From positions 4,246 through 68,245 of IMG/VR virus record IMGVR_UViG_3300036768_001340: 64,000 nucleotides of DNA. One strand, written 5' to 3'. The stretch is from a virus. The position numbers and the translations under genes are program-made. A model generated the notes under the pieces. The model did no database searches. It was not told where the DNA came from and saw nothing but the letters and a program-made list of their open reading frames with translations. Positions 1 through 64,000 of this stretch are shown here, piece after piece. Position 1 is the stretch's first letter. Every line of letters starts with the position of its first letter.

Positions 1-1164
1 CGCCCAATCCGACCAATCTCCGGCGTAGAAAGATGAGAGGGGAGGGGCAACAAGGGATGAAAAGGCTGTCTGTCTATCGATCGTGGATAGGCCCATGAAG
101 TCAACGTTGCTGGTCCTAGTCCATTGCACGATCGACCTAATGCGATAGAAGTACGTACCGTTGTACGCGACCTGTCTATCGATAAACTCATCCTGCGTTG
201 GATCGTCGATGTTGATGACCCGACCTCTCACCATCGAGCCGTCCGGTTTAAGGTCGTGTCTCTCAATCACGTATCCCACGTAGAGCACGGCAGGGGCGTC
301 TGGGACACCGGTGAAGTCAGGCGGTGGATTCTGGACCTGGACATCCTGATTGAACTCAGAGATGACCTCGAGTGACCCCATGATCTTCGTAAGTGAACCA
401 AGGACCGTAAGCTGGGCTGGATCCTGGGCCACGGTGATCCTGTTCGCATCAAGCGCTCCAACGATGGATGGGTCGATGAACTTGACCACAGTGGCCTCTC
501 TCGCGGTCGGACGCGTCCTATAGGTGTACGGGGAGCTGGCGTCACCGACGTGATCGGCCGCAGACTGACCGGCGGCAGCCGGATCGAGCAGAAATGAGTC
601 CTCGTCGAGGGTCGTCGGCTGGTTCATCGCAGGCGGAATCGGGGCCGTGATGATCGAGGAGATCACCCCTGGCTCGATGAATCCGTTCGCGAGCGATGAG
701 GCTGCGACATCAAATTTCACCGCAATAGGCGGAGAGATGATCTTCGGACTTGCAAACGGCCGCGACGTCTTGTTACCGCCCTTCGGGACGAGCGTTGGAG
801 CGGTGGCCCACCTCAGGGTCACATACCGCGGAAGGTCAGAGAGCGATCCGGACGCATCGAACGTCGGAGCTACATCCTCACCATCGACGTAGAAGTTATA
901 CGTCGAGATGGCTCGAAGGTTGAACCTCCTAAAAAGGGTCGAGTGAAAGGCCCGAACCGACTCTGAAGACAAGATTGTCTCACTCGGGTTGATCTCGGGC
1001 GGCCGTGTGCCAACCTTGACCCCACCGATCTGACTCTCAGGGAGAGCATCGCCGACCCCTCCCTTGATAGGGGTCTTGACAGGGGTCGGCTCTGGAGACG
1101 GAGCGACCTCCGTGAGCTCCCCAAGGGCCGTACCATAGACAACGTTGGCAAGCTTAGAAGGCAT
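1..1164 (-). CDS. Virion structural protein with fibronectin type III-like domain; runs off the left end of the window
   Basis: Not in the ORF track. ATG at 1164 overlaps the stop of the upstream gene (TGATG). Hand translation stays open to base 1 (MPSKLANVVYG...YVGYVIERHD...EFIDRQVAYNGTYFYRIRS), an FN3-like pattern. Confidence 0.8.
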   Translation of the reverse strand, partial: MPSKLANVVYGTALGELTEVAPSPEPTPVKTPIKGGVGDALPESQIGGVKVGTRPPEINPSETILSSESVRAFHSTLFRRFNLRAISTYNFYVDGEDVAPTFDASGSLSDLPRYVTLRWATAPTLVPKGGNKTSRPFASPKIISPPIAVKFDVAASSLANGFIEPGVISSIITAPIPPAMNQPTTLDEDSFLLDPAAAGQSAADHVGDASSPYTYRTRPTAREATVVKFIDPSIVGALDANRITVAQDPAQLTVLGSLTKIMGSLEVISEFNQDVQVQNPPPDFTGVPDAPAVLYVGYVIERHDLKPDGSMVRGRVINIDDPTQDEFIDRQVAYNGTYFYRIRSIVQWTRTSNVDFMGLSTIDRQTAFSSLVAPPLSSFYAGDWSDWA

Positions 1165-2795
1165 CAGGAGAAGGCTCCTGGATAGAAATCATAGATAGCC
1201 CGAAGGATCTGCATGAATCGATTGATGCCTGAGTACGTGGTCAGGTCGATCACATCAGATCCTGCGATCTCAGCGAAGGAGGGCGGAGTCGGACCTGACC
1301 TTGCATCGAGGAAGTCAACCGCAAAGCTCTTACTGCTCTTGATCTGGGCCCTGCTGGCGACCGAGATCAGGGTCGGATCAAGAGTAGCAGTCTCAGGATC
1401 GATCACTGAGAGGATCCTGGCGAGGCCGGCAGTGGACCCTTCTATCGAGGCCTGGGTGGCCTGGATCCCGTTCGGATCATCCTTTCCGGAGATGAAGTTG
1501 GTCGCGCCCGTTCCATCAAGGATGGACAGGATTGTCTGTGAAACTCCGTATGAAGAGATCGCGGCCTCAACGTTCTTCTGAACCGTCCCGACGTCAGTCG
1601 GAACGAACAGACGACCTGCCCTAGCCTCAGCAAAGATCCTATCTGCACGTGATCCAATGTATGAGTTCGCGCGGACGTCATCGACCGCATCTCCCCTCCT
1701 GATGCTGGCCAGGACATTGCATCCTGCGATCACCCATCCGAACCCCGGATCGCCGTAGAGAGCCTCCGACAGAGCTGGATACGGACTAATCGTCGAAGTA
1801 TCACGACCAAAGCGAGTGGCCTCATCCTGCAACGCCTTCGTGGCGGCCTGCGCCATCGTCGGCGAGAACAAAAGGGCGTTCATCGGGACATCAAAGATGA
1901 ACGGAGTCGCCGGCACCTTCCTCTGAAGGCCTGAGATCCGATACGAGTAGAGGGTATTCTCGATCACACCGTCGTCGGTGTAGGCGTAGACGTCGTGGGG
2001 GCCCGCCCAATCATAGAATGACAGGGCCTGCCAGAACTTCTCATCCTGCAGGAGGTCATTGGTGGACTCCTCTAGCCCTTCGTTACTAAGGGTGATCGGC
2101 GGCAAGTCTACACCGGCAAAGACGTCACGTCTTGAGATGATGTACCCAGCAGCATCACGCATCTTGGACCAGCAGACCGTGATGCCGTCGTCAGACTCAA
2201 GCGTGAAAAGGAGGTACGGCTTCCTCTTCGAGAAGTCAAGCTTCGCCAGCGCATCGATGGCCCGCTTCCTCTTGACGAAGTCTCCGTCCGGCTGATATCC
2301 GAGGATGTCTGCCAACGCGTCTCCGCTCTGGGGAGAGATGCCATCGACGGAGACCTCGTAGGACGACAGCTGTGCGGCGGGCTTCCGATCAAAGGTGACC
2401 TTCCCATCAACGAATGCCTGGGCAACCTCCGAAAGCTCCTTTGCGGCATTCTGGAGGATGACCTGTGTGTTGAAGTCCCACGGCAGGTCTTGAAACAGAC
2501 GACGTCCTGCGTTCACCGCCTCGATCTTAGGAAAGGGGGAGTCTGGCAAGAGGTAGCCGCGGGACAACGCGAGGACATGGACCTCGTTGATCTTATTGAT
2601 GCGCTCCATGATAGCACCGCGGATCAACATGGCTACCTGGACAGTCGACAGACTTGCCCCCGCGTCAATCCAAAATTCTACATTCATGACGCTGGCGGTG
2701 TACTGACAGGCATCCAGGAACCTCTGGGCATCCTCCTTCGAGGCATCCATCGACAACCCTGCCTTCAGGCAATCTGCTATCTGTTGAAGGCTCAT
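1164..2795 (-). CDS. Putative virion structural protein (one FN3-like segment)
   Basis: 543-aa ORF translationally coupled to both neighbours; ITVCWS..AAGYIISRRD..YTDDGVIENTLYSYRI is FN3-like. Confidence 0.7.
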   Translation of the reverse strand: MSLQQIADCLKAGLSMDASKEDAQRFLDACQYTASVMNVEFWIDAGASLSTVQVAMLIRGAIMERINKINEVHVLALSRGYLLPDSPFPKIEAVNAGRRLFQDLPWDFNTQVILQNAAKELSEVAQAFVDGKVTFDRKPAAQLSSYEVSVDGISPQSGDALADILGYQPDGDFVKRKRAIDALAKLDFSKRKPYLLFTLESDDGITVCWSKMRDAAGYIISRRDVFAGVDLPPITLSNEGLEESTNDLLQDEKFWQALSFYDWAGPHDVYAYTDDGVIENTLYSYRISGLQRKVPATPFIFDVPMNALLFSPTMAQAATKALQDEATRFGRDTSTISPYPALSEALYGDPGFGWVIAGCNVLASIRRGDAVDDVRANSYIGSRADRIFAEARAGRLFVPTDVGTVQKNVEAAISSYGVSQTILSILDGTGATNFISGKDDPNGIQATQASIEGSTAGLARILSVIDPETATLDPTLISVASRAQIKSSKSFAVDFLDARSGPTPPSFAEIAGSDVIDLTTYSGINRFMQILRAIYDFYPGAFS

Positions 2796-5572
2796 GGTTC
2801 GATCCCGCGAGTGATCCTCAGCCTAATCAACTCCTCAGCAAGCTCGGCTGTGTCCCTGGTTGTGATCTCGCGTGGATTCGTCGAGAGCTCCACCTTTACC
2901 TCATCATCAAGAGTGGAGAAGAACTTGCGGTCGAAGGCGACGTCCCGAAGAACGACTCCTGAATAGACCCAGTCCGAGATCGTCCCGAGCCGGCCGACAG
3001 TCCGAACGCGATAGAAGTATGCGTTTGCCGGAGTGACGTCAGCGTCGATGTAAAAACGATTGCCCACAAAGATAGTTCGATCAAGTGACCCAGTGTCGGC
3101 AGTCAGGGCCCTCGCCCGGCTGGACTCCGGTGTGAGGTCTGCCACCCTGCGATATTCGAAACGCTTCACAGTCTCGATGTCGACCGCTGAAATCTGAGAT
3201 CCATACAACCTGTTTGTGACGGCCCTCTCGACCTCCCACCTCTCTACGAAGGTGCTCACCATGTTCCATGAGACCACGACGATGGTCGGAATAACCTCGA
3301 TCGGAGTCGATCTGACATAGAGCGGAGATGGGACTGCCGGCGGAGGGGCGACAGTGACGAAGATAGGATCGGTTCGAGAACTTAGCAATCCTCCGCTCTG
3401 CATCGCTATCACCCGGTACTCGTACACCCCGCCCGGGATCACGTATGCAGGCCTGAACGGTGGCGCTTGTTCGGTGCTCACCTTATCGAGGAACCATGAC
3501 TCGCTGGTAGCAGGTAAAGCATCCCAGAATGGAGCTCCGACCTGTCTCCTCTCCACCTGAAAGACGCTCCTGACCGCGGTCGCGGCAAGGACGTCCTGAT
3601 CCCCGATCAACGAGTTGGGAGAAAAATCGTTCGTGCTCGGTGTCCACGAGAGGACGACCCCGACCGGATCGCCGTCTACCACAGAGATCGATGAGGAGAG
3701 GGCGGTCGGAGGATCGATCACCGGCCGCGCATACACCCCGATCGGAGGAGATCCAACGAGGAGAGTCTTGTTTCCGCGATTATCGATTGCGCCGATCGCA
3801 TACTGGTACACCCGATCGATCCGAACGCTGGTATCGACGTATGACGCAGAACCCTGAGACGCGGGAACGTACACCGGCCAGTCTGCGTCCCTTAGCTGCG
3901 GCCCCTGCCGTGAGATTGAGCTCTTGGGACTACGAGGAATCCCAAGGTCAACATGCTCGGGCTGGTTCGCCTGATGGACGGACTTTTCATGAATCGTTAC
4001 ATCACGCCGCTGAACGGTGAAGCCGAGCACACGCGGATCATCCACCCTCATCTTGACGCTCACAGCCGGCTGGCCGACCACCTGCTCGGCGGTGATCGTC
4101 GGAACAGGAAGGGGGATCGGTCGTCCATCCTCCGGCATCTTAAGAGAACATGAGAATGGAGTCTGCGACTTCATCCCGTACGGATCAACCGCGTAGATCC
4201 GGTAGGAGAGCCTGTCACCGGGGACAGCCGATGTATCGACGAATGAGGTGGAGCCGTCCGGTCCCAGGCCGACATCAGAGATGTGCCAGTATTGGCCGAC
4301 CTTGGTCGCGGGACCCTGCATGATCAGGGAGTTCTCGCTACCAAGCCTGATAGAGTCAAGCACCGCCCGACCAGACCTAAAGATCTCTACGTGATCGGTT
4401 CCTGGCCTACATCGAATCGTGAACCGTGGATGCCCACCGATGATTGAATAGACCACATCGGGCGTATCAGGCGGGACGTTCCGCAAGACGTTGACCTTGA
4501 CCATCCTTGATCGAGGACCTTCGGAGCCGTCGTGTCCCACGCAGCTGACGTAATAGACAAAGGAGGATCCATACACAACAGCACGATCGATGACGTACGA
4601 CTCGATGAAGTCGCCGACGGTGCGGGCGTTTGGTCCTGCCGCATCGACGCGGGTGATCTCTGAGAATCCCATGGCGTTCGGAGCCTGGACGATGCCGCTC
4701 GACAAGGCTGCGACGCTGTTTCCTTTCAAGACGTTAATCCCCGTCCTACTCACCACCTCAGTTGGAAGCACCGGGGGCTTAGGGACTGCGCCAAGCGCCT
4801 GCCTGTTCAAGTAAAACGAGAGGTTCTCAACGACGCTCCTGTCAGCCCCTGCGATCGACAGAAGTCCGGCCGCAGTATTGGTCCTCTTATTCGTGTTGGT
4901 AGGTGGGACGACTGGACGCAGCTCCTGCGCGTTGGGAGACGAGACGGACTTTCCCGAATCAGCAAGGTCGGTCGAGATGAACGTGACAAGCCTATTTCCA
5001 ACGCCGACCTTGTCAGCCATCTTCGCCGCAGCGAGGACGGCATCGAGGTTCTTTCCCGACAGGGCGGGGTTAGTCATCAGGGCAGACACGGCTGGACGAG
5101 GTGCCCCGGGTACCGGACCAACATTGGCCCTCATAACCTTAAGATACTTGACCTTCGAAAGGTCGATCGACCTGATCGACACGGTCAGCCTGACGGAGAA
5201 GGCATCAAGGATCCCTCCCGCGTCCTCAAAGACCTCGGCCGAGTCAAGCTCAGGCTTAGGAGCAGGGACCGACGATCCGGCCATGGACGTGGCCAGCCCC
5301 AGATGCGATGTACTTTGAACGATCTTCGAGGCAAGGGGATCCTTTGTGATCGCAGCCACGTACGATGCGACCGACCCGGAGCCCACCGTCTGGTACGGCG
5401 GAATTCCAGATGAAAATGCATCACGGACAGCCGAGACCGACCGCAACGCAGTCTCGGCAAGCGAGGTGACGGCCTCTCTGATGTCCTTGACCGGAGGCAA
5501 GGGCCTCGGAGCGGCTGGCTCTCGGGTAACGATCGGACGCTCCGGCGTCTCAGTCGCAAACCTTCTGATCAC
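2792..5572 (-). CDS. Multi-FN3-domain virion protein (baseplate/tail appendage)
   Basis: 926 aa with about five repeats of the type 'F/Y-x-D-x-x-V-x-x-G-x-x-Y-x-YR-V-x-A' plus PPDTP/DPPTAL/PPAVPSP linkers. Confidence 0.8.
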   Translation of the reverse strand: MIRRFATETPERPIVTREPAAPRPLPPVKDIREAVTSLAETALRSVSAVRDAFSSGIPPYQTVGSGSVASYVAAITKDPLASKIVQSTSHLGLATSMAGSSVPAPKPELDSAEVFEDAGGILDAFSVRLTVSIRSIDLSKVKYLKVMRANVGPVPGAPRPAVSALMTNPALSGKNLDAVLAAAKMADKVGVGNRLVTFISTDLADSGKSVSSPNAQELRPVVPPTNTNKRTNTAAGLLSIAGADRSVVENLSFYLNRQALGAVPKPPVLPTEVVSRTGINVLKGNSVAALSSGIVQAPNAMGFSEITRVDAAGPNARTVGDFIESYVIDRAVVYGSSFVYYVSCVGHDGSEGPRSRMVKVNVLRNVPPDTPDVVYSIIGGHPRFTIRCRPGTDHVEIFRSGRAVLDSIRLGSENSLIMQGPATKVGQYWHISDVGLGPDGSTSFVDTSAVPGDRLSYRIYAVDPYGMKSQTPFSCSLKMPEDGRPIPLPVPTITAEQVVGQPAVSVKMRVDDPRVLGFTVQRRDVTIHEKSVHQANQPEHVDLGIPRSPKSSISRQGPQLRDADWPVYVPASQGSASYVDTSVRIDRVYQYAIGAIDNRGNKTLLVGSPPIGVYARPVIDPPTALSSSISVVDGDPVGVVLSWTPSTNDFSPNSLIGDQDVLAATAVRSVFQVERRQVGAPFWDALPATSESWFLDKVSTEQAPPFRPAYVIPGGVYEYRVIAMQSGGLLSSRTDPIFVTVAPPPAVPSPLYVRSTPIEVIPTIVVVSWNMVSTFVERWEVERAVTNRLYGSQISAVDIETVKRFEYRRVADLTPESSRARALTADTGSLDRTIFVGNRFYIDADVTPANAYFYRVRTVGRLGTISDWVYSGVVLRDVAFDRKFFSTLDDEVKVELSTNPREITTRDTAELAEELIRLRITRGIEP

Positions 5573-6168
5573 CGCCTGCCCCTCCTGGTCGAGTTATCTG
5601 GACCACGAACGACGGCCTCATCATCGATTGAGAACGCGACAAACGGATCGATGGCGCGGCGGCCCGACAGGTCGAACTTAGGACTAAGCTCTGTCAGGCC
5701 GTTGGTTCCGCTGACATACACGTGGATCGAGAAGCCCGCAGCTCCGGCAGTCTCTCCAGTGAGCTCTAGCGGGACCATGGCACGAGTGGTGGAGCTCCGG
5801 ATGAAGGAGGACCCAGAAGAGAGCTGATCACACTGTAGACCCACCCAGGAACCCGTAGGATGCGGATGAAGAAGTCGGGGAAGGACCAGGTAGTCCGGGG
5901 CCGCCTTGAACAGGAAGGACGTCGGCTCGAGCGGCAGAATATTTGACCGACGGTCTTGGACAATGGGGGCCTCCAGCATCGGTGAAGAGTGGATCAGGTC
6001 GTCCCGTTCCTCATCCGTCAACGGTTCCGGTGACCATGGATCGTAATCAATCCCGTCATCAAAGAACGCGTAGTATGCGAAGTCAAGCTCTCCTCGAGCA
6101 AGGAGCTCACGTCCGCGACCGGTCAAAACGACGTCGATGACCCTACTCTGACGGTCAAGAAATCCCAC
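5569..6168 (-). CDS. Putative baseplate-associated structural protein
   Basis: N-terminus MGFLD..IDVVLT.RGRELLA.G...FAYYAFFDDGIDY resembles a motif recurrent in large-phage structural genes; coupled with neighbours. Confidence 0.6.
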   Translation of the reverse strand: MGFLDRQSRVIDVVLTGRGRELLARGELDFAYYAFFDDGIDYDPWSPEPLTDEERDDLIHSSPMLEAPIVQDRRSNILPLEPTSFLFKAAPDYLVLPRLLHPHPTGSWVGLQCDQLSSGSSFIRSSTTRAMVPLELTGETAGAAGFSIHVYVSGTNGLTELSPKFDLSGRRAIDPFVAFSIDDEAVVRGPDNSTRRGRR

Positions 6169-6171
6169 GGT

Positions 6172-8154
6172 TTAACTAGAGCTGCCCGAAAGAAGCTCGG
6201 CGAGGACGGCAACCCGAGTCTTAAGTGGCTGAACATCCTCAGCTGCCTCGGCAAGACGCTGGGCGCTATCGATCGCAGGTCGGACAGTAATGATCTCCTG
6301 CGGATTGATCGAATTAACCGCCGTCGTGGTAAATTCTACCAAGGACGCCGAACTAATCGGGATGACCGGAACTGCAAATTGATTGTTGAGGAGCCATCCC
6401 GGAGTAGTCCCCGAGATGTCAGCAAGGGACCCAGAGAGCCTGTAATAGAGCGCGAAGTCAGCGTTCTCGGCCGAGCCTGTCAGAAGGGTGATCCCGATGG
6501 TCCGACCGATCTCAGGCCAGACCTGATCATCGGCCAGATACGTGTCGCTGGTGTGCGCATCCCAGCTGCCGGTCATACCAGTCAAAAAATCACTACCTGA
6601 GATGGTCAGGATAAGGACCTCGGAACGAGCCCTCCGAGCACGGACCCTGGACTGCCTCCGTAAGGTAAACTCCGACTCGCTGCCCGAGGCGAGGATGAAC
6701 TCAAGACGGACCTGTTGGAAATACGTCGGAGTATAGGTGCCATTAGTTCCTGACAAAGTAAAGCGATTATCTCCGATCATGAGGTACCATGTCCCGCTTG
6801 CCTCGGTCCCACGAAGCCCAGGACGAAATCCGGTCCACCGTCCGGGATCGAATAGGGCCGAACCAGTGGTCAACCTCACAGGAATATCCCCGTACCTCTT
6901 TCTCTGATAGAGAGGGTCGAGCAGCGGATACAGGGGCCGAAGCTGCTCAGCTCCGTAGTTTACTCCTGTCGTCGGCCACTCGTCGATCAGGTTGGTGCCC
7001 CCAGGGCCGTTCAACCAACCCTTAGGAGGAGAGCCGGCCATCTGATACGTGTTTGCCCCCGAGATCTCTGCCGCAGACGTCCACGGGACGTCAAAGCCGA
7101 ACGCACTATTGAATCCGAAGTACGAATTCGGAGCTCCGTTATAGCTTCCAGACGAACCACCAGGAACGGCATGCCTCGGATTCGGGATGGCCGCCCCGTC
7201 TGAAAAGACGGTCCGCATCGAACGATCTCGCTGCCATGATGGATATCGTCTTGTAAGCGTGTGATTGTCAGCATCCCACGGACCATAAGATGTCTTTTCG
7301 AATAGACCTGGACCTTCCCAGAGGATGAAGGAATCGCGATAAAACGGTGAGATATAATCCGGTCCAAAAAGAGAACGACCGATTGGATCATGATCGCTCA
7401 CCGCAGTAAATTCTGCCAAATCTGAGGTGAAGACCTTCTTAAGGATCGGATCGTTCCTGATCGGATGAGCGTGGAACCCGCTAAGGTTCGGGGACCTGAT
7501 GGCGATCGCCAGGTTTCCTAGTGGATATCTTCCAGCACCGTCAACACTCGACGATCCCGAGACCTGCATCAGCTCGATCCAGACCTTAAGGTCGACGATC
7601 CTCCCGCGGTGTGGGACCTCGACCGGGATCACGGCAGGAAACTTGATACTAGATCCAATCAATGAATAATTAAATATTGATGTGTAGGCCACCGTGCCGG
7701 TCACGCTCGTGACGTCGGTCCCTTTCCCCGGGACGTAATAGACCGGAGTGGCGCCGTCCATACCCGCGGGAAGACGTATCAGATCTTTGACGGACGCCGT
7801 CTTCTTCACGATGACGTGCCGGTACCTGCCGTGCTTCGAGTAGTACATCGAGGCGCTGGCCGGCACCGCCGTGGTCTCGAGCGGTTCCGACCCGCTCCTC
7901 CAAAGGTTCAGGGACGTGACCTCGTGATCGCTCGAGCTAAGCACGGTGGTCACGTACGATGAATTCCTAAAGTTAACCGATGAAACGGACGGAAGCCGAT
8001 ATGAACCGCTCCGATCCGTCAAGAACCTCTCAACGCTGCCGGTGATAGTCGTGACCTCGATCTCTCCGCCGAGAAATCCGGCGTCAGGACCCTGGACGTG
8101 CCTGCGGTCGAACCGCATGCCGGGACGATGAGAGTATTCCTTACGACGCTTCAC
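6172..8154 (-). CDS. Structural protein with a proprotein-convertase P-domain-like fold interrupted by a large insertion
   Basis: IPVEVPHRGRIVDLKVWIEL..GNLAIAIRSPN and, much later, GLRGTEASGTWYLMIGD match the two ends of a P-domain; SGS/TGS-rich. Confidence 0.6.
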   Translation of the reverse strand: MKRRKEYSHRPGMRFDRRHVQGPDAGFLGGEIEVTTITGSVERFLTDRSGSYRLPSVSSVNFRNSSYVTTVLSSSDHEVTSLNLWRSGSEPLETTAVPASASMYYSKHGRYRHVIVKKTASVKDLIRLPAGMDGATPVYYVPGKGTDVTSVTGTVAYTSIFNYSLIGSSIKFPAVIPVEVPHRGRIVDLKVWIELMQVSGSSSVDGAGRYPLGNLAIAIRSPNLSGFHAHPIRNDPILKKVFTSDLAEFTAVSDHDPIGRSLFGPDYISPFYRDSFILWEGPGLFEKTSYGPWDADNHTLTRRYPSWQRDRSMRTVFSDGAAIPNPRHAVPGGSSGSYNGAPNSYFGFNSAFGFDVPWTSAAEISGANTYQMAGSPPKGWLNGPGGTNLIDEWPTTGVNYGAEQLRPLYPLLDPLYQRKRYGDIPVRLTTGSALFDPGRWTGFRPGLRGTEASGTWYLMIGDNRFTLSGTNGTYTPTYFQQVRLEFILASGSESEFTLRRQSRVRARRARSEVLILTISGSDFLTGMTGSWDAHTSDTYLADDQVWPEIGRTIGITLLTGSAENADFALYYRLSGSLADISGTTPGWLLNNQFAVPVIPISSASLVEFTTTAVNSINPQEIITVRPAIDSAQRLAEAAEDVQPLKTRVAVLAELLSGSSS

Positions 8155-9422
8155 CAGTCCTCATTCCTTTCGACGATGGAGATGCTTCCGCTGATATCAA
8201 TGATTCCTTCACGGATGGGCCTGAATCCGTAGGTGTACTTCGGACGCTCTAACATGTGGCTCTCGACCACGATCTCGTCACCCTTAAAGATGCTCCTGGC
8301 AGGGATAAGCCTCTGGACGATCGTGACAAAGGAGCTATCGAAGAAATCCAACATGTCCACGAAGGCACGGAAGTTCAGCTGGCCTTGGAACCTCTTGAAG
8401 TAGGTCTCCCGCATCTGCTGGAGGCCCTCGTAGTCATGCCGGTATCGGTTCATGGGATGACCGAGGATGTTGTTCAGCTCATCGTACGAGGCCATCAGGT
8501 GTGAGATGTCCTCGTTGAGGGCATCGAACATGTTGAACTCAAGGGAGACGAACCTCTCATCTTCGTATCTCTCAAGCGGATCGACGGTGGTTCCTGTGTA
8601 GGTGCGAACCTTCTCCTGGTTCCAGCCGTAATCGATGCTTGGAATGTAGGCGTAATCTTCGAGGAACTTGGTGAACGGAGATCGATTAGGGATGAAATTG
8701 CTTCCAGTCGCCGTCCAGCCCGCCGGGGTCGAATCAAGGAGGTAGATGCTACCAGATGAGTCGGCCGAGACTCCGTCGGCCAACCTCCAATGGATCAAGA
8801 GTTCACGATTATCATACGATATTTCACGACCGTAACTCTCAAAATGCCTCGCGTGGGCATGCAGCTCCGAATCGCGCAGCGATCCGGTCCAGAGCCGAAA
8901 CTCCTGTGCCCAGAACTGTCCCCGAGACGGGACCAACGCAGACGAACCGAGCTCAACGGTATCGTAAGAGGCAGCCGGCGCAAACCCAGTCGACCCGCTC
9001 GGCGCCACGCTCGAGGTGCTGAATGTCAAAGAGTCTGCCTCGTATCGGATCGTCGAGAGCCTCAGGGAGCCGGTGGAGTTCTCACGAACGAGCGAGATGT
9101 TGTAGAACCTATCATCAAAGATCGGAACGGATGGGAGCTCCAGCCTTCCGGCCGATGACGTGACGTACACCGTTCCGGTCGTGCTCGCAGCCGACGCCTT
9201 CTCATACCAGACAGAGAGATAGCCGGCAGGCGACGAACCCACGCTAAGGGTAAACAGGGCTCCCGAGAGCTCAGTCGGAGTGAGATTGTCATTTGTCGAA
9301 GATGGAAATCTCACCCGTATCTCTGCGCTGAACTCTCCCCCGGCGCGTAAGATTGGAACTGACGCGACGCTCCCCGAAGAGTTCTGAAACTGAAGATAGA
9401 GGATGATGCCGCCGAGGGCCAT
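8151..9422 (-). CDS. Baseplate wedge-like protein: LamG/ConA-like domain plus helical C-terminal domain
   Basis: IFDDRFYNISL..GQFWAQEFRLW..LLIHWRL (LamG-like), then ALNEDI..RETYF.R..IVQRLIPAR..VESHMLERPKY. Confidence 0.65.
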   Translation of the reverse strand: MALGGIILYLQFQNSSGSVASVPILRAGGEFSAEIRVRFPSSTNDNLTPTELSGALFTLSVGSSPAGYLSVWYEKASAASTTGTVYVTSSAGRLELPSVPIFDDRFYNISLVRENSTGSLRLSTIRYEADSLTFSTSSVAPSGSTGFAPAASYDTVELGSSALVPSRGQFWAQEFRLWTGSLRDSELHAHARHFESYGREISYDNRELLIHWRLADGVSADSSGSIYLLDSTPAGWTATGSNFIPNRSPFTKFLEDYAYIPSIDYGWNQEKVRTYTGTTVDPLERYEDERFVSLEFNMFDALNEDISHLMASYDELNNILGHPMNRYRHDYEGLQQMRETYFKRFQGQLNFRAFVDMLDFFDSSFVTIVQRLIPARSIFKGDEIVVESHMLERPKYTYGFRPIREGIIDISGSISIVERNEDW

Positions 9423-9430
9423 CTTTCACC

Positions 9431-11299
9431 TCACCAGGGTGGGTTCCAGCCGAGGCTCTTGAGGAACTGGCTTGCCTGGCCATCGTCGCTCAATTGCTCA
9501 GCGAGGCTTCCGGTGCAGATCGTGAAGTACAGGTACGTCCCGCTCACTGCGACTGATGTCACCCACTGGGGGATGCCCCCGATGCCTATCGACGACGTGA
9601 GGCTTGTGTACAGTGACAGCGGCTGATACGAACCGGTGATGGCCTCCAAGTCAGAGTATCCCTTCACCCTCTGGTTGGTCGCGTCATAGACGAGCATGAA
9701 CGGATGGACCCTCCCGTCGGCATGGTCATATGAACCGGTGACAGAGGTACCTGAACAGTAGACCGCCAGCTTCTTGCCAAGACCGACGCCATGAAGCGCG
9801 ACCGTCCCACCCGCGCCAAGCTGACTGACGCTAGGAGAGCTACCGATCAAACCATACGACCCTCCTCCGACCGCCTCGATGTCTCCGTAGACCATCATCG
9901 CGATCGATCCCGTTGGATTCCAGAGGTTGTCGTCGCCGTTCAAGACATCAGTGATCATGATTCGCCGCGACGTCGCGTTAGTTAGGTTGACACCTACCCT
10001 CATCCAACCTGGACACGGATATCGAAGAGCGGCATTCGATGGAGTCAGCGTCCATGCCGCAACATTCTTACCGTCCCAACCGTTGTATGAAACAAGGCTA
10101 GTTCCGGCTGGCTCCTGCATGTTCCAGGTCGCAGTCCACGGTTGCTGACCAAGCTGTTTCCAGTGGTGTGGCACATAGGGAAGCCTGATGCTTCCTGAGT
10201 CAATCGGGCAGTCCTTCCATATGACGTTCCAGCCGAGCCGTGAGAGGAAATCAGCTGCACCGGACGGATCTGTGAGCGGTTCAACGATGGAACCGGTCGC
10301 GATGGCAAAATAGCTGAATGACGCAGAGGCAGCGCCGCCCGTCGTCCCGAATAGCGGACCGAGACCGACACTTGTAGCTGAAAATGCAGCTAGACTGCTC
10401 GACACGACGACGCCCATGTCAGTGCAAGCGAGCGCATCGCCGGTCGTCTTGTTATAGACGACAAGCATCGGATGAATACGATCGTCCATCCGTGCCGGGG
10501 TTGGACAGATGACCATCTTCGATGTGCCCTGAATCCTCGCCATCACCTCCCCATAGTATCCAAAAGAAGTGTGTGAGGCCATCGCAAGGATGTTTGTGGC
10601 CGAGTCGCTCGGTTGACCGAATAACCCGAGGTTTCCTTGTCCTAGAGGCATCCGACAGTAAGCGAGGAATGCCGTGGACGACGTCTGCAAGTTCGGGCCC
10701 GTCCCACGGAAGTTGGGAGACCCACCCGAGTTTGTCCCAGAGAGGACAATTGTCTTTCGAAGCCAACCGGATTCTGTCTGTCCAAAAGAGATCACACCGC
10801 CCGCCGGGGCGACCGAGGCCGCCAGGGTAAACGCTGCTGATCCGCTCCCGACCAGGTTGCCAGTCAACTCCTGCAATCCCCACCAAGAACCCCACGGTGA
10901 GAGCCCCAAGGCCATCCACTGATCATCTGACTGCGGCATCCTCGGTGCTACAGAGCCGCTGTCGCATGACACGACAACGATCGATGCTGTGCCAGGTGTT
11001 CCTGGGGCAAGCGTCGCCGTCAACCCAATCGTCCCACCCCAGATCTTGCCAGCATCGGCGATCGTGACAAGGCCGGTAAACGTCCCGACCGTCGCAATCG
11101 AGGTATCACTGACCGTCCACGTGACAGCGTTCGTGATGTCAGCAGTGCTGCCATCGGAATACGTTCCTGTCGCGTATGCCTGCTGTGGCGATCCCATGCT
11201 TCAGAGGTAGAGGACCATCGGAGACGGAGAGACGGTGATCGAGACCAGGGTCGTCGCATCGAGCCCGGCGCTTCCAGCGAATGAGAGACAGAGGCTCAT
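9431..11299 (-). CDS. Ig-like (Big_2) domain plus two tandem LamG-like domains, probable receptor-binding appendage; in-frame TGA at 11201-11203
   Basis: ATG at 11299 overlaps the upstream stop (ATGA) and is in frame with the 588-aa ORF. TLVSITVSP...QQAYATGTYSDGSTADITNAVTW is a Big_2 consensus spanning the TGA. Two long internal repeats each end in FL..LGWN. Confidence 0.7.
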
Positions 11300-12162
11300 G
11301 GGTTATTAAAGACGGTCCAGGTGACGATGACGCCGCAACTAACGGCGCTGTTCAAGTTGAGATTGAGGCCCTCATTTGCGAGGGTCTTAAACCAACCGTG
11401 TGGGTTGTGTGGTAACACAAAACCGCCGTTCGCCGGCACAGGCATCAGACCAGAGATGTTAGTGATGGTACCAGCCGAACCGGTCGACTGCCACCTGACA
11501 AAGACGGTCGAAGGCGCCATGAGGTGCGCAGAGAGAACTGCGATCCTCTTACCGGCGCCCTGCGGCGGGATAACCTGGTTCGCGGAACCAGACGTACCGA
11601 AATCACCGAACGCATGGTAGACAGGAACGACGGTCGAACCGGACATAATCTGCCCGGCAGGTTCAGCCATACAATAGACCGGAAGCGGGTTCGTCCTAGA
11701 CGCCTGGGAGCCTGCCACAAGCACTCCGATAGCGCCGGTCACCGGCAACGGATTTGAGTAGTTGACCGGATTTGAGCCAATCAACAGACCGGTCTGGGAG
11801 CCCGAGCTGTGGATGACCGGTAACGGATTCGAATAGTTGACCGGGTTTGAGCCGACCAACAGACCGGTCTGGGAGCCCGAGCTGTGGATGACCGGTAACG
11901 GATTTGATGCAGCAGCCTGTACTCCGCCAACAAGTACACCGATGGAGCCGCTTACCCTAAGCGGATTCGTCACGGTCCCGACAACGTCTGACCCCGACAC
12001 GATCATGATCGGGAACGGGTTCGACATACCGACGAAACCGCCGTCGATACCATCACCTCCCGTAATGATCTTTGAGACAGGGACCTTGACGCCTCCACCG
12101 ACGTCATCTGTCCGAAGGGTATCGCCGCCGCTTCCGGGATTTATCGTAGTGTTATCAGCCAT
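11296..12162 (-). CDS. Fibre-like structural protein with NPLPV repeats
   Basis: Six (S/T)NP(L/F)xV/I motifs, including a near-exact 25-aa (75-bp) tandem duplication SNPLPVIHSSGSQTGLLxGSNPVNY. Confidence 0.65.
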   Translation of the reverse strand: MADNTTINPGSGGDTLRTDDVGGGVKVPVSKIITGGDGIDGGFVGMSNPFPIMIVSGSDVVGTVTNPLRVSGSIGVLVGGVQAAASNPLPVIHSSGSQTGLLVGSNPVNYSNPLPVIHSSGSQTGLLIGSNPVNYSNPLPVTGAIGVLVAGSQASRTNPLPVYCMAEPAGQIMSGSTVVPVYHAFGDFGTSGSANQVIPPQGAGKRIAVLSAHLMAPSTVFVRWQSTGSAGTITNISGLMPVPANGGFVLPHNPHGWFKTLANEGLNLNLNSAVSCGVIVTWTVFNNP

Positions 12163-12165
12163 TTG

Positions 12166-13884
12166 TCATCTCCCCACGAACTTCACCGTGGACCCGCTAC
12201 AAAACATAAGGGCGTTGACACTCTTTTCAGAGACAACTCTTACGACGGGAAGTCGTGCCTCGGCCCTGTAGGCATACTCCTTTAGACGAACGAAGCCGTT
12301 GTTCACTCCGTAGATGCGAAGAAGTGCCTCGACCGACTCGCGGGTTCCCTTCGTCTTATACAGGTACATCAGGTTCTGCAGGACCCGACGCCAGAACCTG
12401 GACTTGATATCTGCTAGACGAGTGTCGAGTGAGACGTTCGCCTGCGGCCCGGGCGATATGTCACGCCCGAGGAAATACTTGAACGCATCGACGGTCGAGA
12501 AGTTCCCATCAAGCTTCCAGCCGTACAACGCTGCGACGTCCTCGAGCAGATCGTCAGGAGCGCTGTCGTATTCAGAATAGTCGACCTTCCTCAGGTTAGG
12601 GAGCTGCTTGATATACAGCTTGATCCTATCGAAGAACCGTGCCAGGATGAGAGCAAAATTCTGGAACGACTGTGATCCCTGTGAAAACTTCCCTGGAAAA
12701 AGGTTGAAGATCAACGAGTCGTTCTGACGATCAAAGTTTGATCCTGAGGTCTGCGCCTCAACGATATAGCTGACGACGTCAGGATCATCCAAGCTGAGGA
12801 TCGGATCTGGGGAATCGAACGCGAGTGAGCCGGATCCCCTTGAACCAGAAAAATAGAATTGGATCCGCCCGTCAAGCCTATGTCCCGAGCAGTCTCTCGC
12901 AATGGAAGCGTACGAGCTTGGGGTGGAGACGGTTGCCTCGTTAAAACGCCATGCACCGAGAAGACCGGACTGTGCATAGATCTTTCGGTTGTACGAACTC
13001 GTGAGGGCCGACAAGCTCCGAACGCTCGACCAGACGCTGATGTCATCCAGACTTCCGGTGAAAGGTCGCACCACCTTTCCGGAGATCGATCCCGATCCGA
13101 TGTAAAACGACCCAGAGGCAAGGTCGAACCTAGTTCCCATCACCATCGTCGTGGTGTCACGGACGATAGGAAACGTACCGGTCGTCGCCGTGATGAGCAT
13201 GACCGTCCCGGTCACCGCGGAGCGATCGATCACCGCCGAGAAAAATGACGGCATCGTCGAGAGGGCACCTGAGACTACGCAAGAGTTTGAACCGGAGGCA
13301 ACCAAGAAGTACAAGCTGGAGCCCGAGACGTACACGGAGACGCCGTCTGTGGTCCCCCGCCGCAACTTTTGGAAAACGACCATGACATCGTTAGATCCAG
13401 TCATGGCTGGGACGTCAATCCATCCCTGGATGGACAGCGACCCTGTGCCGGGGCTGACAAACGAAGAACGCGCGACCCCGTCCTGGACGCCAAAGTCATC
13501 GATGCGAATGTATGACGAGGACACCATCGGATTCAGTCGAAGATGTCCCGTCCGCGATGGCCACCTTCCAAGGAAGTATCGCTGGTACCCATCGAGTGAA
13601 TCCAAGAACGCCTGGAGGTCATCCACAGTTCCGCCGAATGGATATTCGTTTAGGATCTGATCGGCTGTGACGTTGACGTACGACTCGGCTGAGTTGAACG
13701 TCACAAAGTTCGAGAAGTCACTGTAGTCGACGTTCAGGTCGACCATATCTGAGCCCGACGCGAGCCTCGTGACCAGGTCATTCTCCGGACCCACGTCTGA
13801 GAATGAATCCTGGCTCTGCGCAGAGACAGCGGCCGCGGAGCCGGCGCCCATCTTTCCGTCAAAAAGACTGAAGATGTCAGGCAT
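12166..13884 (-). CDS. Baseplate wedge subunit (P2 gpI/T4 gp7-like motif) with LamG-like domain
   Basis: APDDLLEDVAALYGW and LMYLYKTKGTRESVEALLRIYG are wedge signatures; FTGSLDDISVW..LLGAWRFNE is LamG-like. Confidence 0.75.
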   Translation of the reverse strand: MPDIFSLFDGKMGAGSAAAVSAQSQDSFSDVGPENDLVTRLASGSDMVDLNVDYSDFSNFVTFNSAESYVNVTADQILNEYPFGGTVDDLQAFLDSLDGYQRYFLGRWPSRTGHLRLNPMVSSSYIRIDDFGVQDGVARSSFVSPGTGSLSIQGWIDVPAMTGSNDVMVVFQKLRRGTTDGVSVYVSGSSLYFLVASGSNSCVVSGALSTMPSFFSAVIDRSAVTGTVMLITATTGTFPIVRDTTTMVMGTRFDLASGSFYIGSGSISGKVVRPFTGSLDDISVWSSVRSLSALTSSYNRKIYAQSGLLGAWRFNEATVSTPSSYASIARDCSGHRLDGRIQFYFSGSRGSGSLAFDSPDPILSLDDPDVVSYIVEAQTSGSNFDRQNDSLIFNLFPGKFSQGSQSFQNFALILARFFDRIKLYIKQLPNLRKVDYSEYDSAPDDLLEDVAALYGWKLDGNFSTVDAFKYFLGRDISPGPQANVSLDTRLADIKSRFWRRVLQNLMYLYKTKGTRESVEALLRIYGVNNGFVRLKEYAYRAEARLPVVRVVSEKSVNALMFCSGSTVKFVGR

Positions 13885-13931
13885 TCTGGGGCCTCTTTGC
13901 AGCCAAGGTTCTCTCCACGCTCTCCGACCTT

Positions 13932-15293
13932 CTAGACAACTTTGAACTTGTACCCAGGATCTACGATCTGCTTTCGACCCTGCTCATCGACGAGGAAAAT
14001 GATCCGGTACACGTTTCCCTGATGGAGGTTCGACATGTGGAACTTGAACGAGTTTCCCGAGCCTCCATAGGACAATCTGGTGTGGTTCTGCGAGCCAGTT
14101 CCAAACGGGACCACCCGCTCCTTCGTGGCAAAGTTCTCGATCGCATACCACGCCCTCTCCACGATATAGGGAGTCGGACCCAAGGAGGCTGTCGATAGCA
14201 CAGGGACGGTATGGGGGCGCTTACGAAACAGCACCTCAAACACCGGCACATCTTCAGGAGTATACTCATCTTGCCCGTTCCTGACCCTAGCGATCAAAGG
14301 ATGCTGGGCCAAGGTGTTCACCGGATTCGGCTTTGAGAGGGTAAACGTTCCAGTGGTCATTGCGACCGCTCCTGCACGCCAGCGATCGTAGAAAAGAGAT
14401 CCGCTGTACGATCCGGTCGGCAACGCAAACGATGCGCTGTAGATACCGGTGCCGACCTGGCTCGCTGTGACATGCATGAGGACGCCAGATGCGTCTGCGA
14501 TGCTGACCACTACCTGGCCAATCAGGTCAGTGAAAACACCTCCGACGACATTGTAGAGATACAGGGAGCCAGTCCGTGACCACTGCATATTGGCCCGATC
14601 GTCGCCTCGGAAGTCATTGACACGGACCTCAATGTACGGACGACGATCCTTATACGAGCTGTGTCGAGAATAGAACTTCTTGCGGTAGTAGTCGACGTAA
14701 ACAGAGTCTGACTCTAGGCTCGCCGTCATGTGGACGGCGACGCCGTAGTTTGGAAAGGTACCGCTCAACCAACCGTTTACGATCGAGGTAACGTCGACGT
14801 CGATGTCCTCAGTGCCAGTGTCGAAGTACGCGCTTGCGGTCGGAGAGGGCAAGAAGTCGCCGCCGGCGACGTTCCAATACTGAGTCGAAGTCCGCTTCTC
14901 CCAATTGGCATATCCGTCATCGGCGTACGTGTTGACGTCCATGCCATCACCCTCATCCCAAGATGACGAGATGGGACGGATGGTCAACTCATAGCTTTTC
15001 GGCTCAGGACATCCACGGGTCTTATGGTTCATCCTGAGATGGAAGGTCAAGCCGGCCGTCGGAATGTCCCCCGAGGCGGTCAGCTCAGAGAACTTCGATA
15101 GATCAAACTGCAGCAACGCCCTGGCAAGCGTCCCAGAACCAGCCGTCCCGATCGCTCCCGAGATGCCCGCCCGCTTAAAGACGTCAAGCTCCTCAGAGAA
15201 ACCGACGTTGGCCCCTGTCAACCGCGTAAAGTTCGGTGCGACGTAGTCGTTCGTGATGAACGTATCCTTGAACGGAAAGATCCGATAGATCAT
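13932..15293 (-). CDS. DNRLRE/disaggregatase-related (CBM96-like) domain structural protein
   Basis: KDTFIT..ARALLQFDLS..ISSSWDEG..W..AGGD..DVDVTSIVNGWL..NYG..FYSRH..RPYIEV. Confidence 0.7.
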   Translation of the reverse strand: MIYRIFPFKDTFITNDYVAPNFTRLTGANVGFSEELDVFKRAGISGAIGTAGSGTLARALLQFDLSKFSELTASGDIPTAGLTFHLRMNHKTRGCPEPKSYELTIRPISSSWDEGDGMDVNTYADDGYANWEKRTSTQYWNVAGGDFLPSPTASAYFDTGTEDIDVDVTSIVNGWLSGTFPNYGVAVHMTASLESDSVYVDYYRKKFYSRHSSYKDRRPYIEVRVNDFRGDDRANMQWSRTGSLYLYNVVGGVFTDLIGQVVVSIADASGVLMHVTASQVGTGIYSASFALPTGSYSGSLFYDRWRAGAVAMTTGTFTLSKPNPVNTLAQHPLIARVRNGQDEYTPEDVPVFEVLFRKRPHTVPVLSTASLGPTPYIVERAWYAIENFATKERVVPFGTGSQNHTRLSYGGSGNSFKFHMSNLHQGNVYRIIFLVDEQGRKQIVDPGYKFKVV

Positions 15294-17110
15294 CGTGCGC
15301 TCCCGACGATGTCCCGGGTTGGATACTTGACCTGAAAGATCGCTCCGGTCGGACAGATCAACATGCCGTCCCGAAGGTTGTCCGTGATCGCAAACCGATC
15401 GTCGGAGTATGAAAGCCCGTCGGTCACCCCGAAGACGTTTGTGAATGAGACCTCATACACCGAGACTACCCCGTGGATGCTCTGAAGCACGCCGACGACG
15501 TCAGAGACCACGATCGGTTGACCGATCTGCATGTTATCGCGCCTGAAGTACTCCTGCAACCGAGTAGCACAGTTCAAAAGGACCTCAGAGCGGTTCTTAC
15601 CGGATGCGACAACTACCCCGAAGTAGACTCTAATGTCCAGGATGCTTGCATCGAGGATGTTCACCCCGTCAGTGAGCATCTTGAACTTCTTGAGATACGT
15701 TGCCAGGTTCGACTTTAGCGTCGGAGTAGCCGTCGTAAGGTTACCGTCAGCGTCTGACGATAGAATGTGGACGTCATACGAGTACCTACCGGCCTCGGTC
15801 GGCTTAACGAAGACCTTCTCGATCGCTCCGAACTTTGACGGTAGCGAGAGAACCCGTGCCGCGATGTCCTCACGAGTGACCGCCCTCGATTGGGACGCGA
15901 AGAACGCCGCAGAGTTGGCCTTGATCTCCTTGATCGTCTCGGCCGGACCTCCACCCTTCATGGAGGAAAGGTTGATGCATCCGATCGACGCCTCGACGGC
16001 GCCCTTCTTAAGGGGATCGAGGCCTGTGGAAGCAAACGAGAGGTTCACCACGATCGGCTGCCTGACCGAACGAGCAGGGACGTTAGTCTCAGAACCACCT
16101 CCTACGCGGTAGCGCACCGTCAAAGTCGTGTTATGAGGCGAAAGGCCGAGGCTGCGCGTCTTCAGAAAGTTCTGAGGGTCGATGTTGAAGCTATTGAAAG
16201 TACGTCTTCCAGCTAACGGCAGGGCATAACTGGCCACATTCGGAATGAGTTCGTCATCGTAGCTCACACCGTCACCTGATCCGAAGACCAGCGAGGTGAC
16301 TCCGGTTGCGATGTTTCGATCAACGATGAAACGACGGGGCGCTGACTGGAGCTTCAAAACATACGGGACTGACACACCGTCATCTCCAGGGTTGGTGTCG
16401 GAGGTAAACACCCAGTCCTGTGCGAGGTAGTCCACCTCGAACCACTCATTCCCCTCTTCATCGAAGACATCGATGACCTCGATCACATCCTCATAGCTCA
16501 GGTCGATGCGTCTGAACTGCTGGAACTCGGTGATGGTGAACGTCTCGGTGACCGTCTTCCCTGCGATCACATCGACATACTTCCTGATCGCAAAGTGAGT
16601 CGGCATTCCCGTATTCGAATCAAAACGAGAGCCGGTAACCTCACGGCCGAGTGAAGCCGTAAAGTGAATGTCCTCCAGGGTCTCAAACAAGGTGCCGTTC
16701 TGAGCCATTCCCTGTGAACCCTTCAGAAGGGTCGGAGTGTAGGCATCGTCAGGGACCACTCGACCGAACGAGTCGACAGTCGCTGGAACCTCGACGGCCC
16801 AATGAAGCGTTCCGACAGACGGCCTCTTTCCCTGAGGTCTATATCCACGAGCCTTTGCCAGGGCGATCACATTCTCAAGCTGGGTCGCTCCCTCCCCAGA
16901 CTCGTTGAAGGCCTGGTCAAGCATGAAGTGGAGACCGTCACCGACATAGGCGAGGAACTCCAAGATAGCCATTCCGGGAGAGCTCTCGTTATAGTCAGTG
17001 AAAGACCCAGATGCGTACGCTCTGCCGAAATTGATCAGGTCACGCTTGAGGGACTTGAAGTCCCTATTCGTGAGGCTGACGATCCTCTCCTTCTTGACAT
17101 CAATCGCCAT
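15290..17110 (-). CDS. Baseplate J / T4 gp6-like wedge protein
   Basis: RDFKSLKRDL..FTDYNESSPGM..LAYVGD, FGSG, TLTVRYRVGGG..NV, GG..AET..EIK..FASQSRAVTREDI. Confidence 0.9.
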   Translation of the reverse strand: MAIDVKKERIVSLTNRDFKSLKRDLINFGRAYASGSFTDYNESSPGMAILEFLAYVGDGLHFMLDQAFNESGEGATQLENVIALAKARGYRPQGKRPSVGTLHWAVEVPATVDSFGRVVPDDAYTPTLLKGSQGMAQNGTLFETLEDIHFTASLGREVTGSRFDSNTGMPTHFAIRKYVDVIAGKTVTETFTITEFQQFRRIDLSYEDVIEVIDVFDEEGNEWFEVDYLAQDWVFTSDTNPGDDGVSVPYVLKLQSAPRRFIVDRNIATGVTSLVFGSGDGVSYDDELIPNVASYALPLAGRRTFNSFNIDPQNFLKTRSLGLSPHNTTLTVRYRVGGGSETNVPARSVRQPIVVNLSFASTGLDPLKKGAVEASIGCINLSSMKGGGPAETIKEIKANSAAFFASQSRAVTREDIAARVLSLPSKFGAIEKVFVKPTEAGRYSYDVHILSSDADGNLTTATPTLKSNLATYLKKFKMLTDGVNILDASILDIRVYFGVVVASGKNRSEVLLNCATRLQEYFRRDNMQIGQPIVVSDVVGVLQSIHGVVSVYEVSFTNVFGVTDGLSYSDDRFAITDNLRDGMLICPTGAIFQVKYPTRDIVGSAR

Positions 17111-17116
17111 GACAGA

Positions 17117-17500
17117 TCATCCCGAAAAGAGCACAGTTGCCTCGACCGGGATGTTCCCGTACACGAGGGTGAGGTGAATATGGAAGCCATTCTCAGGAAC
17201 AGCCGGATCCTCGTCGGCAAATGTAATGAAGATTCCAGTCAGGGTGAGGAACGACATCCACTTTGCAACCTGGGCCTTGATCCGCTCCGCGATCCTCCCC
17301 TTGAGCGACTTCGAGCGAGGTTCAAAGATGAACTCTCGAAGGTTACAGCCAAAGTCGAAGTGCATCACCCTCTCGCCCCAGTTCGTAAGCAAGAGAGAGC
17401 GAAGGTTTGCCACGATGGCTGACGCGACATCATCCGTCACCTCAAGGTACCCAAGAGAGCCAGTCGCTGGTTGGAACGGAAAGTTAAATCCGATTGACAA
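17117..17500 (-). CDS. Baseplate wedge/sheath initiator, GPW/gp25 family
   Basis: NLRSLLLTNWGERVMHFDFGCNLREFIFEP is the gp25 signature. Confidence 0.9.
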   Translation of the reverse strand: MSIGFNFPFQPATGSLGYLEVTDDVASAIVANLRSLLLTNWGERVMHFDFGCNLREFIFEPRSKSLKGRIAERIKAQVAKWMSFLTLTGIFITFADEDPAVPENGFHIHLTLVYGNIPVEATVLFSG

Positions 17501-17560
17501 CTTTGCGTCCCCCTGGGCAACTCAACAAGAGCCTTTCGCTTTTAATCGCGGACTTCATCA

Positions 17561-17998
17561 CTACGCCACGGTCGTTAAGAACGGGATCCCTGTTGCAGGG
17601 GTAACTGTCACAACAACGCTTAGCGTATATGTATGAAGTGCTTTGGCTATCAACGTTGGAGCCAGTTCAGGATCGTAGCTTACGTTTAGAGTCGGAGTCA
17701 GAGCGATCAGAAGCGGTTCGAAGGGAGGGACGACGCTGGTCACAGCGGTCACACCAGGCCCAACCCAAACGGCGGCGGTCCACATCTCCATAAGGGCCCT
17801 TGAGAAGCCCTGGATCGTAAATTGACCCACCGCTGCACTGGTGAGCGGGACCGCAAGTACCGCCGGTCCTGCAACTCCTACACTTGCATATTGCGAATAG
17901 GCACGGATCCAATCACCAAGCGGATCGAACGTCGGCATCGTCTGCGGATCAAACAGCGGTCTGATAATCCGACGTAGGTCCGCAACTGACAACGGCAT
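17561..17998 (-). CDS. Hypothetical baseplate-region protein
   Basis: 145-aa ORF coupled (TGATG) to the spike-like gene. Confidence 0.6.
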   Translation of the reverse strand: MPLSVADLRRIIRPLFDPQTMPTFDPLGDWIRAYSQYASVGVAGPAVLAVPLTSAAVGQFTIQGFSRALMEMWTAAVWVGPGVTAVTSVVPPFEPLLIALTPTLNVSYDPELAPTLIAKALHTYTLSVVVTVTPATGIPFLTTVA

Positions 17999-18588
17999 CA
18001 GATAACCTTATTCGACGGGCTCAACAAAAAGTCCGGAAGCGGCTGCGGAGGACCAGAAAGTCCAACAGGCGTCGGATGCGTATGCCCAGGGCCACTCCAG
18101 TACCTAGCAAACGCATCACCTCGGATGATCCGCTCTGCCGCCCCCTCGCCGAGCTGGATATCACCCTCAATCACGATCTTTCCCTCTGCCGTCATCATGA
18201 GGTACGCCTTGCCCACCGAAACCTTTAGGTCGGTCCGAGGAACGATTCTCACGCAGTCGGCCCTCAAGATGGCCGAGGGCCTACCAGAAATCTTCGATCC
18301 AATCTCCTCGGTCCCCGCCTGGACATCAGGATCCGCCTTCTGAGAGAGGTAGAGGGTGGCAGCGTCATCAAGGACCGAGGGATCTGAACCTTTCCGCCCG
18401 ACGACAGCGTGGATCGCTCCGGCCGACTTACCGCCGCCGTTCTCCCGTGCTCCGTACCCTGTGTCGACAGAGTCAACACGGTCCCTCCCGAGCAGGATGG
18501 TGGCATTGTTCTGTCCTGCCACGACGTTGTCACCCTGCCTTCGATTCAGGATCGGGACATCCTCGTAAACCATGTCCCTCGACATCAA
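17998..18588 (-). CDS. Baseplate spike-like protein (gpV/gp5 C-terminal type)
   Basis: Beta-rich C-terminal half ending in the metal-binding HTHPTPVGLSGPP motif. Confidence 0.65.
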   Translation of the reverse strand: MMSRDMVYEDVPILNRRQGDNVVAGQNNATILLGRDRVDSVDTGYGARENGGGKSAGAIHAVVGRKGSDPSVLDDAATLYLSQKADPDVQAGTEEIGSKISGRPSAILRADCVRIVPRTDLKVSVGKAYLMMTAEGKIVIEGDIQLGEGAAERIIRGDAFARYWSGPGHTHPTPVGLSGPPQPLPDFLLSPSNKVI

Positions 18589-19169
18589 CCGTCTCCAAAC
18601 CTCACGATCGCACCCTCAGACGGAGCGAGGCTGGCGTACTCATCATCACGAGGATATTCTGGAAGATTAGGCTCGAACGAGTCCATCGCAGACTGCATAT
18701 GGGACGGGGCATCATACTCAAGAGCACCCTGGGAGCTATTTGCAGATTCATGACCAGCCACTCGAGAGACCCAAATACCATGGGACATGCCATCCCCCTC
18801 AAACATGACATAGACATGTTCTCCCGGGGTCACTGGGGTGCCTGCCATATCCTGAGGAAACATCGGCCAGAACACTCGGAGAGACTGATCATCAAGCAGA
18901 CGATCGAATCCGTCCGTGATGATCCTGGCCTTGATGGACCCCCGCGGATTTGCCGGGCCGGTCAAAGCTGCATACCTCCTTATCGTGCCGTCACGAAGGA
19001 CGACGGAAACCTCACCGGCCCCATCGGGGTTCTGCAGCTTACCTCCGTCAAGGTCTACGGCAAGGACGGAGGCACGATAGTACTGCCTCTCACTCTCGTG
19101 ACGAGCGGCCTTGTGGAGAAGCTCTGAGAGGATCAGCTCAGGACGTCTGTACCAGTCAATGTCCATCAT
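18585..19169 (-). CDS. Putative baseplate hub/spike N-terminal OB-fold protein
   Basis: GSIKARII..FWPMFP..PVTPGEHVYVMFE..GIWVSR resembles gp5/gpV OB-fold ends; adjacent to the spike gene. Confidence 0.5.
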   Translation of the reverse strand: MMDIDWYRRPELILSELLHKAARHESERQYYRASVLAVDLDGGKLQNPDGAGEVSVVLRDGTIRRYAALTGPANPRGSIKARIITDGFDRLLDDQSLRVFWPMFPQDMAGTPVTPGEHVYVMFEGDGMSHGIWVSRVAGHESANSSQGALEYDAPSHMQSAMDSFEPNLPEYPRDDEYASLAPSEGAIVRFGDG

Positions 19170-19317
19170 CCTTCGCGGCCTTCTCTAGTTCCTCGATGAT
19201 CTGGTGCGCCTCCTTGCGGAGATGAGCCAGTCGAATCCATTTCGGACCAAGGTCGCGGACGAGCGCATCCATCTCAACCGCGATCACTCGCAGTCTATCA
19301 GCCCTCTCACGATCCAT
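19156..19317 (-). CDS. Small hypothetical protein (53 aa)
   Basis: Hand-translated MDRERADRLRVIAVEMDALVRDLGPKWIRLAHLRKEAHQIIEELEKAAKDDGH; start overlaps the upstream stop and it fills the operon gap. Confidence 0.6.
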   Translation of the reverse strand: MDRERADRLRVIAVEMDALVRDLGPKWIRLAHLRKEAHQIIEELEKAAKDDGH

Positions 19318-19622
19318 CAGTTCGATCCCTCATCAAAGTCTTCCTCAGGGAAGGGTCTTCCGATCTCATCAGTGATGTCATCTTCATCATCATCTGACAA
19401 TACTTCAAGGACCTTACCGAAGGCCTTGACGGTATTCACCCGAACCTGATTTTGGCGACTTAATTCGGCAGCAATCTTGGCCACATACTCAGCGATTACA
19501 GCAGGTTGGTCACTGTGCTCCGAAAGAAGCCTGTCAAGGAAGTTTGACAGACGTTCTCGGTCTTCACCGACGTTATCGAGGATATCATCGACCAGGTCTG
19601 CAAGTTCATCCTTCTTCCCCAC
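19317..19622 (-). CDS. Acidic helical hypothetical protein
   Basis: 101-aa ORF overlapping its neighbours in the operon. Confidence 0.65.
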   Translation of the reverse strand: MGKKDELADLVDDILDNVGEDRERLSNFLDRLLSEHSDQPAVIAEYVAKIAAELSRQNQVRVNTVKAFGKVLEVLSDDDEDDITDEIGRPFPEEDFDEGSN

Positions 19623-20283
19623 TGTGGAACCTCTCCCTGAAGGCAGCGTACAACATCTTCAACCGATTCATGTTGAGGTTGACCTGCTTCGTGGTCAGAC
19701 CCGTCATCTCTTTGATATAGAGGAAGACCGCCTTCTTGTTAAAGATAGAGACCAGGTGAGGATTCTGCAAGAGGAAAACGATGGCGTCAAGCACCCGCCG
19801 CTCCTGGTCCTTCTTTAGGGACCCGCGCCACTTATCCATGTCACGGTGAAGCTCAACCCAAAACTCCCTCTCGATGACCTCGTCCTCATAAGATTGGAGA
19901 ACGATTGACGGATCGTTCTTGACCCGATCGTGATCGATGCCATAGAAGTTCTCAGACTGCTGTTTGAGCTTCTTATTCTTGTCTCTGATCTTCCAGATGA
20001 ACCAGTTCTTGACCACCACGTTGAAGTACGAGAATGCCTTCTTTCCCTTCGACGGATCGAACTTAGGAAGGGTCTCATATAGCGTGGCCAGGCACTCGTT
20101 CTTGAGCGTGTCCGGATCATCAATCTTATAGAAGCCGTACAGGTACATCTGACTCTCGATAAGCTTGAGCATCGCAGGGCGAATATGCTCCTCAAAGATC
20201 TTGTTTCGCTTATCGATGTCAGGCTCGCTGTGGTACTCAGCGATCTTTTCATCGACCTGCGGGCCGAAGTACATCGACATCAT
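19606..20283 (-). CDS. Phage sigma-factor-like protein
   Basis: LYETLPKFDPSKGKKAFSYFNVVVKNWF resembles sigma region 2.3-2.4; C-terminal HTH-like IKEMTGLTTKQV. Confidence 0.65.
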   Translation of the reverse strand: MMSMYFGPQVDEKIAEYHSEPDIDKRNKIFEEHIRPAMLKLIESQMYLYGFYKIDDPDTLKNECLATLYETLPKFDPSKGKKAFSYFNVVVKNWFIWKIRDKNKKLKQQSENFYGIDHDRVKNDPSIVLQSYEDEVIEREFWVELHRDMDKWRGSLKKDQERRVLDAIVFLLQNPHLVSIFNKKAVFLYIKEMTGLTTKQVNLNMNRLKMLYAAFRERFHSGEEG

Positions 20284-20591
20284 TCCACCTGTGGAGGAAG
20301 TCCTTGGGGCACTGGCTCCTTCGGCTGGACCTCCTTGATGGAGGCGATCGCGGCATCGATCCTCGCAAGCATCTGCATGTTGGCACGATGGAATGCAAGG
20401 ACCTCAGGATGGTCATGCAAAAGACCTTCGGCAGACGCAACCTTCCTCAGCTCTTCGGCGTAATCATTCATCGGATCGATGATCGACCTTAAGAGCTCAT
20501 CAAACTCAAAAAGACGAATCACCAGCCTCCAACAGATGAATGAGAGAGCACAAACTATCAGAAATAAGAGAACAGTGAAGACCCAGACCAT
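20280..20591 (-). CDS. Small membrane-anchored protein
   Basis: N-terminal hydrophobic helix followed by a coiled region. Confidence 0.6.
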   Translation of the reverse strand: MVWVFTVLLFLIVCALSFICWRLVIRLFEFDELLRSIIDPMNDYAEELRKVASAEGLLHDHPEVLAFHRANMQMLARIDAAIASIKEVQPKEPVPQGLPPQVE

Positions 20592-20592
20592 C

Positions 20593-20796
20593 TCAATCCG
20601 CCCCTGTCTTTGAGTAACCGTCTGAGGCCCAGCCTACTCCCTTTAGGACAAAGCTGGTCTTTGAGATGATCTGCTCCATCTCCTGCTGCCCGTCACATCC
20701 TGGCTCCATACACAGAGGTGCTGAGTCATCCTTAATTGAGCGCTGAAGTTCGATGACCTTTCGGCACTTGACGCACCGAAACTCGTAGGTCGGCAT
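20593..20796 (-). CDS. FmdB-family zinc-ribbon protein
   Basis: MPTYEFRCVKC...C...C...ISKTSFVLKGVGW. Confidence 0.85.
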   Translation of the reverse strand: MPTYEFRCVKCRKVIELQRSIKDDSAPLCMEPGCDGQQEMEQIISKTSFVLKGVGWASDGYSKTGAD

Positions 20797-20799
20797 GTC

Positions 20800-20976
20800 T
20801 TACTCCGAGGTCATAGTCCAGCCAGCATTCGATCCCGAAGACACTCCCAGTTTCCCTTGTGAGTTCTGCTCTAAATCGAGCTCTCGCAGAAGATCTGAAA
20901 TGTCCTTATTCTCCATCAGACCCTGGCGAAGGATCTCAATGATCCTGATCAGGGCATCGTCAGCGAGCTTCATCAT
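20800..20976 (-). CDS. Small hypothetical protein (58 aa)
   Basis: Hand-translated MMKLADDALIRIIEILRQGLMENKDISDLLRELDL...; GGAGG RBS; overlaps the upstream stop. Confidence 0.65.
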   Translation of the reverse strand: MMKLADDALIRIIEILRQGLMENKDISDLLRELDLEQNSQGKLGVSSGSNAGWTMTSE

Positions 20977-21896
20977 TCCTCCCTATCCAACAACCTCAAA
21001 GTCTCACTAAGGTCTGCCACCGCTGTCCTCGGTTGTGACACGACGGTTGCCGCAGCTGCGTTTGCAAACTGCATCGCTGTAAAGTAATCATCATTCTTCA
21101 AAAGCGAGGCAGCCAATCCAGCCATAAAGGTATCTCCACAACCGCAAACGTCTACGACAGAAACCCCATGGGCTTCGTCCTTAAGATTGTTGGTGACAGA
21201 GACCTTATCGTTCATCTCCTTATGCATCATCAGCTCAGCACCATCAGCACCAAGAGTGACAATGAATGCTTCAAAGTAACGCTCTGGGATAGCATCTCTC
21301 GCAACAACGTCGCTCCACTCCGAACGGTTCAGCTTGATCAGCTTCGTTCGTCTATCGCCGTCACGAAACATCGAGAGGTCAACCTTCTTGGTATCGACCA
21401 AGAGCCTATCACGGCAAGCAAGGAGCATATCCCAAGAAGCCTCGCTAAGGCTCCCATGGGCATAATCAGACACGATAATGAGATCTGGATCGTTCTCGGA
21501 AAGATAGTCCCTGATCTTATGCTCGATCAGCTCACGTATGTATGGACCGACATCGGAACGGTTATCCTTTCGGAGGACAAGTTGACCGTCGATGAGAATC
21601 CTTTCCTTGGTCAACATCCCATCGTTTCTCACGATATATTCCAGATCGAGCTTGTTCCAAGACCTCCTCTTCAGGAGGAACCCCATCTCGACGTCGATCT
21701 CGGCTATTAGAGACACCCGAACATCTGGAGCTAACGCCACCATGTTCAAGGCAACGTTAGCTGCCCCACCAGGGCGTAGATCCCTCGATTGGACGACAAC
21801 TGCCCTTGTCTCCGGGGCATCGGGACACATCTTCTTAAAGCTACAATCGCAGTAGACATCCGCGATCGCATCCCCAACTACCAAAACCTTCTTCAC
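20973..21896 (-). CDS. rfaE1: Heptose-7-phosphate kinase (HldE/RfaE N-terminal, PfkB family)
   Basis: VLVVGD..D.Y....CPDAP..PGGAANVA.N, TKERI..R.D, IIVSDY..G, VDVCGCGDTF.AG. Confidence 0.85.
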   Translation of the reverse strand: MKKVLVVGDAIADVYCDCSFKKMCPDAPETRAVVVQSRDLRPGGAANVALNMVALAPDVRVSLIAEIDVEMGFLLKRRSWNKLDLEYIVRNDGMLTKERILIDGQLVLRKDNRSDVGPYIRELIEHKIRDYLSENDPDLIIVSDYAHGSLSEASWDMLLACRDRLLVDTKKVDLSMFRDGDRRTKLIKLNRSEWSDVVARDAIPERYFEAFIVTLGADGAELMMHKEMNDKVSVTNNLKDEAHGVSVVDVCGCGDTFMAGLAASLLKNDDYFTAMQFANAAAATVVSQPRTAVADLSETLRLLDREE

Positions 21897-22417
21897 CTAG
21901 TATCGCCCAAGATCCCTGAGGTCGACCAGTCATCCAACATCGGAACGGTGATCACCTCGCTGTCCTTCCATCTTACCACAGACTCCTTCTGGTACTCACT
22001 GCCCTTCAAGACGACAGCTGGTTTAAGAAGATCCATGAGCCTCTGCGGGGTATCCTCATCGAAGACGACGACAGTCAACGGCCACTTAAGGTTGTTGATC
22101 AGGGTAGCCCGAACGTTATGAGGCCAGACAGGCCGGCCGGGTCCCTTCAGACATCTCACAGACCTATCTGAGTTAATCGCAACGATAGGCCGTAGCCTAA
22201 GTCTATAGGCATAGGTGTCAAGCCAACCTAGCAGACTAAGATGGCCCGGATGTAAACCATCGAAGCAACCGTTCGCGATGATGGTACGACCAACAGGGAT
22301 CACATCACGACGACCCTTGACATAGACCTGTGTGCCATCATAGCTAAGTTTCAGGTCATCTAAACAGGCGGTAAAACGTTCTCCAATCACACCGACGCAG
22401 GTCTGCGTGTCAATCAT
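21893..22417 (-). CDS. rfaE2: Heptose-1-phosphate nucleotidyltransferase (HldE/RfaE C-terminal)
   Basis: NGCFDGLHPGH, AINSDRSVRCLKGPGRPV, FDEDTP..L.P.VVLKGSEY, STSGI. Start at 22417 chosen over the track start. Confidence 0.85.
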   Translation of the reverse strand: MIDTQTCVGVIGERFTACLDDLKLSYDGTQVYVKGRRDVIPVGRTIIANGCFDGLHPGHLSLLGWLDTYAYRLRLRPIVAINSDRSVRCLKGPGRPVWPHNVRATLINNLKWPLTVVVFDEDTPQRLMDLLKPAVVLKGSEYQKESVVRWKDSEVITVPMLDDWSTSGILGDTR

Positions 22418-23399
22418 CAGATACCGCCCGACCCTTCTGAGCCTCCCAATCACGATCATCTCTGATCTCAAGGTTCCTCAGGTGAAGCTGATGGAAGAGA
22501 CTCGACTTTCCAACAGCCGTCCCAAGCTGATTTGAGATGAATGCGAGGCTCTGTGTATCCTTCACGAAGCAATGTCCACCGTATCCAAGGTGTCCGTCGG
22601 GGCCCGGAACGTTCATGTGACTGAGGCCGATCCGACGGTCGAGCTGGGTCATAATCTTGACCTTCTCGTAATCGATGCCCATCTTCTGACAGATCAAGTA
22701 CAATTCGTTAGAGATCATCACCCTGGCTGTCAGATGGACGTTAGTCGACAGCTTCACCATCTCAGCCTCCTCTGGCTCACACTGGATGATCTGGACGATA
22801 CCGTCAGGGTGCTCTGGATCGAAGTTTGGGCCATCGATACGGGTCGGCCAGACTCCCTCGAAGTACTTGAAAACCACCCGTGCATCCTCGAGATCACCGC
22901 CAAGAAGAACCCGATTAGTTGTCTTAAAATCATTGACGGCATTCGCCTCGGTCAGGAACTCCGGAGAGAAGAGGATACGAAGAGCGTACCTATCCTGCAT
23001 CCTCCTAGTAAACCCGGGAGGAACCGTGCTCTTGATCACAACGATGAAATCCTCGACGTCTCTCTTTGCCCTCAAGGCGGCGCTCTGGATATCTTGGACA
23101 ACTGACTCAACGATACGAGTGTCACATTCGCCTGACTGTCTCATCGGAGTCGGAACAGCTACAAAGATGATCTCAGAGACCTTTACAACCGAATCGATGT
23201 CATTGCAAAGAGTTACTCGAGGAAACTTTTCACGACCTTCGTACCCATTCTCAGCGAGGAACTTGTCATAGACTATGACGCTGCAGAACGGTCGAAAGAG
23301 CTCTACAACAGCATTTCCAATGAACCCGTACCCAACCTGGCCAACAGTCGCCTGCGACATCTCAAACGTACGGATGAAATCAGGATCGTTAATATTCAC
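22410..23399 (-). CDS. ugd: UDP-glucose/GDP-mannose 6-dehydrogenase family (lacks C-terminal domain)
   Basis: GYGFIG, FVAVPTP, VIKSTVPPG, FSPEFL.E, AEMVKL..N, GYGGHCFVKD. Confidence 0.85.
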   Translation of the reverse strand: MNINDPDFIRTFEMSQATVGQVGYGFIGNAVVELFRPFCSVIVYDKFLAENGYEGREKFPRVTLCNDIDSVVKVSEIIFVAVPTPMRQSGECDTRIVESVVQDIQSAALRAKRDVEDFIVVIKSTVPPGFTRRMQDRYALRILFSPEFLTEANAVNDFKTTNRVLLGGDLEDARVVFKYFEGVWPTRIDGPNFDPEHPDGIVQIIQCEPEEAEMVKLSTNVHLTARVMISNELYLICQKMGIDYEKVKIMTQLDRRIGLSHMNVPGPDGHLGYGGHCFVKDTQSLAFISNQLGTAVGKSSLFHQLHLRNLEIRDDRDWEAQKGRAVSDD

Positions 23400-24466
23400 G
23401 AAAGACCCTTCGAGAAGAAGTTAAAGAATCGCTTGGCCTGAACGGCCCAGTTCTCACCCAATGCGTAGGTACGTGCGTTCCGACCGATCTCTTGCCACGA
23501 CCCATCCTTCACACGTGAGATGATAATGTCAGGCCAAAGATCGGGAGTCTCCACGATTCCAGTCAGACCGTTCTCTATCAACATCGACGGTGTGCCCATA
23601 TGTGGCGGATAAAGTACCATCGAGCCGGCGGCCATTGCCTGACGATGGCATCGAGAGGATGGCTCAGGAAATGTGGATGAGTACGGAAGAATCGCTGACT
23701 CGTTAAACAAGCTCCAGAGCTGTGCACTGTTACGGACAGAGGGGAGGTGCCTCACTCCAGGATGCTTAAGGAAGTGCTGGAACCGTACAACCACATCTGG
23801 CTTGACATAGTCAGGATAAGTGACCGTCAATCGAAACCTTCGATCTTTGTTCCAAAGTCTAAGAAAAGGATTGATCAACGCATCGAGTCCACGTCCTGGA
23901 TCCGATGCCCAGAGGAGTGAGTACGGATCCTTGTTACCTGGATAGTACGTGTCCGTGTCGACCCCAAGGGTCATCCCTTCATACAGACGAGATGCTGGAA
24001 CTAACCCATCGAGCTCCCTAGCAGTGTTTTCCTTATGCCAGGAAGGGAACACCAAGATTCCGTCAAGACGACCAGACTTGAATGCACTTCCGACATTTCG
24101 CTTCCAATCATCAGAGTATGAATGGTCCTGCGAGAGGATGACGTTTCGAGCTCCTGGAACGTACAGGTCGTCAAACCACTTCCTCCAATGTACGACGACA
24201 TCATACGGCTGATGGTTTTCCTTGAAGAACGGATCAAGAAACTGCCCTTCAGTGAGTGTCGAGATGGTCCCTCCGCCTTCACTCTGAAAGTTCTTGGAAA
24301 ACTCAACTGGCTCCGTGGTGGTGAGGTGGACCCTCACATCTGCATATCTGGCGTAGTACCAGGGAAGCTCCAGATGATAGCGGACGAAGGTCTCCCAGTA
24401 GCCAGTTGGGAGACTCGACGGATCCCTTCGCATGCCCACGAACGCAACATAAAGCGATCTTGCCAC
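23396..24466 (-). CDS. Glycosyltransferase, GT-B (GT4-like)
   Basis: GVD..Y.P, LLWASDPGRGLD, YSSTFPEPSS..QAMAAG. Confidence 0.8.
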   Translation of the reverse strand: MARSLYVAFVGMRRDPSSLPTGYWETFVRYHLELPWYYARYADVRVHLTTTEPVEFSKNFQSEGGGTISTLTEGQFLDPFFKENHQPYDVVVHWRKWFDDLYVPGARNVILSQDHSYSDDWKRNVGSAFKSGRLDGILVFPSWHKENTARELDGLVPASRLYEGMTLGVDTDTYYPGNKDPYSLLWASDPGRGLDALINPFLRLWNKDRRFRLTVTYPDYVKPDVVVRFQHFLKHPGVRHLPSVRNSAQLWSLFNESAILPYSSTFPEPSSRCHRQAMAAGSMVLYPPHMGTPSMLIENGLTGIVETPDLWPDIIISRVKDGSWQEIGRNARTYALGENWAVQAKRFFNFFSKGLS

Positions 24467-24499
24467 TTATAACTTCTCCAGGTATTCGATAGACAGCTC

Positions 24500-25099
24500 T
24501 CAAACCGAGGTACGCCAGATGTCACCTTTTCGGAATCGCATCTTGAAGTTCCAATTGGGCGCCTGCTGTTCCTGATCTTCGTCAGAAAGAAGTTCGAGGC
24601 CGACTGACGCAGCCTTTTCGGTCAACATTTGCTTCGTAAAGCAAGTGTGATGCCAATTTCCAGGATAATTCTGCCCTCCAAAAAGTCGCATCATCGCTGC
24701 CTCTCGAATGTCACTCAGGGTCTGTCCACACCCTTGACATGATCCATCTTGGGTAGCGGTATTTAACCAACACCCACATCGATTGCACTGAAACGGAAGA
24801 TACTGCGTCGTTGTGTCTCCAACGAAGACTGACGCGAGGATCTCCATATCCGGGACTTGGATGACCACCGTACCATCCGATCTAAGCACCCGATAACACT
24901 CCAAGAGGATCAACTTCGTCTGAGCGTACGGAAAGTGCTCCAGGAGGTCTAACATGAGAATCTCGTCCGCAGACTGGTCCTCGAACGGCCATGGAAACTT
25001 CGATAGGTCCACAATGACCACGCGAGGATCGATCTGCCTAAAATCGACGTTGACGTATCCTTCGCGGATATCATTTCCGCAGCCAAGGTTTAACCTCAT
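24500..25099 (-). CDS. Class I SAM-dependent methyltransferase (type 11-like) with CxxC-CxxC insert
   Basis: RLNLGCG..GYVNVD, WPFEDQSADEI..LLEH..ECYRVL..G. Confidence 0.85.
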   Translation of the reverse strand: MRLNLGCGNDIREGYVNVDFRQIDPRVVIVDLSKFPWPFEDQSADEILMLDLLEHFPYAQTKLILLECYRVLRSDGTVVIQVPDMEILASVFVGDTTTQYLPFQCNRCGCWLNTATQDGSCQGCGQTLSDIREAAMMRLFGGQNYPGNWHHTCFTKQMLTEKAASVGLELLSDEDQEQQAPNWNFKMRFRKGDIWRTSV

Positions 25100-26004
25100 G
25101 CATTCCTCTCGATGAAGTCAACAAGCTGCCTGGCACGATCGACCGGCATATGACCCTGCAAGATATCATTATAGAGGTTCTCGCCGGCCGACTGATAGTA
25201 TGGGATCCCATCAACCTTCGATGTCACGACCTCAACCAGGCGATCGACAAAGTCCTCACCGGCAAACTGACAGAATGTTGGCCTCGGGATGGACGGATCC
25301 CAACTAAGAAGCTTGTTGGAGAGCAGGCATGTCTTGGTCAGACCGACCTCGAAGTGTCTACACTGCAGCCCAAAACCCGTTCCAAACGGTTGCCCGACGT
25401 CTGTGGCATGGTTGAGGACCACCTTCGAACGACGATAGATGTCCACCACATGCGGGATGTCTTGACTGACCTCGAAATGGGTCTTCCAACCAAACTCCTG
25501 GGCCACAATCTTAGCCTGGTTGATCATCCGCAAACGACTGGCATGGGCTGTCGGGCTTCCGATACTCCCTATGAAGGACACGTCGATGTCCCTCTCGATC
25601 GGAGAGGGACTTGGACTGTAGAGATCTGGATCTGCCGTAAGCAAAAGGGTCTCAGCGGCCCGATATCCAAGAGACCGAGCCACTGTCGCGCCGTGATCAT
25701 CAAAGCTGAGGAAGAGGTCCGCGTACCTCCTCATCTTCAAGATCATCTCTCGAATGTGAGGAAACCTCGCATCGTCAGGCTGGTAAACCACGATCGGATG
25801 ATCCAGCCGTCTCAGCATGATGTCTTCATTGCCGACACAGCTCTTGAAGACCACCGTCACGTCGGCCTCATTTGGACAGTCGGTCGTCACGTTCGGATCA
25901 ACCTCATTCACCTCATGGCCAGCCTCCCTGAGGCCCTTGGCAAAGGCGATCTCAGTACCAAACGGGGCGTTAACCACAAACGGGCCAATCAGGTTGAGCT
26001 TCAT
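25096..26004 (-). CDS. Glycosyltransferase (Glyco_trans_1_2/CgeB-like)
   Basis: DIDVSFIGS..R, IYRRSKVVLN..RHFEV...CLLS. Confidence 0.8.
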   Translation of the reverse strand: MKLNLIGPFVVNAPFGTEIAFAKGLREAGHEVNEVDPNVTTDCPNEADVTVVFKSCVGNEDIMLRRLDHPIVVYQPDDARFPHIREMILKMRRYADLFLSFDDHGATVARSLGYRAAETLLLTADPDLYSPSPSPIERDIDVSFIGSIGSPTAHASRLRMINQAKIVAQEFGWKTHFEVSQDIPHVVDIYRRSKVVLNHATDVGQPFGTGFGLQCRHFEVGLTKTCLLSNKLLSWDPSIPRPTFCQFAGEDFVDRLVEVVTSKVDGIPYYQSAGENLYNDILQGHMPVDRARQLVDFIERNA

Positions 26005-26468
26005 CCTGGTTTCCCAAGCCTGATGCTGTCCTCATCCCTGTGCTCGGTACTAAACTCGAACAAAGCATTGAAATCTCCGACACCGTGGATCGAGTGTGGA
26101 AGCATCGGCGGAATCACAATTGAGTCGCCCTGAGTAAGATTCCGGCTGACAACTTCACCTGATCCATCGATGAAGTCGATGCGGAACTGCCCCTCGACGC
26201 AAAACATAGTCTCATGTTTGATTCCATGGAAGTGCATCGAGGTATGGTGACCCTTCTTCACCTCAAGGATCTTTCCACAATAATACGGCAGGTTGATGAT
26301 CCAGACCTCTCGACCCCAGACCTTCTGGACGACCTTATAGTCATAGTCGTCCCTAACCCGTGGGACATTGAAGTTAATCTCAGCCCTGTCTAAGGGGGTG
26401 GAACTCCACTCTTTTGAGTCATTCTTGAGGTCTTTGATAACCTCATCTTCGTCAGCAGTCCACGCCAT
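26001..26468 (-). CDS. Cupin-fold sugar isomerase-like protein
   Basis: KVWGREVWI.N..YCGKIL....TSMHFH..KHETM..G....PH. Confidence 0.8.
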   Translation of the reverse strand: MAWTADEDEVIKDLKNDSKEWSSTPLDRAEINFNVPRVRDDYDYKVVQKVWGREVWIINLPYYCGKILEVKKGHHTSMHFHGIKHETMFCVEGQFRIDFIDGSGEVVSRNLTQGDSIVIPPMLPHSIHGVGDFNALFEFSTEHRDEDSIRLGKPG

Positions 26469-27372
26469 ATGCGCTCCTTATCCCCTGACTAGTTCCGATC
26501 TTACCACCGATATTCTCTACGCCGTTCTTCCCAGCACATGTGTAGAACTGGTACCTGCCCTCCAAGTGCGAGGGCATTGAGACGATCTCGATCGGACTAC
26601 GCCCGGTATACTTCTTAGCCGAGGCAATCTCATCCACAAGGTCCTCAAAGCTCATCGGAGCACCAGTCCCAACATCATAGACCACACGCCAACTGTGTCC
26701 AGTCCCAGGTAGCTTCTGAACGAGATCGCATACGACCATCGAGACAGCAGTGCACGGGATAAAGTCCCTCTGGGCCAAAGGACTGTGCAACTCGAACTTC
26801 GAGCCCTTCTCGAATGCCTGGGCGATCTTCCATGGCACCGAAGCCATGGTACCCTTATGATGCTCATTCCTACCAAAGACGTTGAATAGACGAAGGGAGA
26901 CCGTGCTGATCCCCTCTGCACGAAGCATCATCTGCTCACCGAGAGCTTTCGACAACCCATATGGATTGTTCGGCCTGCGGTCGTTTCCGTAGACAGCCGC
27001 GCTGGACATGAAAATGATGTCCGAGCCATCATCCGACGCATTCTTGACGAGACGCTGGGTGAACTGGACGTTTCGACAGAAAAGGTCATCGCTTCCTAGG
27101 TCCATCGTGTCAACGACGGCTCCGGCGTGAACGATGATCTCAGGCTTGACTGCCTTCTGTTCATCGAGGACAAAATCAAACGGGTCGATAAGCCCAGCTA
27201 CTCGAGGCAAGATCCGATATAACTCATCCATAATAGGCAGACGAGCCCTCTCATACCGAGAAATCAGGTCCTTCCAGAAGTCAACCACGTACACATCGTG
27301 ACCCTGATTAACCAGATCATCAACAATCTGTGATCCTATGAATCCCATCCCACCGGTGACCGCAATCCTCAT
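26452..27372 (-). CDS. hldD: ADP-L-glycero-D-manno-heptose 6-epimerase-like
   Basis: VTGGMGFIGS, SSAAVYG, PYGLSK, RLFNVFGRNEHHKGTMASV, RYQFYTCA. Confidence 0.8.
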   Translation of the reverse strand: MRIAVTGGMGFIGSQIVDDLVNQGHDVYVVDFWKDLISRYERARLPIMDELYRILPRVAGLIDPFDFVLDEQKAVKPEIIVHAGAVVDTMDLGSDDLFCRNVQFTQRLVKNASDDGSDIIFMSSAAVYGNDRRPNNPYGLSKALGEQMMLRAEGISTVSLRLFNVFGRNEHHKGTMASVPWKIAQAFEKGSKFELHSPLAQRDFIPCTAVSMVVCDLVQKLPGTGHSWRVVYDVGTGAPMSFEDLVDEIASAKKYTGRSPIEIVSMPSHLEGRYQFYTCAGKNGVENIGGKIGTSQGIRSAYGVDC

Positions 27373-28277
27373 CCCTTACCCCAAACGAAATCGACAAATT
27401 GTTCAGCGATATGCTCCACTGACGGAGAATCCTTGTCGAACGCTATGCTCAAAGATCTATCACAGAATGGAGGGTTCTTAATGGTGAGGCCAGGATAGGC
27501 AAAGAGACCACAGGTTGGCATACCTGTCGAAGCCGCCACGTGCATCATCCCAGTGTCATTTCCGATGTATGCTGCGCATCCCGTGAGCTCTCGAAATGAA
27601 ACTTTTAGATCTGCTATTGGCGGAAAACGATATGGACTATCATTCCCAAGAGCCTTGATGATCTGATATCCAACCTGAACTAGGTCCATCGGACCTCCGG
27701 TAGAGAGGAACTTCGTTCCAGGCCGAAGCCTATGGACCTCCCTGATCAGCTTCGCGTATCGCTCATTCCCAAAATGCTTTGATGAACCGAATCCGCCTGG
27801 ATCCCGCTTGTATCCGACCCCGACATAGACAAGGTTGGGATCCTGCGCTGCAGCTGGAAGGAAGCAAGCGCTGGGAGTAGGGCCATCGTAACCAAGCTCT
27901 CGAGCATTCTCCATCTGATACTCGACCTCATGTTTCTTCCACATGTCAAAGCCGAGACGCTCTACGTTTCCAGGCCTTTTCCTCTCATCGAGAACTCTTT
28001 TGGCTTCATAGTGCTGACCGTTCTTCCACCTGCCGTCGAATGGAATGGCCATGATAGCTACATCGTAGCCTTTTCGATGACCAGGTGGGACCTGATCGAC
28101 CCAGATCTCATTGATGATGGTACCCCGAAGGTACGAGAAAACGACAGCCGCTCCAAAGTCATCCGGAGTAGATCCGATGAGAAGATCGACATCTCCCAAC
28201 GTAGAGAGAGCCTTGATCATAGGAATCGCAAGGACTGCATTCCCAATCCCAAAGGTCTTTCCGACGAGGATCTTCAA
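27369..28277 (-). CDS. GT9 (heptosyltransferase-like) glycosyltransferase
   Basis: GIGNAVLAIPMIKAL, HEVEYQM, K.F...RY, YIGNDTGMMHVAASTG.P...LF. Confidence 0.85.
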   Translation of the reverse strand: MKILVGKTFGIGNAVLAIPMIKALSTLGDVDLLIGSTPDDFGAAVVFSYLRGTIINEIWVDQVPPGHRKGYDVAIMAIPFDGRWKNGQHYEAKRVLDERKRPGNVERLGFDMWKKHEVEYQMENARELGYDGPTPSACFLPAAAQDPNLVYVGVGYKRDPGGFGSSKHFGNERYAKLIREVHRLRPGTKFLSTGGPMDLVQVGYQIIKALGNDSPYRFPPIADLKVSFRELTGCAAYIGNDTGMMHVAASTGMPTCGLFAYPGLTIKNPPFCDRSLSIAFDKDSPSVEHIAEQFVDFVWGKG

Positions 28278-28999
28278 GGCTTCCTGCAGCTAAAGATCAG
28301 ATCTGGATACGACAGTTGGAGGTTGCCGACCCTTGACAGTTGGGTCCAGATCGGCGGCGGAGGCACTGGAGTGAGACCTCGGGTGTGCATCCGATGGTCC
28401 TCGAAGCGACCAAAGATCCTCTTCATGTCCTGAAGGTTGTAGAAGGCCACGTGTCCACCGTGATACACCTCAGAATCACCAGAGGTATGTGGGAACACGC
28501 CGTCAACCACTAGGCTGTGCAGATGCTTCCAAAACTGGATGTTAGGAGTGTTGATGAGGACCTTACCGCCAGACCTAAGGACTCGAAAACACTCTGCGGC
28601 AAACTTCTCCGGATTGATGATGTGCTCGATGAAATCGAGCGCCACGACCAGATCGACCTCCTCCTGCCCGATCGTATTGCCGCTCAGATCGGAGAACCCG
28701 CTGCTGTCAACGTTGGTGCAGATAAACCTGTTCCCCTTGGCCTCAGCAGGACCCTTACAATCCTTTGCGATGTCGATCGTCCAGCGAACCTGGAAGTGAT
28801 CTCTTAGAGCATATCCGAGATTTCCAGTGGCGCCTCCGACATCCAACAATGACCCAGAACGTGGAAAATCCTCATTAAGGATGAGGTCCACGGCACGATC
28901 GATCCTCCCATTTCCGCCGCCGTACGGACCGACATTCGCCGACTCGTTCTTGCGAGCGGAGATGTCGTCGTAGAGCTTGACAAAAGGATCAGACCCCAT
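28274..28999 (-). CDS. Class I SAM-dependent methyltransferase
   Basis: LLDVGGATG, DLVVALDFIEHI..P..ECFRVLRSGG..INTPN. Confidence 0.85.
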   Translation of the reverse strand: MGSDPFVKLYDDISARKNESANVGPYGGGNGRIDRAVDLILNEDFPRSGSLLDVGGATGNLGYALRDHFQVRWTIDIAKDCKGPAEAKGNRFICTNVDSSGFSDLSGNTIGQEEVDLVVALDFIEHIINPEKFAAECFRVLRSGGKVLINTPNIQFWKHLHSLVVDGVFPHTSGDSEVYHGGHVAFYNLQDMKRIFGRFEDHRMHTRGLTPVPPPPIWTQLSRVGNLQLSYPDLIFSCRKP

Positions 29000-30032
29000 C
29001 TAACCACCTTAATACATCGGCCCAACGCTGCTTTACAGAAAGTGCGGTGGTCGCAAGCTGGTTTCCCTGACGGGCGACCTCCTCACGATAATCATCATGT
29101 GAGAGGAGATAGTCGATCATGGTATCCAACTCGGACTCATCGCTAAAGTACGAGCAGTGCCAACCGTCAGTGAAATCATCCATCATGCCCGGATCGTCTA
29201 TTCTCTGACTGAGCATGTGAGAGCCGACGAACGGAATCTCGTATGCCCGCAACGTTTTACCACGATCAGCCGCCCCACGCAGGTTTAGACAGATCTTTGA
29301 TTGCTGCATGATCGTAAAGAGCATCTTCTTGGGCAAGAACTCCTCAAACGAGTCTGGGCGGCGCTCAAGATAGATGTGATTGCGTAGGTGCCCCCATCTC
29401 CTCTCAATGTGATCGATGAACCTCGCTCGATCGGGATGACTGTTGTAACCGACGAAACAGATATCAATGTGCTTCTCGGGAGGTTCCCCGGGCCTCTCCC
29501 AGTAGTGATCGAAGTTTGTCGACCAACGAATGTTTCCGACCTTGAACGGAAGATTCGCATACTCGGGATACCAGTTATCGAGGAGCATCGCCTGCAGCTT
29601 ATCACCGTAAAGTGATGCGACGAATTGAGGCGATTGGTTCCAAAAGCGATCATGGCCAGCAACCACGACGACCTTCGCATCGACCTTATCGAGCCCAAGC
29701 TCACGATACTTCTGGAAGCTCTCCATCCGCTCGTCAAGCCAGATTCGATCAATCAATCCATTGCCATCAAGCGCCTTGATCACCTCCTTATCATTCCTCA
29801 GGATGCCGGCATGTCGATCGTCCCAGACGTCATTCGAAAACCCCAACGTTCGACGTTCAAGCCCCCAGTCAGGAGCCCGTAACCCATTGATGACATCCCA
29901 CCACTCACGATGCTTGGGCTTATACGGGACATCGATCACACTCTCATACCCAAGATTCTGCACAAGACCGGCGAAGCACAGGTCGAGGGACCAATCGCCG
30001 CCAGCTCGAAGGTCAATCACAATCTCAGCCAT
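28989..30032 (-). CDS. Glycosyltransferase (Glyco_trans_1_2/CgeB-like)
   Basis: IDICFVG..HPDR, MQQSKICLNLRG..TLRAYEIP..G, REEVARQG. Confidence 0.8.
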   Translation of the reverse strand: MAEIVIDLRAGGDWSLDLCFAGLVQNLGYESVIDVPYKPKHREWWDVINGLRAPDWGLERRTLGFSNDVWDDRHAGILRNDKEVIKALDGNGLIDRIWLDERMESFQKYRELGLDKVDAKVVVVAGHDRFWNQSPQFVASLYGDKLQAMLLDNWYPEYANLPFKVGNIRWSTNFDHYWERPGEPPEKHIDICFVGYNSHPDRARFIDHIERRWGHLRNHIYLERRPDSFEEFLPKKMLFTIMQQSKICLNLRGAADRGKTLRAYEIPFVGSHMLSQRIDDPGMMDDFTDGWHCSYFSDESELDTMIDYLLSHDDYREEVARQGNQLATTALSVKQRWADVLRWLDGV

Positions 30033-30693
30033 CGAAGTCCTCAAAGAGATCCTTTGGGATTTGATCGAAGAAACACCTCATGTGTTCCAACCCGATGTTC
30101 GTCTCCCACGTCCAATGCAGCGTAAGCACCACATCACGATCCTTTCCCTCACCGATGAGGTGCATATGGGCATTCCTCTGAAGGAGCTCATCGGTACGAC
30201 CATACTCCAACGGAGACATGCTATAAATGAATCGACTTGAGCCCCTCACCATGTCCGGATTCGTCTCGGGTCCACTGGTGATCCAGACCATGGGAGAGTT
30301 AAGCAGGGCTGCATAGGTCCTACCGTCGATCACATTCCTCGGCGGCATATAGACCTGAACCTTACGACCGACAGCCTCCTGTAACGAGACATGACGTGAG
30401 AGCAGCTCCTCACGGATCTGCGTCACGGTCAACCACGGCTCAAACTGATTTCCGCCGTTCCTGTCAAGGCGCGCCTCGTCATGGTCCGTGCCATGCATCC
30501 CGATGACGCAATCTGTCTCGTCCCGAAGAAACAGGACATCGTCTATGGTACACCGATCAGGGATGACCCCAAGGAGATACCTCTTCCCACCAAGATGCTC
30601 CCTCAGACGTCTGTCAAACTCTCGAAAGGCGGCCAAGGTGTGCTGCGGCTCTCCTCTGGTTTGCGGAAAGTCATCCACCCGGACTCGAATCAC
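30025..30693 (-). CDS. Polysaccharide deacetylase-like (NodB/DUF2334)
   Basis: RVDDFP, MHGTDH, YMPPRN, LTLHW. Confidence 0.75.
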   Translation of the reverse strand: MIRVRVDDFPQTRGEPQHTLAAFREFDRRLREHLGGKRYLLGVIPDRCTIDDVLFLRDETDCVIGMHGTDHDEARLDRNGGNQFEPWLTVTQIREELLSRHVSLQEAVGRKVQVYMPPRNVIDGRTYAALLNSPMVWITSGPETNPDMVRGSSRFIYSMSPLEYGRTDELLQRNAHMHLIGEGKDRDVVLTLHWTWETNIGLEHMRCFFDQIPKDLFEDFDG

Positions 30694-31382
30694 GACGATA
30701 TCACCTGACCATCAAAGACCTCCCTCATCCGTCTAAAGATCGCCGGCTGGATCTTCTCAGGGATGAGATGGACGCCGTCTGTAGAGACATCGTCGTCATT
30801 AACATGCGACTGCCCAACCCAATGGACCCTTCCGTAGACATTTCCGAGGAGGGAACACATGGCCCGGACCCCGTCATTCACACGAATGTTCAGATCGGTG
30901 GCCTGTCGGACGTTCGGACCGATCGGCTGCCCAGGTTGTAGGAGGGTGTTGACTCCCTGCGGATAACGAAAACCATGATAGATGAACACGTTTCCCCTGA
31001 CCCTTCCGGAGAGGATCAGATCCTCCTCAACAAATCGCATGTATCTCGAGATGAGCTCGAGGACCTTTCCATGTAACATCGCGCCATCCTTGAAGTACCT
31101 GCCATTGTGATACCGAGCATCGACCTCGCCGAAGACCAGTCCGACGTTATCAACCCCGCCAAGAGAGTCGAGGGTGTTAAGGATCCTATTTCGAGCCCCA
31201 TGCCGACTGTTCGGATTTAAAAGACCGTACATCGTAGAGCCTGATAGTTCGTTGGCAATCGTATCGATCGTACGAATGTTGTGTTCGACGTAAGAGACGT
31301 TGTCAGCCGCAGCCCCGTGATTCACAAACGGAAAGAAGACCCTCCAGTGAGAGTCTCCGAAGACATACACGTCATGCGTCAT
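30690..31382 (-). CDS. SGNH/GDSL hydrolase-fold protein (esterase/acyltransferase)
   Basis: VFGDSH, FGEVDAR, DGVHL. Confidence 0.75.
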   Translation of the reverse strand: MTHDVYVFGDSHWRVFFPFVNHGAAADNVSYVEHNIRTIDTIANELSGSTMYGLLNPNSRHGARNRILNTLDSLGGVDNVGLVFGEVDARYHNGRYFKDGAMLHGKVLELISRYMRFVEEDLILSGRVRGNVFIYHGFRYPQGVNTLLQPGQPIGPNVRQATDLNIRVNDGVRAMCSLLGNVYGRVHWVGQSHVNDDDVSTDGVHLIPEKIQPAIFRRMREVFDGQVISS

Positions 31383-32407
31383 CCCTCAATCTCCTCTACA
31401 TACTGTCGCCAGCCCTGACGAAACTTCTCGATCGAGAGATACTCCTCAGCCACTTCCCTAGAAACATCTCCCATGACTGGGAGAAGATCAGGCTTCTCGA
31501 TAACCATCTTGACGGTCTCAACCGTCAATTCCGGTGACCTCTTCTCTCGAGGCATAGCCTGAAGGCCGCGGCGCTTTCTTACCGTCCAGACGAAACCAAC
31601 ATCATATCCTACGAAAGGAACTCCACAGGCAAGGGACTCAGCGACAAACATGCTATTTCCCTCGTAACCAGAGGGATGTACGACGATATCTGCAGCCGCC
31701 AGAACCTGAGCCTTTGTCCATGACTCATCATGACGACCTAAAAGGGCCTGGGCTTCATCCAATGAGAGGACATTGGCCTCCGAGATGCTATTCTTGAGCA
31801 GACTGATGTGATCCCAGCCCTTATTGACATTCCCCCTGTCATTCACTCCATGGATGATAAGCAGGCCATCCAAGCCAGTATCACGATCAGTCGGACGGAA
31901 CACCTCAGTGTCCACCCCGTTGTTGATCACCCGATCGACCTTGAATCCCCACTGCCGTTCCATCTCATTGGCAATGAAGTCAGAGACAGCCGTGATGTGT
32001 TTACCAAGATCGACCCAACGCCTTCTGAAGGCCACTTGGGCGGCGTGATGGTAGGGCATGTCGGGCTGCTTCCCAGCCTCCACGTCTTCCTTCGTGAGAT
32101 GGGACCAGATGCCGTGACTGTGGCTGATGGCATTTTCCAAGTGTTGGAGCCCATCGGCCCAAAACCCATCTGCGATGACCACGTCCGTCGGACGGATCTT
32201 CTTAGACTGGATCAGGTAGTGGTTCAGTGTTCGAGCCCTCTCCCATTCAGGGAGATGCTCCATCTCGATGCACCATGGAAAGTCCCACCAGGAGAAGTGA
32301 AGACACTCTCGGTCAGGAAATGCTGCATGAAGGTCCCGATTGAACTTCGGAACACCCCCTGGAGCATCCAAAGGAGTAAAAGAGACAGTGATGATACGAT
32401 TTGGCAT
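31379..32407 (-). CDS. Glycosyltransferase GT4
   Basis: PGGV, HSHG, AVSDF, INNGVDTEVFRP, KG, PSGYEG....AESLACGVP. Confidence 0.85.
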   Translation of the reverse strand: MPNRIITVSFTPLDAPGGVPKFNRDLHAAFPDRECLHFSWWDFPWCIEMEHLPEWERARTLNHYLIQSKKIRPTDVVIADGFWADGLQHLENAISHSHGIWSHLTKEDVEAGKQPDMPYHHAAQVAFRRRWVDLGKHITAVSDFIANEMERQWGFKVDRVINNGVDTEVFRPTDRDTGLDGLLIIHGVNDRGNVNKGWDHISLLKNSISEANVLSLDEAQALLGRHDESWTKAQVLAAADIVVHPSGYEGNSMFVAESLACGVPFVGYDVGFVWTVRKRRGLQAMPREKRSPELTVETVKMVIEKPDLLPVMGDVSREVAEEYLSIEKFRQGWRQYVEEIEG

Positions 32408-32425
32408 CGACTCAAGCGAGCGCTA

Positions 32426-32644
32426 TCACCTGGTATAGCCCCACAGGATCGGATATTCCCGATGACACTCCCAACCCATGCCACGAATATCACAGATCCA
32501 CGGCTTTTGGTGCATGTCCCAACAACGCTGGTGATACTCGCTGAGTGGTTGACAGTAGATTCCTGGTCCTAGGACATCGACTGGACGCATGGCCACCGTA
32601 CAGGACATCACGAATACCATGACTAAAGCAAGCAGAAACCTCAC
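32426..32644 (-). CDS. Small Cys-rich putative lipoprotein
   Basis: Hydrophobic signal ending VMSC; five Cys. Confidence 0.55.
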   Translation of the reverse strand: MRFLLALVMVFVMSCTVAMRPVDVLGPGIYCQPLSEYHQRCWDMHQKPWICDIRGMGWECHREYPILWGYTR

Positions 32645-33408
32645 CCCTTCACCCTCTCCTTGTCTGTATCGCTCTCAGGAAGCTCCCGACTGAGCCACGT
32701 GCTCTTATCGTATCCGGCGTGAACCACCAATCCAGGCATCACCAAGTTAGTGCGTCCAGACCTGCAGACTGAGTTCTCGTGATTTCGAATAAGCCACCAA
32801 TCGACGCCGCTTCCCATTCCATCGTTCGGTTTAGCACGGACCCTACCGGTCTCTGGATCAAACCGTGGGATCGGCATCATGCTGATCCAGTACTCCCGCC
32901 GGGCCATCATCTGAGACGCTCTAATCCAGTCCTTGGTGACCAGCTGCCTGCCTATGACATCCCTTACAGGATGCTCGATGCACTCGACTCCCGAGGCAAA
33001 CCCTAACCTCAGACTCTTCTCGTAGGCAAAGAACCTAGACGCTAAGATCGACAACCAATCCTTTGTGTAGAGGAGGTCATCCTGACACATCGTGATCAGC
33101 GGTGCCACCTTCGATGGATCACCGTGGGTCGGATGTCCATACCAGGTGTTGATCGACTGGATGTGTGCGATCGCTCTATTGATCGTCGGACCCAAACCCT
33201 CATTCTCGTTGGACATCAAGACGTAGTCGGCGCATTCATGGGTGATGCCCTTAAGATCATCGTCGATGTCCGCATTGTTACCATCAAAGCAGAGGGTGAG
33301 CCGAAACTCGTCTCGCTTCGTGTTCTTTAGGAGTGACTCAAGGGAGCGGACGGTCAACTCGTCCCTTCCAGGTTTTATCGTCACAAAGATGTCAGTGATC
33401 AGTCCCAT
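32641..33408 (-). CDS. Glycosyltransferase GT-A (GT2-like)
   Basis: SLESLL..T, CFDG, ENEGLG..INRAI, QDD....DWL, GVDW, VVHAG. Start at M15 of the track ORF assumed. Confidence 0.75.
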   Translation of the reverse strand: MGLITDIFVTIKPGRDELTVRSLESLLKNTKRDEFRLTLCFDGNNADIDDDLKGITHECADYVLMSNENEGLGPTINRAIAHIQSINTWYGHPTHGDPSKVAPLITMCQDDLLYTKDWLSILASRFFAYEKSLRLGFASGVECIEHPVRDVIGRQLVTKDWIRASQMMARREYWISMMPIPRFDPETGRVRAKPNDGMGSGVDWWLIRNHENSVCRSGRTNLVMPGLVVHAGYDKSTWLSRELPESDTDKERVKG

Positions 33409-33465
33409 CGTCTCAACTCTTCGTTGGACATCTCGACGACATGCTGCCAATGTCTCTAAGATCGT

Positions 33466-36400
33466 TCACACCCAGCCCCTCATGCTTGTCGGCGGCTCCC
33501 GGTCGATGGTGAACGTCTCGGCTTCATGGTGCTCACCGCCGCGCTGACGAAGCTCCTTAGCTTTCTTGAGGACATCCTCATCGGTAACGACGTCTGGAAA
33601 CCTAGGTTCAGGTGGAGTCTGGTACAGGACCTGCCACTGCTTATCCCAGAAGTCTCGGAAATTCCGCACCTTCCTGGGAAGGTCAGCCCAACTGTAGTGC
33701 CAGACCGACGGAAGCCTCCTAAAGATCTCATTCATGACCCGCCCATACTCCTGCGGAGACTGCTGACGCAGGGTGTCAAGTTCATTACTATAGAAACCAC
33801 GGTGCGGTAGGTGTTCGCCGGTCACGATATCGATCATCTCGCATCCGTCCGACATTCCCTTCTTGGCATAGAAACGACCCGTGTTTGGGTCCATGACCCG
33901 CGCATGGATGTTGATACCGTGGGTGATACGCAGGTTGTTCCTGCTGAGTCTCCATTTCCAAGAGTGTCTGTCGGTCCGAACCGTCCGCTGGTCTCCCCAG
34001 AGCTCGATCACCGGAAGGTGAATCACGTCCACATCGCTTGGAAACCTCTTACACATATCGACGATCTTCTCATAGTCGTCCTCATGGACGACCTCGTCGG
34101 CATCCTGTTGCCAGAGGAACTCCATGTCAGGAGACACCATGGCACGTCCGAAGGCCTTCTGCATGCCATCCATGCCAGGCTCGTCGGGATCCCACTCTCG
34201 AAGAATGACCTTCAGCTTTCCACTTTCGATCTCATCCTTAAAAGATCTTTCAAGTTCTTCACGACTATCGTCCGTTGAGCCGCCATCGACGACGATCACC
34301 TCATCGCAGAATCCTAGCATGCTCCCGATACTTTGGATGTATGGATAACCGTGGGTCTTGGGATTTAAGATGTGAGTGTACCCGGCAACCTTTGGTCGAT
34401 AATCCTGAAACTCGCGCCCCGATTCAACCCCACAGGCCTCTAGGACGCTTCGATACACATCTGCAGGTGCGATGTTGTTGATACAAGGATTCCCCGCATC
34501 GATCCTACAGACATCCTTGTAGCAGGCCTTCTCGCATCCATTGCGATCTGGGGTCTCAATGATCCTCAGGCGACGTGCCGCCTTTCCTATAGATTCCTTG
34601 TCAACCAAGAAATCAACATCTGAGAGAGACCTCAGCTTAAAGTCCATCGGACCCGTCGACCTAGGATACGAGCTTCCGAAGAGGGCGACGACAGGCAGCC
34701 CATAAGCCGAAGCGACATGCATCGGAAAAGAGTCGATGCCGACAAGCGCGTCACACTGCTCGAGTAGAAACACGCCGAGCTCATTATATCCGAGCTTGCC
34801 GCGCATATCCAAGTCGACATCACCGACAGAGATGTCGTCAGAGGCCCCGACCTGGACGACCTTGATGCCAGCCTCACGAATGTTCCTGACGACATCCTTC
34901 CAGTAGGAATAAGCCCTCGCAGACTTCTGCCCGCCAGAGTGTAGCGCCAGCCAGGGTCCGCCCTCAAGCTCATCCCACGAACGATCATCTTCGGGTAAGG
35001 CAGCCATCGTGGGCTTCTCTAGCCTGGTCGGATCGACGTTACATTGGACGGCAAATTCCTCGATCAGATTCCGACCTTTGCCCCCGTGGATCCAGTTGGA
35101 CCACGTCATCTGGACCGCAAGGTTCGGGGTGTAGACCTCGTCGAAGACATCCTCAAGGATGCCGACGTCCTGCATCCAGGGCTGCCATTCGATCACCTCA
35201 TCGATGAAGTCAAGCCCTTGAACGATGGGAAAATACTGTGTCGAAGTAGCGAAATACACCACGTGATCATGGTGCTTACGTTTTAGCTCGCGTACAATCG
35301 AGGTGCTGAGGAAGACGTCACCGGCAGACATCGGCATCGTATAGATGAGCGATTTCCCCCTTGCTCGCACCTTCCCACGCAAGGCAGCAATCAGGCTTTC
35401 GCGAGTAGCCGGCCTTGTGATCGAGGCCTCCTCACAGGCCCTCCTGACGAAGTCTACAAAGACCGCACCGGTGGCCTCAAGCGAATATCGACTATGGATG
35501 TGCTGTTGTAGTTCCTCAGCCCACTTCCTCGGTGTCTCAGCGCTCATCACCAACTTCTGCATCTTGGTGACCGCGTCCGACTCTCTCGGAACCGCCCAAC
35601 GTGATCCTTGACCCATGACTCCCGGCCAGATGCACTCTGGGTAGATCTCCTGAAGGTCTGCATCGACAGGAACAAAGAGCTTCTTCCCTTCCTTTGTAAG
35701 GAAGTCAACGTGCCCAGACCAGTCGGTGGCCATGACCGGAGTACCGCAGGCTGCAGCCTCGATCAAGGGCAAGCCGAAGCCCTCACCGTGGGTAAGACTG
35801 ACGGCGGCGATGACCCTCGGATCATTGTACACCGCAGCCATCTCCGACTCAGACATCCTGCCATGGAGGATGAAGATCTTTGGATACTCACCGCAGCCGG
35901 TACCCTGTTTAATGTCCGAGACCCTCTTCTTCGTCACCTCAAAGTCGACCATTGAGGCATTGACGATAGAGGTCTTCAAGATCAAACCGACGTTCTTGTT
36001 CCCTGCAAACGAACGACAGAACCATTCGACCAGCTTAGTAACGTTCTTTCGATCTCTACCGTCAGGCCTGTCGAGCCCCAGTCCACAAAAGATAAAGTTC
36101 TTTGCCGGAACCCCAAGCTCGTCGAGAAGACTGCTGGAGACGACCATCGGCTTAAAGACCGACGTGTCAACGCCCTCAGGGATTACAACGATAGGCTTCT
36201 CAAGACGAAGCTTCTCGCCCCGCTGTCCCTGGTACTCCACAGCAAACGAACGCCTAGAGTGCTCTGACGGGACAACGACGACATCGACTTCGTTATTGCA
36301 GGCGATCAGCCACTCAGGGGTGACGCGATCGGTCTCGATACCAGCGGTCACTCCGATCATCAACGGAGCCCGACGACGGAACTCGTTGGGAATCGTGACT

Positions 36401-36618
36401 TGGATGGCCACATCTGGATTGGCATGCTTCCGCCCTGTCAACTTCCTGATCCAAGCCAGTTCATCATCCCACAGGAATGGGGTCTCACCCCACTTAAGAG
36501 ACTCGACGGCGATGTCATACTCACCGGAGTCATAGAGGGCCTTGAGCAACTGACGGGAGTGAACGCCATATCCCGATGCGGTCAGCGCCGGGGCGATGAA
36601 CAAAAGCTTTCGCTTCAT
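33466..36618 (-). CDS. Three-domain glycosyltransferase fusion (GT4 + GT9 + GT2)
   Basis: SGYG/GEGFGLPLIEAAACG (GT4); SAGDVF/VGIDSFPMHVASAYG.P.VALFG (GT9); EVIVVDGGSTD/WQQDADEV (GT2). Confidence 0.85.
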   Translation of the reverse strand: MKRKLLFIAPALTASGYGVHSRQLLKALYDSGEYDIAVESLKWGETPFLWDDELAWIRKLTGRKHANPDVAIQVTIPNEFRRRAPLMIGVTAGIETDRVTPEWLIACNNEVDVVVVPSEHSRRSFAVEYQGQRGEKLRLEKPIVVIPEGVDTSVFKPMVVSSSLLDELGVPAKNFIFCGLGLDRPDGRDRKNVTKLVEWFCRSFAGNKNVGLILKTSIVNASMVDFEVTKKRVSDIKQGTGCGEYPKIFILHGRMSESEMAAVYNDPRVIAAVSLTHGEGFGLPLIEAAACGTPVMATDWSGHVDFLTKEGKKLFVPVDADLQEIYPECIWPGVMGQGSRWAVPRESDAVTKMQKLVMSAETPRKWAEELQQHIHSRYSLEATGAVFVDFVRRACEEASITRPATRESLIAALRGKVRARGKSLIYTMPMSAGDVFLSTSIVRELKRKHHDHVVYFATSTQYFPIVQGLDFIDEVIEWQPWMQDVGILEDVFDEVYTPNLAVQMTWSNWIHGGKGRNLIEEFAVQCNVDPTRLEKPTMAALPEDDRSWDELEGGPWLALHSGGQKSARAYSYWKDVVRNIREAGIKVVQVGASDDISVGDVDLDMRGKLGYNELGVFLLEQCDALVGIDSFPMHVASAYGLPVVALFGSSYPRSTGPMDFKLRSLSDVDFLVDKESIGKAARRLRIIETPDRNGCEKACYKDVCRIDAGNPCINNIAPADVYRSVLEACGVESGREFQDYRPKVAGYTHILNPKTHGYPYIQSIGSMLGFCDEVIVVDGGSTDDSREELERSFKDEIESGKLKVILREWDPDEPGMDGMQKAFGRAMVSPDMEFLWQQDADEVVHEDDYEKIVDMCKRFPSDVDVIHLPVIELWGDQRTVRTDRHSWKWRLSRNNLRITHGINIHARVMDPNTGRFYAKKGMSDGCEMIDIVTGEHLPHRGFYSNELDTLRQQSPQEYGRVMNEIFRRLPSVWHYSWADLPRKVRNFRDFWDKQWQVLYQTPPEPRFPDVVTDEDVLKKAKELRQRGGEHHEAETFTIDREPPTSMRGWV

Positions 36619-36626
36619 GGAGCCTT

Positions 36627-37625
36627 TCAGGGAAGGATGATACGGGAGCCAGTCCCCATCTTCTTCTCATACTGGTCCAGGACCTGGAGGCCCTGGTGGA
36701 GGTCGATCTGGGGCCTCCATCCCATGACGGAGGCGGCCTTGGCGTTGTCGGCCAAGGTGATCCTGGCCTCACCGAGACGCGGTGGGATGTACTCGACGAG
36801 GCGATCCCACTCCTCCTGGGAGAGATGACAGTCGTGCTTGCCGGCCACCACACGGGCAAGTTCATTGATGCTATAGTTCTTCCCGGTGCCGATATTAAAG
36901 ACACCGGTCGCCTCCCAATTCATCATGGCCATCATGTTGGCCCTTACAACGTCACCGACGAAGGTGAAGTCACGTCGTTGTTCGCCGTCACCGACGATCG
37001 TCATCCTCTTGCCCTCACGAAGCTGCTTGCGGAAGATGGCGATGACTGTCGCGTACCGCCCCTCCTCCTGGTGACGAGGACCGTAGACGTTGAAGTACCT
37101 AAGGCTGACGGTCGAGAGGCCATAGAGCCTATGGTACACATCCATGATCTCCTCACCCGCCTTCTTGCTCATCGAGTATGGGTTGAGGCAGTCCGTCGGC
37201 AGGTCCTCGTGCAACGGGATACCTTGGTCCAAGAGATGATCGCTTCGACGACCATAGGCGGAAGAGCTGGCTGAGTAAACCACCCTCCTGACTCCCATCT
37301 GCCGGGCGGCCTCGGCCACGTTGGCCGTCCCTTGGACGTTCGTCATGAACGAATGTAGAGGATTGGTGATCCCGGTCTGGATACGAGAATCAGCCGCCAG
37401 ATGGAACACACAGGTGACATGATCGCAGGCCCGTCGGACCAGATCAAAGTCCAAGATGCTGCCTCTAATGAAGTCGAACTTCCTGTTCCCGCTCCAACGT
37501 CTTAGGTTCTCGACCTTACCTTCCGAGAGGTCATCGAGGACCCTGACCTCGTGACCCAACGTCATAAGCTCATCTACGAGGTTACTTCCGATGAATCCGG
37601 CTCCGCCGGTGACGAGGACTGGCAT
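36627..37625 (-). CDS. NAD-dependent nucleotide-sugar epimerase/dehydratase
   Basis: VTGGAGFIGS, SASSSAYG, PYSMSK, LRYFNVYGP, GDGEQRRDFTFV. Confidence 0.9.
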   Translation of the reverse strand: MPVLVTGGAGFIGSNLVDELMTLGHEVRVLDDLSEGKVENLRRWSGNRKFDFIRGSILDFDLVRRACDHVTCVFHLAADSRIQTGITNPLHSFMTNVQGTANVAEAARQMGVRRVVYSASSSAYGRRSDHLLDQGIPLHEDLPTDCLNPYSMSKKAGEEIMDVYHRLYGLSTVSLRYFNVYGPRHQEEGRYATVIAIFRKQLREGKRMTIVGDGEQRRDFTFVGDVVRANMMAMMNWEATGVFNIGTGKNYSINELARVVAGKHDCHLSQEEWDRLVEYIPPRLGEARITLADNAKAASVMGWRPQIDLHQGLQVLDQYEKKMGTGSRIILP

Positions 37626-37954
37626 TATCCGCGAGTCTCCGCAATAACATCGGTTGACCGCTCGGCCTGTTCCTTCTGCCGAATGACAGCCATGATATTT
37701 CGGGCGCTCACCATCGTAAAGCTCTGGTTTCCAACGCGACCTTCTACGGCACCGATCACATCGTAAAACACCAGATCACCGACCGAGAATGACCTAGCTT
37801 CATCACAGTCATCCTTAGCGACTATCTGTGCCAATCGATGCTGCTTAGCCAATGCATTGCTCGGAGCAATAATGATGCCCTCCTTACCGACCCTCTCATC
37901 TTCTTTGACGGGATCGATCACGACCCACTTGTTCGTTGGTCTCAACTCAAACAT
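37625..37954 (-). CDS. groES: Co-chaperonin GroES/Cpn10-like
   Basis: LRPTNKWVVID.....GIIIAP.......IVA.......VGDLVFY...........V...NIMAV; AGGAGGA RBS before ATG at 37954. Confidence 0.7.
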   Translation of the reverse strand: MFELRPTNKWVVIDPVKEDERVGKEGIIIAPSNALAKQHRLAQIVAKDDCDEARSFSVGDLVFYDVIGAVEGRVGNQSFTMVSARNIMAVIRQKEQAERSTDVIAETRG

Positions 37955-37962
37955 CGTTCCTC

Positions 37963-39291
37963 CTACACAGTCGCCAGACGGATAGATCCTCGAGATCCCC
38001 TCTGCACCGCATACTGAGAGATCGCACGTTCCAAACCGTTCCGCCAACCGTCGATCATCTCTTGCATCCCAAAGGTCTTCGAGGCCCACTCCCGAGCCTG
38101 CAGCCCGAGCCTCTTCCTCTCAGCACGACCCATCCTGAAGACTTTCTCTAGAGCAGCGGCGACGTCGTCGTCATTCACACGATCATCGTAGATGTAAGGC
38201 ACAGATTGGGAGCCGACTCGGTTACGCGCCACCGGAAACACCGGCTGGCCCCACCACCTATGAGTGGACCGACGCTGCCGAGCGATCTTCGTAAGCCTAT
38301 CTTGGTCACTAAAATCCTTCAGGTCCTGCCACCAGTCTCCGATCTGAAACTGCAACCCACCGGTCATGTTGACGACAATGGGAGTACCCGCATAGAGCGC
38401 CTCGAGCGTACCAAGACCGAACCCCTCGTTATTCGAGATGTTGATCACGCAGTCAGCGCAGTTATACATCACGTTCAGCTGCTCCGGCGGGACCCTCTGC
38501 TCTGAGAGGATGAAGAGGTCCTCGATGCCGAGCTGCTTTACGTTGGCCCGAACGTCCTGGCCCTCCTGGTCATCAGCCTGAGTGTGCATCAGGAGGGCGA
38601 CCTTCTGTCGACCGACCTTCTTGGCAAACCTGGCAAACGATTCGATAACGTCACCGGTCATCTTACGGCGAGCGTTTCGATTGTTCCACATCACGATGAA
38701 CTCTCGATCCGCAAATGGGCCGAAATTTTTTCGCCTAGTCTCTGTGATGATTGCCGGATCAAGCGGCTTGAACAGGTCTGCCGGCTCCGCGTGTGGCACG
38801 TATGCGTACCGTTCCTCCGGATAGTTTAGTCCCTGAAGGATTCCGTACGTCTTAAGAGAGAGCGTCATGATGAAGTCGGTGGCATTATAGATCGCCCGGT
38901 TGAACTCTGGGATCGGATCGTTATCCCAGACGTGCCAGTACACAATCGGGCAGACCGACCTAACCTCGTCCTCCATCTCCCAGACCCACTGGAAGAACCG
39001 TGGATCAGTGAAGAGGACGACAGCGTCAGGCCTCTCCTCTGCGAGGAACTTTCGAAGGAGCTCTTTGTTTCCATGCCCGTCGACAGGATGGATGATCCAG
39101 TTACCTTGGCCGAACTCCTCAGGAGCAACCATCTGCGGTCTGTAATCGGGATGCCTGATCGCACCTCCAAAGCAGATGAACTGATACTCACCGGTCTTCA
39201 AGAGACCACTGATGACGTACTTGGCCTGGATACCGACCCCTGAGGGGACAAGCGGGTGGTCAGACAACCACAGGATCTTCTTTCGAACCAT
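37963..39291 (-). CDS. Glycosyltransferase GT4
   Basis: ILWLSDHP..SGVG, NRNARRK, NEGFGLGTLEALYAGTP. Confidence 0.9.
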   Translation of the reverse strand: MVRKKILWLSDHPLVPSGVGIQAKYVISGLLKTGEYQFICFGGAIRHPDYRPQMVAPEEFGQGNWIIHPVDGHGNKELLRKFLAEERPDAVVLFTDPRFFQWVWEMEDEVRSVCPIVYWHVWDNDPIPEFNRAIYNATDFIMTLSLKTYGILQGLNYPEERYAYVPHAEPADLFKPLDPAIITETRRKNFGPFADREFIVMWNNRNARRKMTGDVIESFARFAKKVGRQKVALLMHTQADDQEGQDVRANVKQLGIEDLFILSEQRVPPEQLNVMYNCADCVINISNNEGFGLGTLEALYAGTPIVVNMTGGLQFQIGDWWQDLKDFSDQDRLTKIARQRRSTHRWWGQPVFPVARNRVGSQSVPYIYDDRVNDDDVAAALEKVFRMGRAERKRLGLQAREWASKTFGMQEMIDGWRNGLERAISQYAVQRGSRGSIRLATV

Positions 39292-39416
39292 TCCTCCGAA
39301 CCTTTTTCGAGATAAACCTTCGATGGATAAGAAGAGTCTCCCGATCCACCTGAGGTCTGATCTCTCAGGGAGGAAAATAAACGGGCATCTGACCCAGGGG
39401 AGCTCGTTCTACAGGT

Positions 39417-40310
39417 CTAACTACCTGCGGTGACTTCCGCAGACCCTGGACAGAGTTCGGTGCCCATCCAAGGACACTTTGTAGATCTTTTCTCCTTTGT
39501 GTCCTTATCGATCCATGAGCGAACGCAGGCTGCAAAGTTCTGCTCGTATGAATACGAGTGCATCGCCGTAATCGTTTTCTGCAGATAATCTAGGGCCCTC
39601 TCGATGGCCTTCGGTCCTGCACTGACCTTGACCACTTCAACAGAAAGATCTCCTTCCCTCGGCTTCTTCTTGAGGAGAATGAACGCGAGGCTGACGTTCT
39701 TCGGATCCGCTCCGGTCATCTTGCAGAAGAAGTGCTTGTACAGGAGAAGCTGGGAGATTACCTCGATGTCCTGAAACTTCTTCGCAGGCCATCCCCACTG
39801 ACAGGTCTTGAAATCCGCGATATAGATCACGGTCTTCCGCTTGAGCTTCTTGACGAAGACGATGTCGATGAATCCCTTAAAGTTGATCTGAAGACCGTCG
39901 GTCCTGAGGATCGGTTCAAGGAGCATCAGTTCGGACTTGAGGGTCGTGATCCCCTTCAGCTCCTCACACTCCATGCAGTCTGCATAGAACTTCGGGATGC
40001 AGTCCCTGATCCGATGAGCCTCGGCTCTATCTGAGGGATGGGTGAGGTCTAGTGTCTTCAATGCCTCATCGTACATCTCGAGGGCATGTTTCGATGCCTT
40101 CTCGACGGTCCCCTCAGGTCCGTAAAGGACCTCCATCCCAGAGTGAACTGCCCTTCCGAAGTCCATCTGGAACGACCGTTCTTCTACCTTGTGTCCCTGG
40201 ACGTTCTGGATGAACCACCTCCACGAGCATTCATGGAAGAGCCTTAGCTCAGAGAATGAGACCCTATCCCTTAGCTGCCCGTAGAGCGGAAGATGTATCC
40301 GCTTGGACAC
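39417..40310 (-). CDS. PD-(D/E)XK nuclease (AddB/Cas4-like, probable Fe-S)
   Basis: SFSEL..F.EC..RW, FG.AVH..ME, FKGFID..IADFKT, QL..Y, C-terminal C..CPW..LC. Confidence 0.85.
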   Translation of the reverse strand: MSKRIHLPLYGQLRDRVSFSELRLFHECSWRWFIQNVQGHKVEERSFQMDFGRAVHSGMEVLYGPEGTVEKASKHALEMYDEALKTLDLTHPSDRAEAHRIRDCIPKFYADCMECEELKGITTLKSELMLLEPILRTDGLQINFKGFIDIVFVKKLKRKTVIYIADFKTCQWGWPAKKFQDIEVISQLLLYKHFFCKMTGADPKNVSLAFILLKKKPREGDLSVEVVKVSAGPKAIERALDYLQKTITAMHSYSYEQNFAACVRSWIDKDTKEKRSTKCPWMGTELCPGSAEVTAGS

Positions 40311-40621
40311 TATGGCTTCAGAATAATCAGCTCTGTCTCAAGACCGTTCGGAAGGTGTCCCTTACGGGCTTCATCGGTGGCGAATCTCGCCTCCACGACA
40401 CCAGCGATCTGATAGATCCTTCCGTTTAGGAAGGCATAGTCCATTCCTGAAGGAATCTCCTTGAGCTTCTGTTCGAGGGCGACGATCCGCTCATTGGCCA
40501 TCTCAAGATCACTCCTGAGCTTGGCATTCTCGATCTTTAACTCCTTTGCCTCGTCTCGGGTCCTCGTTTCAGAAACCTTGACATCGGCTGACGCTTTTGT
40601 CTTGTCATTCTCAGTCGGCAT
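40310..40621 (-). CDS. Hypothetical coiled-coil protein
   Basis: ORF with heptad region; ATG at 40621 assumed as start. Confidence 0.6.
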   Translation of the reverse strand: MPTENDKTKASADVKVSETRTRDEAKELKIENAKLRSDLEMANERIVALEQKLKEIPSGMDYAFLNGRIYQIAGVVEARFATDEARKGHLPNGLETELIILKP

Positions 40622-40664
40622 GTCGGTTAGATACCACACGCGCTCTTATAGAAGACTGAAAGGA

Positions 40665-40808
40665 TTAACTTAAATAATTGAATTAACTTAAATAATTAAA
40701 TTAACTTAAATAATTGAATTAATTTAAATAATTAAATTAACTTAAATAATTAAATTAACTTAAATAATTAAATTAACTTAAATAATTAAATTAACTTAAA
40801 TAATTAAA
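40665..40808. repeat. Eight tandem copies of an 18-bp AT-rich unit (TTAACTTAAATAATTAAA), followed by an AT tract; origin-like
   Basis: Units start at 40665, 40683, 40701, 40719, 40737, 40755, 40773 and 40791 with single-base variants. Confidence 0.95.
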
Positions 40809-40859
40809 TTAATTATAATATATATATTAAATATATAGACTATTAGTTAGTAACAGAGG

Positions 40860-41082
40860 ATATGCGGTGTGACCAATTTTCTGTGGTCTGCTTGTGATCT
40901 AATGCCCCTCCTTCAGGAGGGCGGTCTGTTACCCTGCCTCAGATGACCTCGGGCCATCATCCCAGTTTTTGGGATGAACACCTACTCCTTTCAGGAGGTG
41001 ATCCCAGGATCCGGACAGCGTACGTTCTGGGGTGGCCAGATTAGTCTGAGATGTGTCTATCAGGTCGACTTGGCGGGAAACC
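40860..41082 (-). ncRNA. Structured non-coding segment (possible ncRNA) between the C39 gene and the AT-rich array
   Basis: Several hairpins: 40957-40977 (8 bp), 40904-40922, 40987-40999; no convincing ORF. Strand is inferred. Confidence 0.35.
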
Positions 41083-41532
41083 TTACTTCCCAATTGCGAT
41101 GGCGTAGAAGGGCTTCGATTCACTCGGGCACCTCCAGCGCTTGGAGAGGTTCGTCCGGGATGCCACGGTGAGACCGTTCTCGTCCATGTTCTTCTTGGTC
41201 CGCGCAGGGTCGAAGTAGATGACCTTGTCTCCTACGATTCCGATGACAGTGACCCAGTGGGTCCACTGGTCGAGACAGAGCACGACCGGCCTTCCGTCTA
41301 GGACGTTGGCCCGGACGAAGGCCCACGCTGCCGCTGTGTCTGCGGAATGGTGCGGTGTGGCGGTCCAACCGAGCTGCCGTGCGGCCTGGATGAGCTCCTC
41401 CTCGTCCGTCCCGTCTTCAGTGGTCCCTGCCTTGGCACGGATGGTCCGCTCAGAGACCTTTTGTCCAAGGACCAACCCCGCCGACCTCAGCGCCGCGGGA
41501 CCGCACGACCATGGTCTCTCCTGGTACCGCAC
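41083..41532 (-). CDS. Peptidase C39-like cysteine protease
   Basis: YQERPWSCGPAAL, GT..DGT, HWVTV.G, YFDPA. Confidence 0.8.
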   Translation of the reverse strand: MRYQERPWSCGPAALRSAGLVLGQKVSERTIRAKAGTTEDGTDEEELIQAARQLGWTATPHHSADTAAAWAFVRANVLDGRPVVLCLDQWTHWVTVIGIVGDKVIYFDPARTKKNMDENGLTVASRTNLSKRWRCPSESKPFYAIAIGK

Positions 41533-41540
41533 GGGATAAG

Positions 41541-41621
41541 TGGCACCTCTGACAGGAGTCGAACCTGCGTGTTATCTAATCACCGTTTCAATGACTTAGA
41601 ATGTCAGACGGGCGTTGAGGT
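41541..41621 (-). tRNA. Non-canonical tRNA-Arg(UCU)-like RNA lacking a D-arm at the normal position
   Basis: T-arm GCAGG-TTCGACT-CCTGT; encoded CCA; anticodon hairpin TGAC-ATTCTAA-GTCA; acceptor ACCTCAA/CAGAGGT (5 of 7 paired). Confidence 0.65.
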
Positions 41622-41630
41622 GAGAAGGTC

Positions 41631-42107
41631 TTAGATTCTCTTGAGGAATCCGAGGAGGGCGGCTGCCTCAACATCCGAGAACGATAGTAACGACTTCAGA
41701 CCACCGTGGACCTCTCTTGAGGTACGGTCCCGATCGAGTAGCTTCCTGAGGACGTCACGTTCTGCGGAGGTTACCTCAAGGTGTACGGATTCATCGTCGA
41801 TTTCTACTGGGAATAGATAGCCCTCGACGGTCTTACGTCGCGGGATCCTCTTGAGGAATCCGAGGAGGACGGCTGCTTCGGCATCCGAGAATGACAGTAA
41901 CGACTTCAAACCGCCGTTGACTTTTCCTGAGGTACTGTCCCAACCGAGTAGCTTCCTGAGGACGTCCCGTTCTACGGGGGTCACCTCAAGGCACACGGAG
42001 TCATCGTCGATTTCTACCGGGACCAGGTAGGCCTCGATGGTCTTGCGTTGTGGCTGGGGCTCAGATGGATTGCCCTCACCCTCGAAGTTGCTCTTCTTCG
42101 GCATTAT
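41631..42107 (-). CDS. Hypothetical protein made of a 70-aa tandem duplication
   Basis: 210-bp period (41641 vs 41851); start MPKKSN assumed. Confidence 0.7.
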   Translation of the reverse strand: MMPKKSNFEGEGNPSEPQPQRKTIEAYLVPVEIDDDSVCLEVTPVERDVLRKLLGWDSTSGKVNGGLKSLLSFSDAEAAVLLGFLKRIPRRKTVEGYLFPVEIDDESVHLEVTSAERDVLRKLLDRDRTSREVHGGLKSLLSFSDVEAAALLGFLKRI

Positions 42108-42175
42108 GGTACGTATGGTAGCTCTTTCGGGTGCACTCGTCGTCATACCACATGATCGTGATAGGATAGGATGAT

Positions 42176-42391
42176 ATGCAATCCATCATCTTCTTTACTG
42201 CCTGTAACGGTAACGAGTACGAGCTACAAGTTGAACACGATCCGATCGTATCCATTCCAATCTCCGTAAGGGAGTTATCCGACGGGACAGTTCGAGAAGT
42301 TGAAGGCGATCGACAGTGGGCCGATCTTCGGGAGATGACCCATGACCTTAAGACCGAGATCAAGAAGTGGTCCTCTGACGTCGGTAATTGA
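42176..42391 (+). CDS. Small hypothetical protein, antisense to the tRNA operon
   Basis: 71-aa ORF with AGGA upstream; plausible composition. Confidence 0.5.
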   Translation: MQSIIFFTACNGNEYELQVEHDPIVSIPISVRELSDGTVREVEGDRQWADLREMTHDLKTEIKKWSSDVGN

Positions 42392-42434
42392 TCGTTTGAA
42401 AACACGAGAACGGATCGCTGGGTGTGTTCATTTG

Positions 42435-42509
42435 TCGCGGTGGTCGGAATTGCACCGACGTAGTCGCGGGTTATGAGCCCGGATTGGAAATGCTAACATC
42501 CTCACCGCA
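42435..42509 (-). tRNA. tRNA-Met(CAU), initiator-like, atypical D- and T-loops
   Basis: CCGGG-CTCATAA-CCCGC with GGG/CCC pairs; acceptor TGCGGTG/CACCGCG; T-loop TGCAATT. Confidence 0.75.
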
Positions 42510-42544
42510 TGACGGATTATCCGAAGATATTCCGTGTTAGAAAG

Positions 42545-42621
42545 CGCCACTGGCAGGACTCGAACCTGCGTGAATCCGACTACCCTTTCTACAGCTTAGG
42601 AAACTGAGGGGATACAGTGGC
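42545..42621 (-). tRNA. Non-canonical tRNA-Arg(CCU)-like RNA lacking a D-arm at the normal position
   Basis: Perfect acceptor GCCACTG/CAGTGGC; T-arm GCAGG-TTCGAGT-CCTGC; anticodon hairpin CAGT-TTCCTAA-GCTG only 8 nt after the acceptor strand. Confidence 0.75.
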
Positions 42622-42691
42622 AAGTCGTGTCGAGGTTGAGCACAATAATAACGCAGCAAAATGAGCATTTGCCGCTGAAGTGGCCTAATCG

Positions 42692-42777
42692 TGCTTCCGC
42701 AGAGAGTCGAACTCTGACCGGGCGCCCATCTGGCCACGGGGTATAAACCCGCCTGCTCTACCGAGAGCTACGGAAGC
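42692..42777 (-). tRNA. tRNA-Ile(UAU) with long variable region
   Basis: GCTTCCG/CGGAAGC acceptor; GCGGG-TTTATAC-CCCGT; 19-nt variable region; CAGAG-TTCGACT-CTCTG. Confidence 0.85.
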
Positions 42778-42904
42778 TTTAGATTTGTCCTTAAGCGATT
42801 ATTCCGTATGATTTGATACAAATCGTATATCTTAAGCAACATTCCGTATCATACCATCTGCTGCCTCAACCAAGATCATCGCGTTCTTTCGGTTTGCTCA
42901 GAAG

Positions 42905-42979
42905 TGGTCGGTGTGCGCTCGGAGTTCGAACCGCCTGGCGGTCTCGAGTATCATGCTACCTCCCCGCTGGGAACACCGG
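42905..42979 (-). ncRNA. tRNA-sized CCA-ending RNA of irregular fold
   Basis: CGGTGT/ACACCG helix followed by ACCA; CGG-TTCGAACT-CCG T-like hairpin; GCGG/CCGC internal helix; lies between tRNAs. Confidence 0.55.
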
Positions 42980-43003
42980 TAAACTGTATTGTGCGTTCGT
43001 TAG

Positions 43004-43071
43004 CACACTGTCTGAGAATCGAACTCAGGAAGGGAGGATTTGGAGTCCTCCCAGGGCCCAGCCCCCGGTGT
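43004..43071 (-). tRNA. tRNA-Trp(CCA) with reduced D-arm and imperfect acceptor
   Basis: GAGGA-CTCCAAA-TCCTC; CTGAG-TTCGATT-CTCAG; D-arm only GGG-CTGGG-CCC. Confidence 0.7.
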
Positions 43072-43074
43072 ATA

Positions 43075-43150
43075 TGGTCGAGATGGCAGGAATCGAACCT
43101 GCTGCCTCACGCTCCCAAAGCGTGCGCCTCACCATGTCGGCCTCATCTCG
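43075..43150 (-). tRNA. tRNA-Pro(UGG)
   Basis: Canonical 76-nt cloverleaf; CACGC-TTTGGGA-GCGTG; encoded CCA. Confidence 0.95.
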
Positions 43151-43277
43151 TTGAGGGTTTGGAAATCTTTCTCTGAAGTCTCCGCCTTGAAAACATCATC
43201 ATCATCAGCAGATGGGAAATATGAGTGGTAGCGGATTATGATCTGTCAACTGTTTGGTACACATTATTAAGAGTTAG

Positions 43278-43347
43278 AGCCCGTAGTGGGTACGAATCCA
43301 CAACCTCCTGGGTACAAGCCAGGGCTCTACTTTTGAGCTATACGGGC
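43278..43347 (-). tRNA. tRNA-Thr(UGU), atypical T-arm
   Basis: GCCCGTA/TACGGGC; GCTC/GAGC D-stem; CCTGG-CTTGTAC-CCAGG. Confidence 0.85.
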
Positions 43348-43353
43348 GTTAAG

Positions 43354-43438
43354 TGGGTCTGGCAGGACTCGAACCTGCATATGGACGCAATGTCCCCCGA
43401 TTAAAAGTCGGGTGGTCAGCCTTTGACACCACAGACCC
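43354..43438 (-). tRNA. tRNA-Lys(UUU) with long variable arm
   Basis: GGGTCTG/CAGACCC; CCCGA-CTTTTAA-TCGGG; variable hairpin GGAC-ATTGC-GTCC; GCAGG-TTCGAGT-CCTGC. Confidence 0.85.
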
Positions 43439-43456
43439 CTGGGATATTGACATCTG

Positions 43457-43538
43457 TACGTGGAGTGGGAGTCGAACCCACACGATGATCAATCGGGGAG
43501 GTTTAAGCTCCCCACGTCTACCGTTCCGTCATCCACGC
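43457..43538 (-). tRNA. tRNA-Leu(UAA)
   Basis: GCGTGGA/TCCACGT; GGGAG-CTTAAAC-CTCCC; long variable arm; canonical T-arm. Confidence 0.9.
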
Positions 43539-43601
43539 GAAGAGGATAGAGATCACCCTCTATAAAAGAGATGCACGGTCTATTCTATTTTCAAAGTTCT
43601 G

Positions 43602-43685
43602 CGGGTCGTTGAGGATTCGAACCTCTGACTTTCGTCCTAACCGATTTTCAAGACCGGCGCTGGAACCCGTCCAGCTTAACGACCC
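43602..43685 (-). tRNA. tRNA-Ser(UGA) with 8/4 acceptor/T stems and 6-bp D-stem
   Basis: GGGTCGTT/AACGACCC (8 bp); GAGG-TTCGAAT-CCTC (4 bp); GCTGGA-CGGGT-TCCAGC; CCGGT-CTTGAAA-ATCGG; G discriminator. Confidence 0.85.
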
Positions 43686-43729
43686 AAATTGATAGCAAGA
43701 AGAATACTTCTTTGTCTTTTTAACGGTGG

Positions 43730-44263
43730 TCAGCTTACTAGACGTCGACCGTTGTTCTCCGCATGCGGTTTCTTCCTTTCCTCTTTGTGCTTCACCGCGT
43801 GGTCGGCCGCGTGTGACGCCGCCCATGCCTTTGGCTTCACAACTGCATTGAAGCCCTGTCCGATCACAAGGCCGACCAGCTCTTCCACATATCTCGATGA
43901 CCGATGTTTCGGATCGACGTTTACGTCGATGTGGATCGCGTCGACGTTGATCTTCATCCTATCTCCGATGTCTGGAGTCTCGGTCAGCTCCGCGGCTAGC
44001 TCGGTAGAGCGCCACGTCTCCTTCCAAAGCCTCTCTCTCAGTTCTCTGACCCTCGGGATAAGTTCGCGGTTGAAGATGACCCGACCACCCTTACCTGGGC
44101 GAATCAACGTCACGACAGTAACATATTCGGTGTGTTGACCTCTCTGTTGCGAGTCGGAGGCGATCGTTAGTTCTGCATCTGGAAATTCACGAAGCACTGC
44201 TTCGATGGACGACCGTAGGTCGACCTCTTCGCCAGCAAGCGTCTTCCACTTCTTCTCGATCAC
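43730..44263 (-). CDS. RNase H-like YkuK (DUF458) family protein
   Basis: IASDSQ..TEYVTVV..GKGGR..RERL..E..S.ELA..IHIDVN..VKP.AWAASHAAD. Confidence 0.8.
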   Translation of the reverse strand: MIEKKWKTLAGEEVDLRSSIEAVLREFPDAELTIASDSQQRGQHTEYVTVVTLIRPGKGGRVIFNRELIPRVRELRERLWKETWRSTELAAELTETPDIGDRMKINVDAIHIDVNVDPKHRSSRYVEELVGLVIGQGFNAVVKPKAWAASHAADHAVKHKEERKKPHAENNGRRLVS

Positions 44264-44294
44264 CGTGCCCTTTTACTGTAGAAAATAAAATATC

Positions 44295-44468
44295 CACTCC
44301 GGGTTACCCCCGGGCGGCCATAATACGACATTCCTCCCGGGGACTCAGTTCAAGCCAAGCGCGGCTTATCAGCGACAGGGTACTGGCCACCGCGCCCGGT
44401 GGTTCCAATGGGAAACCAGCCTGTGGTATCCAAAAATGCTTTGTCGCCTGAGTTCAGCATGGGAGCTA
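44295..44468 (-). ncRNA. Structured ncRNA candidate heading the tRNA operon (6S-like features)
   Basis: Nested helices CTCCC/GGGAG, ACTCAG/CTGAGT, ACAGG-CTGG/CCAG-CCTGT; internal hairpins; 3' GC hairpin plus T-rich tail; TATAAT just upstream. Confidence 0.5.
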
Positions 44469-44484
44469 CTCTAATACCTCGTTA

Positions 44485-44517
44485 ATTATAGTACAAGCGC
44501 CGATCTGACACAGTAAA
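44485..44517 (-). promoter_or_regulatory. Probable promoter of the ncRNA-YkuK-tRNA operon
   Basis: Minus strand TTTACT-N18-TACTATAAT (contains TATAAT). Confidence 0.45.
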
Positions 44518-44538
44518 TGATCGGAAGGGGGAGGGAAG

Positions 44539-45072
44539 ATGATCGCGGCAGTCATGCTGTTCTTTTTGTCTGCGACTGTCGTTGACTTCCTTGGATATTG
44601 GCTCCACCGGTGGATCCATATCCCGGACAGCTGGGGCTATCGCGCCCACATGACCCACCACGTGGTCAACTATCCACCAAAGTCTTTCTTCTCAAAGAGG
44701 TATCGGTCGTCCCGACACGACAGCTTGGCCTGGTACTTCGCGCCGTTCGCCATGACATATGGCGCCTTGGTCATCCTTTTAGACCTGCCGCATCCCATGG
44801 CGATCATCTCAGGAGCCGCAACGACGATTTTCCTCAGCTCATATCTCCACGATGTGACCCACATCTCAGAGTCATTCGTATGGCGTTGGAGGATCTTTAA
44901 GGGAATCGCGGTGAGGCACTACACCCATCACTTCAAGATGGGTCGAAACTATGGGATCATTGTTTCGTGGTGGGATGACATCTTCGGCACACGTCGTCCT
45001 CCATGGCGTCCCGGATCGGGATCAACATCCCGACGACGAAGCCGAAAGCGTGGCCCAACACCGAAGCTGTGA
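44539..45072 (+). CDS. Sterol desaturase / fatty-acid hydroxylase family membrane enzyme
   Basis: His boxes HRWIH, HMTHH, HDVTH, HYTHH; NYG....WWDDIFGT. Confidence 0.85.
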   Translation: MIAAVMLFFLSATVVDFLGYWLHRWIHIPDSWGYRAHMTHHVVNYPPKSFFSKRYRSSRHDSLAWYFAPFAMTYGALVILLDLPHPMAIISGAATTIFLSSYLHDVTHISESFVWRWRIFKGIAVRHYTHHFKMGRNYGIIVSWWDDIFGTRRPPWRPGSGSTSRRRSRKRGPTPKL

Positions 45073-45250
45073 CGAGCGAGTCATCATGCTTAGTCACCAG
45101 CAGGATGCTTGACCAGTTTAGGAACGCAATCATAGCTGTGGTCAACACGCCAACCAGCATCCTCTTCATCTGGACCGACCTCGTAAAGAGGACGGCTCCG
45201 ACATCGACGGCGGCAGAGAAAAGAAAGATCTGGATGGACTCCCACGTCAC
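44957..45250 (-). CDS. Small three-TM membrane protein
   Basis: Three hydrophobic segments; coupled (GTGA) to the upstream gene; 3' end overlaps the convergent desaturase. Confidence 0.55.
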   Translation of the reverse strand: MTWESIQIFLFSAAVDVGAVLFTRSVQMKRMLVGVLTTAMIAFLNWSSILLVTKHDDSLVTASVLGHAFGFVVGMLIPIRDAMEDDVCRRCHPTTKQ

Positions 45251-45681
45251 GGGATCAGCTCGATAAGTTGAATCTGATCTTCACTGACGTATGACCTGAA
45301 GTAGTCCGGAGAGGAGAGACCGCTGAGGTATTCGATCACGGCCTGACCGATCGGTCCCTTGGGGATTTCACGGGAGAGCTGTTCAACCGACCTCAGCCAT
45401 CGATCATCGACCGAGATCTTGGTATGGGCTACCCACAGCGCCTGGACGATGCCTGTCTCAAGCAATGCCCACGCGGCGCCATATCGCGGATCTTTATCTT
45501 CAGCAAAGACGTCCTCGAACTGCTTTCCTAGCTCGGAGACAAACTTCCACTCTCCAAACCGTTCTAGCCCGTATGCCCAGTCGACGAATTTTGGGCCGGT
45601 TGCTAGAAAGGGAACCTCACCCCTTATCTGCGGCCAATTTGCAGAGCAATATCGTTGAATGAGAAAAGTCCGCTCACTCAC
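45247..45681 (-). CDS. Hypothetical protein
   Basis: ORF in a minus-strand operon; GTG start assumed. Confidence 0.6.
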   Translation of the reverse strand: MSERTFLIQRYCSANWPQIRGEVPFLATGPKFVDWAYGLERFGEWKFVSELGKQFEDVFAEDKDPRYGAAWALLETGIVQALWVAHTKISVDDRWLRSVEQLSREIPKGPIGQAVIEYLSGLSSPDYFRSYVSEDQIQLIELIP

Positions 45682-45689
45682 GGTTAGCC

Positions 45690-46013
45690 TCAACGATTGA
45701 TGACAGCAGCACCGCATAGCCTGCAGTCAAACCAACGGTGCTCATCAAATGAGAAAGGAACGTCAGACTTCCTGTAACCATCATACAACCGATGCGGTTG
45801 CGGGTGCGGACACATCACCCTCCAACGATGAAGGGTGTCGATGTATGCTTGGTAGAATTCCTCCGGGCCCGAGGCCTTTCGATTCCTACAGAGCTCGATG
45901 AAGTCGGCGTTTATGATCGCCTTCTCCTCATGGGTAAGCTCCTCGATCCGAAGGAGTGGTCCGTGGACATTCTCCTCCTCCATCTGTTTACGTCGGGCCT
46001 CTAACCTAGTCAC
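45690..46013 (-). CDS. Hypothetical protein with C-x-H and CxxC (possible Zn site)
   Basis: MCPHP...FDCRLCG; GTG start at 46013 assumed. Confidence 0.6.
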   Translation of the reverse strand: MTRLEARRKQMEEENVHGPLLRIEELTHEEKAIINADFIELCRNRKASGPEEFYQAYIDTLHRWRVMCPHPQPHRLYDGYRKSDVPFSFDEHRWFDCRLCGAAVINR

Positions 46014-46014
46014 C

Positions 46015-46287
46015 TCAGTTGGATCCTCGTGGAAGTTCGTCTTCCATGTCTTCAAATGCGATGAGCTGGGTCCCAAAGAACGCAATGACCTCACAGATTA
46101 TCCGATACTGTTTCACAGCCTCGGCGGCCTCATCCGAGTCGACGTCCTTGTCGATCTCAGCCGCGGCGCGATCGTGTAAGAACATGGTAAGGTTGACCAG
46201 TCCCCTCTCGATCTCATCAGACTCCATGTCGATGTGCTCGGCCAGCTCACGAGCCACCATCTGTAGCGGGTTCAGTTTCTTATTCAT
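46015..46287 (-). CDS. Acidic helical hypothetical protein
   Basis: 90-aa ORF in the operon. Confidence 0.6.
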   Translation of the reverse strand: MNKKLNPLQMVARELAEHIDMESDEIERGLVNLTMFLHDRAAAEIDKDVDSDEAAEAVKQYRIICEVIAFFGTQLIAFEDMEDELPRGSN

Positions 46288-46343
46288 CGGGATCCATTCG
46301 ATACATACGTCAAATCTCAGGATGAGATGACTACGGCATACGT

Positions 46344-46823
46344 TTAGGATTTGGAAAGCGAGGCGAGCCAGGCAAGGTATCTCTTGAGCTCCTTGTCTTC
46401 GACCGTGATCCTTGTCTCTCCTCGCACGAAGATCCTGTAGCTATCGGAGCCATATTTCCCGATCCCGGGCAGTTGCATCGGATCTCGACCATCCCACAGG
46501 AAGGCATACGCCGTCGACATTCTGATCAGGCTTTTGGCCCGTCGACGTTGGAGTCCGAGGGGACTTAGAAGCGCCTCCAGATCGACCGTGTCCGCCGTCG
46601 CCATCTCATAGGGACTGCCCCAGAGAGCGAAGAGGTCCTCGTGGATTGTCTCGAACATCCGACCCGCGCAGAGGTTTAAACAGATCGTACAACAGAGCAG
46701 CTTCCATGGATCATCCGCGTATCTCTCTTGGAAAAGGTTGAACGGAGACCGCATCACTAGAGGAGACCGGCCAGAGGCCAGTCGCAGGTCCCCCATCGTA
46801 GGTCCGCATGCCTCAACCATCAT
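46344..46823 (-). CDS. MBD4-like HhH-GPD DNA glycosylase
   Basis: RSPFNLFQE.Y..DPWKLL..TI.LN, PLGL..RRAK.L..MS, LPGIGKYGSDSYRIF, VEDKEL..Y. Confidence 0.85.
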   Translation of the reverse strand: MMVEACGPTMGDLRLASGRSPLVMRSPFNLFQERYADDPWKLLCCTICLNLCAGRMFETIHEDLFALWGSPYEMATADTVDLEALLSPLGLQRRRAKSLIRMSTAYAFLWDGRDPMQLPGIGKYGSDSYRIFVRGETRITVEDKELKRYLAWLASLSKS

Positions 46824-47637
46824 TGGGTTGGCAACCCTCGCAGACAAAGGTGGCACGGCCACAGAGTATGTACCGCTTCACAGGAAGCCCACACGTCCCG
46901 CAGGAGGCACGTCTATACACATTCAGCCAGTCGTACCTGACCTGGGGGATGGAGTGATCCACAGACCAAATCAGGGCGGCGTGAAGTACACGGGCCTCCT
47001 CCGAGGATAGTCGGTTGGACCTGGCGCTCGGGTGGATGCCTGCCGCGTGAAGCGCCTCGACCGAGTAGATGTTACCGATGCCTCCGATGAACCGCTGGTC
47101 CATCAGCCGGACCTTAATCGGCGTCTTGACCTTGAGTCCCTCATAGAACTCGCTCGGACTCATCACGGGATGGCTTGGCATCCCATTCGGGGTCGAGAGC
47201 AGCTCAGGAGGAGCCGTAGGAAGTTCTGACACGACCTTCATGCTCCCGAAGAGACGGACGTCATGGAACTGAAGTACCTTTCCGTCGCCAAAGCGGATCT
47301 TTACCCGGATGTCATTCCGGTCCGGTTCGCGATCAGCCTCGACGTAATCGAAGGTCCACGGCTCATGTTCCCAATCGAAGTACCCGGTCATCGCGTTGTG
47401 TGCGATCAGGTAAAGCGGTCGAGGTGACAGGATCCGGAAGACGATCCGTTTCCCAAGGCGGAACACATCGTCAACATCCCATCTTCCACCGCACTGCTTG
47501 GGTCCGATCAAAGGTCCATCTGGTCCGTCAAAATACCTTCCGTTCCAGCGGACGATCTCAAAGTCGACGATCGAGTTGCCCCTGGCGTACTTTCGTACGA
47601 CACCTGTGATGGCGTCAACCTCAGGCAACTCTGGCAT
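46813..47637 (-). CDS. mutM: Formamidopyrimidine-DNA glycosylase (Fpg/Nei family)
   Basis: N-terminal MPELPEV, R.GK, H..MTG, D.R.FG, LMDQ..IGGIGNIY..EAL, C-terminal zinc finger. Confidence 0.9.
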   Translation of the reverse strand: MPELPEVDAITGVVRKYARGNSIVDFEIVRWNGRYFDGPDGPLIGPKQCGGRWDVDDVFRLGKRIVFRILSPRPLYLIAHNAMTGYFDWEHEPWTFDYVEADREPDRNDIRVKIRFGDGKVLQFHDVRLFGSMKVVSELPTAPPELLSTPNGMPSHPVMSPSEFYEGLKVKTPIKVRLMDQRFIGGIGNIYSVEALHAAGIHPSARSNRLSSEEARVLHAALIWSVDHSIPQVRYDWLNVYRRASCGTCGLPVKRYILCGRATFVCEGCQPNDG

Positions 47638-47975
47638 CACTTCCTCCGGAAGATGCGTCGCCAGAGGTTTGGTTTTCGAGGCTGGACGTCCTTCTGCCAC
47701 TCGCCGGAGATCGTCAGTCTCCCGCGGTGGTCGACCTTCTCCTGGACGGAGAAGACGACCTCTCTGCCCAGTTTAACGAGGATCGGGAGGCCGTCGTCAG
47801 CGACGTCAATCTCGATCCCCTTACCAGGCCTTGAGCCGCGCTCGTACCCAAGCGCCTCAAGCCGGTCGAGCGCGGCCCGGACGACCATGATGATCGAACG
47901 TTGGACCCGATCCAGCGCCTCAGGGCTGTCAGCAGACACCTGAATCTTCTGGACCTCGTCTCCTCTGAGGGTCAC
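47637..47975 (-). CDS. Hypothetical protein
   Basis: 112-aa ORF coupled to the Fpg gene (TGATG). Confidence 0.65.
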   Translation of the reverse strand: MTLRGDEVQKIQVSADSPEALDRVQRSIIMVVRAALDRLEALGYERGSRPGKGIEIDVADDGLPILVKLGREVVFSVQEKVDHRGRLTISGEWQKDVQPRKPNLWRRIFRRK

Positions 47976-47976
47976 A

Positions 47977-48300
47977 CTAGTTCTCCATGGACGGATCGCG
48001 TGCCACCGGGATGAAGCCCGGACGCTTGTGCGGGGGATCGAACACCAGGCCCTCGATGCCGTCGATCCCCTCCTCCTGACGCCACATTTGGAATGACATG
48101 TACGCGGCCCGCATGAACTGCTCTGGCTCGATGTCTGTCCCCTTGATCACGCCGCCGACCGCCATCGCCAGAACGCTCACCGCCTCCTCGGAGGCGAGCC
48201 CATTCGCGATGAGGACCAGGCGGAGCTTCTTCACCAGTTCCACGCCGGCCTCGCACACAGCGTCGAACCTCTCGTCACTCATGGGATTGATGACTTGCAT
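47977..48300 (-). CDS. Hypothetical protein
   Basis: C-terminal part of the track ORF; ATG at 48300 assumed. Confidence 0.55.
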   Translation of the reverse strand: MQVINPMSDERFDAVCEAGVELVKKLRLVLIANGLASEEAVSVLAMAVGGVIKGTDIEPEQFMRAAYMSFQMWRQEEGIDGIEGLVFDPPHKRPGFIPVARDPSMEN

Positions 48301-48392
48301 TGGCTTGACTTTCCACTCTACGTTGTTGATGGCAGTTATACCGCCAAATCCATTATAATACGTTTGGCGGCACACGTCAACATCGGCCATAG

Positions 48393-48401
48393 TGGTAGAA
48401 T
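48393..48401 (+). promoter_or_regulatory. Extended -10 promoter (TGgTAGAAT) 6 nt before a GTG start; probably a leaderless transcript
   Basis: TG-n-TAGAAT; similar TGGTAWGAT motifs near 51088 and 56224. Confidence 0.5.
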
Positions 48402-48407
48402 GTTTGG

Positions 48408-48599
48408 GTGACCTTTTTGGACGCAATAAGGGCTGGGAGGTGGATCCGACGCAAGGGTAACAAGAGGATACTCTGCGTCAGCGAGATACCGAACCATCTC
48501 TACAACGTGGTCAGGTCAGACCTCCTTGCGGAGGATTGGGAGGTCGTCGATGGAGAGGGGCTGAGGATGAATCAACGAGGCGATTCAGACCCGCCTTGA
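48408..48599 (+). CDS. DUF2829 / Tad2-like small protein
   Basis: MTFLDAI..G..IRRKG and D.LAEDWEVV are the terminal motifs of this family. Confidence 0.6.
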   Translation: MTFLDAIRAGRWIRRKGNKRILCVSEIPNHLYNVVRSDLLAEDWEVVDGEGLRMNQRGDSDPP

Positions 48600-48619
48600 T
48601 GGCACTGGTCGGAGGGGAC

Positions 48620-49138
48620 CTAGAGGGATCCCGTTCCCAGGCCAGCAGACGTCCCTGGATGCTGCTGTCTCAGCAGCCTAACCTTTCCGTCACCCGGGAC
48701 GATCCAGGCGACAAGAGAAGGGATGTCCTGTCTCTGCGCCTGACGATATGTCCTTAGACGATGGTGTCCGTCCCAGACGGTGAACTGTTCACCCAGACGC
48801 TTCAACACCACGGGGACAGCGTCGTACCCGGGATCTCTTTCGAGCTGGGCCCTCAGCTGAGGATAGCCCTTGGCCGCCCGCGCTTCCCTCTCGGGGTTGG
48901 TGACCGAGATCTCGCAAAGGGGGACGCGGCCGAAGTAGATGACGCAGTCGGCCCTGCACTCAGACCACTTGATCTGTCCTCCTTTCGTCAGGGCGCCCTC
49001 GACGCGGGCCACCATGAACTCGGAGATCTCAACGAGGTGGCCCCGATACGAGTCTGGCCATGTCGGAGTGCAGAGCTTTGCGATGTGTGGGACGGCGAGC
49101 CGACGCCACTCCCGGTCTGACCCAGGAGACCAGCTCAT
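48620..49138 (-). CDS. ParB/Sulfiredoxin-like domain protein
   Basis: PVVL......VWDGHHRL..Y......IP. Confidence 0.65.
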   Translation of the reverse strand: MSWSPGSDREWRRLAVPHIAKLCTPTWPDSYRGHLVEISEFMVARVEGALTKGGQIKWSECRADCVIYFGRVPLCEISVTNPEREARAAKGYPQLRAQLERDPGYDAVPVVLKRLGEQFTVWDGHHRLRTYRQAQRQDIPSLVAWIVPGDGKVRLLRQQHPGTSAGLGTGSL

Positions 49139-50250
49139 CGTCCTCGTCTGAAGAACTTCGTGAGCGGACTCTTCGGGGCCGCCGGGGTCGCCTGCGGTCT
49201 GATGAAGTTTGCGGCGCCGGCCTGCCGCTTGGTCGGTTCCTCGATGTCTTCCTCGTCGTCGTCTTCTGGCTCGGGCCGCGCCGTCGCCGCCGGCGGCTCT
49301 TCCTTCTTTCGGACTGTCACGCCGGGCCCGGCCGATGGGGTGACGGGCTTGGAGAAGGACGGAGGGGCGATGGTTCTCTTCACAGGGGGCGAGGGCGGCT
49401 CCTCCTCGTCGTACTCGTCGTCCGAAGTCGCCTCGGGCTCCTCCTCGTCGTACTCGTCGTCCGAAGTCGCCTCGGACTCCTCCTCGTCGTACTCTTCGTC
49501 TGGAATCGTGTCCAGGTCCTCGGGCTCGTCTGAGAACTCGCCGACGTCATCGTCGTCGTCATGGGAAGAGACGGCCGGGGGCGCCGGGGCGACCTGGTCC
49601 TCTGCGTCTTCGACGTCGTCCTCGTCAGCCGCGCCCCGATCGATGAGGAACTCGGAGGCGATATGGAGGGCGTCCATCTGCCCAGCCTTCGGGATCGTCC
49701 CCCTGATGTCGGCCACGACCTGGTTCAGGGTCTTCATCTTCTTCCAGCGCTCGATGGCGGCCTTGAGCCTCTGTCGTCCCTGCTTCGGGTCGTCCGGGAG
49801 ACCCTTGCCCATGCGGCTCAGGACCTTCTCGAGTCGATCCATCGCGTCTCCGGTGCTGCTGTCGTCGTCGGGCTCCACGAAGTGGGCTGCGCTAGGATCG
49901 CGAAGTGGCCTGTCGAGCCCCCATTGAAGGATGGTCGGGTTGCGGCCGCCCCCTCCGCGCGCTCCTCGCCTCACGGCCAGGAGCGGCCTCTTCTCAGAGA
50001 CACCGTACTTGTCCTGGTCCTCCTTCCACGGCTTGGCGATGTACCTGTTGATCTGCGTCGAAAACGACTGCTTGTTGTCGCCCATGCTGTTGGCCCGGCC
50101 CCCGTTTGCGACGTAGACGTTGTACAGGTCGTTGATCGTGAAGGTGCCCCTCTGTTGGGCAGCCCAGTCGAGGGTCGCCAGGATGGGATCCCCCTTCCTC
50201 CTGGGCATCTCGAACATGAAGTACTCGTAGAGACGCGGCATCGCCTTCAA
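49135..50250 (-). CDS. Protein with a long acidic/Pro-rich low-complexity C-terminus (possible internal head protein)
   Basis: 371 aa; 13-aa (39-bp) tandem repeat DDEYDEEEPEATS. Confidence 0.75.
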   Translation of the reverse strand: MKAMPRLYEYFMFEMPRRKGDPILATLDWAAQQRGTFTINDLYNVYVANGGRANSMGDNKQSFSTQINRYIAKPWKEDQDKYGVSEKRPLLAVRRGARGGGGRNPTILQWGLDRPLRDPSAAHFVEPDDDSSTGDAMDRLEKVLSRMGKGLPDDPKQGRQRLKAAIERWKKMKTLNQVVADIRGTIPKAGQMDALHIASEFLIDRGAADEDDVEDAEDQVAPAPPAVSSHDDDDDVGEFSDEPEDLDTIPDEEYDEEESEATSDDEYDEEEPEATSDDEYDEEEPPSPPVKRTIAPPSFSKPVTPSAGPGVTVRKKEEPPAATARPEPEDDDEEDIEEPTKRQAGAANFIRPQATPAAPKSPLTKFFRRGR

Positions 50251-50270
50251 AATTAGGCCGCGGAGGGAAC

Positions 50271-50789
50271 CTACTTCCAGGCGATCAGGTTTCCGTGGCC
50301 GTCCGGGAACTTAACCCCAAACGTCCGCGTCTGCCATCCGATGGATGCGAAGTCTTCGGGCACAGGACCCCAGTGGTGGAACTCCGGATCGTTCCGGTCC
50401 TCACCTTGCTCCTGGAACCCCCAGGGGCAGCTGATGAGGACCCGGGCGTTCCTCCTCGCCAGGTACCTGCAGAGCTCCAGCGACTCCTCCCGCGGCAGGT
50501 GCTCGGGCCCCTCATCCCAGAAGACGAGGCCGAACCCGTGGGGGACGTCGCTCTGGCGGATGTCCCCGTGGTAGAGCTCCGAGGTGACGTGTCGGGCCGT
50601 CAGCAGGTTATTCCTGTCGACGTCGATCACCGCGATGCGGGAGGCTCCGATCGCCGGGGCGAACGTCTGATACCACCATGGATGGGTATCCCTGCGGTGA
50701 CCGACGTAGAGCATGGAGCCGACAGAGGTCCCGAAGATTCCAGGGCCCTCTTGGGCCAAGAAGCCAAACGCCTCTCCTACAGACGGCAC
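50271..50789 (-). CDS. Divergent class I methyltransferase-like protein
   Basis: MLYVG, VIDVD, YHGDIR, FWDEGPEHL, VLISCPWG. Confidence 0.55.
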   Translation of the reverse strand: MPSVGEAFGFLAQEGPGIFGTSVGSMLYVGHRRDTHPWWYQTFAPAIGASRIAVIDVDRNNLLTARHVTSELYHGDIRQSDVPHGFGLVFWDEGPEHLPREESLELCRYLARRNARVLISCPWGFQEQGEDRNDPEFHHWGPVPEDFASIGWQTRTFGVKFPDGHGNLIAWK

Positions 50790-50801
50790 CGGATAGGTAC
50801 C

Positions 50802-51191
50802 TCAGTCGACCTGGAAGATCCTCGCGGTGTGGAGGGCTCCGTCGCCGTGGGCGCGGGCGCAGACCTCGGCCATCTTCGCGTCGAGGTCCGCGCCCTCGAG
50901 GAAGCTTCGAATGAAGTCGTGGTCCTCCCGGTCGATCTCCCCGACCGACTCGATCTGCCTGACCGCCATCGGACGACCCTCGACCAGCCTGTTCTCGTAC
51001 ACGTACGAGCCGGCGACGATCCGAAAGGTTCGAACCATGAAACGCTCCTGTCTGTCCTGCATGCGGCCATAGTACCGCCTTCGGCCGTGGTAAGATGCTG
51101 ACATGCATAGGGACGTAAACGACAAGACAGTCGGCCGAGGATCGCCTGTCACGACGACGGCGGTTTGGTCCGTGAAGGTCGACAAATCCAT
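50802..51191 (-). CDS. Hypothetical protein
   Basis: 129-aa ORF, last of the minus-strand block. Confidence 0.5.
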   Translation of the reverse strand: MDLSTFTDQTAVVVTGDPRPTVLSFTSLCMSASYHGRRRYYGRMQDRQERFMVRTFRIVAGSYVYENRLVEGRPMAVRQIESVGEIDREDHDFIRSFLEGADLDAKMAEVCARAHGDGALHTARIFQVD

Positions 51192-51247
51192 GATCGGATA
51201 TCATCGACCTGGCCGCGCCACGACCCTCACAAGGATGACCTGGAGCC

Positions 51248-52018
51248 ATGATCAACGTCTATAACCGTCACGGCGACGTGATCCTCGGCGACGCCAAGGC
51301 CACCTGCCTCGCCGAGGCGATCTGCAATGCCTACGCCAGGTGCATCTCCCTTGACGAGGTCGACCTGCGCCACATCTCTCTCGACGAGAGGCGCCTGGCG
51401 GGGATCGTGCTCGACCGCGCCTGCCTCGACGAGGCGAGCCTCTTCGGCACGAACCTGGAGCGTGCCAGCCTGGTATCCGCCAGCGTCGCACACATCTTCG
51501 CCCCGATGCTCCGGCTGGCCGGCGCCAAGCTCATCGGCGCCGACTTCTCAAGCGCCCACCTGGGCGGCGCTGACCTCTCGGGGGCCCTCGGGAGGGAGGC
51601 AGATTTCGGGCGAGCCGTCCTCGCGGATGCCCAGCTTCGTGAGGGAGACTTCAAGGCGGCATGGTTCAGCCGCGCCTATCTCACCGACGCCTGCCTGGCC
51701 TCCGCCCGCCTCTGTCATGCGGACTTTCGGCATGCGTATTGTCGCGCCGTCGACTTCGCGGGTGCCGACCTATCCGGGGCGGACTTTCGGGACGCCGACC
51801 TGCGTGGGGCCGACTTTACAGGGGCGGACCTATGCGGGGCCGATTTTACGGGAGCGAACCTGACCGGCGCGTGCCTCACGGAGGCCAAGACGGAGGGCGT
51901 CCTCGGCCTCTGTGCGCCAGGGGAGTACCGCTGCGATAGGTGCGACGGCCTCTTCGAGGAAAAGAACACGCAGTCGGTCGCGGGAAAGATCATCTGCAGG
52001 TGGTGCCTGCCGTGGTGA
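51248..52018 (+). CDS. Pentapeptide-repeat protein with C-terminal CxxC-CxxC zinc finger
   Basis: Long A(D/N)(L/F)xx array; CDRC...CRWC. Confidence 0.9.
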   Translation: MINVYNRHGDVILGDAKATCLAEAICNAYARCISLDEVDLRHISLDERRLAGIVLDRACLDEASLFGTNLERASLVSASVAHIFAPMLRLAGAKLIGADFSSAHLGGADLSGALGREADFGRAVLADAQLREGDFKAAWFSRAYLTDACLASARLCHADFRHAYCRAVDFAGADLSGADFRDADLRGADFTGADLCGADFTGANLTGACLTEAKTEGVLGLCAPGEYRCDRCDGLFEEKNTQSVAGKIICRWCLPW

Positions 52019-52209
52019 TCGAGAAGTGCGTCCTCCCGGGTTACCATCGCGTCTATCGACTCGTCACCAACGATGCGAACCGCGCGTTGGCGCTCGAGGT
52101 CTTCGTCGAGGAAGACGCCGACAAGCACAGGGCGATCGTCAAGTACTTCGCCAACGGAAGCGAGGTCTCGCAGGAGGACTTCAGGTTCCTCAGGAGCCTA
52201 TTGCCGTGA
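52015..52209 (+). CDS. Small hypothetical protein
   Basis: GTG overlaps the upstream TGA; GC3-rich codons. Confidence 0.55.
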   Translation: MIEKCVLPGYHRVYRLVTNDANRALALEVFVEEDADKHRAIVKYFANGSEVSQEDFRFLRSLLP

Positions 52210-52241
52210 GCGAAGGTCGACCGGATGAAAGGATGTCGTCG

Positions 52242-52781
52242 ATGCACACGTACGACCCCGGGTCGGAGGCCGATGAGGCCTGGGCCCAACTCTGTGAGAT
52301 CTGGCGGCTCGCCGAGCGGGTCTGCCGCGTCCAGTACTCGGCCGACCTTCCCCGTGGGATCGCGGGCGGCTACGACATGTCCGGCAACAGGATCCTCATC
52401 AGGAGCGGGACGGTCCCGTCGGGGCAGGACTTCCCCACGCGGGACGACCGGGACAAGATGACGTACCAGGCGTGCGTGGTGGCGCACGAGCTGAGCCACG
52501 CCCACAGCCTCCTCGAGGGCGGCAAGGAGTTCGAGCGGTACCGGCGCTCCCTCATCCGCTGGAACCTCGCCGGCATGGACGGGACGGTCCTCTCCGAGGC
52601 CGACCGCGGGCGGATCTTCGACGAGGAGGTCCGGGTGGAGCTGCGGGGGATCAAGATGGTCCGCTCGGTCGCCCCGACGCTCGAGGAGGCCTACCTGGGC
52701 ACGATGGCGAGCAACCTCTCGGCCTACTCCTCCTTGCTCTGGACCGGACGCTGGCCGGAGAGGCCGAGGGGGTCGGTCTGA
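52242..52781 (+). CDS. HEXXH zinc metallopeptidase-like (ImmA/IrrE type)
   Basis: GIAGGY....RILI, VVAHELSHAH, EEVRVE; GAAAGGA RBS. Confidence 0.65.
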   Translation: MHTYDPGSEADEAWAQLCEIWRLAERVCRVQYSADLPRGIAGGYDMSGNRILIRSGTVPSGQDFPTRDDRDKMTYQACVVAHELSHAHSLLEGGKEFERYRRSLIRWNLAGMDGTVLSEADRGRIFDEEVRVELRGIKMVRSVAPTLEEAYLGTMASNLSAYSSLLWTGRWPERPRGSV

Positions 52782-52849
52782 GGATGGGCCGGCGGGACGG
52801 ACGGCCGTCGGCCAGGGTCTCGGACCCGTCGCCGACAAGGGAGAAGACG

Positions 52850-53104
52850 ATGGAGGATCGACGGACGGGGCGCAGCCGGCTGCCGACCCTGCTCCTTGCC
52901 TGGGCCATCCTCGGCTGCCGGGACGGCGGGCCTGAGGACATCAACCTCCGCCTGAACCGGGTCGAGGACGCGGTGAGAAGGGCGGCGGACCGGTCCGAGC
53001 GGGTCGACAGGTGCCTGACCGACCGGCTTGACCCCATGATGCGAGATAGCGATATCGTGGTCACGCTTCGCGAGTGCCTACGGGCCGGGAGGACCTGGCG
53101 ATGA
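52850..53104 (+). CDS. Small putative lipoprotein
   Basis: AGGGAG RBS; LLLAWAILGC lipobox-like. Confidence 0.55.
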   Translation: MEDRRTGRSRLPTLLLAWAILGCRDGGPEDINLRLNRVEDAVRRAADRSERVDRCLTDRLDPMMRDSDIVVTLRECLRAGRTWR

Positions 53105-53406
53105 GGGCCGTCGTCATCGTCATCGGGGCGGTCTATGTCCTCGCCGCGGTGGCCGGCTGGCTGGCCTGGTTCTGGATGCATACCTGGCCGCAGCATGCCT
53201 GGGAGCGAGATCCGGGGCGGGCCTTCTGGCGGCTGGTCTGGCGGAGACTGACGTGGGTCGACCTAGGCCTCCCCATGGGGAAGGAGATCCTCCCGCCGAC
53301 GATCAGCTCAGATGATCTGGCGGCCCGGCCGACGAACCCTGGCGAAAATCTCTCCCGGGATTCTCGAGGGGGTATGGCCCGTGGGAGGCACTCGGGTCTG
53401 GGATAA
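53101..53406 (+). CDS. Small membrane protein
   Basis: ATGA coupling; N-terminal TM helix. Confidence 0.55.
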   Translation: MRAVVIVIGAVYVLAAVAGWLAWFWMHTWPQHAWERDPGRAFWRLVWRRLTWVDLGLPMGKEILPPTISSDDLAARPTNPGENLSRDSRGGMARGRHSGLG

Positions 53407-53493
53407 AAGGCCGCCGCTCCTCGAGGCATGCCCAGACGTTTGCCTCAAGATGCCCCTTCCCAAGACACCTCCAAGGCAAGTCTTGTTCCAAGG

Positions 53494-53643
53494 CAAGGCA
53501 CCTCCAAGGCACTCTTAAGGCACCAAGGTACCTCCAAGGCACTCTTAAGGCACCAAGGCACCTCCAAGGCACTCTTAAGGCACCAAGGTACCTCCAAGGC
53601 ACTCTTAAGGCACCAAGGCACCTCCAAGGCACTCTTAAGGCAC
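53494..53643. repeat. Five tandem 30-bp units CAAGGYACCTCCAAGGCACTCTTAAGGCAC inside a wider AAGRCAC array (~53445-53675)
   Basis: Units at 53494, 53524, 53554, 53584 and 53614; no spacers. Confidence 0.95.
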
Positions 53644-53747
53644 CAAGGCACTCCTAAGGTCCGTTCCAAGGCATCCGACTCTGGGATAAAGTGCCGTCGA
53701 ACCCTGGCGAAAAATGGGCCCCGGCTCGCGAGATGGCCAAGCGCCGC

Positions 53748-53995
53748 AATTTTAATTCTATTTTTCCTATGAACCCAATACTACTAATATTTATAGTATA
53801 TCAAATATAATTATTAGAATATATAATTCCAAAATATTTAGTATTATTTTTTACTACTAATATTTATAGTATATCAAATATAATTATTAGAATATATTAT
53901 TACCCAATAATTAATTGGGGCCTTAAAGGTATATACTATAAATAATTTATAGTATATCATTTAAGGTAAATAGAATATATTATTACCCAATAATA
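53748..53995. repeat. AT-rich island with a 46-bp direct repeat and a 13-bp inverted repeat
   Basis: Direct repeat 53779-53824 = 53852-53897; ATATACTATAAAT-A-ATTTATAGTATAT at 53931-53957. Confidence 0.9.
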
Positions 53996-54097
53996 GGGAG
54001 GCGTCCGAGGCTCGACCTCCGCTTGGGTTGGTAGGCACGGTACCCGCACCCGTGGTGGGTACGGGGCCGGTCCTGCCAACAGAAGAAGGAGAGCCAG

Positions 54098-54613
54098 ATG
54101 TCGAACGTCCCTGCGTACCTCACCCTCGTCGCCCGCATCCTCGAGACCGCCGAGTCCCTCGGGTTGACCGTCGCCCGGGACCCGGGCACGGCCTCGACCC
54201 TCCCCGAGAACAAGGGGTTCGTCTTCGTGCGGGTCAACGGTGGCAACGCCGCCCTGATCGTCCCGAAGCACGCGGATCGGGTCAAGTGGGCCGACAGCCA
54301 CCTCGATTGGACGGGGAGGGAGGGGTACCTCCCGCTGCCGCGCCCGAACGGGGCGGTGGTCTGCCGGATCGACCCGGAGCGGGTCGACCTCGAAGCCTTC
54401 CTCCAGGCGCTGGGCGGCGCCAGCAAGCGTGCCTCCAAGCGCGCCTCCCGGGACGCCTCCCAGGACGCCTCCCAGGAGTCCCTCGACGCCCTCAAGGCCA
54501 AGCTCCTGGCGCTCGGGCAGCCGAAGGCCCAGCCCGCCTCCCAGGAGTCCTTTGAGGAGATCGTCCGCCCGACGGATGAGGACCTCCCGGACGGGTTCTT
54601 CGAGCAGGCCTGA
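54098..54613 (+). CDS. Hypothetical protein
   Basis: AAGGAGAG RBS; strong GC3 codon bias. Confidence 0.75.
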   Translation: MSNVPAYLTLVARILETAESLGLTVARDPGTASTLPENKGFVFVRVNGGNAALIVPKHADRVKWADSHLDWTGREGYLPLPRPNGAVVCRIDPERVDLEAFLQALGGASKRASKRASRDASQDASQESLDALKAKLLALGQPKAQPASQESFEEIVRPTDEDLPDGFFEQA

Positions 54614-54694
54614 GCGGCCGCCTCGCGGGGCCCGACCGGTCTGAGGAGGCGACGCCTCGTGGCCCGCCCCTTGTCCGCCCGGGTCCCCGACCCA

Positions 54695-54749
54695 TCGACC
54701 GTCTCCGGAGAGACCTTGGTCCCGGGTTCGACTCCCGGGCGGTCGACCG
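54695..54749 (+). ncRNA. Anticodon-less tRNA-like element 1
   Basis: TCGACCG/CGGTCGA helix stacked on CCCGGG-TTCGACT-CCCGGG; only one small hairpin between them. Confidence 0.6.
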
Positions 54750-54784
54750 CCGCCGTGATGTGCGGCAGGAAAGGAGAGAGCGCG

Positions 54785-54943
54785 ATGAAGAGCTTCGTGA
54801 TCGTCCACCAGAACGATGCCCGGGTCGTCGGGCCGTTCGCCTCCGCCGAGGCCGCCGAGGACTGGGCCCGGCGGACCCCAAACGTCCTCTTCGGCTCCGA
54901 GGAGGAGCTGGAGCACGTCTCTGAGCTGGAGGGAGTCCGATGA
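54785..54943 (+). CDS. Small hypothetical protein
   Basis: GAAAGGAGAG RBS; VVGPFASAEAAEDWA motif. Confidence 0.7.
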   Translation: MKSFVIVHQNDARVVGPFASAEAAEDWARRTPNVLFGSEEELEHVSELEGVR

Positions 54944-55095
54944 GCTGGTACTGGTTCTACGCCCTGGTGATCGCCCTGAGCCTGGCCGGGGCCTTCCAGG
55001 CGATCCTGCTCATCCTCTACGGCGTCTACCTCCTCCTCCGGCTGCCGTTCGAGCTCTGGGCGATCGACCGGGAGCTCAAGCGGAACAACGACTGA
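54940..55095 (+). CDS. Small membrane protein (51 aa)
   Basis: Hand-translated MSWYWFYALVIALSLAGAFQAILLILYGVYLLL...; ATGA coupling. Confidence 0.6.
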   Translation: MSWYWFYALVIALSLAGAFQAILLILYGVYLLLRLPFELWAIDRELKRNND

Positions 55096-55108
55096 GGAGG
55101 GAGACGCC

Positions 55109-55186
55109 ATGGCGACCGTGCTTGGGATCCTCCTGCTCGGGCTGGCCCTGGTCGGCTGGACCGCCGACCGGCTCGAGCGTGACTGA
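55109..55186 (+). CDS. 25-aa single-TM peptide
   Basis: GAGGAGGGAG RBS; MATVLGILLLGLALVGWTADRLERD. Confidence 0.45.
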   Translation: MATVLGILLLGLALVGWTADRLERD

Positions 55187-55270
55187 CCGGGGCTCGTCCG
55201 TGACCGGATGTCCGCGGCAAGACCGCGGGCACCCGCTGGCGGGACGAGCCCGTCAAGAAAGGAACGAACC

Positions 55271-55771
55271 GTGTTGATCACAGCCAAGCAATTCCGTCTG
55301 TGGGGTGGAGTTGACCTGCCGGAGATGGCCCCGGCCACGCTGGCGGCCCGCCAGGACATCCCGCTCAGCGACCGCGTGTGGTTCCTCGTCCATACGCTCT
55401 GGCACCTGGACGAGGACGCCACCCGCCGGTATGCCCGAGAGACGGCGCTCGCCGTCGCCCGGCTGATGGACGACGACGTCTGGACCTCCATGGTCCAGGA
55501 GGCGTGCGCGGACATCCCGTCCGCGGCATCCGCCTGGGCCGCGGTGATGGTCACCGCGGACGCGAGCGCCATCCTGACCGCGGCCGCCGTCATCCCGGGC
55601 GACCTCCACGCGTACGGCTGCGCCCTGGAGGAGGCCATCGCCCAGGCCCGGCCGCCCGGGACGGAGACCGTGCACTCCTCGGCCGAGGACCCCGTGTACG
55701 TCGTCGCCCTGGAGCGGGCGCTCCGCCGGGCGCTCACGCTCCTCGACGCCGTCGAGACCGCCCGGTCCTGA
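55271..55771 (+). CDS. Ala-rich helical protein, paralogue of 57985-58608
   Basis: GAAAGGA RBS; DIPLSDRVWFLVHTLWHLDE...ETALAVARL. Confidence 0.7.
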   Translation: MLITAKQFRLWGGVDLPEMAPATLAARQDIPLSDRVWFLVHTLWHLDEDATRRYARETALAVARLMDDDVWTSMVQEACADIPSAASAWAAVMVTADASAILTAAAVIPGDLHAYGCALEEAIAQARPPGTETVHSSAEDPVYVVALERALRRALTLLDAVETARS

Positions 55772-56274
55772 AGAGAGGGCGGGCCTGGGGCATCCGGCCA
55801 AGGCGCAGATCAAGTCCGAGGCGCAACCGTGACCCGCCGGGCCCCTCCCTCAGAAGCCATGGGGGGACGAGGAGAGAGAGAGGACGGCGTGGCGGACGTC
55901 GGAGTCGTGCCCAAGGCTCGGAGCGCAGCCGGGGCGGGACGCGGCCTGAGGTGCCGGGCACCCTCGACGGCGAAGATCATGACCCCGACCCACCGGGCCG
56001 ACCCCAGAAGAGAGGGGGCCTCCCCCGACCTGCGGTATGCTGGCGCAGCTCGGGGCGCAACCCGCCCCCGGACACCTCTGGCGATGAGTCGGGCGCCCGG
56101 CCATGGTCTCGCCATGACCCGCCGGGCCAACCCTCCTCAGAGGACAGGGCTGAAGAGAGAGGGTGTGAGACGGCCCTGAAGAGAGGGAGGGAGCCTTTCC
56201 GTCCCCCGCCCCGTCGGGCCCCGTGGTATGATGGCCGGAGGCCCGCCCCCGAGGCGCAAGGCGCGGGTCACGGA

Positions 56275-56485
56275 GGAGACACGGCTCAAGACACGGGCCA
56301 AGGCGTAGCTCGAGACACGTCCGAGGCACGGCTCGAGACGCAGCTTAAGGCGCAGTTGAGGTACAGGCCAAGATACGGGTCATGGCGTCGCTCGAGACAC
56401 GTCCGAGACACGCAGCTTAAGGCACAGTTGAGGCACGGGTTGAGGGTACGTCCGAGGTGCGAGTTGAGGCACGATTCGAGGGCGC
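56275..56485. repeat. Degenerate ~11-12-bp array with core (C/T)RAGRCRC
   Basis: Repeated GAGACAC/AAGACAC/GAGGCAC/AAGGCAC/AAGGCGC units; resembles the 53.5-kb array core. Confidence 0.7.
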
Positions 56486-56894
56486 GGACGTTGCCAAAAA
56501 AGTCATAGATTCCAGGCGCTTGCGCCTTCCCTTCAAGGGCGGTTGCCGGAAACCTCAGGTGCCTAAGACTCCTGGGGTTTCCGGGAGTCGCTCCGTCGAT
56601 TCCCCGGGGCCATGGTGGTCCCCGGCTCGGTCCCGCCGTGCCTCCCGCGCGCGCGTGGACAGGAGGATCCTCCGATGTCGCAACCGTCCCGTCTCCGGCC
56701 GGCGGGCCGCCGCCCCGTCCAGGCACGACAGTCCATCGACCTGAACCTGGCCGAACGCGGCCGAGGCGGCGATCGCCTCCGGACGAGGCCGGGCGCCCGC
56801 CGAGTTGCTGGCGAGGGTTAGGGCCAGCGCGTCCGCGATGGATGAGATGGTTTCCTCCGTCGCGGGGTCCCTCAGGTACCAACGAAAGGAGCCG

Positions 56895-57224
56895 ATGATG
56901 ACAGCCGAGATGGTGCCCGCCACGTTGACCGTCCCGGACGGCCGCCGGATCGACCGCCTGCTGGCGGCGGCCGGCCTCCGTTCCTCGCCGGTCGGTCCCC
57001 GTTACGACCCGTATATGTGCGAGACCGCCGACTTCGCCGTCACCGCCGCCCTGGCCCGCCTCCTCATGCGGAAGGGCCTCCTCCGGGACGGCCAGGAGGT
57101 CCGGGTCGTCGGCCCCCAGCACGTCACCTCCTACTTCATCACCGTCGCCCGGGCGTGGGAGTCCGCCCGGTACCGGGCGGGCCACGGCGCCCGCCGCTGG
57201 ACGATCCGTCGCATCACCCTGTGA
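56895..57224 (+). CDS. Hypothetical protein
   Basis: GAAAGGAG RBS; GC3 bias. Confidence 0.7.
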   Translation: MMTAEMVPATLTVPDGRRIDRLLAAAGLRSSPVGPRYDPYMCETADFAVTAALARLLMRKGLLRDGQEVRVVGPQHVTSYFITVARAWESARYRAGHGARRWTIRRITL

Positions 57225-57262
57225 TCGGCCGGGCCCCAGGCCCGGCGGAAAGGAGAGAGAGC

Positions 57263-57697
57263 ATGACCGAGAGCATGGATGAGGATGTCACCGAGCTCGC
57301 CGCGGCGGTCGAACGCTGCCTCGGCCGGACGATCGCCGAGGCCACCCTCGGGTACCATCCGGGGGAGCCCCCGGGGCAGTCGCTCCGGCTGCTGTTCGAG
57401 GGCGGCGGCGAGCTTCACCTCTACGACGAGCTGCGGCTCTGCTGCGAGTCCCGGTTCATGACCTGCGACGACGACCTCCCCTCGATCCGAGGGGGCCGGC
57501 TGGTCGGGGTCTCCGTCCGCGACGGAGGAAGCCGGGCCGAGGAGGACGACCTGTACGAGGACGTCCGGTTCCTCGTCGTCAGGACGACCCGAGGAGACGT
57601 CACCGTGGCGACCCACAACCGCCACAACGGGTACTACGGCGGGTTCGAGCTCCGGGCCCGGGCCGTCCTCCCGTCCGCCGAAGGAGGGCGACGATGA
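57263..57697 (+). CDS. Conserved phage hypothetical protein (CCE...HNGYYGG type)
   Basis: GAAAGGAGAG RBS; LCCESRFM.CDDDL and HN.HNGYYGGF motifs. Confidence 0.75.
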   Translation: MTESMDEDVTELAAAVERCLGRTIAEATLGYHPGEPPGQSLRLLFEGGGELHLYDELRLCCESRFMTCDDDLPSIRGGRLVGVSVRDGGSRAEEDDLYEDVRFLVVRTTRGDVTVATHNRHNGYYGGFELRARAVLPSAEGGRR

Positions 57698-57888
57698 AGA
57701 CGATGGACGTCCGCGAGCAGGGGTCCATCGCCCTGCTCTGCGAGCAGGCGGACCGGTCGCTCCGCGGTTGGTGGCTCGAGCTGGAGAGGGTCCTCCGCCC
57801 GGAGATCATGACGGACCTCCGCGTCGTCCTCGACGCCCTCCAGGAGATCGAGGCGATCGTCGTCCGGCCGGAGGATCCGGCTCGCTGA
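57694..57888 (+). CDS. Small hypothetical protein
   Basis: AAGGAGG RBS; ATGA coupling. Confidence 0.65.
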   Translation: MKTMDVREQGSIALLCEQADRSLRGWWLELERVLRPEIMTDLRVVLDALQEIEAIVVRPEDPAR

Positions 57889-57984
57889 CCGGCCGCCCGC
57901 GCCGTCCCCGTCGATCCGGGACCGGGAGGTTGACGACCTCCCCGGCGCCCCACGTCCCGCCTCGGGACGGAAAGGAGAGAGAGC

Positions 57985-58608
57985 ATGATCACGCCCAAGC
58001 TGCTTCGTTCGTGGAACGCCGACGCCCGGCTCGTCCAGGCCCTCGGCGCCGAGGAGCTGTCGCCCCGGGAGCTGGTGACCCGGGAGGACATCTCCATCAA
58101 CGACCGCCTGTGGGTCATCGGCCGGACGCTCGTGCACCTCGATGAGCGGGCGGCCGGGTCGTTCGCGGTCGAGACGGCCCTCACGGTCGCCCGCCTCGCC
58201 TGCGACGTCGAGGACGAGGCGCTCTTCCGCGGCCTGATGAACGACCTGCTGGCCACGGAGGAACCGGTCGACGCCCGGAACGTCGCCTGGGCCGACGTCG
58301 CCTGGGATGTTGCCTTGGACGTTTCCCGAAGCACCGCGGCGCTCGCCGCCTGGGCCGCGGCGTGTTCCGCCGCCCAGGCCGTCGCCTGGGCCACCCGGCG
58401 GGACTTTGCCCGGAACGTCGTCGCCCGGCACGTCGTGACGAACGCCGTCTGCGACGTCGTCTGGGACGCCGCTCGGGCCGTCGCCTGGGCGGCCAGCGAC
58501 GGGACCGTCGCCTGGAACGTCCCGTGGAACTCCGCGTGGCTCGCCGAGGTCCGGCTCTCGCTCTCCCGGGCGCTGGAGTGGCTCGGCGACTGGGCCGACG
58601 GGTGGTAA
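57985..58608 (+). CDS. Ala/Trp-rich helical protein, paralogue of 55271-55771
   Basis: DISINDRLWVIGRTLVHLDE...ETALTVARL followed by AW repeats. Confidence 0.75.
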   Translation: MITPKLLRSWNADARLVQALGAEELSPRELVTREDISINDRLWVIGRTLVHLDERAAGSFAVETALTVARLACDVEDEALFRGLMNDLLATEEPVDARNVAWADVAWDVALDVSRSTAALAAWAAACSAAQAVAWATRRDFARNVVARHVVTNAVCDVVWDAARAVAWAASDGTVAWNVPWNSAWLAEVRLSLSRALEWLGDWADGW

Positions 58609-58635
58609 CGCTGAGATCAACCGGAGGATTGGACG

Positions 58636-58956
58636 ATGACGACATGGCTCATGAACTCTGCGGTCATTCCCGAGGGCTGTCACGGCTCGTACACGTTCGA
58701 GCCGGCGACCGTCGACGAGCTCAAGCGGATCGTCCGGCACGCCGAGTCGCGGATCGGCTACGAGGCGACGGCCGCGCAGATCGAGCGGTGGACCGGGTAC
58801 CGGCCCGAGGTCCGCCGCGACTCGTGCACGCTCGCGGTCGGCGACGTGGCCTACGTCGTCCGACTCCGCTATCGGATCCAAGATCCGAGGAAGAAGCACT
58901 TCCAACGGCCCGCCGAGTCTCAGTTCGAGATCGGCAAGCTGACGAGGGTTGCGTGA
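58636..58956 (+). CDS. DUF1874 (STIV B116/YddF, AcrIII-1 ring-nuclease) family protein
   Basis: LMNSAVIP..G.Y....T.DE....SRIGYEATA.....G....VRR....L..GD.A.V.RL..R; GGAGG RBS. Confidence 0.7.
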   Translation: MTTWLMNSAVIPEGCHGSYTFEPATVDELKRIVRHAESRIGYEATAAQIERWTGYRPEVRRDSCTLAVGDVAYVVRLRYRIQDPRKKHFQRPAESQFEIGKLTRVA

Positions 58957-59016
58957 CGCTCGCCGCGTCGATCCCATGCCGGGAGGGCTGACCTCCCAAG
59001 GAAGGAAGGAATCAAG

Positions 59017-59199
59017 ATGAGGATGATCGTGTTGACGTTGCTGGCCGGCTGCCTCGACCGCCGGGTCGAGCTGCCGACATGCGAGGAGCTCGGGTGCGAT
59101 GGCACCCCCGAGCGGCCCGCCGAGGACGACGGACCGCCCGTGGACGGAGCGTGCTTCTGCCCGGCCCCTGCCGGGTCGGACGGGAGGTGTGTGCCATGA
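59017..59199 (+). CDS. Small Cys-rich lipoprotein
   Basis: LLAGC lipobox; additional Cys residues. Confidence 0.7.
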   Translation: MRMIVLTLLAGCLDRRVELPTCEELGCDGTPERPAEDDGPPVDGACFCPAPAGSDGRCVP

Positions 59200-59666
59200 C
59201 CCGGCTTGCCCTCCTCGCCCTGGCCCTCTCGGGATGCGTTGTGGATCCGGAGCCGTGGGGCCGGACCGCCCTGACGGTCCACGGGGACGTCGAGTTCGTG
59301 TCCGCGGCCATCGAGGCCGCCTTCGTCTGGGACGCGGCGCTCTACGACCGCTGCGGCCAGGTGTTCTGGATCGTAGAGGACGGCGGTCGTCCGGTCCGAC
59401 AGTACTCCGTCGAGCGGTGGAAGGAGGATGGGTACGAGGGGAAGTATATGGGCTGGTTCGACGGAGACGAGGTCGCCGTCCGTGACACCGACTTCCGGGC
59501 CGAACGGCAGATCGTGGTCCACGAGCTGGGCCACGCCCTCGGCCTGGGCCACGTGAGTCGGGCCGACGACCCCAGGAGCGTGATGTTCGAGGTGGCGGCC
59601 GCGCAGTTCTACATCCCGACGGCCGGTGACGTGGAGCGGGCGGCGGCGGCCCTCGGGTGCCCCTAG
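59196..59666 (+). CDS. Matrixin/M10-like zinc metalloprotease lipoprotein
   Basis: ALSGC lipobox; HELGHALGLGH; SVM Met-turn. Confidence 0.85.
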   Translation: MTRLALLALALSGCVVDPEPWGRTALTVHGDVEFVSAAIEAAFVWDAALYDRCGQVFWIVEDGGRPVRQYSVERWKEDGYEGKYMGWFDGDEVAVRDTDFRAERQIVVHELGHALGLGHVSRADDPRSVMFEVAAAQFYIPTAGDVERAAAALGCP

Positions 59667-59696
59667 AGGGCGCCGGCCTAAGCAGCGGATTTCAAG

Positions 59697-59762
59697 GTTT
59701 TTATAGTATATCTAAATTATTATTTAGAATATATTATAATTTTATAATAACCAAAGGCCTTA
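59697..59762. promoter_or_regulatory. Second AT-rich island sharing motifs with the 53.8-kb island
   Basis: TTTATAGTATATC (59700-59712) and TTAGAATATATTA recur from 53790-53900; contains TATAAT. Confidence 0.65.
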
Positions 59763-59858
59763 AGGGAGACCAGCGTGCGCTGTCATCAGAGGACATGGCG
59801 CTTGGGTTTCCGGGGATTCGTTCCCCCACTCGTGCCCTGGAATCTTCCGGGGCGTGAT

Positions 59859-59927
59859 GCCACCGAGCACGCACGGGAGCGAGCCGGACGATGACCCGCG
59901 CGGGTTCAAGCCCCGCCGGTGGCGCCA
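59859..59927 (+). ncRNA. Degenerate tRNA-like element 2 with encoded CCA
   Basis: GCCACCG/CGGTGGC acceptor, G discriminator, CCA; GCGGG-TTCAAGC-CCCGC; D and anticodon arms reduced. Confidence 0.65.
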
Positions 59928-59959
59928 GCGGCGACGACGCCGCGAAGGAGGATACTGGA

Positions 59960-60220
59960 ATGAACGAGAGGTTTGTCATCCCCAGCGACACCCGGGCAGC
60001 CTACGACCTGCTCGACCTGTTCGAGCGGACGGTCGTCCGCGATCAGGACCTGATGTGTGAGGCGGCGCTGCTCTACCTTGCCTTCGCCCTCGTCCACACG
60101 GACAACCTCGGGCGGAACGTCGCCGCGGCGAAGGACCTCCTCGACAGGTTCATCGACGTGCTCGCCGTCGAGCACGCCGACTGCCTCAAGGACATCAAGA
60201 AGGAGGTGATGGCGTCGTGA
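59960..60220 (+). CDS. Hypothetical protein
   Basis: AAGGAGG RBS. Confidence 0.7.
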   Translation: MNERFVIPSDTRAAYDLLDLFERTVVRDQDLMCEAALLYLAFALVHTDNLGRNVAAAKDLLDRFIDVLAVEHADCLKDIKKEVMAS

Positions 60221-60510
60221 CCTGGGACGGGACGCACGAGGACGCCATGCATCGGTGTGGGTTCTTGTCGGAGGACGACGACTACTGCTACCGGCGGACC
60301 GTGCTTCGGTACCCCGGGGGCTCGCCCGAGAACGGACCTGCCCGGGAGTGCTGTCCGCTGGGACATGCCACCTGTTACTCGTGCGGCGCCTGGTTCCAGG
60401 CGCTCACCCGGACGGAGGCATGGACCGACGAGGAGACCGGGATCGAGATCCCGGAGTCCATCCACGAGTCCGAGTGGTGCCCGGGCTGCGACCGGATCCG
60501 TCGCGACTAG
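60217..60510 (+). CDS. Cys-rich zinc-finger-like protein
   Basis: CYSC, CPGC and other Cys; GTGA coupling. Confidence 0.65.
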   Translation: MTWDGTHEDAMHRCGFLSEDDDYCYRRTVLRYPGGSPENGPARECCPLGHATCYSCGAWFQALTRTEAWTDEETGIEIPESIHESEWCPGCDRIRRD

Positions 60511-60524
60511 GACGCGACGGATCC

Positions 60525-60591
60525 GCGACCGTCGTCTAACGGAAAGACCCGCCTCCGCGGATCCCGGGTCCGACTCCCGGGCGGTCGCCCA
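60525..60591 (+). ncRNA. Anticodon-truncated tRNA-like element 3 ending in CCA
   Basis: GCGACCG/CGGTCGC; D-arm GTCT-AACGGAA-AGAC; CCGC-CTCC-GCGG mini-hairpin in place of the anticodon arm; CCCGGG-TCCGACT-CCCGGG. Confidence 0.7.
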
Positions 60592-60630
60592 TCGCCGCAC
60601 GGTGCGGCGGTATGATGAAAGGAGAGAACG

Positions 60631-60903
60631 ATGCCGACGACGTATTTCATCTCGCAGGACGAGTACGACGACTTCATGTCCGAGCCGGACACGGAGCCGT
60701 TCGTCCGGCTCGACGTCGTCCAGCGGGAGCTGGACAGCGCCGAGTCGCTGGTGGCCCAGCTCATCGGTCACGCCCGGACGCTCGGGTACAACGTCGAGCC
60801 GCCGAAGAACTGGATGGAACGCCTCGAGCGTGAGCTCGACGGCGCGGTCATCGAGGTCGACGGCGTGGCGTCCGTCCTCGCCGAGCGGTCCATCCGTCGA
60901 TGA
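60631..60903 (+). CDS. Acidic hypothetical protein
   Basis: GAAAGGAGAG RBS. Confidence 0.7.
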   Translation: MPTTYFISQDEYDDFMSEPDTEPFVRLDVVQRELDSAESLVAQLIGHARTLGYNVEPPKNWMERLERELDGAVIEVDGVASVLAERSIRR

Positions 60904-61012
60904 CGGAACACTCTGAGCTGTGATCCACCCCTCGTAGAGGGGTGAAGGCCTTGCGACGGTCGGCCAAGGAGCTCAGAGGAACCTGGGCGTCTTGGCGGCC
61001 CATGGAGGTAAG

Positions 61013-61327
61013 ATGAGCGAATGCACGATCTGCAAGAGACTGTGGCCTGACTGCGGGCACCTCGATGGGATGCCTGCAGCGGCCAAACCGACCGAGGAGG
61101 ACCTCTCCCAGTACGAGGAGGACATGGCCTACCGCGGCCGAGGTCGGCCGCGGCTTCCCCCGGAGATGAAGCGGCGGGAGAAGCTCGTGATCGCCCTCAC
61201 CAAGAAGGAGCTGCAGGACATGATACGGGCGGCGGTCGACGCTGACGGCGGGCCGCTCCGGCTCCAGGACTGGGCCCGGCGGGTGCTGTTCGCCGCCGCC
61301 GAGGCGAAGAAGGAGTCGTCGCCGTGA
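61013..61327 (+). CDS. Putative DNA-binding protein (AT-hook-like GRPR plus ribbon-helix-helix-like)
   Basis: RGRGRPRLPPEMKR..KLVIALT..E......A.....LQDWAR; GGAGG RBS. Confidence 0.6.
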   Translation: MSECTICKRLWPDCGHLDGMPAAAKPTEEDLSQYEEDMAYRGRGRPRLPPEMKRREKLVIALTKKELQDMIRAAVDADGGPLRLQDWARRVLFAAAEAKKESSP

Positions 61328-61398
61328 GCGAGGCCATCGACGTCAAAGGCAACCGTCTTGCAGCCTGCCGTGACCTGAAAGGAAAGGAAGGAAAGGCA

Positions 61399-61755
61399 AT
61401 GGAGACAACGATCGTCAATTGCACCCCACACCCCCTCACCGTCTTCAACGCCGACGGGGGGACCACGATCATCCCGCCCTCGGGGATCGTCCCAAGGGTC
61501 AAGGAGTTGCTTCTCGGCCTCGATGAGGCGGTTTCGGTACCGTCGGTCGGACGGGTCGATCTCTCCTTCATCACCACGGGTGAGATCGCGGGCCTCCCGC
61601 CCAAGGACGGCAGGATGTATGTCTGTCCACGGGCGGTGGCCGAAGCAGCCGTCCGTCTCGGACGGGACGACGTGTGGTTTCCGAGCGATTTTGTCCGGGA
61701 CGGATGCGGTCGGGTGCTCGGCTACTATGGATTCGCGAGGTTCCTTTCGATCTAG
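61399..61755 (+). CDS. Conserved phage hypothetical protein (NxTPH type)
   Basis: IVNCTPHPLTV..IPPSG..PRV..GLPP..Y.....VA....RDDV..P...VRD..GRVLG. Confidence 0.75.
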   Translation: METTIVNCTPHPLTVFNADGGTTIIPPSGIVPRVKELLLGLDEAVSVPSVGRVDLSFITTGEIAGLPPKDGRMYVCPRAVAEAAVRLGRDDVWFPSDFVRDGCGRVLGYYGFARFLSI

Positions 61756-61764
61756 GAGGATCTG

Positions 61765-62211
61765 ATGGATCGCAAGCTTTCTCAGCTCGAGGAGCGCCTC
61801 GGGTACACGTGGAAGAGCCTCGCTCTCCTAGAGAGCGCCTTCGTCCACACGAGCTGGGCCAACGAGCAACGGCCAAAGTCTGCACCGAACGAGCGGCTCG
61901 AGTTCCTCGGCGACGCCGCCCTTGACCTGATCACGGCGGAGTACCTGATGGCCGCGATGCCTGACGTCCGTGAGGGACCGCTCTCCCAGGAGCGCGCTCG
62001 TCTGGTCAAGACCTACTCCCTTGCCCAGAGGGCCCGGGAGCTCGGCCTCGGCCAGCTGCTGCTGGTCGGCAAGGGCGCGGACTACCTCCGTGAGGTGGAG
62101 TCTGTGCTTGCCGACACTCTCGAGGCGGTCATCGGGGCGGCGTACATGGATGGCGGCCTCGAGGCTGCGCGAGTGGTGGCGCTCAACGCCGGCGTCCTTC
62201 GACAGACCTAA
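61765..62211 (+). CDS. rnc: Ribonuclease III catalytic domain only (no dsRBD)
   Basis: AFVH.S, NERLEFLGDAAL, EG.LS..RA.LV, LADTLEAVIGAAYMDGG; protein ends right after. Confidence 0.9.
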   Translation: MDRKLSQLEERLGYTWKSLALLESAFVHTSWANEQRPKSAPNERLEFLGDAALDLITAEYLMAAMPDVREGPLSQERARLVKTYSLAQRARELGLGQLLLVGKGADYLREVESVLADTLEAVIGAAYMDGGLEAARVVALNAGVLRQT

Positions 62212-62297
62212 CCCCAGGCGAGGGAGGAGCACTGCGCTCCGATCGCCTCTCCGATTATCCGCGTCGATGGTCGACGCGGCATAACAGGAGCACGAAG

Positions 62298-62597
62298 ATG
62301 GAGATGCTACCGCAGGCAGACTACGACATGCACCAGTCACGGTTCTTCATCGTCACAGCCTCCCTCGACGGAGAGACGTGGACCGACGACGAGCTGGTGG
62401 AGGGCAAGCCGATCCCGCGTGTCCGAGAGCTCCTCGGAGGACGCTGGAGCAGGAGCTCCTCCTACGGGACGTACATCAAGGCGTTCTTCAACGGTCAGAA
62501 GCGTGTCCTCGTCCTCGGATTCCCCCCGGACAAGACCAAGGAGGAGGTGCTGGCCGAGATGAAGCGTATCCGGGAGGGTCGGGAGGACCGGTCGTGA
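62298..62597 (+). CDS. Hypothetical protein
   Basis: AGGAG RBS. Confidence 0.65.
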   Translation: MEMLPQADYDMHQSRFFIVTASLDGETWTDDELVEGKPIPRVRELLGGRWSRSSSYGTYIKAFFNGQKRVLVLGFPPDKTKEEVLAEMKRIREGREDRS

Positions 62598-62887
62598 GCC
62601 GCTGGCACGGGGCACAGGAGCTCTACACGGAGCTCGGTCCGCTGGCCGACTCCTTTATGGAGTTCGTCGCGGCCCAGGATGCCCACTGGAAGGATGAGGG
62701 CTCCAACTTTGAGCCGTTAGATAAGTGGCTCGAAGATCGTTGGGGTTCGATCTTCTTCACAGGTGGGGGTAGGGCTCTCGAAATCGTCGTGTACGAACAG
62801 ACGGGACAGTACTGCGGCTCATTCCGCTACGACCCGGACACCGGATCATGGCAGGACCTTGAGTCTGGCTTCACGTACACTGTCTGA
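62594..62887 (+). CDS. Hypothetical protein
   Basis: GGAGG RBS; GTGA coupling. Confidence 0.6.
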   Translation: MSRWHGAQELYTELGPLADSFMEFVAAQDAHWKDEGSNFEPLDKWLEDRWGSIFFTGGGRALEIVVYEQTGQYCGSFRYDPDTGSWQDLESGFTYTV

Positions 62888-62907
62888 AGTACAACAGGAG
62901 CAAACCG

Positions 62908-63537
62908 ATGCAGATCAAGATCAGGCATCATCAAACCAACAACACGCTCTACATGACGCACGTCGAAGACGACGATCAGCACCCGATCCGAACGGCGTTG
63001 GAGAGAGCGGTCGTCGCCGGCGTGAACCTCTCCGGCGCAGACCTCTCCAAAGCAGACCTCATCAACATGAACCTCAGCGGCGCGAACCTCAGCGACGCGA
63101 ACCTTTATGCCGCAGATCTCCGCGGCACCGATCTCATCGGCACAGACCTCCGCGGTACCAGCTTTTATGGTGCGGACCTCCGTGGCGTTGATTTCACCAA
63201 CGCAAACCTCACCGACGCTGACTTTGGCGTGAGATACGAGGACGTCCCGGTCGTCCTGAAGCTCGATGCTCGGATCCTTGAGTTGCTCGAGTCCGGACAA
63301 GGCAAGCTCGACATGGGTAATTGGCACACGTGCGAGACGACGCACTGCCGCGCCGGCTGGGCCGTAGTGCTGGCCGGTGACGTTGGCCACAAGCTCGAAG
63401 CAAAGATCGGGACGGCCGCTGCCGGGGCGCTGATCTACCATCGTTCAACCGGGCGGATCCCGGACTTCTTCACGAGCAACAAGGATGCGCTCGCCGACAT
63501 CATCGCTTGCGCACATGACCAAGGAGGTATCCGATGA
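62908..63537 (+). CDS. Pentapeptide-repeat protein with C-terminal WHTCETTHCRAGW domain
   Basis: A(D/N)Lxx array followed by a Cys/His motif domain. Confidence 0.9.
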   Translation: MQIKIRHHQTNNTLYMTHVEDDDQHPIRTALERAVVAGVNLSGADLSKADLINMNLSGANLSDANLYAADLRGTDLIGTDLRGTSFYGADLRGVDFTNANLTDADFGVRYEDVPVVLKLDARILELLESGQGKLDMGNWHTCETTHCRAGWAVVLAGDVGHKLEAKIGTAAAGALIYHRSTGRIPDFFTSNKDALADIIACAHDQGGIR

Positions 63538-64000
63538 AGACCGTCGAGATCAAGAACCGCTGGACCGGTGCCGTGCTCTATGTGACGAAGGTCGCGGATG
63601 ACGATCCGTACCCGATCCGAACGGCGTTGGAGAAAGCGGTCATCGACAGCATGGACCTCTCCGGCGCGTACCTCTATGGCGCGGACCTCGTCGGCACGAA
63701 CCTCTCCGGCGCGTACCTCGTCGGCGCGTACCTCATCGGCGCGGACCTCTCCGGCGCGAACCTCTCCAGCGCGAACCTCACCAGCGCGTACCTCGTCGGC
63801 GCGAACCTCGTCGGTGCGAACCTCACCGGCACGAACCTCACCGGCACGAACCTCCGTGGCGTGAACCTCACCGGCGCGAACCTCGGCGGTGCAAAGTACG
63901 ACGACGTGCCGGTCGTTCGAGGACTTGACGCCAAGATCCTCAAGCTGATCGAATCCGGAGACGGCCAGCTCAATATGGCCGCCTGGCACACGTGCGAGAC
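63534..64000 (+). CDS. Pentapeptide-repeat protein, tandem paralogue; runs off the right end
   Basis: Not in the track. Hand-translated MKTVEIKNRWTGAVLY...PIRTALEKAV..(GAxLx)n..DVPVV..LDAKIL..WHTCE. Confidence 0.9.
   Translation, partial: MKTVEIKNRWTGAVLYVTKVADDDPYPIRTALEKAVIDSMDLSGAYLYGADLVGTNLSGAYLVGAYLIGADLSGANLSSANLTSAYLVGANLVGANLTGTNLTGTNLRGVNLTGANLGGAKYDDVPVVRGLDAKILKLIESGDGQLNMAAWHTCE

What the first reader, a model, noticed from the sequence alone, without database searches (positions are those of the whole stretch)
41541..42621. Two Arg-anticodon RNAs with a re-wired tRNA topology: no D-arm, extended anticodon helix, D-loop-like segment moved 3' of the anticodon
Seen: 41541-41621 (UCU) and 42545-42621 (CCU) share one layout. 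It runs acceptor strand, 8 nt, 4-bp anticodon stem with 7-nt loop, a TWGAA internal loop, a strand pairing back to the 8-nt linker (CCGT/ACGG in one, CCC/GGG in the other), an 11-12-nt single strand (ATTAGATAACAC; GTCGGATTCAC), a canonical T-arm and the acceptor. The copies differ in sequence but keep pairing (TGAC/GTCA vs CAGT/GCTG), and together they match both AGR Arg codons, which argues against random decay. Known: G18G19 of the D-loop docks on the T-loop and A20 is the major ArgRS identity element; D-armless tRNAs are best known from mitochondria. Inference: GTCGGAT may supply a relocated G18-G19-A20, giving an L-shaped tRNA with a different chain path. It could be a translating, nuclease-resistant tRNA-Arg, a decoy, or an arginyl donor. 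I cannot tell whether the class is already described.
Basis: partly seen in the sequence, partly recalled or inferred. Interest (0 to 1): 0.85.

Follow-up and report, generated by a model that had tools for sequence, protein, structure and literature searches.

The report
Rewired non-cloverleaf phage arginine tRNAs
Two genes in this phage's tRNA region belong to a large, mostly unannotated class of phage tRNAs whose D-arm is rebuilt from two strands on either side of the anticodon arm; one looks like a working arginine tRNA and the other is a weaker copy.

Summary

They are not relics. A covariance model built only from other phages' members scores C2 (42545-42621, CCU) at 77.6 bits and C1 (41541-41621, UCU) at 47.2 bits. 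The window's ordinary tRNAs score 27.6 bits or less.

The class is large.

The helix that replaces the D-stem covaries. Nucleotides 11 and 12 form Watson-Crick pairs with the two bases before the D-loop-like segment in 106 of 106 distinct sequences, with four pair types each.

Identity elements follow the anticodon. On C2's scaffold, 59 of 59 YCU members have A after GG, and 0 of 122 Ile-anticodon members do.

ARAGORN finds 5 of 106 Arg-type and 0 of 53 Ile-type members.

C2 is very probably a working tRNA-Arg(CCU); AGG is this contig's commonest Arg codon. C1 departs at U8, A9, A14 and G18 and has two acceptor mismatches, so it may be impaired.

Eight literature searches found no description. 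This scan has noted the same class before on other phage DNA.

The parts
42545..42621 (-). C2: rewired tRNA-Arg(CCU) gene, 77 nt, discriminator G at 42545, no encoded CCA
   Evidence: Sequence. R2 (no window sequences in the model) 77.6 bits, E 7e-19. R1 86.9 bits. RF00005 31.2 bits with the D-arm deleted. Not called by ARAGORN.
42615..42621 (-). C2 acceptor 5' strand; pairs 7/7 with 42546-42552
   Evidence: Pairs listed; R2 alignment.
42609..42611 (-). C2 nt 11-13 (CCC): 5' strand of the long-range D-like helix. It takes the place of D-stem strand 22-25 and runs on into the anticodon stem.
   Evidence: Pairs with GGG at 42583-42585. The equivalent columns covary in 106 other sequences and in alignment A4.
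42592..42606 (-). C2 anticodon arm: 4-bp stem CAGU/GCUG and loop UUCCUAA, anticodon CCU at 42598-42600. A U-U opposition sits on top of the stem.
42583..42585 (-). C2 nt 37-39 (GGG): 3' strand of the D-like helix, in the place of D-stem strand 10-13. It is preceded by the linker UAGAAA (42586-42591).
42570..42582 (-). C2 D-loop-like segment UAGUCGGAUUCAC. Proposed equivalents: A14 and G15, G18-G19 at 42577-42576, A20 at 42575, and C48 at 42570.
   Evidence: A after GG in 59/59 same-scaffold YCU members. G15-with-C48 rule holds in 9/9. Identity rule from PMC9976931.
42553..42569 (-). C2 T-arm: GCAGG / UUCGAGU / CCUGC
41541..41621 (-). C1: rewired tRNA-Arg(UCU)-type gene. 78 nt, with discriminator G at 41544, followed by an encoded CCA at 41541-41543.
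   Evidence: Sequence. R2 47.2 bits, E 1.7e-10. R1 58.1 bits. No RF00005 match at E<=1. No ARAGORN call.
41608..41611 (-). C1 nt 11-14 (CCGU): 5' strand of the D-like helix; pairs with ACGG at 41583-41586
   Evidence: Four pairs, C-G, C-G, G-C and U-A. G13-C37 is a both-sides change relative to C2.
41592..41606 (-). C1 anticodon arm: UGAC/GUCA stem and loop AUUCUAA, anticodon UCU at 41598-41600
41569..41582 (-). C1 D-loop-like segment UGAUUAGAUAACAC. It has G where the class has A14, and A-G where the class has G18-G19. The A in the A20 place is kept.
   Evidence: R2 alignment against the class consensus UAAuUGGAu.
41545..41568 (-). C1 T-arm (GCAGG / UUCGACU / CCUGU, the first pair G-U) and acceptor 3' strand. 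Pairs 6-67 (A-A) and 7-66 (A-C) are mismatched.
   Evidence: NC marks; pairs.

Best explanation
C2 and C1 are members of a widespread, phage-borne class of tRNAs that are not cloverleaves.

The acceptor stem, anticodon arm and T-arm are standard. There is no D hairpin. Instead, three (sometimes four) nucleotides just after U8-A9 pair with three nucleotides lying 3' of the anticodon arm. This makes a D-stem-like helix that stacks on the anticodon stem and encloses it.

The D-loop (A14, R15, G18, G19, N20) follows that 3' strand and runs straight into the T-stem through a Y48-like base. All core parts of the L-shape are therefore present, but the chain passes through them in a different order. 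This part is inferred from sequence rules, not from a structure.

C2 carries the bacterial arginine identity set at the equivalent places: A after GG, C35, U36 and discriminator G. It is most likely transcribed with the array and processed by RNase P. The host would add its CCA, as for most of its neighbours. ArgRS would then charge it, and it would read AGG, the commonest arginine codon of this contig.

C1 (UCU, reading AGA) has the same topology and an encoded CCA. It has lost several near-invariant core bases and two acceptor pairs, so it is either a weakened or a decaying paralogue.

Shown here: class membership, covariation of the long-range helix, the link between anticodon and position 20, and non-redundancy with ordinary tRNAs in arrays.

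Inferred: the folding, the processing, the charging and the decoding.
For: Membership. R2, built from 108 matches in other phage contigs, scores C2 at 77.6 and C1 at 47.2 bits, against 27.6 or less for the window's ordinary tRNAs. In other loci, class members score 45.6-95.3 bits and ordinary tRNAs 30.9 or less.

Long-range helix.
- Anchor-based count on 106 distinct sequences. Position 11 against the base before UA is Watson-Crick in 106/106 (CG 79, GC 14, UA 11, AU 2). Position 12 against the base before that is Watson-Crick in 106/106 (GC 44, CG 27, UA 26, AU 9). Position 13 scores 85/106. Off-register comparisons score 6-64.
- On the model-fitted alignment A4, the two outer pairs are paired in 96/96 distinct rows. 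The covariation score is 0.890 against 0.10-0.16 for slid partners, and 0 of 500 shuffles reach it.
- C1 against C2 shows C-G changed to G-C at pair 13-37.

Identity elements.
- A after GG in 59/59 YCU members of C2's scaffold, with that position unconstrained.
- A after GG in 15/15 Arg-anticodon members found without a GGA constraint (plus C2).
- A after GG in 0/122 Ile-anticodon members of the same scaffold: U in 120 and C in 2.
- The discriminator is A in 52/53 distinct Ile-type sequences. In 106 Arg-type sequences it is G 53, A 37, U 14 and C 2.
- These match the bacterial Arg set (A20, C35, U/G36, A/G73) and Ile set (U20, A73, A35, U36) in PMC9976931, Table 1.

Tertiary rule. R15 and N48 are A-U in 98, G-C in 5 and other in 3 of 106. 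G goes with C in 9/9 and A with U in 34/36.

Use in arrays. Of 53 members in loci with 10 or more ARAGORN tRNAs, 1 has an ordinary tRNA with the same anticodon. The window has no ordinary tRNA-Arg.

Demand. AGG makes up 386 and AGA 108 of 1,492 Arg codons in a crude set of 60 ORFs. The seven ordinary tRNAs are Trp(CCA) and six with U at position 34.
Against: - There is no expression, processing or aminoacylation evidence. No RNA run holding this DNA was available.
- RNAalifold on a plain MAFFT alignment of 27 sequences predicted the acceptor, anticodon and T stems but not the 3-bp long-range helix. MAFFT had placed gaps inside its 3' strand.
- Single-sequence folding is not decisive. C2: MFE -27.9 against -23.0 kcal/mol for the proposed fold, z = -2.86. 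C1: -19.4 against -16.1 kcal/mol, z = -0.79.
- C1 has C8-G9 instead of U8-A9, G instead of A14, A-G instead of G18-G19, A15 opposite C48, and two acceptor mismatches. It sits about 0.9 kb from the array, behind two ORFs.
- A terminator-like hairpin lies between tRNA-Ile and C2 at 42675-42653. The scan found 4 such sites against 3.2 expected, so this is weak.
- Most member sets were gathered with sequence patterns. Counts of conserved motifs are therefore partly by construction. The sequences are related, so counts are not independent events.
- The contig is about 33% complete, so an ordinary tRNA-Arg could lie elsewhere in the genome.
Confidence: 0.72

Rival explanations
1. C1, or both elements, are decaying tRNA remnants with no present function. 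On this view C1 is a pseudogene copy of a rewired tRNA-Arg.
For: C1 departs from the class at U8, A9, A14 and G18, has mismatches at acceptor pairs 6-67 and 7-66, and scores at the bottom of the class range: 47.2 bits by R2 against 45.6-82.6 for R1 hits elsewhere. No orthologue of C1 was found with a C1-specific pattern in metagenome contigs. Its fold has z = -0.79. A similarly odd member without GG exists elsewhere (L230, anticodon UAC).
Against: For C2, every class feature is intact and it scores 77.6 bits. For C1, the long-range helix is 4/4 paired with a compensatory change, and the anticodon loop, T-arm, A in the A20 place, discriminator G and an encoded CCA are all kept. The class as a whole is under clear structural selection.
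Confidence: 0.15
2. They are tRNA mimics that are not used by the ribosome. Possible roles would be decoys that soak up host anticodon nucleases or other tRNA-targeting defences, or arginine donors for a non-ribosomal transfer.
For: The altered core could plausibly change recognition by host factors. Phage tRNA arrays are thought to counter tRNA-targeting defences (recalled, not tested here). The window holds other tRNA-like elements that are not cloverleaves.
Against: Anticodons in the class are limited to Arg and Ile sets, and each comes with the matching synthetase identity bases. Members fill anticodon slots that ordinary tRNAs in the same arrays leave empty: 52 of 53. The anticodon loops keep U33 and a purine at 37, and the T-loops are standard. 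A decoy would not need a correct discriminator or position 20.
Confidence: 0.1
3. They are ordinary cloverleaf tRNAs after RNA processing, that is, an intron-bearing or permuted gene whose mature product has a normal D hairpin.
For: All D-arm parts are present but in a different order. Permuted and split tRNA genes exist in some algae and archaea (recalled).
Against: Both acceptor strands are at the gene ends, so this is not a circular permutation. Restoring a cloverleaf would need two cuts and two ligations inside a 77-nt RNA. No extra sequence is available to be removed: 8 nt lie between the acceptor and anticodon stems. The rearranged order itself is what covaries across 106 sequences.
Confidence: 0.02

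Closest known systems
Canonical class I bacterial and phage tRNA-Arg (Rfam RF00005 cloverleaf)
   Same: 7-bp acceptor stem, 5-bp T-stem with a UUCRANY loop, 7-nt anticodon loop with U33 and a purine at 37. G-G-A in a D-loop-like segment, C35, discriminator G or A. Sits in a tRNA array.
   Different: There is no D hairpin between the acceptor and anticodon arms. One D-stem strand and the D-loop lie 3' of the anticodon arm. RF00005 scores members at 36.5 bits or less (7 of 21 reach the gathering score), against 33-74 bits for their neighbours. C2 scores 31.2 bits and C1 gets no match.
D-armless mitochondrial tRNAs (for example metazoan mt-tRNA-Ser(AGY) and nematode mt-tRNAs; recalled, and cited in PMC11551756)
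   Same: No D hairpin at the usual place; a short linker between the acceptor and anticodon stems.
   Different: Those replace the D-arm with a short loop and lose the G18-G19/T-loop contact. Here a D-like helix, a D-loop with GG and a standard T-loop are all kept. The setting is bacterial translation, for which a 2024 paper states that all known tRNAs are cloverleaves (PMC11551756, abstract).
The same rewired scaffold carrying isoleucine anticodons in phages (found here; for example Rhodococcus phage Peregrin MH153807 93496-93571 and Microbacterium phage Magritte OR553905 73536-73612, both unannotated)
   Same: Nearly the same core as C2: UAUCCCCU, a 4-bp stem, U.GAAAGGG, then UAGUYGG and CAC before the T-stem.
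   Different: Anticodon UAU or GAU, U instead of A after GG, and discriminator A instead of G.
Allo-tRNAs and other bacterial tRNAs with novel cloverleaves (8/4 and 9/3 acceptor/T structures; PMC5389517, seen as search listing and abstract start only)
   Same: Non-standard tRNAs found in bacteria and phages by sequence mining; missed or mis-typed by standard finders.
   Different: Those are still cloverleaves with a D hairpin and a long variable arm. C1 and C2 have the standard 7/5 acceptor/T arrangement and no D hairpin.

Membership tests
Rewired (non-cloverleaf) phage tRNA class, as defined here by models R1 and R2 | Score with a covariance model built without the query is above the gap that separates members (45 bits or more) from ordinary tRNAs (31 bits or less) | tested here: met
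   R2: C2 77.6 bits, C1 47.2 bits, window's ordinary tRNAs 27.6 or less. The gap is seen.
Rewired (non-cloverleaf) phage tRNA class, as defined here by models R1 and R2 | Long-range helix of 3 bp or more between nt 11-13 and the three bases just 5' of the D-loop-like segment, enclosing the anticodon arm | tested here: met
   C2 has CCC/GGG and C1 has CCGU/ACGG. The class-wide figures are 106/106, 106/106 and 85/106 Watson-Crick pairs.
Rewired (non-cloverleaf) phage tRNA class, as defined here by models R1 and R2 | U8-A9 after a 7-bp acceptor stem, and a D-loop-like U-A-R-N-N-G-G segment | tested here: inconclusive
   C2 meets all of these. C1 has C8-G9, U-G-A..A-G, and 5/7 acceptor pairs. The feature is therefore met for C2 and not met for C1.
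Canonical tRNA (Rfam RF00005) | D hairpin (stem 10-13/22-25 closing the D-loop) between the acceptor stem and the anticodon arm | tested here: not met
   Only 8 nt lie between the acceptor and anticodon stems. cmscan deletes the D-arm (15 model positions against 4 nt) and inserts 18 nt in the variable region for C2. C1 has no match at E<=1.
Bacterial tRNA-Arg identity set (A20, C35, U/G36, A/G73; PMC9976931 Table 1) | The identity bases are present at structurally equivalent positions | tested here: met
   C2: G-G-A, C35, U36, G73. C1: A-G-A, C35, U36, G73. The equivalence of the position after GG with position 20 is inferred from the 59/59 against 0/122 split.
Bacterial tRNA-Arg identity set (A20, C35, U/G36, A/G73; PMC9976931 Table 1) | Arginylation by ArgRS | not testable with these tools
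   No biochemical or RNA data are available; no RNA run was listed.
D-armless mitochondrial-type tRNA | D-arm replaced by a short unpaired loop, with loss of the D-loop/T-loop G18-G19 contact elements | tested here: not met
   C2 and the class keep a D-like helix, GG and a standard T-loop.
Circularly permuted tRNA gene | The 3' half of the tRNA is encoded upstream of the 5' half, so the acceptor strands are internal to the gene | tested here: not met
   The acceptor 5' and 3' strands are at the two ends of both elements.

The most novel reading that the evidence does not exclude
The rewired core is a phage-specific tRNA chassis that can switch identity. The same scaffold serves as tRNA-Ile (NAU, U20, A73) or tRNA-Arg (YCU or NCG, A20, R73) through a handful of point changes. 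C2 would be such a switch product, from an Ile(UAU)-type scaffold to Arg(CCU). The changed chain path keeps recognition by ArgRS or IleRS, EF-Tu and the ribosome. It removes the ordinary D-arm that host tRNA-targeting nucleases or turnover pathways would need. The phage could then keep reading AGG, AGA and AUA codons while host tRNAs are attacked or scarce.
Probability: 0.2. Interest if true: 0.9.

Novelty: new variant of a known kind. Interest (0 to 1): 0.8.

Why it matters
[quoted passage not shown] If these RNAs are charged and used, a natural and widespread class of tRNAs working on bacterial ribosomes is not a cloverleaf. Its members sit in cultured E. coli, Salmonella, Klebsiella, Pseudomonas, Streptomyces, Rhodococcus and Microbacterium phages.

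Three practical consequences would follow:
- Phage tRNA counts and codon-complementation analyses are biased, because ARAGORN finds 5 of 106 Arg-type and 0 of 53 Ile-type members.
- The class offers a natural experiment on which parts of tRNA connectivity matter to RNase P, synthetases, EF-Tu and the ribosome.
- It offers a ready-made non-canonical scaffold for tRNA engineering.

For this window, it assigns the phage's readers of AGG, its commonest Arg codon, and of AGA.

Tried and rejected
- BLAST of the 2.4-kb array region against GenBank phages found nothing.
- Single-protein searches for syntenic relatives, using the RNaseH-like and Peptidase_C39 neighbours, found no relative in viral contigs.
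- The first DNA pattern was too strict and found nothing. The second was too loose: most of its roughly 120 hits were chance matches in AT-rich coding DNA, and only L041 and L048 were real.
- BLAST with the Magritte UCU element found only itself, so short-RNA BLAST is insensitive across subfamilies.
- A C1-specific pattern found no orthologue in metagenome contigs, so I could not judge C1 by conservation.
- ARAGORN in permissive and mitochondrial modes produced hundreds of calls across the contig and was uninformative.
- RNAalifold on a MAFFT alignment did not recover the long-range helix. I attribute this to gaps placed in its 3' strand, but it is a negative result.
- No RNA holder was listed for this DNA.
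- The promoter and terminator scans were at chance level.
- The elements at 42418-42497 and 42905-42979 are not members of this class by R1 or R2.

Literature. Eight searches returned no paper describing a tRNA of this topology in phages or bacteria. The library lacks most subscription journals, and supplements were closed, so a description elsewhere cannot be excluded.
- PMC13092985 (4-bp anticodon stems) was checked by term search and does not mention phages or this fold.
- PMC7609411 (review of non-canonical tRNAs) has no occurrence of 'phage'.

Correction. An earlier count said 8 of 21 members reach the Rfam gathering score. Recounting one search gives 7 of 21.

Full report
**1. What is in the window**

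The window is most of a 68,245-base viral contig that CheckV estimates to be 33% complete. ARAGORN calls seven tRNA genes, all on the minus strand between 42691 and 43685: Ile-UAU, Trp-CCA, Pro-UGG, Thr-UGU, Lys-UUU, Leu-UAA and Ser-UGA. The two elements of the finding also read as tRNA-like only on the minus strand.

C2 (42621 down to 42545) lies 70 nt downstream of tRNA-Ile. C1 (41621 down to 41541) lies about 0.9 kb further on. Two ORFs separate them. C1 sits just upstream of a Peptidase_C39-like gene.

- acceptor strand;
- 8-nt linker;
- 4-bp anticodon stem with a 7-nt loop (CCU in C2, UCU in C1);
- U-W-G-A-A;
- a strand pairing back to the linker (GGG with CCC in C2, ACGG with CCGU in C1);
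- a single strand of 13-14 nt that looks like a D-loop;
- a standard T-arm and the acceptor 3' strand.

Neither element is called by ARAGORN. Rfam's tRNA model reaches 31.2 bits for C2 only by deleting the D-arm and inserting 18 nt in the variable region. It gives nothing for C1 at E<=1.

**2. Relatives**

BLAST of C2 against GenBank phages gave partial matches to unannotated DNA in two actinophages, Microbacterium phage Magritte and Rhodococcus phage Peregrin.
- Magritte holds two elements of the same layout in the gap between its annotated tRNA-Cys and tRNA-Ala. One has anticodon UCU and one has GAU.
- Peregrin holds one, with anticodon UAU.

It matched only 7 stretches in 596 billion bases of prokaryote genomes, all of them metagenome-assembled genomes. 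Of the 120 elements extracted, 104 have anticodon UAU, 15 GAU and 1 UAC.

Its 123 matches gave 106 distinct sequences. Each has at least 6 of 7 acceptor pairs and at least 4 of 5 T-stem pairs, and neither of those 3' strands was in the pattern. The other 17 matches were duplicates or failures, which I did not separate.

One Arg(UCU) subfamily alone matches 268 GenBank phage records. These include Felixounavirus, Klebsiella phage KB57, rV5-like phages and a Streptomyces phage. Of the 25 rows shown, most carry no annotation at that place and a few read 'tRNA' or 'tRNA-OTHER'. Another subfamily matches ten records, nine of them Pseudomonas phages.

**3. Membership of C1 and C2**

I built model R1 from 30 sequences that included C1 and C2. 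In 65 loci it separated members (45.9 bits or more, 71 hits) from ordinary tRNAs (30.9 bits or less). In 98 further loci it gave 108 hits of 45.6-82.6 bits.

To avoid circularity I built R2 from those 108 hits only, so it contains no window sequence. R2 scores C2 at 77.6 bits and C1 at 47.2 bits. The best ordinary tRNA in the window scores 27.6 bits.

**4. Is the long-range helix real?**

On the model-fitted alignment A4 the two outer pairs of the helix are standard pairs in 96 of 96 distinct rows, with four pair types each. The third pair holds in 79 of 91 rows, and the fourth is mostly unpaired. For the whole structure the covariation score is 0.890, against 0.10-0.16 when partners are slid by 1-3 columns. 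None of 500 shuffles reaches it.

A fitted alignment leans toward its structure, so I repeated the count with sequence anchors only. Positions were counted from the 5' end, against positions counted back from the U-A that opens the D-loop-like segment.

| Pair | Watson-Crick | Pair types |
|---|---|---|
| nt 11 with base -1 | 106/106 | CG 79, GC 14, UA 11, AU 2 |
| nt 12 with base -2 | 106/106 | GC 44, CG 27, UA 26, AU 9 |
| nt 13 with base -3 | 85/106 | GC 34, CG 47, UA 4 |

Off-register comparisons score between 6 and 64 of 106.

RNAalifold on a plain MAFFT alignment of 27 sequences did not predict this helix. MAFFT had put gaps inside its 3' strand. I report this as a negative result.

**5. 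Is the relocated segment a D-loop?**

Two sequence rules say yes.

First rule: position 20. Bacterial ArgRS identity rests on A20 and C35. Bacterial Ile identity includes U20 and A73 (PMC9976931, Table 1 and the arginine passage).
- I searched metagenome contigs for C2's scaffold with a YCU anticodon, leaving the base after GG free. All 59 hits have A there.
- All 15 Arg-anticodon members found without any GGA constraint also have A. These are C2, Magritte's UCU element, five and eight.
- Among 122 Ile-anticodon elements of the same scaffold none has A: U in 120 and C in 2.
- Discriminators follow suit. A is found in 52 of 53 distinct Ile-type sequences. The 106 Arg-type sequences have G 53, A 37, U 14 and C 2.

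Second rule: the Levitt pair. In ordinary tRNAs R15 pairs with Y48 (recalled knowledge). Here the base after U-A and the base just before the T-stem are A and U in 98, G and C in 5, and other combinations in 3 of 106. In the metagenome set G goes with C in 9 of 9 and A with U in 34 of 36.

C2 has G with C, G-G-A, C35, U36 and discriminator G.

**6. Geometry (inferred; based on recalled tRNA structure)**

In a cloverleaf the D-stem stacks on the anticodon stem. One continuous strand runs 22-25, 26, 27-31. The opposite strand reads 39-43, 44, then 10-13.

The rewired tRNAs simply join 43/44 to the strand that stands for 10-13. They join U8-A9 to the strand that stands for 22-25. They let the D-loop run into the region of 46-48 and the T-stem. 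All three new joints connect residues that are neighbours in the L-shape. An ordinary L with a different chain path is therefore plausible. No structure was computed.

**7. Are they used?**

Among 179 members in the fetched loci, the anticodons parse as UCU 84, UAU 51, CCU 16, GAU 9, UCG 9, CCG 4 and ACG 4. Two are doubtful parses. These counts are not de-replicated and come from pattern-selected loci.

Fifty-three of the members sit in loci with at least ten ARAGORN tRNAs. Only one of those has an ordinary tRNA with the same anticodon nearby. In several arrays the rewired gene supplies the one Arg anticodon that the ordinary genes leave out.

In this window there is no ordinary tRNA-Arg. In a crude set of 60 long ORFs (19,257 codons), AGG accounts for 386 and AGA for 108 of 1,492 Arg codons. 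Of the seven ordinary tRNAs, one is Trp(CCA) and six have U at position 34. C2 lacks an encoded CCA, but so do six of its seven neighbours.

**8. C1 is the weaker copy**

Against the class consensus, C1 shows these departures:
- C8-G9 for U8-A9;
- G for A14;
- A opposite C at the 15/48 places;
- A-G for G18-G19;
- A-A and A-C oppositions at acceptor pairs 6-67 and 7-66.

It keeps a 4-bp long-range helix with a compensatory change, the anticodon loop, the T-arm, the A in the A20 place, discriminator G and an encoded CCA. I found no orthologue with which to test conservation.

My estimates are about 0.8 that C2 is a working tRNA-Arg(CCU) and about 0.45 that C1 still works.

**9. Comparison with what is known**

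The class works like tRNA-Arg or tRNA-Ile but fails the defining cloverleaf feature, the D hairpin.
- It differs from D-armless mitochondrial tRNAs, which lose the D-stem and the GG/T-loop contact.
- It differs from permuted tRNA genes, because the acceptor strands are terminal.
- It differs from allo-tRNAs, which are cloverleaves with 8/4 or 9/3 acceptor/T arrangements.

In 20 loci, 7 of 21 members reach Rfam's tRNA gathering score, at 29.2-36.5 bits. The other 95 tRNA matches score 33-74 bits. ARAGORN of 106 Arg-type and 0 of 53 Ile-type members.

**10. Novelty**

Eight full-text searches found no description. A 2024 paper's abstract states that all known bacterial tRNAs are cloverleaves. 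A 2020 review of non-canonical tRNAs never mentions phages. The library is incomplete and supplements were closed.

Earlier notes of this scan describe the same class in other phages. I took them as leads and re-derived each claim I use.
- The same scaffold carries Ile or Arg identity, with matching changes at position 20 and the discriminator.
- C2 sits in a G15/C48 sub-group of Arg(CCU) genes that closely resembles the Ile(UAU) group.

**Verdict**

C2 is a well-formed member of a large, undescribed class of non-cloverleaf tRNAs. C1 is a divergent member and may be impaired. Function in translation is inferred, not shown.

Noticed in passing
window 42418-42497 (-): A further tRNA-like element. 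It has a perfect 7-bp acceptor stem, the anticodon loop CUCAUAA on a GGG/CCC stem (initiator-like), a weak D region and an odd T-loop, UGCAAUU. ARAGORN does not call it, Rfam gives no match at E<=1, and it is not a member of the rewired class.
   Followed up: partly
window 43601-43685 (-): The tRNA-Ser(UGA) gene matches Rfam tRNA-Sec (RF01852) best, at 41.8 bits, below the gathering score of 47. It looks like an 8-bp acceptor with a 4-bp T-stem.
   Followed up: no
window 43354-43438 (-) and 42692-42777 (-): tRNA-Lys(UUU) and tRNA-Ile(UAU) carry long variable arms, which is unusual for these amino acids. In the Lys gene, nt 10-14 could pair either within a D hairpin or with the variable arm. 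R1 and R2 align it the second way, at 24.7 and 27.6 bits.
   Followed up: no
window 41631-42146 (-): The 171-aa ORF between C1 and C2 contains two tandem copies of a segment of about 210 nt, starting near 41638 and 41848 on the plus strand. Pfam gives no significant match.
   Followed up: no
L127 1407-1483 and 1497-1573 (OR553905.1 73446-73522 and 73536-73612); L128 1494-1569 (MH153807.1 93496-93571): Microbacterium phage Magritte has two unannotated rewired tRNAs (UCU and GAU) between its annotated tRNA-Cys and tRNA-Ala. Rhodococcus phage Peregrin has one (UAU) in an unannotated gap.
   Followed up: yes
L048 8183-8420 (-): One viral contig carries three rewired tRNA-Arg genes in tandem (UCU, CCU, CCG), 7-8 nt apart, each followed by an encoded CCA.
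   Followed up: partly
L245-L251 (genome contigs): The Ile-type scaffold occurs 7 times in 596 billion bases of prokaryote genomes. All seven are in metagenome-assembled genomes (Saccharibacteria, Firmicutes-like), often on short contigs, so they may be phage or prophage DNA binned with the host.
   Followed up: no
window 42653-42675 (-): A terminator-like hairpin with a U-rich tail lies between tRNA-Ile and C2. The scan found 4 such sites against 3.2 expected, so it may be chance.
   Followed up: no
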